From NCBI RefSeq assembly GCF_035594765.1, contig NW_026943821.1, forward strand, positions 17,577,608-17,641,607: DNA of 64,000 nt, read 5' to 3'. A program made the position numbers and the translations under genes. Origin of the DNA: Anolis carolinensis. Its lineage: Eukaryota. Positions 1 through 64,000 of this stretch are shown piece after piece. Position 1 is the first letter of the stretch. Every line of letters starts with the position of its first letter. The notes under the pieces were generated by a model. The model did no database searches and had not been told where the DNA came from. It saw nothing but the letters and a program-made list of their open reading frames with translations.

Positions 1-545
1 CTCCTCCCGCCCAATCCTCCCCTCCCTCCCTTTTCCGGGCGCGGCGGGTAGAGCCAGGCTCCCTCCCTCAGGCCCCGCCCCAGGCCAGCTTCGCCTCAGC
101 CGCGGGACCCGCTCACCCCAACCCCCTCCCTCCCTCCCTCCCGGCCCCACCCTGATTCCTCCCCCCAAAAATCCTCCCCCCCCCCCCCGCCTGCCTTCTC
201 CATAGGCCCCGCTCGCCTTACTGATCTCACGTCCCTTTCCTCCCCTTCTCGCCTCCTTTTCTCCCACGGCCGCCTTTTTGGTGCCGGATTTGAGCAGCCC
301 CACCGTCATCCACCCGGCCCTTCTCTCCCCCAAAAGGGCGCTTTCGGAAATCCTGTGCCATCTTTATTATTATGTGCCTGGTCTTACATCCATCCCCGAG
401 CCTGAGCGCTCTAACTAACACATCCAGTCGTCGTCGTTTAACATATTGCAGAATGGAGCGAGGAGGGGGGTGGGTGGGTTTTTTTCTCCCCTTTTTTCTC
501 GCATCTACCTCTTTTCTTGGGCATTTGTGGCGCGCGGATGTCTCG
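1..545 (+). promoter_or_regulatory. CpG island / GC-box-rich region at the presumed main (exon 1A) promoter or first intron of DYRK1B
   Basis: Very GC- and CpG-rich against an AT-rich background. Multiple CCCGCCC/CCCCGCCCC Sp1-type boxes and long C-tracts. The nearest downstream + strand gene is DYRK1B. The TSS cannot be placed and may lie upstream of the window. Confidence 0.6.
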
Positions 546-640
546 ATTTGAGCTAATCATGCCTGCCTATTGGTAAAGGTTTTCACTCCAGGTGTATTTT
601 TTTTTGCCTCAAAAATGTAGAGAAGCAGGTAATAAATGTA

Positions 641-942
641 CAGTAGAGGCTCGCTTATCCAACGTAAACGGCAGAACGTTGGATAAGCGAATATGTTGGA
701 TAATAAGGAGAGATTAAGGAAAAGCCTATTAAAAATCAAATTAGGTTATGATTTTACAAAGTAAGCATCAAAACGTCATGTTATACAACAAATTTGACAG
801 AAAAAGTAGTTCAATACACAATGATGCTATGTAGTAATTACTGGATTTACGAATTTAGTACCAAAATATCACAATGTATTGAAAACATTGAGTACAAAAA
901 TGTGTTGGATAATCAGAACGTTGGATAAGTGAGACTCTACTG
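641..942. mobile_element. Tc1/mariner-pogo (Tigger-like) MITE
   Basis: TIRs CAGTAGAG(G/T)CTC(G/A)CTTATCCAAC ... GTTGGATAAGTGAGACTCTACTG with TA on both sides. The same family recurs at 54280 and 57294. Confidence 0.8.
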
Positions 943-965
943 TATTATTATTATCCAAATCCACT

Positions 966-1560
966 TAATAATAATAATAACTTTATTTTTATACCCCGCC
1001 ACCATCTCCCTGAAGGGACTCAAGACAGTTTACATACTGAACCAAGCCCAAAGCATACAACAAGATTGCCAACTGAAATACAGTTAAAAACATAGTAACG
1101 TATAACAGACTAATTAAGCAATTAAATCAGCAGGTATAAAACATCATTAAAATGTATCAAAACCAAACCTCAAAAGCCAGTAACCAGGAATATCCCATTC
1201 TGATCATTGTTTCGCCATTTGGCCTGGCTAGCCATTCTGCTAAGTTTTGTGTTTAAAATCCCCCAGTCTACTATTATTTATTTACTTCTATATTTATATA
1301 CCGCCTTTCTCACCCCTGCGAAGGGGGGATGGGATGACTCAAGGCGGTTTACACCATATTAATGGCAGAAATTCAGTGCCAACATACATCTAATAGGGAA
1401 AAAATCATAATAACTAAACACTAACATATAGCTATAAATTAAAATCATTAAAAGCATTATACATATGCATATGTAACATTTAAACACTAAATCAAAGCAT
1501 TAAAACATCCTAATAGAAATGTTAAAACCACACAATCCAAAAATCGTATACTGTGGCCTA
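966..1560 (-). mobile_element. Two L2-type LINE/SINE 3' tails
   Basis: Reverse-strand tails (TTTATTT..TATACCCCGCC..TCTCCC..GGGACTCAAGG) at ~980 and ~1280 match the + strand tails at 58470-58530 and 61670-61740. Confidence 0.55.
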
Positions 1561-3204
1561 AACCAGTAAATAAATTTGGCCTCAGCCTGCACATTATTTG
1601 TGAAGGGTTCTATATGTGAATATATCTTTTGTGCAAACCTTAAAAAAATTCACAGGGAGCCAAGTCAATCCTTTTCCCATTAAGTCACTGTGTTTATCTT
1701 CACCAGTCACATCGTGACCATTGAAATATTGTCGGGATGTAGAGATACATTTGGGTCCTTACTCATTCACCCTCCTTTTGCTGGAGAGAACTACTTAAAA
1801 TATATGTCACAAAGTGCCCGTTTTCTAATCTGGGCCATAATTGGTCTCTTCTCCCCAACCTATGTGAGGCCAAATGAATTCATAAATATTTACTACTTGC
1901 AGTTGAATGATAATTCTATGTAACATGGTTCTATTCTTTTTTTTAAAAAAAGAAATCTGATCTTTTTCTATTTTTTACAATAAATATATAAATGACATCA
2001 TGAATAATTTCAATAATAAGTTGAAAAGAGATTGCTGACATAGTAAGTACAGAAATTGTATTTATTTTAAGATGATGGTCACAGATTGATTGTAGAATCC
2101 TTGTTCCTTAATGCTGTTGGTGACAAGAATTTAGCAGTATTTATAAATGAACTAAACATTGAAATCCTATTTATGTTTATACAAAAACAAGCTGTTGTAT
2201 TCAGTGGAACTCTCTCCTTGGTTGCTCTTCTATACCTATTTGCCATGGAAGTAAGCACCATATGACTCAGTGGGTCTTACTTTTGTGTGTGTGGTATTGT
2301 GATGTGTTTAAATTCACAATAATTGTAAATGATTCCCTATTCTCTGTGATCTGGTTAATTCTATTTAAAGCAGTTAGTTGCATTTGTAAGTGCAGCTTTT
2401 ATGGGGCAAATGCCCCAAGAAGTAATTTGTGTCTTGCCAAATTGGTTCCTGCCAAATGTAAACTTTATGTAAACTGAGGTTACCTTTATCACTGCAGAGA
2501 TGTTCTGCAGCTGACTGTATATATTCCTGATACCTGTTGCAATTTTTTAAAATAAAATAACCTAAGTTGTACTTAGTATATTTCTTTACAATTAAGTTCT
2601 GAGAACCTTTAAAATTATTAATCAACCATTAGTAATAGATGCTTGTGTGTGTTGGCTCAAATGTGGCTTGTAGTGCTTCAAGTGGATGGCCTGTTACTTT
2701 CTTTGTACAGTAGATTCTCAGTTAAACGAAACTCAGTTAAGTAACCAGCAAAAATTTGAAGAGATAATACTTTAAAGTTAAATTCAGCTTTGTCCTGATT
2801 AGCTTTTAATTACTTATTTCAATATCAAGTCAATACAGAGTTTATTGGGATGATATTGTATAAGGTATAATAGTAGGCCTATTTTAAAAGTCACTCTCAA
2901 GCACTCAAAAATTACAGCTTCAAATGCTATTATTGATAAGAATGTTTTGAGTTGTTTTATCCCATTTCTAAAGACTTCTGTTGAATTTGAGATGGGCCTA
3001 GATTTTCCTTAACTAGCTTTGGCCTTAATCATGAAGAATCTGTGGTGAAGACTTGTTTTTGCAGAAGTCAGGACTGCTAGAAATCATTTTTGAGTACATT
3101 GGTATATTTTCACAAATTGAAGCACACTTTTAAGAAATTAAAGAATAGATAATGCACTTGTCTGGATTCCTTTTGCTTGGTCACTGGTTATTAGTTATGG
3201 TCTT

Positions 3205-3354
3205 AGGCCCCTTCCACACAGCTGAATCAAATCCCTCATTTTCTGCTTTGTACTTGAATATATGGCAGTGTGGATTCAGATAACCCAGTTCAAAGCAGAT
3301 ATTGTGGGATTTTCTGCCTTGATATTCTGGGTTATTTGGCTGTGTGGAAGGGCT
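3205..3354. mobile_element. Short MITE, probably PIF/Harbinger-like
   Basis: TIRs GGCCCCTTCCACACAGC ... GCTGTGTGGAAGGGC in a TTA/TAG context. Confidence 0.6.
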
Positions 3355-4525
3355 TAGAGTTATGGCTTATTGAGCTTTAATGTAACGTGTGTCTGAATTT
3401 CCACTACCATCTTAAAGTCGGGAGTACTTTTTTCCTCATAGCCCAGTGCATCATGAAAAAGAAAAGGCAACTGAAGCTTGTCAAATAATTGTGCTTTGCA
3501 AAGTGAGCCAAGATGAGGAGGTTCTTGGGAATATTGAAAGAGGGCAGTAGATCAACTTTTTCATGATCCTGTAGTCAAGAGAGGAGCTAGGATCTTCAGT
3601 TCCTTCTTAGGATTCAATTACAGCCCTAGAGGCATCAAGGATAAAATATGGGCTGGATGAGGGTGAGTGCTGCTATCATTTCCAAAATGCCTAGATAAAA
3701 AAATAGTTCATTAGGGATATTTGAGTGTGTTATCTAAGTTGTTTGTTTCCTTGTCATTCCAAAGTCATTACATCTTTGGTAAAAGGTCAAGAAATCTTTA
3801 ACTAATGACTAGAAAGAAATTGTCACAGGGAACGTACCAAGGCTACTATGTTACAAGCATTTCCTGTGGTTGCCTACAGAGACCATGAAACCTGCCAATA
3901 AACTTGTTGATGAACATGATCTCTGTAGATAAGGATCAAAACATTATTTCATGGTAGAATTGGATGATTTCATAAAACAGTGTAGTATTTATTTATTTGG
4001 AGTATTTATATCCTGCTTTAGAGCAAAAAAAAGCTTCCAAAGTTGCGTACAAACTTGACAAATTTGCTAATTTGACATTTCCTCACCTGTTAAAAAATCT
4101 GTTCAAAGTTGGAGGTGACCTCAAAGAAAGGGGTAAGATCTTTCAGTCTTAACCATACACACAAATACTATGAGCGTAATTGTGTGATTATTAAAGAGAT
4201 CTCTCCTGAATAAGGGCAAATCTGTTAACAAAAATGCACAAGATAGTGATGATATATTTCAAATGTTCAAAAATAGCACCTCATTCCTCCCTCACCAGAT
4301 GGGATGATCCAATTTAGGGTCAATCTATGCAGGCCAGATTACAGTATGTCACTAGCTAAGAGCAGGTGTACTGCAAAAAGTGCCTGTAAGTGTATCTAAT
4401 TAACGTGATTCAAACAAGCAACCAAAAAAGTGCTACACATTCATATTGGTTTTTCAAAATGAATTTTTAATGTGAAAAACCTGTCATCGGATGCACATTT
4501 CTCCCGAAATTCCATCTCTTTACTG

Positions 4526-4658
4526 CAATGGTTCTCAACCTGGGGTCCCCAGATGTTGTTGGCCTACAACTCCCAGAAATCACAGCCAGTTTACCAGCTG
4601 TTAGGATTTCTGGGAGTTAAAGACCAAAAACCTGTGAACCCCAGGTTGAGAACCATTT
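4526..4658. mobile_element. hAT (Charlie/Buster-type) MITE
   Basis: TIR CAATGGTTCTCAACC / GGTTGAGAACCATTT. 8-bp TSD ctttactg/ctgtactg (7/8). A sister copy lies at 38191. Confidence 0.8.
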
Positions 4659-5284
4659 CTGTACTGCCAAAGGTTAACATGACTTTTCTTCTGAATAAAT
4701 GGCACAATTGCTGGCCACCAGAATGGCATGGCATAGCCTCTGAAACACCAGTATCCTCTAATGACTCCTGTGAGATGTGGCTGAGATATAGCTACCCATG
4801 TTGTAATTGAACACCAGTTAAATTATTAGTACAGTAGAGTTGAAACAACTTGGAAGAGGAACATGGAATTGCCAGTGCCAATGTTTAACTTCCACAAAGA
4901 AGCTGAATGTACATGTAAATTCCAAATGTGTCTGGGACAGACATCTTGTGTCTGAGAAATGGCTTGTCCACCTCAGACATGTTTTCATAGGTGTTTGTTT
5001 ACACCTATGTATAACCTGGTATTGGATCTTGCCAGAAAGGAAGTTTCCTATATCTCTTAGGATTGTGTCAGAATTTCTGGAGAACTCAATAGATACTTTT
5101 CATGAATAGCTTGGTAGGCTATCTTGTTTTTCCTAGATGTTTACAAAATATACACTTGCTAGCTCTCTATCCCATTCCCTCCCTGTGTGTACATTTGTTC
5201 TCTGTCATTTTGAGCCCCTGTTTTCTATAATTTAAGAATTTTTAATAATTTAATTATGCTCTAGTTAGTTTATGCAAGTTCATG

Positions 5285-5445
5285 TACACTTTTAAGTAGG
5301 GTTTTCTTAGGCAAGGAATACGTGAAGTTAGTTTTAACAGTTCCTCTGAAATATAGCCCACAGCACCTGTCATTTATTGGTGGTCCCCCATCTAAGTGCT
5401 AATCAGGATTGACCCTGCTTAGCTCCCAAAATGAGTTAAGATCTA
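5285..5445 (-). mobile_element. 5S rRNA-derived SINE/chimera (5S-Sauria-like), degenerate
   Basis: 5355-5444 aligns by eye with the reverse complement of vertebrate 5S rRNA (AGCCTACAGCACCCGG..GGTCTCCCATCCAAGTACTAACCAGG..GACCCTGCTTAGCTTCC..GAGATC) with many substitutions. It is joined to a non-5S tail. Confidence 0.6.
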
Positions 5446-8400
5446 ATACCTTTAGTATATTGAGACCCTACTCTTGTTGATAGTGTGGCATAAATAACTT
5501 ATTTGGCAGACTAGGCAGCAAATCAATTTCTCTACATACATAAAAACAGCCATTACTAGTAAAAAGAATATTATCCCTTATTTTGATTCTCCATGTATGA
5601 ACAGGAAGTCAACAATGCACATGGGTGACTGTGTGGTATATTGGGACTTAGGAATATAAATGAACCCAATAAAAATATTGTGCAGTTCTATCCTTGATTT
5701 ATGAGGTAGTCCTCTTTAGGGTATAATTGGCTAAACCTTTTCCAAACAGTTTGGATAATTAGTTCTTACCAAAAAAAAATCCTCTCCTTTTGCCCTGAAA
5801 GGTGGTGATTGTGGGGAAAAGATTAGTTTTTATGTGTATTTTGACTTGTCAGAACCTGGAGAAATTACTAGCTTATATTACTTTGTTGGCCTACATTAGT
5901 TGGGTAGGATGTTTCTAAACAACTTTCCATTAATTAGTGTTCTTGGGTAAAGCACTGCAATTGTCTTAGAAATTATAACAGTCATATAACCCCTATGGAG
6001 ACCAGTCAAATCTTTTTGCTCAACACTTCTTTCAATTCCCAATGCTTTATGTCTTATATAATATTTTCTTATTCTGATTAAATGCTTCCTTTTATTATTT
6101 TCTTAACACTTAAGTCAATTCATGCCAAGGACAATAAACATAATGTGAGTGCATTTGCTTTTGATCAGGAGAAGAATAGACATGTTAGTAGAAAGGTTGA
6201 TGGTCTTGTTTTATTGGTCTTTGGGGACTACAGTGCATGAGGGGATCAGGAATATAATTTCAATGAATTTGTAGTCTGCTGCCTGTCCTCATTTATGGCT
6301 TTTCAGATCTTGCATGTTAACGTAGAGGTAGATGGATACCAAATTGCCCTGGCAGCACATCTCATTGTTTCATTCCTGGTTCAAAATATTTGAAAATTGA
6401 ATATTGTAATGTAGAAGAAGGATGGGTCTTCTATTGTGTTACCAATTTCTAAACTTAAGATGCTGTATAATTTTATGTGATTCATAATAATAATAATAAA
6501 TCACTCAATCAGATTATTTAAGCTCAAAATTTCACAGTATCTTAAATGCAGAACAGATGAAAATGTAACAGTATTAACTCTGTATTAATAATCAGTACAG
6601 TTTTGTATACTGATTTTGGAATTTATATTTAAACAGGAGGCCATTACAATTTTTTTCAAACAGCCAGAAAATTTGATGATTCTCCCCGTTTTGCTTGATG
6701 GTTGGTTATCCTGACTCAAAGTAGAAGTTGGGAGAGGGGGCATGTAAGCCATCCCTAAATATATTAGTCCAGTGTTCTGTAACTTACAAACAGGGTAAAA
6801 TAGTTAGAATCCTCTAGTCAGAAAGAGATAGCCAATGTGAATGTGGAATAAATGTGAATGGGAATAAGGTTTAACCATTCAGTTATATTAGAACTGAAGA
6901 GTGCCAAATATCACTTAAGTATGCATTTTACCATAACATTGGCCTGTGGGGTTTACTGGCAGCAAACATACTGGTGGTCAGTAGCTATGTTTGTAGATAA
7001 TAATAAAAATTAAGCAAATTCATGGAAGAACAGAATTTCAGTAGTAGAAGTGCCAAAAGCTGCAGGAGGACAGAGGAAAATGGCGTACTCGATTTGAACT
7101 ATTAAAGGATATTATCTATGTTTTGGTGGCATGATTAGCCATGGCTTATTTGACAGCATTAATCCTATGAGGGTATTGGGTTCACTTATTCCTAGTTTCC
7201 CCTTTGGTGCACTTTGGAGGAGGACATACAAGCTTTTGTTTTAGTTTTACATTAGCAGTAGCCCATGGTACCATTTTTAAAAACCCAGAAATCTCTGGCC
7301 TTACCAGATGGGGAAGGAGAGGCACATGCAAGACTAGTATTCACAGAAGTTCCCATCATCATAAACTTGAATTTATCTTTGTGTTTGTAAGCATTTTGGC
7401 ATCTAAATCTGGCCACTGTTGAAAGGATACTTGAGTGCTGGACATTTAGTTTGATTCTGCATAGCTTATTTATTCAAGAGCACTACAATGGGCGGGGATG
7501 GGGTGGGAGTTTTCAATACCAAAACATGACTAGTAGGTTGATCTGTGTTAACATATTACTTCCATATCTGCTACATACACTTCTTTTCTATAGTCAAATG
7601 CATTTGATACATGAAATTTCCATGTACACCATTCAGCAGGAAAAGCAGGCAGTAATTCTGAGTTGAAATATTTTCAGTTATACTTTTTGTTGCTACATGA
7701 TATCCCTGTGTCCAGGAACGCAACATTAATCTTGATTCATTGAAAAAATAATTCCTGTGCTCTCAGACAGATCCTGAACTCTGTGGTGATTACAGACTTA
7801 GCAATGTGGGTAACAGTGCCCTGAATCATTTCTGTATCTTTGTCCTGGACTCTGACTCAGACATATGTCTTCCAAACTTAATGGAAAATTTGCTTCCAAT
7901 AATTGTGCTCATGATTTCAACATTAAGCTGCTATCATAGGCAGAGTTTGAAGTATGTTTTGTTTTGTTTTTTACTTGAAGCTTTGCATGTTGACCTTCTA
8001 CCATCATGATTTGACAGTGTCATTGAGATGTTGTTCAGATTCCATGTATTTTCATGACAGGTGCAGGTGTCCCCCCATACAGTATCAGTGTAAGGCAGTA
8101 TGACTTTAGATTTGTTTCATGATGAATGATACATAATCATTTTAACTGCTTTAAAATTCTTTTAATTATGCTGACTGTTGGCTTCAGTGCTGTACATGTA
8201 TGGCCACTACATGTCTCCCCCCCCCCCCCCTCCCGATTGCCAGACCTGGTTTATGCCTCTAATCATTAAGTAGCAGCACGAAGCATGAGATAGTGACCTC
8301 CTTAAAGAAAGATGACATTTTGCCAGTCAAGATGTTTTTGCGTGTTCAGTGTTTAAGGCAAAAGTATAGTCAGAAAGATCTCAGAATGGCACTGATTTGT

Positions 8401-10959
8401 GTGGCATTCTGTTATAATTCATATACATTTGTATTTTTCAGAAGAATGGTGAAATCCTCAGTATTCTTTCACATGACTTCATAGGCCCTTAGAATTTTCT
8501 ATAATGAACATTCGTTGTCGTAAATGTTCAGGCATTTATGAGAGGCATAATTAAGGTTTCACTTATTTTGAAACTTCTTATAATTTCATTCATGTCTTCA
8601 TATCAGTAATATTTTTATTCGGAAATACATTGTGGGTGGTAGGAGAAGAAAGGTTTTTTTTCTTTTTCTTCAAATAAATACAGTCTTGATTTAAATAAAA
8701 ATGTGGCTGAAAATTCACTCCTGTGTCATTTTGGCCAACATCTCAAGTCCATGGGATAGAGAATGGTGTTCCTAATTGTTCATTGGAGCAACACAGCTGA
8801 GTTATGGTTAGAAGAGTTTTTAACGCGATATTTTTATCTGCAAAAGCTTCTTTTAACCCTCAGAACTGCAGCAGTGCACCTCTGCTGAGAAGGAAACTAG
8901 GTGCATTCTGGCTGGCACAAGAGGAAGCAAGCTCAGTTAGGACTCTGTGGTCAAGCCAGGCAGCCTTGCCTATTCCATTGAAGGATGGAAGCAGATATGA
9001 AATTCAACTCAAACGCCTCCTGAGATTCTGGACAGGGGGAGAATTTTATACCCAGCTGGCTCTGAGAGTCACCGAGCAGGAGAGATCACGGCTACGGTGA
9101 GTGGCTGTGGCATCGTGCCAACACCATGAGCTCTGTTGTTGCTGGGTCTCCCTTTGCAGGTTATTTCTAGCCCCTGTTCCTGGAAGGAGAGCCAGTTCTT
9201 TACCGAGGTATTTTTGGAGACTCTCGCCTTCTCCTCTTTCTTGCTTTGTTTGGGCATAATCAGCCCATTGCATCCCGGAGAACCTAGCAACACTGCCTGG
9301 CTTCCCATTGGCTCGCCGGCAGCTCCAGTTCTCCAATGAGAAGCTTGTTGCCATGGCAGAGACACCACTGCACAGAAGCGAGTGAAGAGGCGGGGATTGA
9401 ATTTGCAGCCTGGTGGAAATCTGCAGGGCAGAACAGGGACCAAGCAGAGGGTTAATGTGTAGCCTGTGGCCTGGAAGCGGAGTGCAGGCTTGGCCCTGTG
9501 CCAGTGACGTATAATACCAGGGTGGGCTGACAGAATGAAACTCCCCTAAGTAGCCCTGCATGCTTGGAAATACAGTATCTTGGCTATTTTTTTTTCTGCA
9601 AAGAGAGCAAAGTAGCTTGCTTCTCTTTCTTAACCCCTCCCCAATCTGCCCCCCCCCCCTTTGCAGAACAAGGAATTGCTTTGGCAAGGGACACATGCAG
9701 TCTCAAAATGCTGGATATGCATTCTCCTTGCGTAAGGACCAGGCGTTTGTTACTGTACAGTTCAACTGGAATCCATTGCAGCAGCAGAGCTGGCAATGCT
9801 GACATGTTCAGAAATCATGGTTCAGCCCATGAAAGTCTGAAATGGTGAGTTGGGGTTCTTTTGGCCTTAGTACTTAGTGTACATTGCTGTTGCTTGGTTC
9901 CTTTTGGCATCCACTTCCTCTTGTGTCATTATATCATTGCTTGTTCTGGTACTGTTTTCTTTTTTAAATTAGTTATCCCTTTGGGAAAGTGTTTGTAGGG
10001 ATCCTAGTGATTAAAATTATTTCCTTTGTTGCATGAATTCAGTTGTGATAGATTCCAAAAGCTGGCCCAGTTAATTCTCTTTGGTCTTCTCCTCACGCTT
10101 CCTTAGTAGGCCTGGTTGATGGACCTAGCGCTAACACATACCTGCATTGGTCAGCATCATATTGCTTCATAGAATACTTTTCGTTTTAATCAGATTGTCA
10201 CCAGGCTTTTGTCCATCCCCTTCTGGAATTATAATAGCAAAAAAAAAAACCCCAAAAAAAACCCTTAGACAGAAGGCCAAACATAGCTTTGATATAGGAT
10301 TTAACAGCCACCTGCCCAGTGTAGCCAATCATAGAGATGCAAGCAAAGGGTACCCGTAGAAGACTGGACAGGACTATTGTGGTAGGTTCCTAACTGACAA
10401 AGCTACTAAAAAGGGAAGTCAGCTAATGGACAGTGAACAAGGGTTGTGAGTCCTTGGGAGACCAGGATGTTGACATGGGGCTTGGGCATCTTCTCGTCTG
10501 TGTCCAACAAGAAAAGGCGGTGACATTTTTGGCTCTCCTGAAGAGATGTGGACCTCATCCCTACTGGTGAGTGTGTAAGCAGGAAAATGTGCCATAATAA
10601 GAAAACATCTTTTAAATTGTATTTCTAAGAACATAGTCTTGTATCGGTGTTTCTTGTTTTTCCCAACTTAGTATTACTTTCTTGAATTATCTTGAGTTCA
10701 CGTCTTGCTCTAAACCCTTTTGGAATATACCAGTGGTCCAAGAAAGGCAATGGAAATCACCCAGACTGATAGCTGACTGGAATTTAATAAGCAATTAGAG
10801 AGCTTTTGTGTTCTGGTCAAACTTCAGGTTTCTAGCATTGCAGGATCAGCTCATATTTGAGTTACAGTGCAGAAATTTCATTACATTACATTTGTTATAG
10901 ATCTAGAATTCTAGATCTAGGTGGAAGTTATAGGTCTAGAGTTTGTTATAGAGCGGAAA

Positions 10960-13064
10960 GGAGAGGTCAAGATATGCATTCTAAACTTTAAGAAAAATGG
11001 CTTCAGTAAACTTAAGGAAAACTGAATGTGATCCTGTGGTCAGGAGTATAAAAAGAGAAAGAAATTCACGATTGATGGGAGTTTTTGAAAAGCAAGATAT
11101 TGGAAGCACAATTTTACACAGTTCCAATGAGGAGGAAAAACAGGAGATGTCTAAAGAAAACAGAATGAATGTCTTAAGGAACTTGCAACTAAACTAAGAT
11201 TTAAAGGGGACGTGAACAAGAAATGGAAAAAGAGAAAAATAATCAAAGAAGAATTAAAACAAATAGACAACATGTATTGGTAGCAAGTAAGAAGAACCAA
11301 ATCACAGAATGAGCCCAGGCTTGCTAAAGAGGTCAAAAGCAATAAAAGGGGCTTTTCATGTCCCTAGCAAAAGGAAAAACAAGGAAATAGTAGGGCTGTT
11401 GCATACAGGTGATGGTAAAATGCTGTCAAGGGACAGAGAAAAGGCAGAACTACTCAGCATCTTTTTTGCCTCAGTCTTCTCCCAAAAATTTAACAGTGCT
11501 CAATTTGGGGATAATAGAGCAGATAATTCCATAGGAGAAATGCAGAATAGATGAAGAAGCAGCACAGGGATATCTGGCTAATAATCTAAATGAATTCAAG
11601 TCTCCAGGGTGTGATGAATTACATCCAAAGGTATTAAGAGAACAAGCAGAAGTCATTCTAGAACCTCTGCCAATCCTCTTTTAGATATCTTGTAGAACAG
11701 GAGAAGTTCCAACAGACTGGAGGGAGGCAAGTGTTGTCCTCATCTTCAAAAAGGGGGGGGGGGGGCTTAAACAATTACCACCCAGTCAGCCTGAAGTCAA
11801 TACCTGGAAAGATTCTAGAACAGATCATCAAACAGATAATCTGTAAGAATTTAGAAAGGAATGCCACTCACAAGGGTTTCTCAAAAACAAGTCTTGCCAT
11901 ACTAAACTGACCTCTTTTTTTATATAAAGTTACAAGCTTTGTAGATTTAGGGACTGCTGTGGATGTAGCATATCTTAATTTTAATTAGGCCTTTGACAAG
12001 CTCCTGCCTGATAATTCTCACAAAGAAACTACTAAAATGTGGACTCTAGAGAATGCTACTATTAGATGGATTTAGGGATTGGTTAACTGGCTAAACCCAA
12101 AAAGTTCTCCCTTTCGGTGGCTCCCCATCCTGAAGAGAAGTGACCAATGGAGTTCCAAAGGGTTCTGCCCTGGGCCCAGTGCTATTCAACATTTTTATCA
12201 ATGACTTGGATGATGGAATAGCAGGCATGCTTATCAAATTCTTAAATTACACTAAATTGGGAGGGTTAGCTGAGGCAGGATCAAAATTCACAATGACCTT
12301 AACAGATTAGAGAGCTGGGCCAAAACTTAAAAACAACAATAAGAAATGTGAGGTACTGTACCTAAGCAGAAAAAAAATTGAAATTGACAGATACAGGATG
12401 GGAGGCACTGACTTGAAAATAGCATGTGCAAAAGGGATTTAGGAGCTTGTTAGTAGACCAACATGAATCAACAGTGTGATGCAGCAGCCAAAAAAGCAAA
12501 TGTGATTCTAGGCTATCTCAATAAGAGTATAATGTTTAGATCGAGGGAAATCATATTACCACTTGCTTTGGTCATACATCTCCTAGAAAACTGTGCCCAG
12601 TTCTGAGCACCACAATTCAAGAAGGGTATTGACAAGCTAGAATGTGTCCAGAAAAGGGCAATCAAAATTATCAAAGGCTGGGAAGCCATGCTCTGTGGAG
12701 AAGGGCTGAGGCAGCTGGGTATGTTTATCTTGGAGAAAAGAAGGCTGAGATGGGGACATGATAGCCATGTTTAAATATTTGAAAGGATGTCACATTGAGG
12801 CAGAGGCAAGCTTGTCTTCTGCTGCTCTAGAGACCTGAAACAATAGATTCACATTTCAAGAAAAGAGATTTTATCTAAACATTAGAAGAATTTTCTGATG
12901 ATAAGAGCTGTTCAGCAGTAGAATATGCTGCCTCAAGGTCTTTTTCTCTGGAGGTTTTTAAACAGACAAGATGGGCATCTGCCGGGAGTGCTTTGATTGG
13001 GTATTCCTGCATGGCAAGGGATAGGAATGTATGGCTCTTGTGATCTCTTCCAACTCCCAATATT
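10960..13064 (+). mobile_element. CR1 LINE, 5'-truncated, degraded reverse transcriptase
   Basis: Frameshifted RT motifs KSPGCDELHPKVLRE (~11600), DVAYLNF*AFDK (~11960) and [19 protein letters not shown] (~12150). CR1-type 3' UTR ends TCTCTTCCAACTC. Confidence 0.9.
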
Positions 13065-13954
13065 GTCCTCAAACACTACACTTTGTGTAGCTTCCTAAGC
13101 TTGTTCAAACAGCACAAAAATATCCTGATTTCGAAAATCTTGTCTTCCCCAAATATCATATAGTTGCTCTTCAGGTGGAGCTATGAATTAACAAATGTGT
13201 TTTCCTTTCTTCCATGTTCACATCTTTTTTTTTAATCTCAATCTTTTGCCATTTTTGAAGAAATATGAAAAATTTGGTAAGGATAAACAAAAACAAATAG
13301 TACGAAATTCTCATTAAAGCTACATTGGTCAAATTCAATGGTACACTTATGGCAAGCATCAAGAAGACAATGTTGTATCTTGCTGTATTATTGTTAAACG
13401 ATGAAGAGTTTCTCAGGAAAAAAAAGGTGACAACCCTAGTTCTTTAATACATGCATGGTTGAATAAATATGAATTCTAAGATTTTAAAGAGCTAGGCACT
13501 TAACATTTGTCTTTTGCCTTGAATGGATGAATGATCTATTTTCATCCACATTCTGTTTTTTATCTCTGGTTCTTGTAATCTGAAAGTATTTGCAAATATG
13601 GAGCATTCTTATAGAATGTTCTTCAGTAAGTGAAGCTTCCTTCAGTACATAGATTATTCACATCATGACATAGTTTACCTCTTGTGCAGTGAGTGACTAT
13701 TTGTGTCATGGAACATTTCTTCTAAGTCCTGTCAGGAGTTGTGGCAAATCATCAGACTACTCCACCAAGGATAGTAACATTGCATTTGTGCAATCTGGTG
13801 AACAGACAGTCTTCTCCCAAGCAAAAGAAGACTTTTTACAAGATTCTTTAAGATATCACAGTCTAAATAGAAGGTTAAAACAACCAAATAGAGTTGAAAA
13901 AGGCTAAAAATCAGAAGTCTGTGCCTCCTTATTTGCATCCCTCAGTGGTCTCTC

Positions 13955-14175
13955 ACCATTCTAATCTGAAGTTTTCTGGCTATACTGTAAGAGCTATTCA
14001 ACAGTAGAACTCATTGCCTCGGGATGTGGTGAAAGGTCTTTCTTTGGAGGCTTTTAAACAGAGACTAGATGGTCATCTATCAGGGATACTTTGATTGTGC
14101 TTTTCTTGCATGGCAAGTGGATTAGTCTAGAACTAGATGCTCCATGTGGTCTTTTTCAACTTCTGTGATTCTGTA
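13955..14175 (+). mobile_element. CR1 3' fragment
   Basis: TTGGAGGCTTTTAAACAGAGACTAGATGG ... TTTTCAACTTCTGTGATTCTGT tail. Confidence 0.75.
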
Positions 14176-14649
14176 CACTTTTTTATGTGGAAGAGTAGCA
14201 CCTCAAACAATTGGAAGTGCTTTAAGATTAACAGTTGGAAATGTTCTCAGAATGCTCTGACTCGTTAACTAACATATATTAGCCCAGCATCTCTAGGTTA
14301 AGTCAAGTTATCCAGCAGACGCCGATGGAGACTTGTGCTGTATCAAGAAATGTGTGTAATTTTCTCTGCACTAGCAGGATTTTATTTGAGGCAACATGTT
14401 CTTTGCAGGTGTTAAATTAAAATAAATGTTAACATGCCAGAGAGAATACAGATCAGATCAAATCTTTATTTATGGTCAATGACCAGTATAGAATCCCACC
14501 TTACAATCATCCATCCACATCAGTAGAGTGTGTACATTAGGTTAGGATATAGATTAAAATTTACCACCATTATAAAAGATAGTCATAAGACCCTACACTG
14601 ACTATAGGTTTCAAAAAGATAACCTAGACCCTAAATTTATATCATGTTA

Positions 14650-14651
<2 letters not shown>

Positions 14652-14695
<44 letters not shown>

Positions 14696-14820
14696 CAATA
14701 ATGAATTTGTTACCCGCCTCTCCATGCACCTTGAGGGAGAATACAACACCATTAAAACAAGAGATAAAACATTTTTAAAGGACATTCAAAAAGGTACACA
14801 GTTAAAATACAAAAATATCT
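14652..14820 (-). repeat. (AAT)n microsatellite plus L2-type tail
   Basis: About 16 AAT/AAC units followed by TTTGTTACCCGCCTCTCC. Confidence 0.6.
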
Positions 14821-15083
14821 ACTGATAAGATTTGCCAGAAGAAGGAAAAACATTTGGCCTGTTCACTGAAATTTGATAAAAAGAACATTGATTTAGATTT
14901 AATAAGAGATAACAAGTCAGCAATGGAAACTATGGGGTTTGTGGAATATTCTTCATTGGAGATTTCCAAGAGAAAGGACTGAGTGAGCATCAGAGTGGGC
15001 ATCAGCCCAGAATGCTTTTGGCAGGGGATTCAATTAGACATCTCAAGGGATCCCTTAAAAATCTGGGGCCTGAGATTCTGATA

Positions 15084-15393
15084 AAAGGTAAAGGTTTCCC
15101 CTGACGTTAAGTCCATTCATGTCTGACTCTGGGGGTTGGTGCTCATCTCTATTTCTAAGCCGAAGAGCCAGCGTTGTCCGTAGACACCTCCAAGGTCATG
15201 TGGCCAGCATGACTGCATGGAGTGTCGTTACCTTCCCGCCAAAGCGGTACCTATTGATCTACTCACATTGGCATGTTTTCGAACTGCTAGGTTGGCAGGA
15301 GCTGGAGCTAACAGCGGCCGCTCCCGGGGTTTGAACCTGGGACCTTTCGGTCTCCAGCTCAGTGCTTTAACGCACTTGGCCACCGGGACTCCT
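15084..15393 (-). mobile_element. Sauria SINE
   Basis: (ACCTTT)n tail on the minus strand, conserved body and tRNA-like head. TSD gattctgata at 15074-15083 and 15394-15403. Confidence 0.9.
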
Positions 15394-16078
15394 GATTCTG
15401 ATAGATGACCAGAATTTGAATACCCATAGAGCCTATGGTTTGTCTTAGTTGAATTAGCAGAATTATTAGAATTAGCAGTGGTCTTAGAATAGGACATCAT
15501 AGGCATGTTAACCATTTGTCAGAAGGTTCTGCCCTGGTCAGAATCCTTGATTTAACCCCTGTCTATTTTCTTTCAAAAGGTTTTACTGACAGACTGAACA
15601 TGTAGTAATAGTGGTGATCCTGGACCAAATTCAGAGTAGGGGAAATAGAAGCAAGCAGATTGCTCTAGAATGAAGAACTGGTTTGAAATCTAAGCCTGCC
15701 TTTCTTGCCCTAAGTTCTGAGTTACGATGATGGCACCCTTTTCTGCGCAAGCTGAATTGTAGACTGCCATTTGCTTTCATATTCCTCTCCTTTGTTGGTC
15801 TTACATTTTAGTAGTTCATTACATATTCATGACATGATATCCAATGATATAAAGCATTTCTAGGAATCACTGGGATTAGGCATCCATGCTGGAATGTATA
15901 CAATTTGGATCTTCTGTTATATTGTGATAGGGAGTTCTATTTCCCTATTGCTGTGGCCTAACAACTAGATATGAAAGTTTTCATGGCACATCCTGAATCA
16001 ATACATTACAGGATCATGCAGAAAGTCTTACACAGCAGGCATTCAGACATTTCAACACTCCAGCAACTAAACTATTTT

Positions 16079-16270
16079 CAGGGTTGTATGTTTTCCGGGC
16101 TTTATGGCCATGTTCCAGAAGTATTCTCTCCTGACGTTTCGCCCACATCTATGGCAGGCCATAGATGTGGGTGAAACATCAGGAGAGAATACTTCTGGAA
16201 CATGGCCTTACAGCCCGGAAAACATACAACAACCCTGTGATCCCGGCCATGAAAGCCTTTGACAGCACAT
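16079..16270. mobile_element. Penelope-like element terminal fragment, inverted (fold-back)
   Basis: Near-perfect inverted repeat of the GGCGAAACGTCAGGAGAGAATACTTCTGGAACATGGCC segment also seen at 48152, 57900 and 62616. The ribozyme CUGANGA core is absent here. Confidence 0.75.
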
Positions 16271-17954
16271 TAAACTTGGGTTGACCCTTTATGAACTGTA
16301 AAAGTATAAGCCTGACAGATTCTTGATGAGGAAGAGAGAGACTGATGCACTTAAGGTGCTGAAAATTTTTATTGTGCTTTATTGTCTTTCTATTTCTTAA
16401 CAAAATTGAAACAAAGTGCGGCCATCCCTAAGATTTAACCAACCTTCAGGCATGGCTAGTGCATAGTTTGCAAGCTTGGATGTAACACTAAACTCTGTTT
16501 TGTTGCAAAAGAGGACTGCCATATGGTCTAAAAAGGGGACTAACTCACCAAAGACCAAAACTCTGGGTTCCTATTATATCTGAAACAGACTTGAGATAAA
16601 CTGACCAAATAAGACAGATAGAGCTGGGAGTCAATTTCCTGTCCCTGAAATCCTCAAGGTCTACTTAAAAACCCCTCATGACCCACCTCGGATTTTGAAA
16701 ATGACTATTTTTAATGTTAAGTATAAAGGGGCTCAGGTATTGTTTAAAAGATGGATCATCATGTCCTTTAGTGGAGGTGGGTCAGAAAAAGTGTATGGAG
16801 ATAGTGAAGTAACCACAGGAACAAGCTTGGAGTCCTGCGTTTTGCCCACTCCTGAGCTCAGGACAGGGAACAGTGGTAGCCAAGGAGTGGATGAAAGTGT
16901 ATTTAAATACAATTTTCATATGTAAGCAAAATAGTTTGTCAAACAGAATGCAGTTCACTTTTCATAAAATATAGTTTTGTTTGGCTCGGTTTATGTTCTG
17001 TTGGCATAAATGCCCCTAAAATGTAATGAGTAATATTTTATACAAATTGGGTTCCCACTCCCCATTTTGCTTTTATTCTCCTAATTTATTTTTGTTAATT
17101 TTGCAACATTGTGTTTCCCAATATGCATTTTATTCCAGAAAAGATACAAACAATGAACCAACTCACAAGTGTGTGAATCATTTCTGGCAGGATTCATTAG
17201 GAACTAGTGTTCAACAACTAAAGTTTTAGTGTTAAATAAAATCTGTAAATAATAGTTGCTGATATAGAATTGATATTGAGCTGTCAGTAGGAAAAATGGT
17301 TTGCATATATCAAGGAATCTTTCAGAACAAAGATTGGGGCTAGGTGGTACCTTTCATGAAGGTGACAGTAAATTGCCTTGATTTAAGAACAGATAAAAAA
17401 AGTGCCAGCCAAGAAGTGAATAGTTTCTCATTTGGATATTTGAAAAAATTGAGTCCCTTGCAAAATGATATTGTGCATATACAGATATGTAACTTTTCAT
17501 CTAGAAGATCATTATATACTGCATCATTGAGCAATTTTGTTTAGTTGTCCCATTACACCTTCAAGAAATGAATGTCTGAAATCACCACTATTTAACTGGT
17601 AGTTCGCACAATAATTGTTACTTAGAAAACAAATTTAGAATTGTTTGTGGCCATACATCCACCAATTCATATGCAATCAGAGAAATTCAGTACATGTTCA
17701 TAAATGCCTTCTTTATAAGACAAAATATTAGTAATTACTTTTGCAAATTATCATGGACCTTTCTCAAACGCCTGTTGCCTCATAACGCTTTGGAAGAATA
17801 AGATAATTAACCTATTGGAAGCTAGTACCAATAGGCTAATAACTTTAGTTCAAGGAAATAAATTGTGACATTTAGGTATTAGAAAAGAGAAGTTGGGAAT
17901 TGGCACGTTTCAGCCTTCTCCATAGTGGTATCTTTGGACTGCATTTAGAAACCT

Positions 17955-18085
17955 TTTGTCAGCTGTTCCTCTGATCAGTTTCCACTTGGTCATGGCATGT
18001 AAACCAGCTGTTTGCTTTGATCCAGCCAAGAGAGCATTTCATGCCCACTGACCTTCCATAGCCTCTGCAATGACAGCTGTGTAGC
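17955..18085 (+). promoter_or_regulatory. E-box cluster, candidate myogenic promoter/enhancer of the alternative DYRK1B first exon
   Basis: CAGCTG at 17960, 18005 and 18074 plus CACTTG at 17983, about 180-300 bp upstream of the alternative ATG at 18257. Confidence 0.5.
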
Positions 18086-18256
18086 ACTGCTTTCTGGTTA
18101 GCTCACTGTGGCTTTAAGACATGCTCTTGCGGGAACAAAACCTGGGCAAGTATTCTTCAAAAAGTCTGGCTGTGGACTACAGTGGATTGTGTGGGCTTGG
18201 AAAAGAAGGGCTTTTCCTATGGTGATCCCATTCAGTACTGCAACTCAGCTCATGCA

Positions 18257-18344
18257 ATGCTGTTGACATTGCAAACACACTGGGCCCGACAGGAGCCTTC
18301 CAGCTTTCTGCCTTCAGCCTGTTACAACAGGAAAATGGTTACAG
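18257..18344 (+). CDS. DYRK1B: DYRK1B alternative N-terminal coding exon (exon 1B / p75-like): MLLTLQTHWARQEPSSFLPSACYNRKMVT(G)
   Basis: Strong donor ACAG|GTAAGG in phase 1. It joins in frame to the stop-free 83 nt preceding the ATG in exon 2 (24212-24294). The ML....HW start resembles recalled mammalian p75, and MVTG|G resembles DYRK1A MHTG|G. Confidence 0.65.
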
Positions 18345-21119
18345 GTAAGGTTTGTAACAAATTGAAGAGTGATATATAATCTTTTAGTTAGAAGCTTGTC
18401 ATATGTTCTGAGGCTGCGTCAGTGAATGACAGAGGCTTTTGGAGGAGAGGAGGTTGAAGAATATGTTTCTATGATTGGAGAAGGAGAAGGATGCTAGAAA
18501 ATGCATAGGGGAAACCTTTTTCCTTGTGAGATTACAGTTGGGGAGATTACCCTTGTGAAATGACTTAGCATGGTCATGGCAGAATCTGGAATCATTTAGG
18601 AAAGAGAAGTCAAGAACTCATGGTTTTAATTAGTGGGAGATGATGCGGCATTGCATTTAAGAATGCAAGGGATAGCTTGTCTTCAGTGGTGTAATAGTAT
18701 GGTTTTAAAAACCATAGTAGGATGAAATAGGGCTTTGGGGCTATATGACTCAGTTTAGTGAAAAGCGGCAAAGTTTAAATAAATTTCTAAGGATAAACAT
18801 AAAGGAGAAAATGTGTACCACTTGTCAGTATTATATCACAAGTAGCTTGTATTACTACAGTGTAGAGCAGGAATTGGCATGGAAGTGGCCGTTTGTTTCA
18901 TATGTGCTTTAATGAACTTTGAAACTCTATCCCCCCCCATTACAGAATTGCCTGATCTTTGTAGATTAGGAAGTTGTACAGTAGCGAGTTCTCTTTTACT
19001 TTGCAAACTGATGAAAACATTTTTGCAAGATTTTCCCTGTCAAGATACCTGCAGTGTTTTCTAACTTGAGTGTGGTCCGAAACATATTGTTGATAGAAAG
19101 TATGTCTTGTAAAAAAAAGATGATGGTATACTAGAGGGATAAAATTCCATTTGTATTTAAATATATTAGCACACATTCCCCATCCTTCCAATATAATGGA
19201 GATATACCCCATTTTGTTAACTTTATTCATAATCACTTCATGCGATTGGTAAAGGAGTCTGAAATAGGGTGTTGAAAATAAATTATACAAGTAACTATGT
19301 GTAATTATGATTCTGTAATAGGTTTTATTAATTGTCACAGTTGGTTGAGGAATGGAAATTAGGGGACCAGTGTTTGTGGGGCAAAGGCAGAATATGAACC
19401 ATAGAAACTATGAAAGGCCAGGGGGCTCCTACCGCTATTACAGGGCTCACTGGATACTGTCTATATACTTACAAATTCCCTCCACCATCAGAGTTTTAAA
19501 AACTGCTTTTGAACAATGGAATCTAAGATCAACAGTTTCCCTACTTTTCACAAGAATCTGGAATGCCTACAGATTGTTCATAACCCTTTTTTACTAATTA
19601 AGATATCTCTTCATTAAATGGAGAAGTTGATCCTTAACAAGCAGGAGACTATTGAAAGATAGATTCTAAGCAAGCAGGAGATTATTCAAGTAGATTATAT
19701 AGATAGACATTGTATCATTCTGATAAGAAATGCATGAGTAACCTTTGAGTCAGGCTGAGTTGGAAAAGATTTTCCATACCTTTCTTCTGAGTGAAGACTT
19801 GTACCATCACATACTTATTAAACCCGATGGTATATCTTCATTTGTACGTTCCTCCTTTCAGGAAGGGGGGGTGGAGTTGGTTTTTTTAATCTGTTAGTTA
19901 AGCACACTTTTTCAGAGGCAAGAAGCTAACTCCAGCAGCCTCTTACTCTTTAGACAGAATTGTAACCTCAACTCATCTGTATCAGATAGAATCATAACTT
20001 CAAAGTCCTTTCATCATTCATTGTCTCTGTTAAAAAAATATGTGGGTGCCATCAGTTTGTGTTGGAGGGTTGCTGTACTCTCAAGGATCAGATGTAGAAG
20101 CACACCAAGCAGTTTTCTCCCTAACAAGTTATTGCTGGTCTAGGTTTTGGTCTCGGCTAGGAATAGAAACGGTTAGCTCTGACAGCCTGTCTGCTGCAGT
20201 ATCCCATTCCAGCCACTCAACACATCCCTTCCATATCTAAGAATAGAACTTACTAGTTCTGATGGTTGCTGAGGCACCAACAGTAGCAATAAAATTGCAT
20301 TTTATGTGAAAAATGAACATCATCTAGGCCAACAGTACCTATATTTCTAAAAGGACAGATTTTCTTCTGTTAGATATCACTGAGATACAGAAGAGTATGA
20401 CACTTGTAACCTCAGTTTTGGAGGCTTCACAGATCCATATTCTATATTCCTTCAGTGCTCTCTGTAATTTGTTTATAATGAGAGTTCTGTTTGGATCCAC
20501 TGTCTGTGGTGGTTTGCCTTGAGGCAGAAAACCAATGTGCATTGGGAGTTAGACTGGACATAGAGCATCAAATTCAAGTCCGTGTCTAATAACAGAGCTT
20601 ACTTTAACTGTTTTGATGGAAATTGTACTCCTTAATTTAATTCTTGCAACTTGGTAAGAGGATAAAAATGTAAGTTGAGGTTTGGTACATGGGTACATAA
20701 TGATATAATGAGCTAGATGTTCAGTACTTAGTTTAAGTTTATTCTGTTACTTAATCTCAATTATATCACAGCTACCTTTCAATATGAATACTTGGAAACA
20801 ATTAATAGTCATAACCCAGTAGCTTCAGCCCATTTGCTTTCTCATAATTTTAATTTGTAAAAAGTTCTGTGTAAGTTGCTCAACAGAAATAGTAGCTACT
20901 TTGGAAAATAGGAATAGTAATAGCACTAGTTTTGGATAGTGTAAGATATAATCTAAAATAGAGGGAGTGAAAGGACAATTATATTACTGCATCTATAATT
21001 ATTTGAATGAGAAGACACTGTGTAGTGGGGTGTCATAAACGCCACACATTTAATCTAGGCACATTCAAGGCCAGAGGATTCCTCTTGCTGTTACAGTACT
21101 CACTAGATACCGTCTATAT

Positions 21120-21374
21120 CAGGGGTCCCCAAACTTTTTAAACAGGGGGGTAGTTCACGATCCTTCGGACCATTGGAGGGCCGGACTATAGTTGGCCACT
21201 GAGCAATAACAACAACAACAACAAACAACAACAACAACAACAACAAAGAGTGTTGGAAGAGACCCTTTGGGCCATTGAGTCCAATCCCCTTCTGCCTTTG
21301 TGCACCGAAAGCACAAGCAAAGCACCCCTGACAGATGGCCACCCAGCCTCAATGATTATAATCATAATAATAGC

Positions 21375-21425
<51 letters not shown>

Positions 21426-21980
21426 GAGGGTTGGAAGAGACCCTTTGGGCTATTGAGTCCAATCCCCTTCTGCCTTTGTGCACCGAAAGCACAAGCAAAG
21501 CACCCCTGACAGATGGCCACCGAGCCTCAATGTTAATAGTAATAATAATAATAATAATAATAAAGAGGTTTGGAGGAGACCCTTTGGGCTATTGAGTCCA
21601 ATCCCCTTCTGCCTTTGTGCACCGAAAGCACAAGCAAAGCACCCCTGACAGATGGCCACCCAGCCTTAATGTTAATAATAATAATAACAACAACAACAAC
21701 AACAACAAAGAGTGTTGGAAGAGACCCTTTGGGCCATTGAGTCCAATCCCCTTCTGCCTTTGTGCACCGAAAGCACAAGCAAAGCACCCCTGACAGATGG
21801 CCACCCAGCCTTAATGTTAATAATAATAATAACAACAACAACAACAACAACAAGGGTTGGAAGAGAAGAGACCCCTTGGGTTATTTAGCCCAACCCCCTT
21901 CTGCCCTTGTGCCGTGGGGGCCAGATAAATGGCTTTGATGGGCCGCATCCGGCCCCCGGGCCTTAGTTTGGGGACCCCTG
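21120..21980. mobile_element. Non-autonomous hAT element with internal tandem array
   Basis: TIRs CAGGGGTCCCCAAACT / AGTTTGGGGACCCCTG. Perfect 8-bp TSD gtctatat (21112-21119, 21981-21988). About 4.5 internal repeat units separated by AAT/AAC tracts. Confidence 0.92.
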
Positions 21981-22082
21981 GTCTATATACTTTCGAATTC
22001 TCTCCACCATCAGAGCTTTAAAATCTGCTCTTGAACAATGAAATCTTAAGATCAACAGTTTCCCTACTTTTCACAACAACCC

Positions 22083-22265
22083 TAGAGTTGTGGTTATGTT
22101 GAACTCATCGTTTCGCATTGATGTGGCATGGGGGCTGTGCGGTGATGGTTAGGGTGTGGAGGGATGGGTGTGTTTTGTGGTGTGTGCTGGGGAAGGCATT
22201 TAATTTCGTTGTGCAATAGCACAATGACAATACAGTAAAGCTATTCTACTCTATTCTATTCTATT
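22083..22265 (+). mobile_element. Non-LTR retrotransposon 3' end, Rex1/Babar-like
   Basis: Ends CACAATGACAATAC..AAAGCTATTCTACTCTATTCTATTCTATT. A (CTATT)n tail is typical of Rex1/Babar. Confidence 0.45.
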
Positions 22266-24294
22266 CATGAACATGAAATCTCCAGGCTGTGTTTTGTATA
22301 TTCCTTTGACTTATGTAGTAAAATCCATTCATGTCTAGTGTAGAAAGTGTAGTGTAGAAAGCAATTAAATGAAACCGTAATTCACATTTGGAATTTAATG
22401 ATACCATAATTCATAACCCCATTATACATAGAATCTACATGCTATACAAATATCTCCATTAGTCCACATTCATTATTTTGACTCCTGATTAACATGACAG
22501 AGGTTAAGCTTATATTCCTTTTGAGTATATTCACAAAATGACATTTTAAAATTGCAATTTAGGCCTTTAAAAAAATTATGGGCCCTATCAAATAGGCTGG
22601 GTGTAGGTATATACTCTTAAGTGGAAACGATGGAGAAGAATATTCTTATAACTTTTTTAAACTTCTGCTGCTGCCACTTATGATTTATGCCTTTAATTTC
22701 TAAAGTACTTTAGAATATTTATGAATGAAATGCCTTTCAGAAAATACAGATTATATGTGAAAAGTAAGCCCATGTAAGCCCTAAGGTTTGTGGTAGCCAT
22801 TTGTACCTAATGCTTCTTCCTGTGGGCTGCTGCCAGTGGGAGGCTAATGCATCTATTGTTATTTAATATGTTTATTTAACATGCAAGTGAATAGCAACCA
22901 TTTCTCCTACATGCAGAATGTCCCATAAAGGGTATGTGCAAGTTTGTGTATTGTATATATTTAATGTTCCATTAATGTCCATAGCTTTGACATTTTGAAT
23001 CTAAGTGGTAAATAAATAAATAAGGATCTATGATCAATTTCTGGCATCGTTAGTAACAGAATCTGAGCACGGACCTGTGAAATACCTCTATCAGTGGTCT
23101 TAGACATCTGTTTGCCTGTCAGAGTAGATAGTAAGTAGTCTGTTAGAAGAGATAATGGTCCATCTTGTATTCATGTGAAAAAACCCCCCGGTGTTCCCAC
23201 CCACCAATTTTTCCAGTTTTTTTCTAGGCCTTCCCATCTCTAGTCCTCACTGGGAAATTTTTATATTTCAAGTACCTGAAATTTGTGCAGAAATGTCCAG
23301 ATCCATAATATACATCATCCTGTGCATGATTAGTAAAGCTAGGACCTTAGTGGTCACTTTTTGCCACTTTGTAATATCTCTGTATTGCATCTGGGGTTGG
23401 AAATTCCTATGTGCACATAATATTTTTCAGGTAACTAATTGATCCCTGTATTCAGGCAAGATGTAAAACATTTTTGATGGGCATAGTTTTACAAAGTATT
23501 TTTAATGTGCAGAATGTTTTTTTTTTTGGTCATAAAATCATATTTGTTGGGGCAAAAAATTCCACAAGGTTAAAGTGTCTATCCTGGAAATGAGTTTCTC
23601 TTTAAAACAAGTACAGTACATAAAATAAGGTATTTTTTTTAATCTTGGAGAGATGAAGAATAAGGATGCATTCACCAGAAAGTGTGTGTGTATATTATGT
23701 GTGCGTGTGTATGTGTGCACGCACGCACACGCTTGACTGACCAAATAGAAGCTTCAGAATATCAAACTATTGCTGGGGGAAAACACTATGACTTTTGCAG
23801 CATTATGAACCTACAGGAGGTTACCAGAGAAGGGTCCCGGGTTGTAAACAGTCCCCATCAGTGAGATGTGGAGTGCCTTAATTCCTGCTTGTATGGATGT
23901 AGAGGTGCCTTAGTTCTTGTTTGTTTGCCTGGTTGACAAGGACTACCATGGCTGAACACTGTGCCCTGCCTGCAGTAGCAAGAACCTGTGATATACTCTG
24001 GCTGCATTGTAATAACTGTTTAAAACTCTTTGGATATCATTGAATAAAGGACTGATAGAATGCTGGGAGTTACTCATATGTCCCCCTTCCTTTCACTGCT
24101 GTTTCATACAAAGCTTAATGGACATAGTTAAAGCTGATAACCAATTAGTGGTTGTTCGCCTTTCAGCTATCTTTCAGTGAAAACACCAAAATCATTTTTT
24201 ATGTCCCATAGGTGGCAGCAGCACCCCACAATGCCAGCTGCCGCCCTGCAGCCAGGTTGCCTCTCTTGGCCGCTCTCTTCATACTGAGACAATC

Positions 24295-33556
<9,262 letters not shown>

Positions 33557-34117
33557 TGATGGACTGGCCCGGCAGGCTAGGAGCCAGTGCCCGGCAAGAG
33601 CACTCCCTTGTTGCACCAGAGCCTGGACGGGCCAGGACTGACTGTAGGGCAGGGAACCAGGGCCCACAGAGCACTTCTCCAGCTATGAGAGTCAGAGTGG
33701 GCCAGGACTTGCGGTGGGATGGGGTCAGGCTGCCTGGCTGTGACCAGTCTTGAGACCAGGCCCTCTTGCTACCCGGGAACGTGCTGCAAGCGGTAAGCAT
33801 TGTTGGGGGGGAGGGGAGGGGGGAATAGAGCAGGGGAAGCATGTGGAGCCAGCATCCTACCGCCCTTGCAGCCTGGATGCCACTTTCCTCCTTTTGGTCA
33901 GTGCTTTCTCTGAGTTGTGTGGTCCTTCCTGGCCACAGGCCCCTTGTGAATCACTCAGCGGCATGTGGCCTGACAGCCATTCCCTTCCCTGGTGCAAGAG
34001 ATTTCAACCTTCTGTGCTTGGATGGACATACAGACTCCTGTGCACTACGTGGACATATGGGCTTGGTGGCCTGTGTGGTCCCATGGGAATTGCTGCTAAA
34101 ACTTCCCCCTGCTTGGA

Positions 34118-34123
34118 AATAAA
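34118..34123 (+). terminator. Candidate proximal poly(A) signal of DYRK1B
   Basis: AATAAA about 560 nt after the stop, followed by U/GU-rich sequence. Use is unproven. Confidence 0.35.
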
Positions 34124-36253
34124 GGGTTGCCCCAACCAGCGAATGTTTATGCTGTCTCGTGCAGCCATCTTGGACCTGCCTTTTGTTATGTGTACATGAG
34201 GGGAGACAGTGCCTAGTTCTTTGCTCTGGCATCATTGGGGTATTGCCACAGTATCTTATTGAAGTGGCAAAGTGGGACCTGAGCTGGACCATGGCTGTGA
34301 ATTTTTAACTCTGCCTTAGGTAAGCTCATGCTTCTTTGCACAATATTCAGTCACCTGAACTCAGGCTGTTTCCTTACGATTCTGCTTTCTTGAAGTGTGG
34401 AAGCTGTGCAAAGAATGAAAGATGTGGCCTGTATTGTATCACAGTTCCTTATTCCTTGGCCCTTAACACACAAGCACACCAGTGTTGTTTTCATTTTTGC
34501 CTTTCTCGTATATATGTATGTATATAACATATGTATGAATGAAAGGCAAAAACACTTTAGCAGCAAGGCTGAAGTCTTCTGGAGAGCTATCCTCCACATT
34601 GCACTTGCAGGTTGTTTGCTAGGTGCTTAGTACTGTGTGCTGTGCAGCCAAGAACAGGGTTAATAGCTGGCCAGAATTAGAGGGGCTTGTGTGTTAGTAC
34701 TGTAATATAGCTGTGTCCTTTTCATGTTGAATGGTTCTGGCAACGTTTTCTTCTTTTAGCAGGATGAGACTCAGCTGAACCTTACAAATGAAGATGTTTT
34801 GTCTAGAAAAATGGCTATGGCCTGCACAGAACCTTGGAGTCACTTGTGTGTTTTAGCATAATACAATTACAACAAGTACAGTTTGTGCAAAGGCAAGTGA
34901 AAGCAAATTGCTTTTAAAGAAACTTGCCAGTAACGCTTGGACAAGAGGATAGCTGTTGCGGCCAGGGCCTATGTGCCCTGCCACTAGAGAGCAGTGGAAA
35001 GAGCTCTCAGGAAAAATGCAATGTGTTGATGAAGATGTGAGGTGATTGGATTTGGCTTGTGTTGGTGGTACCTAGCTTTTTTTAAGTCCAGAAATTGATA
35101 AAGAGTATATGCTAGCTGGGTGCTATCTATCATGTATGTACACAGCTACATTCAGGCCTATGCTCGCTGTAGAATAGCAGGGCATTTGATCCTGGGATTC
35201 AGTATCCTAAGAATCTCAGCTGTTTTCAAGAATCCATTTCTTCTTGTCCTGGTCATAAATACCAGTTGGAAAGTGCAGATAACTTGGCAGCTCCGTAGGA
35301 TTTCTGCTAGTCAGGACAGGGGTGTTACAATTCCCAGTGGTGCCTCTTGACCTCTTCTTTTTTTTCTTTCCCTCCCCAAAACAGTTATGTGAAACAAAAC
35401 ATATTTGTATAACTTACACAGGGTACAACATTTTCTCAGTGCAGCCATTTTGTTATTTAGAGCATAATACGCATATCCTTGAATATATAGAGAACAGAGG
35501 AGAGTTGAGAGTTTTAGTAGTCTGACATGATGCAGGGACACTGGTGTCCAGCCAACAAACATGGGTTGTAGTTGGGCTAAAAAGTATTTGATTGTGCTTC
35601 AGAACAAATGTCATATTCAATGGGAAATTTAATGGAGGCTCACTAGAACTTCTAAGAAAGAACTTGCTGCTGAAACAGAGAGAATCCTCAGCCATGGCCA
35701 CTCACTAGCATGCAAGTTCCCAGCTGTGCAGATTTTGCTACCCTTAATTTGTTACATTGAACCAAACAAGCTTTTATAGCCAGTTGCTTAACTTGGGAAT
35801 GTATTCCATTAGTTTTCTACCCCTATTTAAATGATAAATGTTTAGAAGTGATAATCTGAGGGTACTGTGTTCTTGCTCCCTGCCTGCCCCGTCATCACAT
35901 GGGGCTCAGCTTTCCATACAATCATCCATATCCTTCAGCGTGAGTTCACATAGTTAAAATGAAAGCAAATAGCTTTACCACCTCAAACTTGTCTCCTGTG
36001 TTTTAAATAATTGCCTGGGCTGGGAATCATTGCTGAGCTGGCAGCTGGCATGTTTCTGTTAGTAGTTGGCCACTATCATGGAGTATCTGAATTTCACTTT
36101 GTATTTAAAGATACACAGTTCTACTAAAACGTATCTTCAGACTGTATGCACTAAATATTTGTGCAAACGCACAAGAAAAGAAAAGAAATATGTTCATCTT
36201 TAATATCCCAGCCTTTCCACCTGCTCCAACAAAGGATATTTTTAAGAGACCTA

Positions 36254-36613
36254 CAGGATGTTTCAAAAAGATGGGCCCAATTTAAAATAGTTATATCTCT
36301 GCAACCACATGAATAAAACTTTTACCTGTTGAAAGGCTGAGGCATAAAGTTTTGAATGATACTGCTAGACGCCTCTCCCAGCGCACAATGAGCCCGTGGC
36401 CTCAGTCATTTGCAAGATGACAACCCAGCAACATAAGTCCTAATGAAATATTTTCCACTTGCAGGGTATTTTTAAAAAATGTTTCTGGCTCCCAAGTGGT
36501 CCATAAAATTTGATAACCCATTAAATTGTTTGTAACTTTTTGTGTAATTGTAAAATGCTGCACTTGTGAAATATACTGCTTTGAAATTGGGTCCACCATT
36601 TTGAAACACCTTG
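36254..36613. mobile_element. Tc1/mariner MITE
   Basis: TIRs (TA)CAGGATGTTTCAAAAAGATGGGCCCAATTT / AAATTGGGTCCACCATTTTGAAACACCTTG. Confidence 0.7.
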
Positions 36614-38190
36614 TGTTATTCAATAAGAAATACTGCACAGGGGTCCACAACTATGATCAGTCTCACCCAGAAAATTAAAGTGCATCTTGGAAGACAAAGT
36701 GTCTCCCAATATGTACTTCATGCCATTCATTCTGAATGGTATCTGGGTTGCATTTTGGGATGAGCTAAACTACAGTGGACTGAATGGAAGGTTTTGCTGT
36801 AAACACGAATGGTACCTTAAGCTGTGGGATACAAAAAGCCAAGTGCATGAAGCAGATAATCCAAAATGCTGCTTTCAAGTAGCTGCTAGGAATGGTGATT
36901 AGCTACCAAGCCAATCTAATATGAAAAATGATTCCCTTCTGGTGCTGCATCTTTACTTCTCCTTGACAAGGAGTGAGATAAATGTTTCTAAAGGTGTCTA
37001 CAACTTCACGGTGTGTTCAGGTCACATTTTTTTTTAGCATACCTACTGTTATTCCAAATTAAAATTTGTCTAACTGGATTTTTTAAACATTCACCATTTT
37101 GATGAATGGGTTACTTGTAAGGTATTTCAGGCTGCTATATATGAGTTCTATATTTGAGAACTTCTTTCATTTTGGGCCTGCTCAAATTCCCTGATCATGT
37201 ACTATGGAACTACAGAATGCTATTTATCATATCCTGTAACAATTACATAGTGATTGCAACTTTTAAAAACTTAATTTATAAGGCTTGGGAAATGATCTTG
37301 CAATTTTATCATGTTCAGATTCCTCAAGAGAAAGGTTAACTTCCCATATACAAAATACACTTACCCTACTATGAGCCATTCCTTCATACCAGCATTCACT
37401 TCAGGCTGAAAGCCTGTTCCTTGGTACCAGTCTACAGGGGCCTCTCCAATGGATGAAAAGGTGGTTCATGTATTGGACTTCTTCCAGAGACCTGTCCCTT
37501 TCCAGGGCCTCTGCAAGTATTCTTGCTGCTCATATCCACCAATCAAGCATTTCTTGGCAACTTGTATTTACACTTACCATAACTGTCTCCACTGTCCAAT
37601 AAGTCACTTAAGCCTTTGGCTTTTTATGATCTGTGACTTCTGATGTGAGAGTTTTTCAAGTGGTAGCTGCTTCCAGAAGAACATATGAGCCATGGTGCCT
37701 TACGAAGTCACCTCTACTTTGCTTCAGTAGAGATATATTAGTCCTGGGAACGGGTATTCCTTTTTGCTGAAGGTTGTGTCTGCTCCCTCCTTATAGAACA
37801 TCCAGTGTTCTTCGGAATCTTATCATTGGCTTGACGTGTTTTCTGGAGTTTCTATTCGGTGTATCCTCATATGGGTTTAGCTAGTATTCAGCTCGTGTGT
37901 GGAATAGCAGTCAAACAGCCTCCGGTTCAGGGGGGTGGCTTTGGCTTCACAGAGGGGCACAAGCAGGTTTACATGGTCGAGTCTAATGCACCTCAACTTT
38001 GGCTACGTAATTTAGTCAAAAAAAGGTATGCGTTGGACTGGTAATTTTGCAAGTTATCAATTGATCTGATCCACAGAAACCATGAAGAAAAAGAGACTGC
38101 TTACCTGTAACGGTTTCTGCAAGTGGTCATCTGTGAAATACACTACTGCACTCATTCACACCCCTCGTCATGTTCTGCCTCTCTTTAGAT

Positions 38191-38316
38191 CAGTGGTTCT
38201 CAACCTGTGGGTCTCCAGATGTTTTGGCATTCAACTCCCAGAAATCCTAACAGCTGGTAAACTGGCTGGGATTTCTGGGCCAAAACACCTGGGGACCCAC
38301 TGATTGAGAACCACTG
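38191..38316. mobile_element. hAT MITE (same family as 4526)
   Basis: CAGTGGTTCTCAAC / TTGAGAACCACTG. TSD ctttagat/cattagat. Confidence 0.8.
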
Positions 38317-38436
38317 CATTAGATGACTGACTGCTGATTGGGTACCAATGGAACAGGCTTAGGAGGGAATTGTAGGGGTGTGGCACCCACAGGGTGGGCA
38401 GGGCTTCTACCCAAATATATCATTAAAGCTCTAGAA

Positions 38437-38550
38437 CAGGACTGCACAACCTTTGAGGTTCTTTGGGACTCAAGATTCCCAAAGCCCTATCCAGCTTGTC
38501 CAATGGTCAGGAATCCTGGGAGCCGGGGGGCCCCGGGTTGCGTAGACCTG
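38437..38550. mobile_element. Short hAT MITE
   Basis: Imperfect TIRs CAGGACTGCACAACC / GGTTGCGTAGACCTG. Perfect 8-bp TSD ctctagaa. Confidence 0.75.
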
Positions 38551-40235
38551 CTCTAGAAGAGTTGATAGTGATCCATGCACTATGTGTGATTTTGCATATG
38601 ACCACTTGAAGAAACACAGTTACAGATAAGCAGCCTACCCTTTTATGTCCTGTCACTAAAAAGCTTTTTAACCTTCAACTTGCTTTTAAAAAGCCACCTC
38701 GTTTTAAAAATAAATGTCCTCTTCTTTAAAAGCACACTGCCAGTTATTTGGCAAATTCTCTCTGAAAGCATAAGTTCAATTTGATAGCACTGTAGCACAG
38801 CAGCTGTGTTCAACTCCCTTTGATCAACTTTCCATGTCACTCCTTCAGACATTGTACAACTGGTACCTCAACTTGGATCTTGCTCTGAAAAACACAGCAA
38901 CTTGGGATCCTATGAATTGTTCCCTGTAGAGGGAGGAACACTGAACACGATGTAACAAAAAGGTCTGACCCAGCAGGGCCATCAAGATATTCTAACAGAT
39001 TTCTCAGGATTTTGCTTGCCAGATCTGATATGTTCATTTCAGGAAAATTCTTTGAAGTGGGCACCTACAGTAATGCATTGCTGTGCTGATTCAGGCTGAG
39101 CAATGAGAAGAGGTCGCAAAGGTGGCTGACCTGAGCAACAGTTCAGAAGGATTGCTTTGTATTGTTTTTTTCACAATGGCCAAAGTACATTATCTCAATT
39201 GTGAAGCTTGTTGCCAAAAGGTATCAAATCCCAACTGAATAAATCTTAAGAGGAATTGGAAAAAAGTACAGAGGATATTGATTTTTTTTCCCTATAAAAT
39301 GCAATTCTCTTGTACCAAAGTGATTTGATACATTTTCATAGTTTTGATCTGTACATAATTTTCTACTCCTAGGCAACAATGTGCTGCCGTCTATAACTCA
39401 TTCTTCAGGATTTCTTTTGAATTTGATACCTTTGCAAAACAAACTCCACAACTGGGTTCTTGAGGTAGCCAAAGAACATTTTCCTGTGGTATGGTAATGA
39501 CAATAATGGCATGTTGTTGGTTACAAACAATTCATGAGAGCCTTTCTGAATTTCTGTAATAGTAACAACTGGGTGACCAGATTAATGAGCAAAAGCATTC
39601 CCTTTTAAAAGTAATATTCCAAGCATTTGTGACAGGCAAATTCATTCAAAGAATTTCAACTATTGGTACCTGCAATTGTACCTGTTGTTTGTCCATTCAT
39701 GTTTGTTAGGAATTTAACATTAGGCCACACTGGCATCATTTCAGTAGAATCTTTTGTAGTTGACAAGCGTCTCCGTGCTGAAAGGTTCCACTTGCATTTA
39801 GCAAGTCAGAAAGCTAGCTGAGCCCCTACAGTTGAGAGAGAAGACAACCCTGAGACAGACTTATCATCCAAGGGAGAAAATCCCATGTGAATGTTTCTGC
39901 AGCAGGGGCTCATGATCAGAACACAAATAGGGCTCAAAGCAAAATGGAAGAAATACAAATAACGGTGACATTCCACCATGACTTCCCAGGCCCTGCTGAT
40001 ATACTGCATATGGGCCCACCATTTCCTCAAATACAAACCAGTATCTGCTGGGGGCAAAATCATTCAATTGCTTATATAATCAGCTCTGGAAGCAGAACAG
40101 CACGGGTTGCTTTCCAGCCAACAAGACCACAGCTCCTGTCCTGGAAAAGAGCACAGCTCACCTCACAAATTTCCCAGCTTCTGTCTCCAGCAGAAAAGGT
40201 TCCACTTGACTACACACTTGTAAAATAAATTGCAC

Positions 40236-40241
40236 TTTAAT
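40236..40241 (-). terminator. Candidate poly(A) signal (ATTAAA) of the B4GALT3-like gene
   Basis: ATTAAA on the minus strand about 320 nt after the stop, followed by U-rich and GU-rich elements (TTTATTTT, GTGTGT). Confidence 0.4.
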
Positions 40242-40556
40242 AAGAAAAACCATGGTGCAGCAACAGGGGAGGTTCAGACTGCAAAGGTCAGTCCTACTGT
40301 GCTGCTCCTTTAACCAAGGTACGAAAGGCATCTCACAAACTAAGTCCCCAGAAGTCAGGCTCCACTACCACCCAAGATAAAACTGCTGGGGGCAGTGGAA
40401 GGAAAGTGTGTATAAAGTTCCCACTGAGTCTTACTGCAGTCTCCCCATGACACAACTGCAGTGCTCAGGGCTAGACATCCTTTTCCGGATTCTTTGGTTT
40501 TTTCAGTCCAGGAGCAATGTCAATGTCTTGTTCCATGCCACTCAAAGGCAAGCGCA

Positions 40557-40707
40557 TCACGTGGACCGTTGCATTCCCTTCTCGGTGCCAATGAAGACCG
40601 TGATATTTGTGTAGAGAGGTTGCAATTCCTTGGAAAGCAACTGGTACTCCAATGTGTTCATACCATCCTGTTTCCACGTTCTCTTTGTCTTGGCCAGCAA
40701 GTTAAAT
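40557..40707 (-). CDS. B4GALT3-like last coding exon ([25 protein letters not shown])
   Basis: Acceptor TTCCAG|A, stop TGA ending at 40557. Confidence 0.93.
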
Positions 40708-43700
40708 CTGGAAGAGAAAGTAACAAAAAAAAACCTCTTATTCAAGCATTGCCTACTCTTCCCCTACCAATACGTTTGTGTTTTAGGGACAAACTGCATT
40801 CTTTTTACAGAGATTTCTAGTGGAATAGTATTTGGTCAATATTCTGCAGTGTGGTAAAACAATCAGTTTTCTATAATAAAGAGTATATCTGTAACAGAAG
40901 GTACACAAGCCACTCAATTATTAAGTGGCTTGTCTGAAGAAAGTTCACAGGGTGGGATGAAGAACACATAGGTTGGAAAAGGAATAGAAGAGTAACAGTG
41001 GTAAAAAAAAAAGTCCAGTTTTAAAAGCAGGAACTTTATCAATAATGAGAAGTGGTTCTGAGTTGAAATGATCTCAGAACACACAACTGGGACAAAAAAA
41101 AAACAACAACAACATGCAGCCCTCAGAAGGAAATTATTAGCAATGAGTAAGAACCAAGCAACATTCAGTGCTGTTATAGCCAGAATTTAAGATTGATCAG
41201 AATCAGCCAGTAAGCTTTCTATAGTTACAAGCATTTAGTCCTGATTATTTGGCTCCTCAAAAATAGGATTGTAGGAAGACCTGCTACACAATGATCAAGA
41301 AAAAAATCAGCATAAAAATATAAAACCTATATAGTTCTAACATAACTGCTCTAGAACCCTTCTTCCTTAACTTCAATGCATCTTAAGGAATTGTCCCGGG
41401 TTGTCATCTCACTCTAGTGTGTTAATCCTGGCTAAACTCACAGCTTTCTTTTATGAAGTTCAGCTGCAAATAATGCAGGCCATCATATAAGTTTGAGGAT
41501 GGTCAGACTTCACTGTCACATGGACAAAATAAATTATTCTCCATGAGTCGTTTACCTCTGGTACCATCTGCATCACAAATGCATCCTGAGTAGAATAGAT
41601 TCTGCAGGTATTAACAAAGCTTGCAGGGAACAAAAGGGAAGGGCTTGTGTATATTTGGGGATCTACATTTATGTATGAGAAACCTGGTTGCCCAAGAGTG
41701 GTTTCTTCCCCCAGGAGTTCTCTCCCACTCACCTCTTGGGGTTCTGCTCGTTGCCCTTGTCGTGTCCATGTTTGATCATACGGTAACGGCCATATTGAAC
41801 AGATGGGCGGGAGATCACCATCCCACTCAATGCCACCCTGGAGGAGAGGAGAGAGACATTTTGGCATCGGTTGGAACCTGAAAGTGCCTGCAACACATGT
41901 ACAGGTATCTCAACAGTCAAGACAACTCATACAGTACACTCGGTTTCAGCATCTTCAAATCTGACCCACTGCATTTGTGACATTCTTCATACACCCCAGA
42001 AAAAAATGTATAAACTTGTAGTTTCCTGATCCACCCCAATCTCTGCCCATGTTCTGCTTGTTCTACACAGTCTCTAGGAATTACCACATGCCTTGTGAGC
42101 CAGGATTCCGGAGGTCCCACCCTGCATTTATAACAGGCCTGTCTGTGTGCAGCAGGTGGCTGAATACCTGACAATGCATCTGTTTGCTCTTCTATCACTA
42201 AGATTTGGCAAGAGAATTCTTACCGGACTGCAATGTCGTCATCTTCACCGCCCCAGCCCCAGTAGTTGTTGGGAAAGCCATTCATCTTCATATATTGCTC
42301 TGGACTGAGCGCTGCAACACCTCCAAAGTAGGTCTTGTAGGGAAGCCTAACAGAATATTAATTGAAATGGGCATTTAGAAAGCAGTAGGTTACCAACTAA
42401 TACTGTGCACAATCTCAAGAGAAAATCCTGCAGAATCTCTTCTTGTGTTTAGAATCCCCTGCTATAGAACAGGGTTGTAATCTAAGGATGATACGAAGAG
42501 AGACATGGGATGCAAAATAGACTTGGATGTAACATCTTATGTAACTGTTACATTAACCAAATGAAATAGCCAATTCTGGGAGAGAAGAGGTCAAATAGCA
42601 GTGGGTCCAATCAAATTAAAACTCCACTGTATCCTCACATCTCCCTCTGACATAGAAATGATTTTAGGGCTTTCATGGGCAGCACTCTAGTTTATTTCAG
42701 AAGAGGCCATTTCGGAGCTACCGCCTTTCTTGCAGCAACATTCATAAGCAACTGAAGCTCTAAGTAAAGATTCAAACCCAGGTATCCCTGAGCTTAAATC
42801 TAACAAGCTATCGCAACACACACTATTCCCACAGCCCAGTTAGCAGTCTGCAAAACATGAAAAGGAACTCTTTTTAGCACAATATTATTTTTAGAAAGAA
42901 CTAAAACATAAAGGATATCTATTTTTAAAAGGAAAGAGTTGGTGAGTAGAAATAAGAGGGGCATTCTGGGTGGAGGGAATATAATGCTCAGTTAACTCAC
43001 TTGTAACCAAACTTGTCCATAGCGATAGCCACATGTTTAGGAAACCGGTCACAGGTATACATGTTGCGATCGTCTTCAGGGATAAGGTCCACATCATGGA
43101 AGAAAATACAGTCCCAGTCCTCATCCTTCATAGCCTCCTTAAAGCCCACATTCAAGAGTTTGGCTCTATTAAAAATGTAGTTCTCAGCCTGAGAAAAATG
43201 AGTGATACAAGTAAATACACATGTACACAACCCACACTAAAAGACTTCCTCCACGACGCCATTCTCTCACAATCAGACATTACTGCTCATGATATGCATT
43301 CCAACTTTATAAACTTTTAATAGGACCTCAGTTGTCCCCGGCTGATCTCCTCCCACTTCAAGGATCTCAAGCATACTGGCCTACTCCCAACACTCCCTTC
43401 TGTTCTACTGTTGTCAGTATATCTGGCTTGGGTTCAGCTCTTCAGCATAGTTGAAAGTCACGACTTGCTGCTTACTGCCCCTCTCTATTGCCTAGCTCTG
43501 AAACCATATTTGGTTGGCTAACTGCCTACAGTGAAAATTCCAAAGGAGAGACAAAGATGAGGCTGCTAAGTTTGCGCTCCATTCTCCTAACTGCAGAGAA
43601 AAATACACCAATGGAGAAACAGAGATGGTATGGGGCCATTGCCAAGTTCCTGCAACTGGCAGAGAAGAATTGTGGATCTCTTTCCCACTATTGTTGCTGC

Positions 43701-46175
43701 AAAGGGCCCCCACTCCCAGTTTTAATTTCAACATTTGCCTCTTTCCTGAGAATGTGCTGGAAACCTGGACCCAAATCCTACTATATGTTCTTACTAGAAC
43801 AGATACATTGAATCAACTGGACTGGCCAATGTGTTGACTCACCATAAAAGCAATAGATTCAATGGGTCACTTTTTACCTGCGATTAAATAACAGAATCAT
43901 ATCCTATGTTTCCTGCCTCCCCAGGCTCTCAACTACTACCATACCTGATGGATGATGTAGATACCATAACTAAGCTGCTGCCTTTGTAAAAACGGGTGCA
44001 GGTAGTAGAGCAGATACTTCAAGTGCTGCTCCCGATTGCGATGGGGAATGATCACAGCTGTTTTATGGATGGAATCACAGTCTGGGGGCCGGTAGCGACC
44101 CCCTTTGCTCACATAAGGATTCTTCCTCACAATGTCTTCCAGTGTCAGGTATGGAGGAAAGGTTACCCGAATGGGGCCTCCTGCAGATGGATAGAGACGT
44201 GTCAGTAAACACATTATGTGTCAACAGATTGGAGGTCTCCCTCACAGCAAACCAAAGTTCCCATGGAAAACAATTCAAAATAATTTCATTATAGATCAAA
44301 CTGAGTTACAAGACTAACTTTTTTTTATTATTCCAATGTCCTTATTTTCACCACCCATTTTATTTCTGGTCATATTGTCAACCTTCAATGATGTGTTTAA
44401 AGTCTTCAATTGTCATTTCTAGGAGGGGAAAAATAAGTGAAAGGAGAGTAAATTCTTTCAGTTCATGAATGTGTAAACATAAACAACTAACTAAAAAGTA
44501 TGCATAAAATGGATCCATAAGTTACAAGTTCCATTTTTGTTGGTTTTTGAAACTATAGTTTTTTATTTACTAGTTAATGTTACAGTGACAAAAATTGCTG
44601 TTCTTTTTCATTCGACCAGCCAGACGTATATAAACTTTCCAGAAGAATATCATGGTTAATGGTATCAAAAGCTGCCAATCTCGAAGCACCAATAGGGACT
44701 CATTCCTCCAGTAAGTGTTATGATGGAGATCATCCACTAAGGCAACCATAGCAGTCTCAACTCCATATCCTGCTCTGAAGCTGGTTTGAAATGGGTCAGG
44801 GAAGTGTGTCATCCAAAACTGCCTGGAGTTGGAGGGCAACTGCCTTCTCAATTACCTTGCCCAAAAAAATGAAGATACCCTGAGAGATGTATTGATAATT
44901 TGTTGTATTTGAGATCAAATTGCATCTCCTCTCTGGACAACCAGCCAAGAGGGACAGAGATCAAGAAAGAAGGTTGTGCTCCTTACTTGTCCCAATAGCT
45001 TGTCCACATCAGCAGTACTCATCAGTTGAATCAGATCTAGTGTAATCCCATTCAAAGCATCATTAAAGGTATCACAATAAGCTACTGAAGGTACTACCAG
45101 CAGGTTCAGAGGTGAGGGTACTTGGGATAGACCTCTCACCATCCTGAACAGCTCAGTTGGACATGAATTTGTGGATGCAATACGTGTGGAAAAGAAAGCT
45201 TTATTTACTGCACATATTGTCACATTAAAGGAACAAAGATGTCGGGCTTTCTGACATCTGCACTCTATTATTTATTTCAAATATTTCTATCCCGCCCTTC
45301 TCACCCGGAGGGACTCAGGGCGGCGTACAATTGGCAACAATTCGATGCCGATACATCATTAAAAACAACATATAAAAATATATTACAACCAATTAAATAC
45401 AGTATAAAATATAAAACATAAAACATATGCTTAAAATCCGTTCGTCCAATATCCTCCAACTTTATCCATAGAACAATCTGGGTCGTCTTTATCATTTATT
45501 CGTTAAAAGCCTGGGCACATAGCCATGTTTTTAAGGCTTTTCTAAAACTCAAGTCATTGTCCTTCCCATTTCAGTTCCCTGAGAGTCTCTGTATACCAGG
45601 AAGACTGGTTAGTAACGAATTGGAGAGGGCATTTGGAGCTATCGTGTCAATAATCTTGGTTAGATTTTTATTCCACTTACTCATCAGGGCATCACCAGGA
45701 TCATTGATGATACCTGCCATAGAAGGCCTTCATGGGTGGGCCATTTAAAAGATCCTCCACCCCTGACTGAGTAGATTGTAGCTGTGATACTCTATGGATT
45801 ACTTGTGTTTATTTCTATTTGTCTAAAGTTCTATCTCAGTCAAGAGAATTAAAGTCTTGGCTTAGAACCCAATGTCCACCAAAACCAAAATCTAGGTGCT
45901 TTGGTTCTCTTACCAAGGAAAGGAGACACCTCTGGACAGTAAGGAAGGTCATCTGGGGGCAGAGGAGGTCGGGCAATCAAGCTGAGGTTGGCGTAGACAT
46001 CCCCTGGGAGTGAGGCATTGTGTAAGCTGGCCAACATCGTCAATGTGCCCCCTTTGTAGAAAATGCCTAGGAAATAGGCAACACGTTTCCGGTAGCCTTC
46101 GTGGTACAGCAGAGCCATCACCACCAACTGCACTCCCAGGAAGACCAGCAGGTAGCGGCCACGCACCTGCAGCAT
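40557..46175 (-). CDS. Beta-1,4-galactosyltransferase, GT7 family, B4GALT3-like (6 coding exons, 1065 nt, 354 aa)
   Basis: Exons 46175-45914, 44180-43945, 43188-43001, 42346-42224, 41837-41733 and 40707-40557 (262/236/188/123/105/151 nt) are all GT-AG and in phase. Type II TM signal anchor, [28 protein letters not shown] and KH..DKGN motifs. Kozak CCGCCATG. Confidence 0.94.
41733..41837 (-). CDS. B4GALT3-like coding exon 5
   Basis: [25 protein letters not shown], 105 nt. Confidence 0.94.
42224..42346 (-). CDS. B4GALT3-like coding exon 4
   Basis: [29 protein letters not shown], 123 nt. Translated by hand. Confidence 0.95.
43001..43188 (-). CDS. B4GALT3-like coding exon 3
   Basis: [27 protein letters not shown], 188 nt. 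Confidence 0.95.
43945..44180 (-). CDS. B4GALT3-like coding exon 2
   Basis: GPIRVTF..GGRYRP..IPHRNRE..LQRQQL..IHQ, 236 nt. Confidence 0.95.
44625..45220 (-). mobile_element. L2 LINE reverse-transcriptase remnants
   Basis: Degenerate peptides [14 protein letters not shown] and [24 protein letters not shown] are typical of L2 RT. Confidence 0.75.
45265..45555 (-). mobile_element. L2 3' end
   Basis: TTTATTT..ATCCCGCCCTTCTCACCCGGAGGGACTCAGGGCGG tail on the minus strand. Confidence 0.65.
45914..46175 (-). CDS. B4GALT3-like first coding exon (cytoplasmic tail, TM, stem)
   Basis: [42 protein letters not shown]. Donor G|GTAAGA in phase 1. Confidence 0.92.
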
Positions 46176-48151
46176 GGCGGAACAGGACCAGGATCATCTA
46201 TCCATAGTGCAGCTGGGCCTAAAGGTGCCAGCAACAAAGGCGAAAGGAAACAGCAACCTGCTGGGAACACAAGAGTTTAAAAAGAGAACTTAGTCAAATG
46301 AATCCATTCAGATAAACAGATACATAATCGATCCCACAGATTTTTTAAAATAGAATCTTATAAAACCATATGATAGCAAGCAACATCTTAAGGTCATTCT
46401 TCCCTCTTTCTCTTTCAAATGACACTGACTGCAACATAAACATGCAAAACAGGCAAACAGTATTTTGTTTTGATGAATTATTCATTTATTTATGTCCTAC
46501 TGTTTTCCCAACCTTGTTCACTCAAAGTGGTTTAAAAAATTAAATACATATAAAGGTCCACATCACTGAAAATGTACGAAGATAATTAGATCAGCAATTA
46601 GAATTTAAAGCATAATGATTAAAATGCAACGAATGTAGAAAATGCAGCAGATTATTAAAAGCCATCTCCAAATAGTCATTTCCCAAAGGCCTGACAAAGC
46701 AAAAAGCCTTCATCAGCTACCAGAGGGCCACCATGGAGGTCTTGACTCCAGAAAGCGAGTTCAACAGCACAGGAACGACCAACAAGAAAAGCAAGTTTAT
46801 AAAAATCTGACTGACAGATAAATTAATAATTCTCTCAAACTGGCAACAGTTCTAGTAAAAAATCAGATTTGCGGGAGATAACTGTTCCAGTCAGTGCACT
46901 ATCAGAAAAGCATCTTTCTCACTTGTGTGTAGGTAAAAAAGCTCAAATTTTTTATCCATACATCCCAGTAAGATCCACAGCCTGGCCAATCCACGCACCA
47001 AACACAAGACAAATCTGCTCACCACAATCTTAAACATGCAAATGGCCAGACAAGACATATTAGCAGCTTACCCCTACCTCTCCAGATGCATAAGAAGCCA
47101 CACTGAAGCAAGACCAACTGTAGACTCACTATTTTCCTTGTTCCTTTTTAATGTTGGCATATTGGCTTTGCTCCAGGATAACTGTTTGCTGGGCAGGGCA
47201 TGGGATCCCATAACAACTGTCACTCACAGTTAATGTGGAAGAGGAATTTACAGGTGCTCTGAATTTATAGCTGTGAAATTTGCTCTTCCACATTGCAGTC
47301 CTCATGGATTCTGTCACTTCAGAATCTGTAACTAGGTAGGGACAATGTTTATGTGTGTTGTCAAAGGCTTTATGTGATCTCCATAGATACATCAGCTCAG
47401 GAACAACAAGGACACACACACAAATGCATAGAGAAATTTCACAAGAGCAGTGCATTTTGGATGAAACTTGGAAATATATTCCTATAATATCCCAACTCAA
47501 ATCCTGGGAGCTGGAATCCCCCTTTAAAAAGAAAAATCATAATTCTTAAGATCTGCCTATAGCCTATAGAACCTTTTGGCTGACCAATTAAAGAAACTAC
47601 CAAAAGAGAAAACTGCCTATATGAGAAAGGACATTTATTTGGACTTGAATTATTTATGAAATGTCCTTATGTGAGCAGATTTGGAACCGTATTACAACTT
47701 CTGGGATAAGATTCCCTTTGAAGGGAAAGGAGATATTTTAGTCACAATTGGAATATTCATTCTTTTGACAGTTCATCCTAAATCCAAGTCCGGCAAAGTG
47801 GGACTGAGGAGATACAAACTAGGCAAAGGGAGAGTAGATCACTAATCTGTTTTAATCAATAATATTAAAAAGAAAACACATCAGTGAAATCTAGTAAAGA
47901 GCTCTCTCCCAACCTTTTACATTTAATCAAACACCCTCCTACCCAGTGGAATGTATGGACCTTGTTTCAGCTGTGGTTTTCAACTTCAATCTTGACCAAT
48001 TCTTAACTCCTGACTATCAGGATTATTACTAGAGAAACCAGTTTCAAAATATCCTCCTCCTAAGGGTACATATTTTACAACAGTCTTGTTGATTATGTTC
48101 TATCAATATTACACTACCTGTTTCTGATCAAAGTGTGAAAAGGTGTACTGT

Positions 48152-48366
48152 GTTGTCGAAGGCTTTCATGGCTGGGATCACAGGGTTGTTGTATGTTTTC
48201 TGGGCTGTATGGCCATGTTCCAGAAGTATTATTTCCTGACATTTCGCCCATATCTATGGCAGGCATACCTCAACCTCTGAGGATGCCTGCCATAGATGTG
48301 GGCGAAACGTCAGGAGAGAATACTTCTGGAACACGGCCATACAGATCGGAAAACATACAACAACCC
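48152..48366. mobile_element. Penelope-like inverted pLTR insertion
   Basis: Inverted pair of terminal fragments flanked by a perfect 14-bp duplication aaaaggtgtactgt (48138-48151, 48367-48380). Confidence 0.85.
48274..48314 (+). ncRNA. Minimal type I hammerhead ribozyme motif (Penelope-associated)
   Basis: ccu-CUGAGGA-u-GCCUGC(cauagau)GUGGGC-GAAAC-GUC-agg: core boxes, stem II, short stem I and a loopless palindromic stem III. Confidence 0.7.
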
Positions 48367-51049
48367 AAAAGGTGTACTGTTTGGGAGGTTGCCAATTCCC
48401 AGAGAAATGGGTGAAAGATGATAATCTTATAAAGTTCTGAAACACAAAAGTATTTCTTTCCATTAGGAAAGATCAGAGAGACTTGTTATCTAAACCACAC
48501 TTAATGTTAGCATCTTGGGCAGAATTCTTGAGCTGTAGTAACATATTTGAGTATGGATGTCATAAACATATATTATGATAAAAGGGCTGTATCTCAGTCA
48601 TTGAGTTTATGCTATATAGGTACATAAGGTCCCAATACTTCAAGGCAAAGTTAAGAGAAATTCTTATCTAAAAATCTGTGGAAGCGCCCAGTTGGCATTG
48701 AACTATGAGGCCAGACCACCTTTCTGCACTGCTCCCGTCTGGCTATGCTGGTTAAAACTGCTGAGATTTTAAATCCAGCCAATCTGAAGTAACACATGAG
48801 TCCTTCTCTTGGCAAGATGGATCAACAATCAGCATAAAGCAGCTTCCTAAGGAACATGGAATTTAGGAACCAACTACTTCTTTCCCCCAAACCTCATTTT
48901 GCACTTGACCTTTGTGTTCTTGTTTAAAAATAAACAGATCCTGCATATCTGCAGCCTGGAGAAATTAGCTCAGTTTCCACACCAAACAAAATATATTTCC
49001 AAGTCGTATATCTGTCTCTATCATTACTGTCATTTAGTTTTTAGGGTGGCACCCAGGCTTACCTTAAACTGAGCAGACTTATTTGTTCAGTAAAATCTGG
49101 AGGTCCTTACTCTTTGGAGCTGAACGTTTGTTTACTCCCAACTTCCATGGAATTTCTGCAATATATTTGAGAAGGTAAAGGTAGATCTTTACATAGAAGC
49201 TGTGCACACAAAGAAATCAAGACAGAAAACACCAAGTATAACTTGGCATTTTCACACAGTAATGTGAGTCTTCAAGCCTACAGTATGCAGCCAATTTAAA
49301 CAGGAAGTGGAAAATGTCTGGAGCAAAATGAGATGAGGAAACAGGGAGGGGTGAAAGTGGAACGGGAATATGCAATATATTCAGAACACGGGTAGGAGGC
49401 AATCACTACCAGCAGTCTGTTTTCCCTGCCAGAAAATGAGATAACAACTCTCTCTATCAATGCATGCAATTTGTCACTCCTTACAGATTTTTAACCTAAG
49501 ATTAAGCACTATACTTTTCATAGTGGCAAAGGGGCAAACTATTCATAACCCCATTTCCTCTGTAATATGTACCAAATCTCCCAAAAAATAACAGAATTGA
49601 GATGATCTAAGCATTTCTCAAGCCCATCCATGCTAAAAAGAGAAAGTAATTTTTACTGCTTTGTTTATTTTCTCACATAAGAAGGGACAGGGATCTTGCT
49701 ACAGGTTAGGCAGTCACTGGGATTCAGTCCTCTACAGTTCCCTGCGGAATGCCACTTAGCATTCTGTTGCTTGGACACCCCAGATGTTGTCAAGACTCAA
49801 TGCTTGTGCTTAATTGTTTCTTCTTCAAGGGCTCCATGTTTTGGAATAAGGAATCATTAAGGATAACAAGTCCTGACATTCTACCTCCAACTCCCCCTGC
49901 AATTAAAAGTACCATTGTACTATACAAACTAAGTGCACAATATTTACTGTAGCAAGATGGCTATCCAGTGAGTTCAAGTAAACCATGAATTGGTATAGGA
50001 ACATCTTGAATAATATAAATAAGTGGCTCTCTCTAAAATCCTAACCTTACAGAACTAGAAACAGTCTTCAAAGCAAGCTAACCCTCATCTCATAAAATCT
50101 TAATTAAAAATAAGATATAAGCATTTTAAAATGCTGTACAATCAGTACAATTTAGATAACATCGAACAGCCATCTTCTAAAGCTGAGTAGTTGTGTAACA
50201 TGTTCCCAGAAACATGTGCATCGCTTACTTAGAACAGGAACACTGGCATTGTAGATATAGCAAATGAAATTCATCCTTAAAACCACTGAGCAAACAAGGC
50301 AGGCTGTGAAAAATGGCCATGTGCTGCAGGTGAGATTTTCTTTTAGCTTCCCATGCATTCCTTCAAGAATGACACATTCATAACATTCTTCTACAATCCA
50401 TATTACTATTAGTTACAGGGTATCCTTTACCAGAAACAGGAGTTGTGTGATCAAATTGTATTTCTATAAGACACATGAGCAATGTCCTCAAGTTCAGCTT
50501 TCACTATATTTAAATGGTGGAATGAGCTGGCAAAGAAATAACAGAGAAAAGTCAAGTTCCTGTTATTTGTAAAACTGTATGTAGTTCATTTGGCCTTTGG
50601 TTACCTTCCAACCTATAGAATCATCTTTGCACTGAGATCATCAATGAAGGGACTGAAAAACAGGAAGCAACTGTAACATTTCTAAATACAATAATTTAGC
50701 CTCTGCTAAAGTATCTCCAGAAAAGGAAAGCCTAACCTCTCCCGAAGACATCTGTTCCATTCTCATGTAGCTCATATTATTATGAGGGTTCTCATAATGC
50801 TTAGGAGCAAATTGCTTTTCTGCACTTTTCATACAATTCTATTGCTGCCTTCAGAAGCAACAGAGAGCACATCTGATTACAATGTAATGAACCATATAAT
50901 CTATAAGACCCTCTAACTCTCGAGATCATCTGTATCTGTCTATGGGGAAAGTGATGTAGTCTGCACCAATCACATCTAACAATGAAACCCATGCACAAGT
51001 GTGTATACACTTCCCCATACCCTTGTAGACAGTTTTATATGCTAAAAAG

Positions 51050-51460
51050 GGTAATCACAGTTATCAGAGTTTGGAACTGATTCCATACTGAGAAAGGCTA
51101 TATTTGCATCTTCCATAAGACTAGGACCACACAATGAAACTGACTGGCCAAAACGTAACAATATACAAAAGAAAGTGCTTCACACAATATGCAGCTAACA
51201 TATGGAATTCTCTGTTCCAGTTTTGATGATGGCGATGGACTTAGACAACTTTGAAAGGGCATTAGTCAAATTCAGAGAAGAGATCATCTGTAGTAATTGG
51301 CCATCACAGCTAAAGGCATTATCTATAAGCATTGCAGAAATTCATAATAGCAGAGGACTACTAATTCTAAGCATTCCAGGAGAATGCAGTCAGTCACTGC
51401 AGAAAGCTGGACACTGAACTAAATGGGCCTGTGGTCTGGTCCAATTGGGCTCTTATGTTT
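51050..51460 (+). mobile_element. Old CR1-type LINE 3' fragment
   Basis: Diverged CR1 3' features ending GGGCCTGTGGTCTGGTCC..CTCTTATGTT. Confidence 0.5.
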
Positions 51461-53691
51461 CAGACCAACCCAGAAAAAAGAGACATGAGCACTGCTCACC
51501 TTTCACAGAAAGGCTATACAAAAGAAAATACAGTTGCTTCCCCTATTCCAGGGTTCTTCTTTGTGTTGACTTTCATCCCTTCTCGGATGAAATAGAAAGC
51601 ATTGAAAACCCTGTTAGCTGAAACAAAAGGTCTGTCAAGTCTGACATTCAAAGCCATTATCATACTTTATTTATAAGGCACCTAAAATTATAACACTGCA
51701 CAATAAATATACAGAGAGAAAGAGATTATTCTCTGCCTGCCTACTCATAATCTAAAATCATTCAAATAACTTCCTTACTGTAAAGGAAACGGAGGAGGAA
51801 AACAAAATAAAGGATCCAAAAACCCACTCATCCAATTTCTAAGTGGGCAAATTTCTCCGTGCCTATAGACTAAAACACATCAGCATTTGCAAAAGCACTG
51901 TATGAAGATGTAACTCTATGAAATGGACACCAGCCAAAAGAACCGCTTTCAAATTATCCTTAGTTGCCTCTTGCAACTATATTCTATCTTGAGGATGTTA
52001 AAGGGCTCAGACGCTGAAAGTTGAATTTCAAAGACATATTTCTTGTAGGCTGAAAAATCATCTATTCTTTATCTACATGTCAGTTTTATATGCAAAAGAC
52101 ACATACAGTATATAGTCAACATCTAAATTAAGTGCCTGCCTACACTGTCATGATTTTAATTATTCTGTAACCTGCCTCGAGCCACAAGGAGAGGCAGGTA
52201 AGAAATACCATTATTATTATATTATGATGATGATGACAGGACCCAACAACAAACCAAGAAATGCATACAGCATTGAACTGCAAAGGAAAAAAAGACAAGA
52301 AAATCCCAGGAATCAGGAACATAGTTTAAGACTTGGCCATTCCTGTATGTTTCACAAGACTATATCTGATTTGAGATGGGAAATTGTAAGATACTAACCG
52401 GAAGGCATTTATTCCGATCATGCGTCAAAGCATGAGAAAGAAAACAGAAACGTACAAAGGAAGTATTCAGTATATAAATACAGCAGAATAAAAGACAAGG
52501 AAATGTCCTTCCCATGAATAACTTCGGGTATTTATATATTATCATGTGTTTACATATCACAAAGCGTCAGGAGGCACAAAATAACATTTAGCTAGAAAAC
52601 ACAAGCTTGGACACAGTGCTCTACTGGTGACATATGTAAAACTGAAACAAAATATAGCTTGACTAGTAAGGATTATAAGGGATTCAGGAGTCTCAACAAT
52701 GACAGACAATCGGCTATAGAAACCTTACTGTTTTCCAGGATGCCCTTTGCCCCCATTAACTTTTGTATCTGGCAGTGCAAACAAACCGCTGGGATTAAAA
52801 AACATCAACTTGTGAACATTTGTTTAAAAATCTAAGCTGATTATTTTATCCTAGCCAATCAGCTAGAATCACTGCAACCCTGAATGCTGTAAGCTAAAAC
52901 CACACAGCTACTTCTAATCATAAATTAGCATCTTTATCAGCGAAACACCACAGAAAGTTTATAGCAAGTCACAGAACTGTCATAGTGTAAACAGATTAAA
53001 AACTAGAGCAAACTTTGAGATATTTCCTTCCAAAGCTACAAGCCCATTTCAAATATAATTTTTTCATGATGCAAAGTCTAGGTTTAGGAAAGGAACGATA
53101 AGCCAACTTCATCTCCAATTCTGCAATAAATACAAATGAATTCCAAAAACACATTTCTTTTAAATGAAGTCTTATCCAACCATCTTTGTACCTCTATGCC
53201 TATTTCAACACTAATGAAAACACCTATTATGAATAGTATGGGTGAATCACCAATATTATGTCCACATACAGAATTGTCTCCATTACAGGAAACAAAAAGC
53301 AGGAACTAAAAGCGGAAGGAATGGAATCATCATGGCATAGAACCATCACTCCCAAACTTCTATCCAGTGTCCAGTTTGGAGCTGTTTAGATTGTTTCTTC
53401 AACACTAAAAAGAGGGAAATCAAGACTGAGGAGGAAACAAAACCAAAGAGATCAAAGGAGTAGTCAGAAGTTGTATTTCCACAAAAAATAACAAAATCAA
53501 ATCCTTTTCTAACATTACTAAATAATATGGGTATGTGCATCCACTACTAACAGATATACTATATGTCTATGGCTTAAAACTCTAATTTTCCCTCCCTCGT
53601 GCTGCTTCTTTGCAAAAATCCAATTATTAGTTCCAAGTACAGTACAAAATCAAGTACTGCCAGTTTCAGAATGCAGTTTTAACTGCATTAT

Positions 53692-54240
53692 CTAGAATCA
53701 CAGATTCACAGAATCATAGCATTGGAAGAAATCATCACACCATCCAGTCCAAGCCCTTTCCAAAAAGCAGAAAAATCACATTCAAAGCACCCCCGACAGA
53801 TGGTCATTCAGCCTCTGCTTAAAAGCCTCCAAAGAAGGAGCCTCCACCACACTCCGGGGCAGAGAGTTTCACTGCTGAACAGTTCTCACAGTAAGAAAGG
53901 TCTTCCTAACGTTCAGGTGGAATCTCCTTTCCTGTAATTTAAAGCCATTGTTCTGCATCCTAGTCTCCAGGGCAGCAGAAAACAAGCCTGCTCCCCCCTC
54001 CCTATGACTTCCCCTCACATATTTATACATGGCCCTCATCATGTCTTCAGGAGGCTAAACATGCCCAGCTCTTTAAGCTGCTCCTCATAGGGCTTGTTCT
54101 TCAGACCCCTGATCCTTTTAGCCGCCCTCCTCTGGACACATTCCAGCTTGTTGACATCTCCTTTCACCTGTGGTGCCCAGAATGTGGTCTGACCAAAGCA
54201 GAATAGACAAGTAGCATAACTTCCCTGGCTCTAGACACTA
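53692..54240 (-). mobile_element. CR1 3' fragment
   Basis: AGAATCACAGATTCACAGAATCATAG tail and a body matching the reverse complement of 12560-13060. Confidence 0.85.
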
Positions 54241-54279
54241 AACTGCTATATGATTACACCTTGCCATGTAATGCAATTA

Positions 54280-55580
54280 CAGTAGAGTCTAACTTATCCA
54301 ACCTTTGCTCATCCAACATTCTATATTATCCAACGCAGTCTGCCTCACGCCCAGATCCACAGCTGTTTCTCTAAGCAGGGAAGGATCACAGATTTTTCAA
54401 AATCTTCAGAGGATTGAACTTTTTACGGATTTAACTTCCAACAATGTTGTTACTCGAAGTTCATTTTATGCAATTCTATCTTTATTTGTAGTCAATTTTT
54501 TAGAAGTCAATGTTTTTGTAGTCAATGTTTTCAATACATTGCAATGCTTTGGTGCTAAATTCATAAACATGGTTATTAATACATAACGTTACCGTGTATT
54601 GAACAACTTTTTCTGTCGATTTGTTGTAAAACATGATGTTTTGGTGCTTAATTTGTAAAATTGTAACGTAATCTGACATTTAATAGGCTTTTCTTTAATC
54701 CTTCTTATTGTCCAACATTTTTGTTTATCCAACATTCTGCCGGCCTGTTTATGTTGGATAAACAAGACTTACAGAATCGTAGCATTAGAAGAGACTTCAT
54801 GGGCTATCCAGTCCAACCCCATTCTGCCAAGAAGCAGGAAATCGCATGCAAAGCACCCCTGACAGATGGCCATCCAGCCTCTGCTTAAAAGCCTCCACCA
54901 CAGTCCTGGGGCAGAGAGTTCCACTGCCAAACAACTCTCACAGTGAGGAAGTTCTTCCTAATGTTCAGGTGGAATCTTCTTTCCTGTAGTTTAAAGCCAC
55001 TGTTCCGCGTCCTAGTCTCCAGGGCAGCAGAGAACAAGCTTGCTCCCTCCTCCCTATGCCTTCCCCTCCCATCTTGATCCATAGCCCTCATCATGTCTCC
55101 TCTCAGCCTTCTCTTCTGCAGGCTAAACATGCCCAGCTCTTTCAGCCGCTCCTCATAGGGCTTGTTCTCCAGACCCTTGATCATTTTAGTTGCCCTCCTC
55201 TGGACACATTCCAGCTTGTCAACACCTCCTTTAAATTGTGATGCCCAGAATTGGACAAAGAATTGGCCATATGTCGGGGGTGCTTTGAATGCGATTTCCT
55301 GCTTCTTAGCAGGGGGTTGGACTGGATGGCCCATGAGGTCTCTTCCAACTCTACTATTCTATGATTCTACAGTATTCCAGATGTGGTCTGACCAAGGCGG
55401 AATAGAAAGGTAGCATGACCTCCCTGGATCTAGACACTATACTCCTACTTATGGCAGGCCAAAATCCCATTGGCTTTTAACGTTGCCGCATGACATTGCT
55501 GGCTCGTGTTTAACTTGTTGTCCACGAGGACCCCAAGATCCTTTTCACACGTACTGCTGTCGAGCCAGGCGTCTCTACTG
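54280..55580. mobile_element. Tigger-like MITE (54280-54769, TIR tip 55574-55580) interrupted by CR1
   Basis: Left TIR CAGTAGAGTCTAACTTATCC. The right TIR GTTGGATAAACAAGACT|TCTACTG-TA is split by the CR1 at 54770-55573. Confidence 0.7.
54770..55573 (-). mobile_element. CR1 3' fragment containing a nested, oppositely oriented CR1 tail (55266-55370)
   Basis: ORF 54885-55334 encodes the CR1 ORF2 C-terminus ([35 protein letters not shown]). Confidence 0.88.
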
Positions 55581-55886
55581 TATATGATTACACCTTGCCA
55601 TGTAATGCAAATCAGTGCAATTAAATTGCATTACAGGGCAGTGTAGATGGGGCTTGGGAAGCAGCGGATGGGCAGAAAGTGGCTTCCATGCATCAGGAGT
55701 GGAATTGTGGAGCCAAAAAGGACAAAGGCCTCTATGTCTGGGACTAAGCTTGCCATTCAATGAGCTAGGATTGAATACCACAATAGAAAAAGAACTAAAA
55801 TGCCAAGTTCAGGTGCCAGTTTAGTCAGGAGATTGACTCTCCCTCTCAATGTCAGAAAAACTGCCTGTCAGTTGCACCCCATACAC

Positions 55887-56087
55887 TAGGTCTGGGCCAA
55901 CTTAGGTTTTCCCTCAGGTGTTTTGGACTTCAACTCCCAGCATTCCTCACAGCCTCAGGCCCCTTCCTTTTCCCCCTCAGCCGCTTAAGCGGCTGAGGGG
56001 GAAAAGGAAAGGGCCTGAGGCTGTGAGGAATGCTGGGAGTTGAAGTCCAAAACACCTGAAGGGAAGGCCCAAGTTGGCCCATGCCTG
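55887..56087. mobile_element. Near-perfect 200-bp palindromic (fold-back) MITE
   Basis: Arms of about 100 bp around the centre CAGCCGCTTAAGCGGCTG. Confidence 0.85.
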
Positions 56088-56111
56088 TATTAGAAGCCGG
56101 GCCCGACTCAC

Positions 56112-56190
56112 CCTCCGCCAGCTCAGCTCCGAAGGGAACTGCTGCCCCTCTGTTCCCCTCCGCCAGGCGTCGAGTCGCCGAGTGGGAGCC
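56112..56190 (-). other. Probable non-coding first exon of the B4GALT3-like gene
   Basis: Consensus donor GAGG|GTGAGT at 56112/56111 inside a CpG island, directly downstream of the promoter motifs. The 5' end is approximate. Confidence 0.65.
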
Positions 56191-56450
56191 CAGCCAATCG
56201 CGTAGCGCCGAACCAGCGGCGGGAGGGGGGGAGGCGCGCCAGGCCGGCCAATCAGAGTCCGAGCGCCCGTGACGTCAGAACGTCGCCTCGCTTGCTATTG
56301 GTGGCGAAGTGATCCAAAGCCGAAGAAGAAGAATAAAGGGGGCGCGTGGTCGGGAAAGGGGCGGGGCGGAGGGGGGAAAAAAGGAGACCTCCGTCCCCAA
56401 AAGGGGGCGCTGAGTATAATCCGACGTCATAAAGGAGCCCCGCCCCTTTT
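56190..56450 (-). promoter_or_regulatory. CpG-island promoter of the B4GALT3-like gene
   Basis: CCAAT boxes at 56194, 56248 and 56297 (ATTGG), full CRE TGACGTCA at 56270-56277, CGACGTCA at ~56422, GC boxes at ~56358 and ~56437. Confidence 0.8.
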
Positions 56451-57293
56451 CATTCTCCCAGTCAATCACCAAGGACAGGCTGTTTGTTATCTCGAGGCTT
56501 TTTAAAATCAGAGATACCCAGCAATATCAGCCAGGGAGCAAACAGGTGGAGCTGGCTTATTCCATAGTGCACATAATACAGTGTACTTTGAGATAAGCTG
56601 CAATAAAACGCGTGGGAGTTTATGCGGAGTTGAGTAAACACAGACAGACAGACATAGGACCATACGTGTGGGCGAAACGTCAGGAGAGAATGCTTCTGGA
56701 ATATGCAATCCATACATAGGACCAGTTTGCATGCACTTGGGTTCCCAGAAGAAGTTTGTCTTCAATCTGTCTATGGTTTGCTACTGCCTTTTTTAAAAAA
56801 CTACCTTTTGTGAAACTACAGTAGAGTCTCACTTATCCAAGCTAAACGGGCTTTATATTATAATGTAATACAATATAATAATAATAGTAATAATGGTATA
56901 TTTATATTATATGTAATATTACTAATAATAGTGTTATAGTACAATATAGTACTGTATGTACATACCTATGTATATTTACTTGGGTGTAATGCGCCATCGA
57001 ATTTAATGCACACCTCAATTTTCAAAACCCTAGAACTAAAAAAAAAGTATTGGCTGGTAAATGTCCAGGGTGGGAGAAAGAACCCATGTCTCCTGTGTCA
57101 CTATAACAATATAATAATATACAATAATCATATTATGCTATACTAGTAATTTAATATACTGTATATGCATATCATATTAATATTATAATTTAATACAATA
57201 TAATAATAATAATACACTATTATAATGGCATATTTATTTTATATGTAATATTACTAATAATATTACAATATAGTGTTATAGTACAATATAGTA

Positions 57294-57777
57294 CAGTAGA
57301 GTCTCACGTATCCAACATAAACAGAATGTTGGATAAGCGAATATGTTGGATAATAAGGAGGGATTAAGGAAAAGCCTATTAAACATCAAACTAGGTTATG
57401 ATTTTACAAATTAAGAACCAAAACATCACGTTTAACAACAAATTTGATAGAAAAAGTAGTTCAATATGCAGTAATGCTATGTAGTAATTACTGTATTTAC
57501 GAATTTAGCACCAAAATATCATGTATTGAAAACATAGACCACAAAAATGCGTTGGATAATCCAGAACGTTGGATAAGCGAGTGTTGGATTACTGCATATT
57601 GAACTACTTTTTAAATCAAATTTGTTGTATAACATGATGTTCTGGTGCTTAATTTGTAAAATCATAACCTAATTTGATGTTTAATAGGCTTTTCCTTAAT
57701 GCCTCCTTATTATCCAACATATTCGCTTATCCAACGTTCTGCCGGCCCGTTTACGTTGGATAAGTGAGACTCTACTG
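57294..57777. mobile_element. Tigger-like MITE, rearranged fold-back copy
   Basis: TA-flanked CAGTAGAGTCTC..GAGACTCTACTG. The right ~190 bp is an inverted copy of the left part. Confidence 0.8.
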
Positions 57778-57799
57778 TATATGCATAGAGGTAGCCTGG

Positions 57800-57837
57800 C
57801 CTTTAAACAGACAAGGGTTCTTTCTCCCATCCTGGAC

Positions 57838-57881
<44 letters not shown>

Positions 57882-58003
57882 CACACATACACTCCACTTG
57901 CCAACAGAACCTCTGAAGATGCCAGCCACAGATGCAGGTGAAACGTTAGGAGAGAATGCTTCTGGAACAAGGCCATACAGCCCGAAAAATTCACAGCGAC
58001 CCA
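57800..58003 (+). mobile_element. Penelope-like pLTR with hammerhead motif (57910-57950) and AC/AT microsatellite
   Basis: CCU-CUGAAGA-UGCCAGC(cacagau)GCAGGU-GAAAC-GUU-AGG, followed by the conserved GAGAATGCTTCTGGAACA segment. Confidence 0.75.
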
Positions 58004-58009
58004 ATCTTA

Positions 58010-58255
58010 ATTAACTTGACTCTCATCAGCCAAAAGCAGTCTCACACTTCTTGTTGAAATACTAGTTTATGTCGGCTAAAATAGTTCTTCATTTTACGTA
58101 TTATATTCTTTCGGGGGGATTTTTTTTTTGCACTACAAATGAGATATGTGCAGTGTGCATGGGAATTCATTAATTGTTTTTCCAAAACTACAGTCCGGCG
58201 CCCAACAGTTTTAAGAAACTGTGATCTGGCCCCTTGCTAAAAACGTTTGAGGATG
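58010..58255. mobile_element. hAT end fragment
   Basis: Similar to 62290-62537 (CACACTT..TTGAAAT..GTGCAGTGTGCAT..AAAACGTTTGAGGA). Confidence 0.6.
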
Positions 58256-58259
58256 GTCT

Positions 58260-58532
58260 ATAGGTAGTTCAAAGCTTTATCTTTATCTCTTCCTCTCCCC
58301 ATTTCGGAATATTTTGCACTTTGGCCTAGATCCATGAATTAGTCTCCTGTTTTTAACATTTTATGCTGCATGTTGATTTTAATGACTGTTTTATTGATGC
58401 TGATGTTTTTATTGTTGGGATAATTGTGTTATTGTTCTGTTATTGTTATTATATTGTTGTATCAGGCAAGGCCACCCCAAGTCCCTTCGGGGAGATGGGG
58501 CGGGGTATAAAAACAAAGTTATTATTATTATT
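58260..58532 (+). mobile_element. L2 3' end with (TTA)n tail
   Basis: AAGTCCCTTCGGGGAGATGGGGCGGGGTATAAAAACAAAGTTATTATT. Confidence 0.6.
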
Positions 58533-58539
58533 ATTTTAT

Positions 58540-59416
58540 TATGACACAGCAAACAAAATAGATATGCTGGATTTCGTATTAAAAAATCACAAGTCGAACA
58601 CTTCCCAAGTGTCTAGGACTGTGTGATGTATTTTCGGATGATGCGCACAGATCCCAGCAGGGTGGCCTTTTGCAGTTGGTAGATCGTAATTTTGTCAATG
58701 TCTATTGTTTCCAAATGCCGGCTGAGATCTTTTGGCACGGCACCCAGTGTGCCCATCACCACTGGGACCACCTGCACTGGTTTCTGCCAGAGTCTTTGAA
58801 GTTCAATCTTGAGGTCCTGATAGCGGCTGAGTTTTTCCTGTTGTTTTTCATCTATGCGACTGTCACCTGGGATGGCGACATCAATGATCCAAACCTTTTT
58901 CTTTTCCATAACTGTGATATTTGGTGTGTTGTGTTCCAGAACTTTGTCAGTCTGGATTCGGAAGTCCCACAGTATCTTTGCGTGCTCATTTTCCAATACT
59001 TTTGCAGGTTTGTGATCCCACCAGTTCTTTACTGCTGGGAGGTGGTACTTGAGGCATAAGTTCCAATTAATCATTTGGGCCACATAGTTGTGCCTCTGTT
59101 TGTAGTCTGTCTGTGCAATTTTCTTACAGCAGCTGAGGATATGATCAATGGTTTCGTCGGTTTCCTTGCACAGTCTGCATTTTGGGTTATCAGCTGATTT
59201 TTCGATCTTGGCCTGAATTGCATTTGTTCTGATGGCTTGCTCCTGGGCTGCAAGGATCAGGCCTTCTGTCTCCTTCTTCAGGGTCCCATTCGTGAGCCAG
59301 AGCCAGGTCTTCTCCTTATCAGCTTTTCCTTCAATTTTGTCAAGGAACTTTCCATGCAATGTTTTGTTGTGCCAGCTGTCAGCTCTAGTTTGTAGTGCGG
59401 CTTTCTTGTACTGGTT
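58540..59416 (-). mobile_element. R4/Dong-clade non-LTR retrotransposon, 5'-truncated (CCHC plus restriction-like endonuclease; ORF 58613-59359)
   Basis: CRLC..ETIDHILSCC zinc knuckle, RHN, LWDFRIQTD, P(D>N)..IIDVAIP and K..Y of the PD-(D/E)xK RLE domain. (TTA)n-rich sequence on both flanks. Confidence 0.88.
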
Positions 59417-60267
59417 TATTATTTTTATTATTTAATAATAAATAATATTTATTATTATTATTATTAATTATTATTATTATTATTATCACTCTGTGTGTAC
59501 AGAGTGATATGGTAAAGATAAAGTGAAAACTCTTACGTTTTTATGATTCTAGTTGGTCCACATTCCTGAAGAGCCTTGAAAAGAAAGCTAAAACCACAAA
59601 ATCACGTGAACACCCTGAAAGTTGTTGATGCCTATCAGGTGCATAAATGTTTAACAGCTACATTAATATGTGAGGAATCCATTTGAGGTTGTGGGGCATC
59701 TTCTTCCCTTCCTCCCTTAGAGCCTTGTGCCATCAAATGCCCTGGATTACTGATTGAAGTCTTGTCTGGAGCATGTCTGGCCATCAAGGGAGCTGCAGAG
59801 TTGACTTTACTTCCTCCCTAGCAATCCTGATATGGCGTGGGTGAGAGTGAATTGCAATAGAGGTGGAAATAATTGGCTCATGTCCATCTTGACTTCCCTC
59901 CACTGGGAAAAAAAATAGTAAGTCGTGGCAAATAAATCTTTTATGTACAATTCTTGTTCTTCGCTCTGCTGGAGCAGGGTGTGGAACAGGAAAAGGTTTA
60001 TAAAGATGACAAGGACAAACTTTATAGGTCCAACTGGTTCTATAAAGCTGTAATCCTGTGCTCGTTTAGCAGGAAATTGGTCTCTTTGAGGTCAGTCAAG
60101 TAATTTTTTAGCAAACGTGTTTACCCTTGGGCTTCCAAACTCCACAATGCATATGTGTATAGGTGTGATTTGGTATGTGAATGGATGACAGTGTGTGCAT
60201 GCATGCATGAAGAAAACAATGAAATGCCACATTTACTTCAATGCTAGCTAGTAGCTACACTCACTGT

Positions 60268-60605
60268 AAAAGGTAAAGGTAAAGGTTTCCCCTGACGTTA
60301 AGTCCAGTCAGGTCTGACTCTGGGGGTTGGTGCTCATCTCCATTTCTAAGCCGAAGAGCCGGCATTGTCCATAGACACCTTCAAGGTCATGTGGCCATAG
60401 GCATGACTGCATGAAGCACTGTTACCTTCCCACCGGAGCAGTACCTATTGATCTACTCACATTGGCATGTTTTCTAACTGCTAGGTTGGCAGGAGCTGGG
60501 GCTAACAGCGGGCGCTCATTCAGCTCCCGGGATTTGAACCTGGGACCTTTCGGTCTGCAAATTCAGCAGCTCAGCGCTTTAACACACTGCGCCATTAGTA
60601 GGCTC
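60268..60605 (-). mobile_element. Sauria SINE
   Basis: (AAAGGT)n tail and a body matching the 15084 copy. Confidence 0.9.
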
Positions 60606-61505
60606 TAGTAATCCCCATTTGTTTCGGTCTACCATTCAAACCATTGAAGAAATTAATAGAATTATAGAGTTGAGATAAATTTAGTTCAGCCTTCTGCTTA
60701 ACTATAAATTTTACTGTGAAACCAGAGAGCTGTTCCGCTCTACTGTTTGTATGACTGGCTTTTCAAGTATATCACGTACACAGTCATGTCTCCCCTTAAT
60801 CTTTATTAGACTGACGAAACATTATTTCACCATTCTTAAAAGGACAGGGGCGGATTCTCCAGGAACTATTAAATTGCAATTTGCATCAGCCTTAAACCTC
60901 ACAGCCAAAGGAAGGATAGGTTGTGGCTGTGATACTAGTTCTGACCAGAACATGACAACTCAAAGGTATTGGTCACCTCGGATCCCAGATTTGCTGAAAA
61001 TTGCATCCATGCTATGACCTGCCAAATGCATTGGTCTGGAAAACAACTGTGATAGGCCCATGTTTTTCACGGATACCACAAACTCCTAAGCTGCATCTGA
61101 TAAACGGGCCTCCAATTGTATAGTGAAGTCACATAGAAGCAAATGAATGGGTGACTCCAACACCTTTGAGGGCATGCGTAGCTGTAGCACTCATGTCCTG
61201 CTTGTCAAATTCTCAAAGGCATCTAACTGGCCACTGTGGGAATAGATAAGATATAGGACTAGATCAGGGGTCCCCAAACTAAGGCCCGGGGGCCGGATGC
61301 GGCCCTCCAAGGTCATTTACTTGGCCCCCGCCCTCAGTATTATAATATAATATTTTTTATATCAGCTTTAATAATATAATATATTGTATATACACATAAT
61401 ATTGATAATAATATTATGTTATACAATATAATACTAAGAATAATGCCATATAATCATATTAATTATATGTTATATATTACATAAAATATGTTAAATAAAA
61501 CATAT

Positions 61506-61741
61506 GGGCTCGGGCTGTGGCGCAGGCTGGAGAGCAGCTGCAATCAATCACTGCAATGAATCACTCTGACCAGGAGGTCATGAGTTCGAGGCCCGGCTCG
61601 GAGCCTATGTTTGTTTGTCTTTGTTCTATGTTAAAAGGCATTGAATGTTTGCCTATTTGTGTAATGTGATCCGCCCTGAGTCCCCTTCGGCATGAGAAGG
61701 CCGAAATATAAATGCTGTAAATAAATAAATAAATAAATAAA
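61506..61741 (+). mobile_element. tRNA-derived SINE with L2-type tail (Anolis SINE2-like)
   Basis: A box TGGCGCAGGCTGG, B box GAGTTCGAGGCCC, tail CCGCCCTGAGTCCCCTTCGG..(AAAT)n. Confidence 0.7.
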
Positions 61742-62041
61742 AGGAGCCCTGGTAGCGAAGTGTGTTAAAGCACTGAGCTGCTGAACTTGCAGACCGAAAG
61801 GTCCCAGGTTCAAATCCCAGGAGCGGAGTGAGCACCCACTCCAGCCAACCTAGCAGTTCGAAAACATGCCAGTGTGAGTAGTAGGCGGGAAGGTAACAGT
61901 GGTCCATGCAGTCATGCCGGCCACATGATCTTGGAGGTGTCTACGGACAACGGTGGCTCTTCGGCTTAGAAATGGAGATGAGCACCAACCCCCAGAGTCG
62001 GACACGACTGGACTTAACGTCAGGGGAAACCTTTACCTTTA
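61742..62041 (+). mobile_element. Sauria SINE
   Basis: tRNA-like head with GGTTCAAATCC. Ends GGAAACCTTTACCTTTA. Confidence 0.9.
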
Positions 62042-62615
62042 CTATATATTACATATAATATTACAGTATAGTGGTATAGTTCAATATAGTAATATATAAT
62101 GCTAATATTGTGCTATGCTAATAATATAATATATTGTATGTACATAGAGCTGCTCTGAGTCCCCTTTGTGGTGAGAAGGGTGGGATATAAATGTAGTAAA
62201 TAAATGCAGTAAATAAATAATTAATTTTGGACTTAGGTTCAGCCAAAGGCTGAAATGACTTGAAGGCACACAACAACAACAACCCTAATTCACTTAACTA
62301 TCTCATTGGCCAGAAGCAGGCCCACACTTTCCATTGAAATCCTGATAGGTTTATGTTGGTTAAAATTGTTTTCATTTTAAAATATTGTATTGTTCTTTCA
62401 TTGTTGTTGTTGCTGTTTTGCAACATGTGCAGTGTGCATAGGAATTTGTTCGTATTTCTTTTTTCAAATGATAATTCGGCCCCTCAACAGTCTGAAGGAT
62501 TGTGGACCGGCCCTCTGCTTCAAAAGTTTGACCCCTGGACTAGCTAGACCAGAATTCCCTATTGTGTATCAAGAAATGTGCACCCTAATTATTTATCCAA
62601 ATCGGTCTCATTCTC

Positions 62616-62812
62616 GTGTCAAAGGCTTTCACAGCCTGAATTACTGTGGTGTTGTGTGGTTTCCGGGCTGTATGGTTCTGTTCTTGCAGCATTTTCTCTT
62701 GATGTTTCGCCTTCGAGCCTCTGAAGATGTCAGCCACAGATGGAGGCGAAACATCAGGAGAAAATGCTGCTAGAACACGGACATACACCCCGGAAACCAC
62801 ACAACACCCCAA
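62616..62812. mobile_element. Penelope-like inverted pLTR with decayed hammerhead (62718-62760)
   Basis: Inverted structure with CUGAAGA..GAAAC-AUC-AGG. Confidence 0.7.
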
Positions 62813-63230
62813 CAAAGTCTCATTATTGTGCAGATGATAACTTTATTGGTATAAAACAGCAAAATATTTTGCAGATGTTATATAAGAGCAAAAAAAAAAA
62901 AGTACAAATTGGCGAAAGCAATTACACTTTACATTATTGTCTGGGTTAAACAATTGACCACATTTACAAGGTTTACATAGTGAAATTTGGCATGGTGCAG
63001 TGTTAATTGCCTAACGTCACATCGCTGTTCAAACACTCTGAGTGTTCCTTAGTTCATTAATTACGACATTTCTTCATAGTGTCCTCATGCTTGTTCTTGG
63101 GAAGTATCCAATTTCCTAGCTCTTATCCATTCAGGTATAAACAGTTTTTATTGCTTCCTCATACTGCCAAGCCCTCTAATTCCCGTACAAAGATGTCTGA
63201 GCAAATGGTCTGTTTCTAAAACTCTATATA

Positions 63231-63542
63231 GGTAAAAGTAAAGGTTCCCCCCCCAAAATTAAGTCTAGTCATGTCCGACTCCATTTCTAAGCCGAAGAGT
63301 CAGCATTGTCCATAGACACCTCCAAAGTCATGTAACCGGCATGACTGCATGGAGTGCCGTTACCTTTCTGCCGGAGCAGTACCTATTGATCTAATCACAT
63401 TTGCATGTTTTCAAACTGCTAGGTTGGCAGAAGCTGGGGGTAATAGCAGAAGCTCACCACGCTCCCCAGATTCGAATCGCCGACCTTTTGGTCAGCGAGT
63501 TCAGCAGCTCAGTGGTTTAACCCGCTGTGCCATCAGGGCTCC
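63231..63542 (-). mobile_element. Sauria SINE (internally deleted)
   Basis: Body matches the other three copies. Confidence 0.85.
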
Positions 63543-63576
63543 TATATATCTAGAGTGATATAGAAAACTCTATATA

Positions 63577-64000
63577 TCTATATATATAAAAGAGTGATGG
63601 CATCATGGCGACCCACAAAACAACAAAACTACAGGCCCCCCAACCTCAAAATTTGACAACACAACCCATTATCCATGCCTCTAGGTTGATACAACAAAAA
63701 GAAAAGAAAAATAAAGTCCTAATTTGAGAGAGAGGAATAATTGCTTTTATCCAATTGCTGCCAGTTAGAAGGCTAAGCTCCTCCAACTTGGTCTCCTAGC
63801 AACCCAATAAAAAATAATAAAAAACACTAAAAATTAATACAATAAAATACTATAATAACAGAAAATAACTAAAAATAATACAAGAAAATAATAAAATATA
63901 ATAAATAAAAATATAACTTACAATAAAATTAATAAAAAATTGCAAATAACATCAAATAAAAATTACACAACAATTTTTAACCAATACCACCACCACTTTG
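63577..64000 (+). mobile_element. Probable Helitron 5' end, running off the window
   Basis: Starts A|TCTATATATATAAAAG, a Helitron-type 5' terminus, followed by A-rich internal sequence. The 3' CTAG/hairpin is not in the window. Confidence 0.45.

Follow-up and report, generated by a model that had tools for sequence, protein, structure and literature searches.

The DYRK1B Locus and Its Upstream Exon

The window, by which we mean the whole stretch of 64,000 nucleotides of Anolis carolinensis DNA that was analysed (contig NW_026943821.1, positions 17,577,608 to 17,641,607), contains a DYRK1B gene on the plus strand, with a coding exon upstream of exon 2. The features are listed here in order of position.

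9283..9359, plus strand: conserved non-coding element with what we take to be an RFX-like half-site, two CCAAT-type boxes and an X-box-like motif
17960..18079, no strand assigned: three CAGCTG E-boxes in 120 nt, a predicted muscle-type bHLH promoter or enhancer
18219..18266, plus strand: remnant of the MVI-type vertebrate start, a 15-codon upstream ORF overlapping ATG 18257
18257..18344, plus strand: coding part of the DYRK1B upstream exon (exon 1B type), 29 codons and one base, with an invariant Trp
18335..18337, plus strand: second ATG in the same frame, its context strong (A at -3 and G at +4), squamate-specific, 664 aa predicted
18345..18350, plus strand: 5' splice site GTAAGG of the upstream exon, phase 1
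24212..24294, plus strand: 5' portion of exon 2, translated in the long form but not in the 633-aa form; its homologue is the beginning of the DYRK1A exon after MHTG
24295..24357, plus strand: usual start codon and remainder of exon 2, the 633-aa form being the p69 counterpart
24919-25038, 25252-25440, 26149-26296 and 26685-26971, plus strand: DYRK1B exons 3-6
27250-27396, 31213-31353, 32459-32762 and 32923-33029, plus strand: DYRK1B exons 7-10
33161 to the stop codon at 33554-33556, plus strand: DYRK1B exon 11 (exons 3-11 span 24919..33556)

From ATG 18257 the frame is open up to the donor CAG/GTAAGG at 18344/18345, giving 88 coding nucleotides that end in phase 1, and the ATG at 18335 shares this frame, 10 nt from the donor. 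Exon 2 begins at 24212 behind a pyrimidine-rich acceptor (24211/24212). Among the three frames of its first 83 nt (24212-24294), the needed one is open and leads in frame into ATG 24295. In a ten-exon DYRK1B model, with GT..AG at every intron, the three starts predict proteins of 690, 664 and 633 aa. A preliminary description of this DNA had proposed the same start, phase-1 donor, open 83-nt extension and isoform lengths, and had placed ATG 18335 in a strong start context; all of this was reproduced from the frames and the gene model. The donor at 18344 was the sole AG/GTRAG donor on the plus strand between 600 and 24211 (1/1). Moreover, a six-frame profile search of the 64 kb gave one significant match, at 18245-18334 (domain E 1e-6), while the next best had an E of 5.3. 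As computed from the window model, the long form adds 57 residues and 6.25 kDa to DYRK1B. What marks an exon 1B isoform is a coding exon ahead of exon 2 from which the exon-2 leader is read through, in frame, to the usual start, and this arrangement was found here.

A GC-rich tandem array of 16.5 copies of a 95-nt unit lies in a DYRK1B intron (window 28707-30258). Exons of a glycosyltransferase of family 7 (PF13733) at 42997-44220 on the minus strand converge on DYRK1B; the alligator and bird clusters hint at kallikrein neighbours instead.

The Exon in Other Squamates and Its Start Codons

A search with the exon-2 frame led to a Sceloporus DYRK1B model of 691 aa, whose N-terminus is the lizard exon peptide. 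In its 67-member cluster, 40 members were read and 15 listed, and 7 of the 15 squamate DYRK1B records listed carried the exon (a fence lizard, wall lizards, an agamid and three snake records). It had been called hidden, which does not hold given these records. The upstream exon is an ordinary one, already annotated in relatives, and a member of a known isoform type. The long form of Anolis carolinensis itself was not among the 15 of 67 cluster members listed. The window model was identical to the squamate long forms at 675-683 of 690 residues, and the highest value was obtained with Sceloporus DYRK1B (P0001, 683/690). The exon peptide was identical at 24-27 of 29 positions and the exon-2 extension at 26 of 27 in six other squamate records, and the 633-aa form matched the Anolis sagrei record P0015 at 632 of 633 residues. 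The long forms in all species are predicted gene models.

The preliminary description had missed the ATG at 18219, which, judged by its sequence, is an out-of-frame remnant of a longer vertebrate start. It stands 38 nt before ATG 18257, compared to 39 nt in Podarcis, and is therefore one base out of frame. Its ORF reads MVIP.. and resembles the starts of Podarcis P0006 and of turtles, whose spacing is in frame. The context of 18219 is weak at -3, that of 18257 has a purine at -3 only, and that of 18335 is strong. Among the 85 profile matches, the MVI-type start occurred in 69, a second Met before the Trp in 70, and both in 54. Amphioxus had only the second Met. The first alone was seen in hagfish, alligator, sturgeon and bichir, and the pattern placed percomorph fish in this group as well.

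The second Met is the start in six of the seven squamate long records, among them every iguanian and snake record, and these starts fit a one-base shift common to iguanians and snakes. The shift between 18219 and 18257 could instead be a sequencing error, with a real long form of 703 aa as in Podarcis. The 13 codons from 18219 do still read like the Podarcis and turtle start. However, the second-Met starts of the six records, which are protein records only, are what is expected if the first start is unusable, and we regard an error as quite unlikely.

Age of the Extension

The exon profile was built from 25 hand-picked peptides of non-squamate jawed vertebrates. Long forms were found in squamates, turtles, alligator, amphibians, coelacanth, ray-finned fish, sharks and rays. 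Lamprey long forms scored 31.2 and 18.6 bits against the profile, the hagfish long form 15.6 bits, and the forms of three amphioxus species 15.1-16.2 bits. Each of these scores was reached by 0 of 500 shuffles and by none of 71 decoys, which were non-vertebrate proteins with no tunicate or echinoderm identified in the set. The best of these decoys scored 6.9 bits, so that nothing in this set points to the exon outside chordates. No profile score was obtained with four further amphioxus 5' exons, a further lamprey form and nine DYRK1A forms. Altogether, 374 N-termini were scored, of which 85 reached at least 12 bits (25 of them the training set) and none fell between 8 and 12. Every one of the 33 long-form rows in alignment A1, including those of amphioxus and cyclostomes, had the Trp. 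The N-termini of the invertebrate proteins P0104 and P0147 faintly resemble the exon pattern (best 6.9 bits, not significant).

A tree of 36 proteins, made by a quick method after removal of the extension, placed DYRK1B (14 rows, among them the sharks) and DYRK1A (11 rows) in separate clades with SH-aLRT values of 100 and 99. Cyclostomes and amphioxus fell outside both clades, and the branching order of cyclostomes, amphioxus, 1A and 1B is not settled by this tree. Sceloporus P0001, with 683 of 690 residues as in the window model, lay inside the 1B clade (SH-aLRT 100), which identifies the gene in the window as DYRK1B within the limits of the quick tree, and a Pkinase domain was found in Podarcis P0006. 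Sharks and rays (P0047, P0057, P0061, P0256) have a DYRK1B inside the 1B clade; in one paper, cartilaginous fish are said to lack the paralogue pair (PMC8844047). The turtle and alligator models P0019, P0021, P0025 and P0439 have long GC-rich N-termini, which look like a translated exon 1A leader joined to the open exon-2 frame and may be annotation artefacts.

It had been argued that the extension is ancestral and not a mammalian novelty, and the matches of lamprey, hagfish and amphioxus bear this out. The extension appears to be older than was argued there and likely goes back to the chordate ancestor. Since the profile matches these outgroups and none of 95 DYRK1A N-termini, the extension is likely ancestral and was likely lost from DYRK1A; this conclusion rests on the outgroups and not on the MxTG motif discussed below. 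The simplest reading of the sequences is likely that the exon was present in the single chordate gene, was retained by DYRK1B and was lost by DYRK1A. In the literature that was covered, with most subscription papers (including Leder 2003) outside its scope, no report on the age of exon 1B or on its absence from DYRK1A was found.

Comparison With DYRK1A and the MxTG Motif

The claim that the lizard exon also carries an MxTG signature of DYRK1A fared differently. DYRK1A was sampled from annotated proteins (120 of 886 matches listed, together with cluster members), and it begins with MHTG in 50 of 77 records with the GETSAC motif, from sharks to mammals. The exon profile matched none of the 95 annotated DYRK1A N-termini, and the best score was 1.1 bits. 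The residues at the junction were read in 59 hand-picked long forms, from which percomorph fish and hagfish were left out because their junction region was too altered to parse. The four residues before the junction were MVTG in 7 of 7 squamates and PSTG in 9 of 9 turtles and alligator, while in all 43 others they ended in Ser or Cys (xxRS/xxKS, HGHS, QPSC/HPTC). The Met at -4 was therefore seen in all seven squamates but in none of the 52 other long forms, and the TG in all 16 sauropsids but in none of the 43 non-sauropsids. With the Met found only in squamates and the TG only in sauropsids, MVTG appears to have been assembled stepwise within sauropsids, after the paralogue split. A phase-1 CAG/GT donor tends to leave Thr, Ser, Pro or Ala before a Gly, so a likeness between MVTG and MHTG is cheap, and by these counts it is likely convergent.

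The alternative is that the whole ancestral class-1 N-terminus persists in the lizard exon, whose internal MxTG would be the same inherited element as the MHTG of DYRK1A. The two stand at the same position and, as it appears, in the same phase at the junction, MVTG is constant in the squamates, and the starts of exon 2 are homologous. The phase of this 10-nt DYRK1A segment is suggested by the junction residue, which varies between G, R, S and C among alternative forms; a search for human splice variants gave nothing relevant to it. However, none of the 52 long forms outside squamates has the Met four codons before the junction, and the counts given above bring this alternative close to refutation. 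It would also mean that the motif was lost independently in sharks, ray-finned fish, coelacanth, amphibians and turtles/crocodilians. Furthermore, human DYRK1A has non-coding first exons, and its start codon is on an internal exon that follows them (PMC2292204). We regard inheritance of the motif as very unlikely.

The true homology to DYRK1A, as far as the sequences tell, is past the junction, in exon 2. The preliminary description had related the exon-2 extension to the DYRK1A N-terminus, and here it was right. When the first ten residues after the junction were compared with shark DYRK1A, anchored and ungapped, 6 of 10 were identical in coelacanth DYRK1B, 5 in ray-finned fish, shark and lamprey, and 4 in frog. 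The scores of these five groups were 22-37, compared to a null maximum of 21 among 15,160 10-mers. The identity was not significant in the lizard (1 of 10) or in turtle, alligator and amphioxus (2 of 10 each). An unanchored profile of the exon-2 extension gave a weak match to DYRK1A, with 4-52 of 500 shuffles scoring as high, and only the junction-anchored test is decisive for this homology. A Cys early in exon 2 (region 24246-24248; Cys50 of P0006) is present in 35 of 38 rows of alignment A1, DYRK1A included, and the lizard extension has further Cys residues near basic residues. Lipid or redox modification would be a guess.

The short MHTG segment itself could have another source. The ancestral gene may have had several phase-1 5' exons; after the duplication, the long exon with the Trp would have stayed in DYRK1B, and a short, unrelated one (MHTG) in DYRK1A. 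This model has a chance that we put slightly below even; it is compatible with retention of the exon by DYRK1B and competes only with the view that MHTG is what erosion left of the 3' end of the long exon. In amphioxus and lamprey records, various 5' exons are joined to exon 2. In addition, a catshark DYRK1B form starts with MTG (P0096) beside the long form and a skate DYRK1A form starts with MTS (P0464), but this is one shark record each, and four residues are too few for homology. A possible ATG-ACA-G end at 8054-8060 of the window has a weak donor.

Predicted Promoter Region and Probable Relation to Mammalian p75

Human DYRK1B is described as having two promoters, the second of which, with exon 1B between exon 1A and exon 2, gives rise to p75 (PMC13632892, PMC11471791). 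The N-terminal domain of p75 is extended (PMC5526990). A review gives p75 as enriched in skeletal muscle and found also in a neuronal line and in differentiated adipocytes (PMC7789127).

The four motifs at 9283-9359 have spacings of 14/19/6, compared to 16/19/6 in human promoter II, as compared by eye with the printed human sequence (PMC11471791, suppl. Fig. S1B). The pattern had one match in the window and none in 100 shuffles; it was written to fit this place, so these numbers show uniqueness only. Judged by its motifs, the element is likely orthologous to that of human DYRK1B promoter II, upstream of the p75 start. Since the human motifs recur here, the gene order reads exon 1A, element, upstream exon, exon 2, and exon 1A is probably just before the window start. 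The upstream exon thus lies downstream of the promoter II element, as exon 1B does. A strong donor, ATG/GTGAGT, follows the element at 9844/9845, and the two may mark a further first exon. At 7981-8060 there is a possible 80-nt exon that ends in ATG ACA G before a weak donor, with a predicted MTG start like that of catshark DYRK1B P0096.

The three CAGCTG E-boxes directly upstream of the exon lie closer together than any other three of the window's 27 (P = 0.00065 for a fixed stretch of 400 nt and 0.025 for anywhere), and CAGCTG was the one enriched class among six motif classes tested. No MEF2, TATA, CArG, MCAT or CAGGTG site was found upstream of the exon. The induction of DYRK1B in myogenesis is not by MyoD or Myf5, according to the review (PMC7789127). 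Five candidate acceptors, at 17925, 17978, 18025, 18061 and 18235, have 13-14 pyrimidines in 20, compared to 13-18 in confirmed acceptors. With these acceptors in 17925-18235 and the promoter II element 8.9 kb upstream, 18257-18344 could be an internal cassette exon of a transcript from an upstream promoter, either in the CpG-rich 1-600 or at the 9.3 kb element with the donor 9844/9845. On the other hand, the E-box cluster is directly upstream, and human exon 1B is described as a first exon (PMC13632892, PMC11471791). We consider a cassette exon unlikely and tentatively prefer a first exon with its own promoter.

On the basis of its position, the promoter element and the p75 peptide as given in the preliminary description, the lizard exon is likely orthologous to mammalian exon 1B/p75. 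The p75 start, as the preliminary description took it to read, presumably has the leading residues and the Trp position of the profile consensus. The 6.3 kDa added in the lizard fits the p69/p75 naming. Mammalian exon 1B could also have arisen independently, with loss of the old exon in mammals, and one observation in this direction is that the last 300 nt before the human p75 start, inspected by eye, are without an upstream ATG (PMC11471791). Against this stand the same place in the gene, the same order of elements, a similar added mass, and the resemblance of the p75 start that we assume. An independent origin therefore appears very improbable, and orthology remains the preferred reading.

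Proposed Explanation and Function

We propose with good confidence, from sequence comparison, that 18257-18344 is a conserved upstream coding exon of DYRK1B, which would be joined by a phase-1 splice to exon 2 and add 57 residues. It is likely the counterpart of p75/exon 1B and likely as old as the chordates, kept by DYRK1B and likely lost by DYRK1A. Of the interpretation put forward earlier, the coding upstream exon, the ancestral extension and the homology between exon 2 and DYRK1A are upheld, and the DYRK1A signature in the lizard exon is not.

The exon would have its own promoter directly upstream, at the E-box cluster, and would be used as a first exon mainly in muscle. Most ribosomes would scan past the weak out-of-frame ATG 18219 and initiate at 18257. 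Those initiating at 18219 would terminate at 18266 and may reinitiate at 18335, giving the 664-aa form. The MVTG end would resemble the MHTG of DYRK1A by convergence, aided by the CAG/GT donor consensus. The extension would be flexible, and its Trp-centred motif, away from the kinase fold, would be a short signal for docking or localisation. The extension is outside both the DCAF7 site and the kinase domain (PMC4910162). An invariant Trp among variable spacers, outside these two regions, makes a docking or localisation signal the most likely function. The predicted structure of Podarcis P0006 with alignment A1 had a mean pLDDT of 35.3, was poor even on the kinase domain, and was uninformative on the extension. 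No usable match was found in the ESM Atlas with coelacanth residues 1-72, and no Pfam family on the extension.

More tentatively, the extension could be the N-terminus of a muscle isoform of the ancestral chordate DYRK1, with a Trp docking motif conserved between amphioxus and lizards, an E-box promoter and two or three competing starts that tune it. The ancestral 5' exons would have been divided between DYRK1A and DYRK1B at duplication, with DYRK1B keeping the long one. If this is true, the Trp motif is a functional difference between DYRK1A and DYRK1B that is invisible to p69-based studies. Work on DYRK1B concerns muscle, metabolic disease and cancer, and in three papers the constructs are based on the short p69 form (PMC8844047, PMC5526990, PMC2885986). 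The invariance of the Trp motif from amphioxus to snakes points to a selected function and offers one residue to mutate. The locus would also be a clean case of paralogues diverging through loss of an alternative 5' exon.

Comparison With Known Systems

Among the closest counterparts are predicted long DYRK1B isoforms of RefSeq/UniRef (X1/X2, for example XP_042295212.1, XP_034279524.1, XP_007430034.1 and XP_028598538.1), which have the exon and the junction as in the window. The long isoforms of Podarcis, turtles, amphibians and fish begin 13-16 codons earlier at the MVI-type ATG, whereas this start is out of frame in the window. Amphioxus has a single DYRK1, whose long isoforms (XP_035679425.1, XP_066279797.1, XP_019624307.1), together with that of lamprey DYRK1 (XP_032820233.1), show the second Met, the Trp and the Pro/Cys pattern as in the lizard, and their exon 2 is joined at the same place. 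The amphioxus and lamprey peptides are identical to the lizard peptide at 8 and 10 of 29 residues, respectively, and the amphioxus isoforms are without the MVI leader.

In the DYRK1A N-terminus (MHTG followed by GETSACKPS), what follows the junction is the homologue of the exon-2 extension and has the GxxSxCKPS pattern. There is, in contrast, no trace of the long exon in the 95 N-termini, and the start codon is on an internal exon (PMC2292204). Mammalian DYRK1B-p75 likewise has an upstream coding exon between exon 1A and exon 2, about 6 kDa of added mass and a colinear promoter element. The lizard gene differs from it in an intron region of 24 kb, an out-of-frame upstream ATG and an internal strong ATG. 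The promoter II element, moreover, is about 0.3 kb before the p75 start in human, compared to 8.9 kb before the exon in the lizard.
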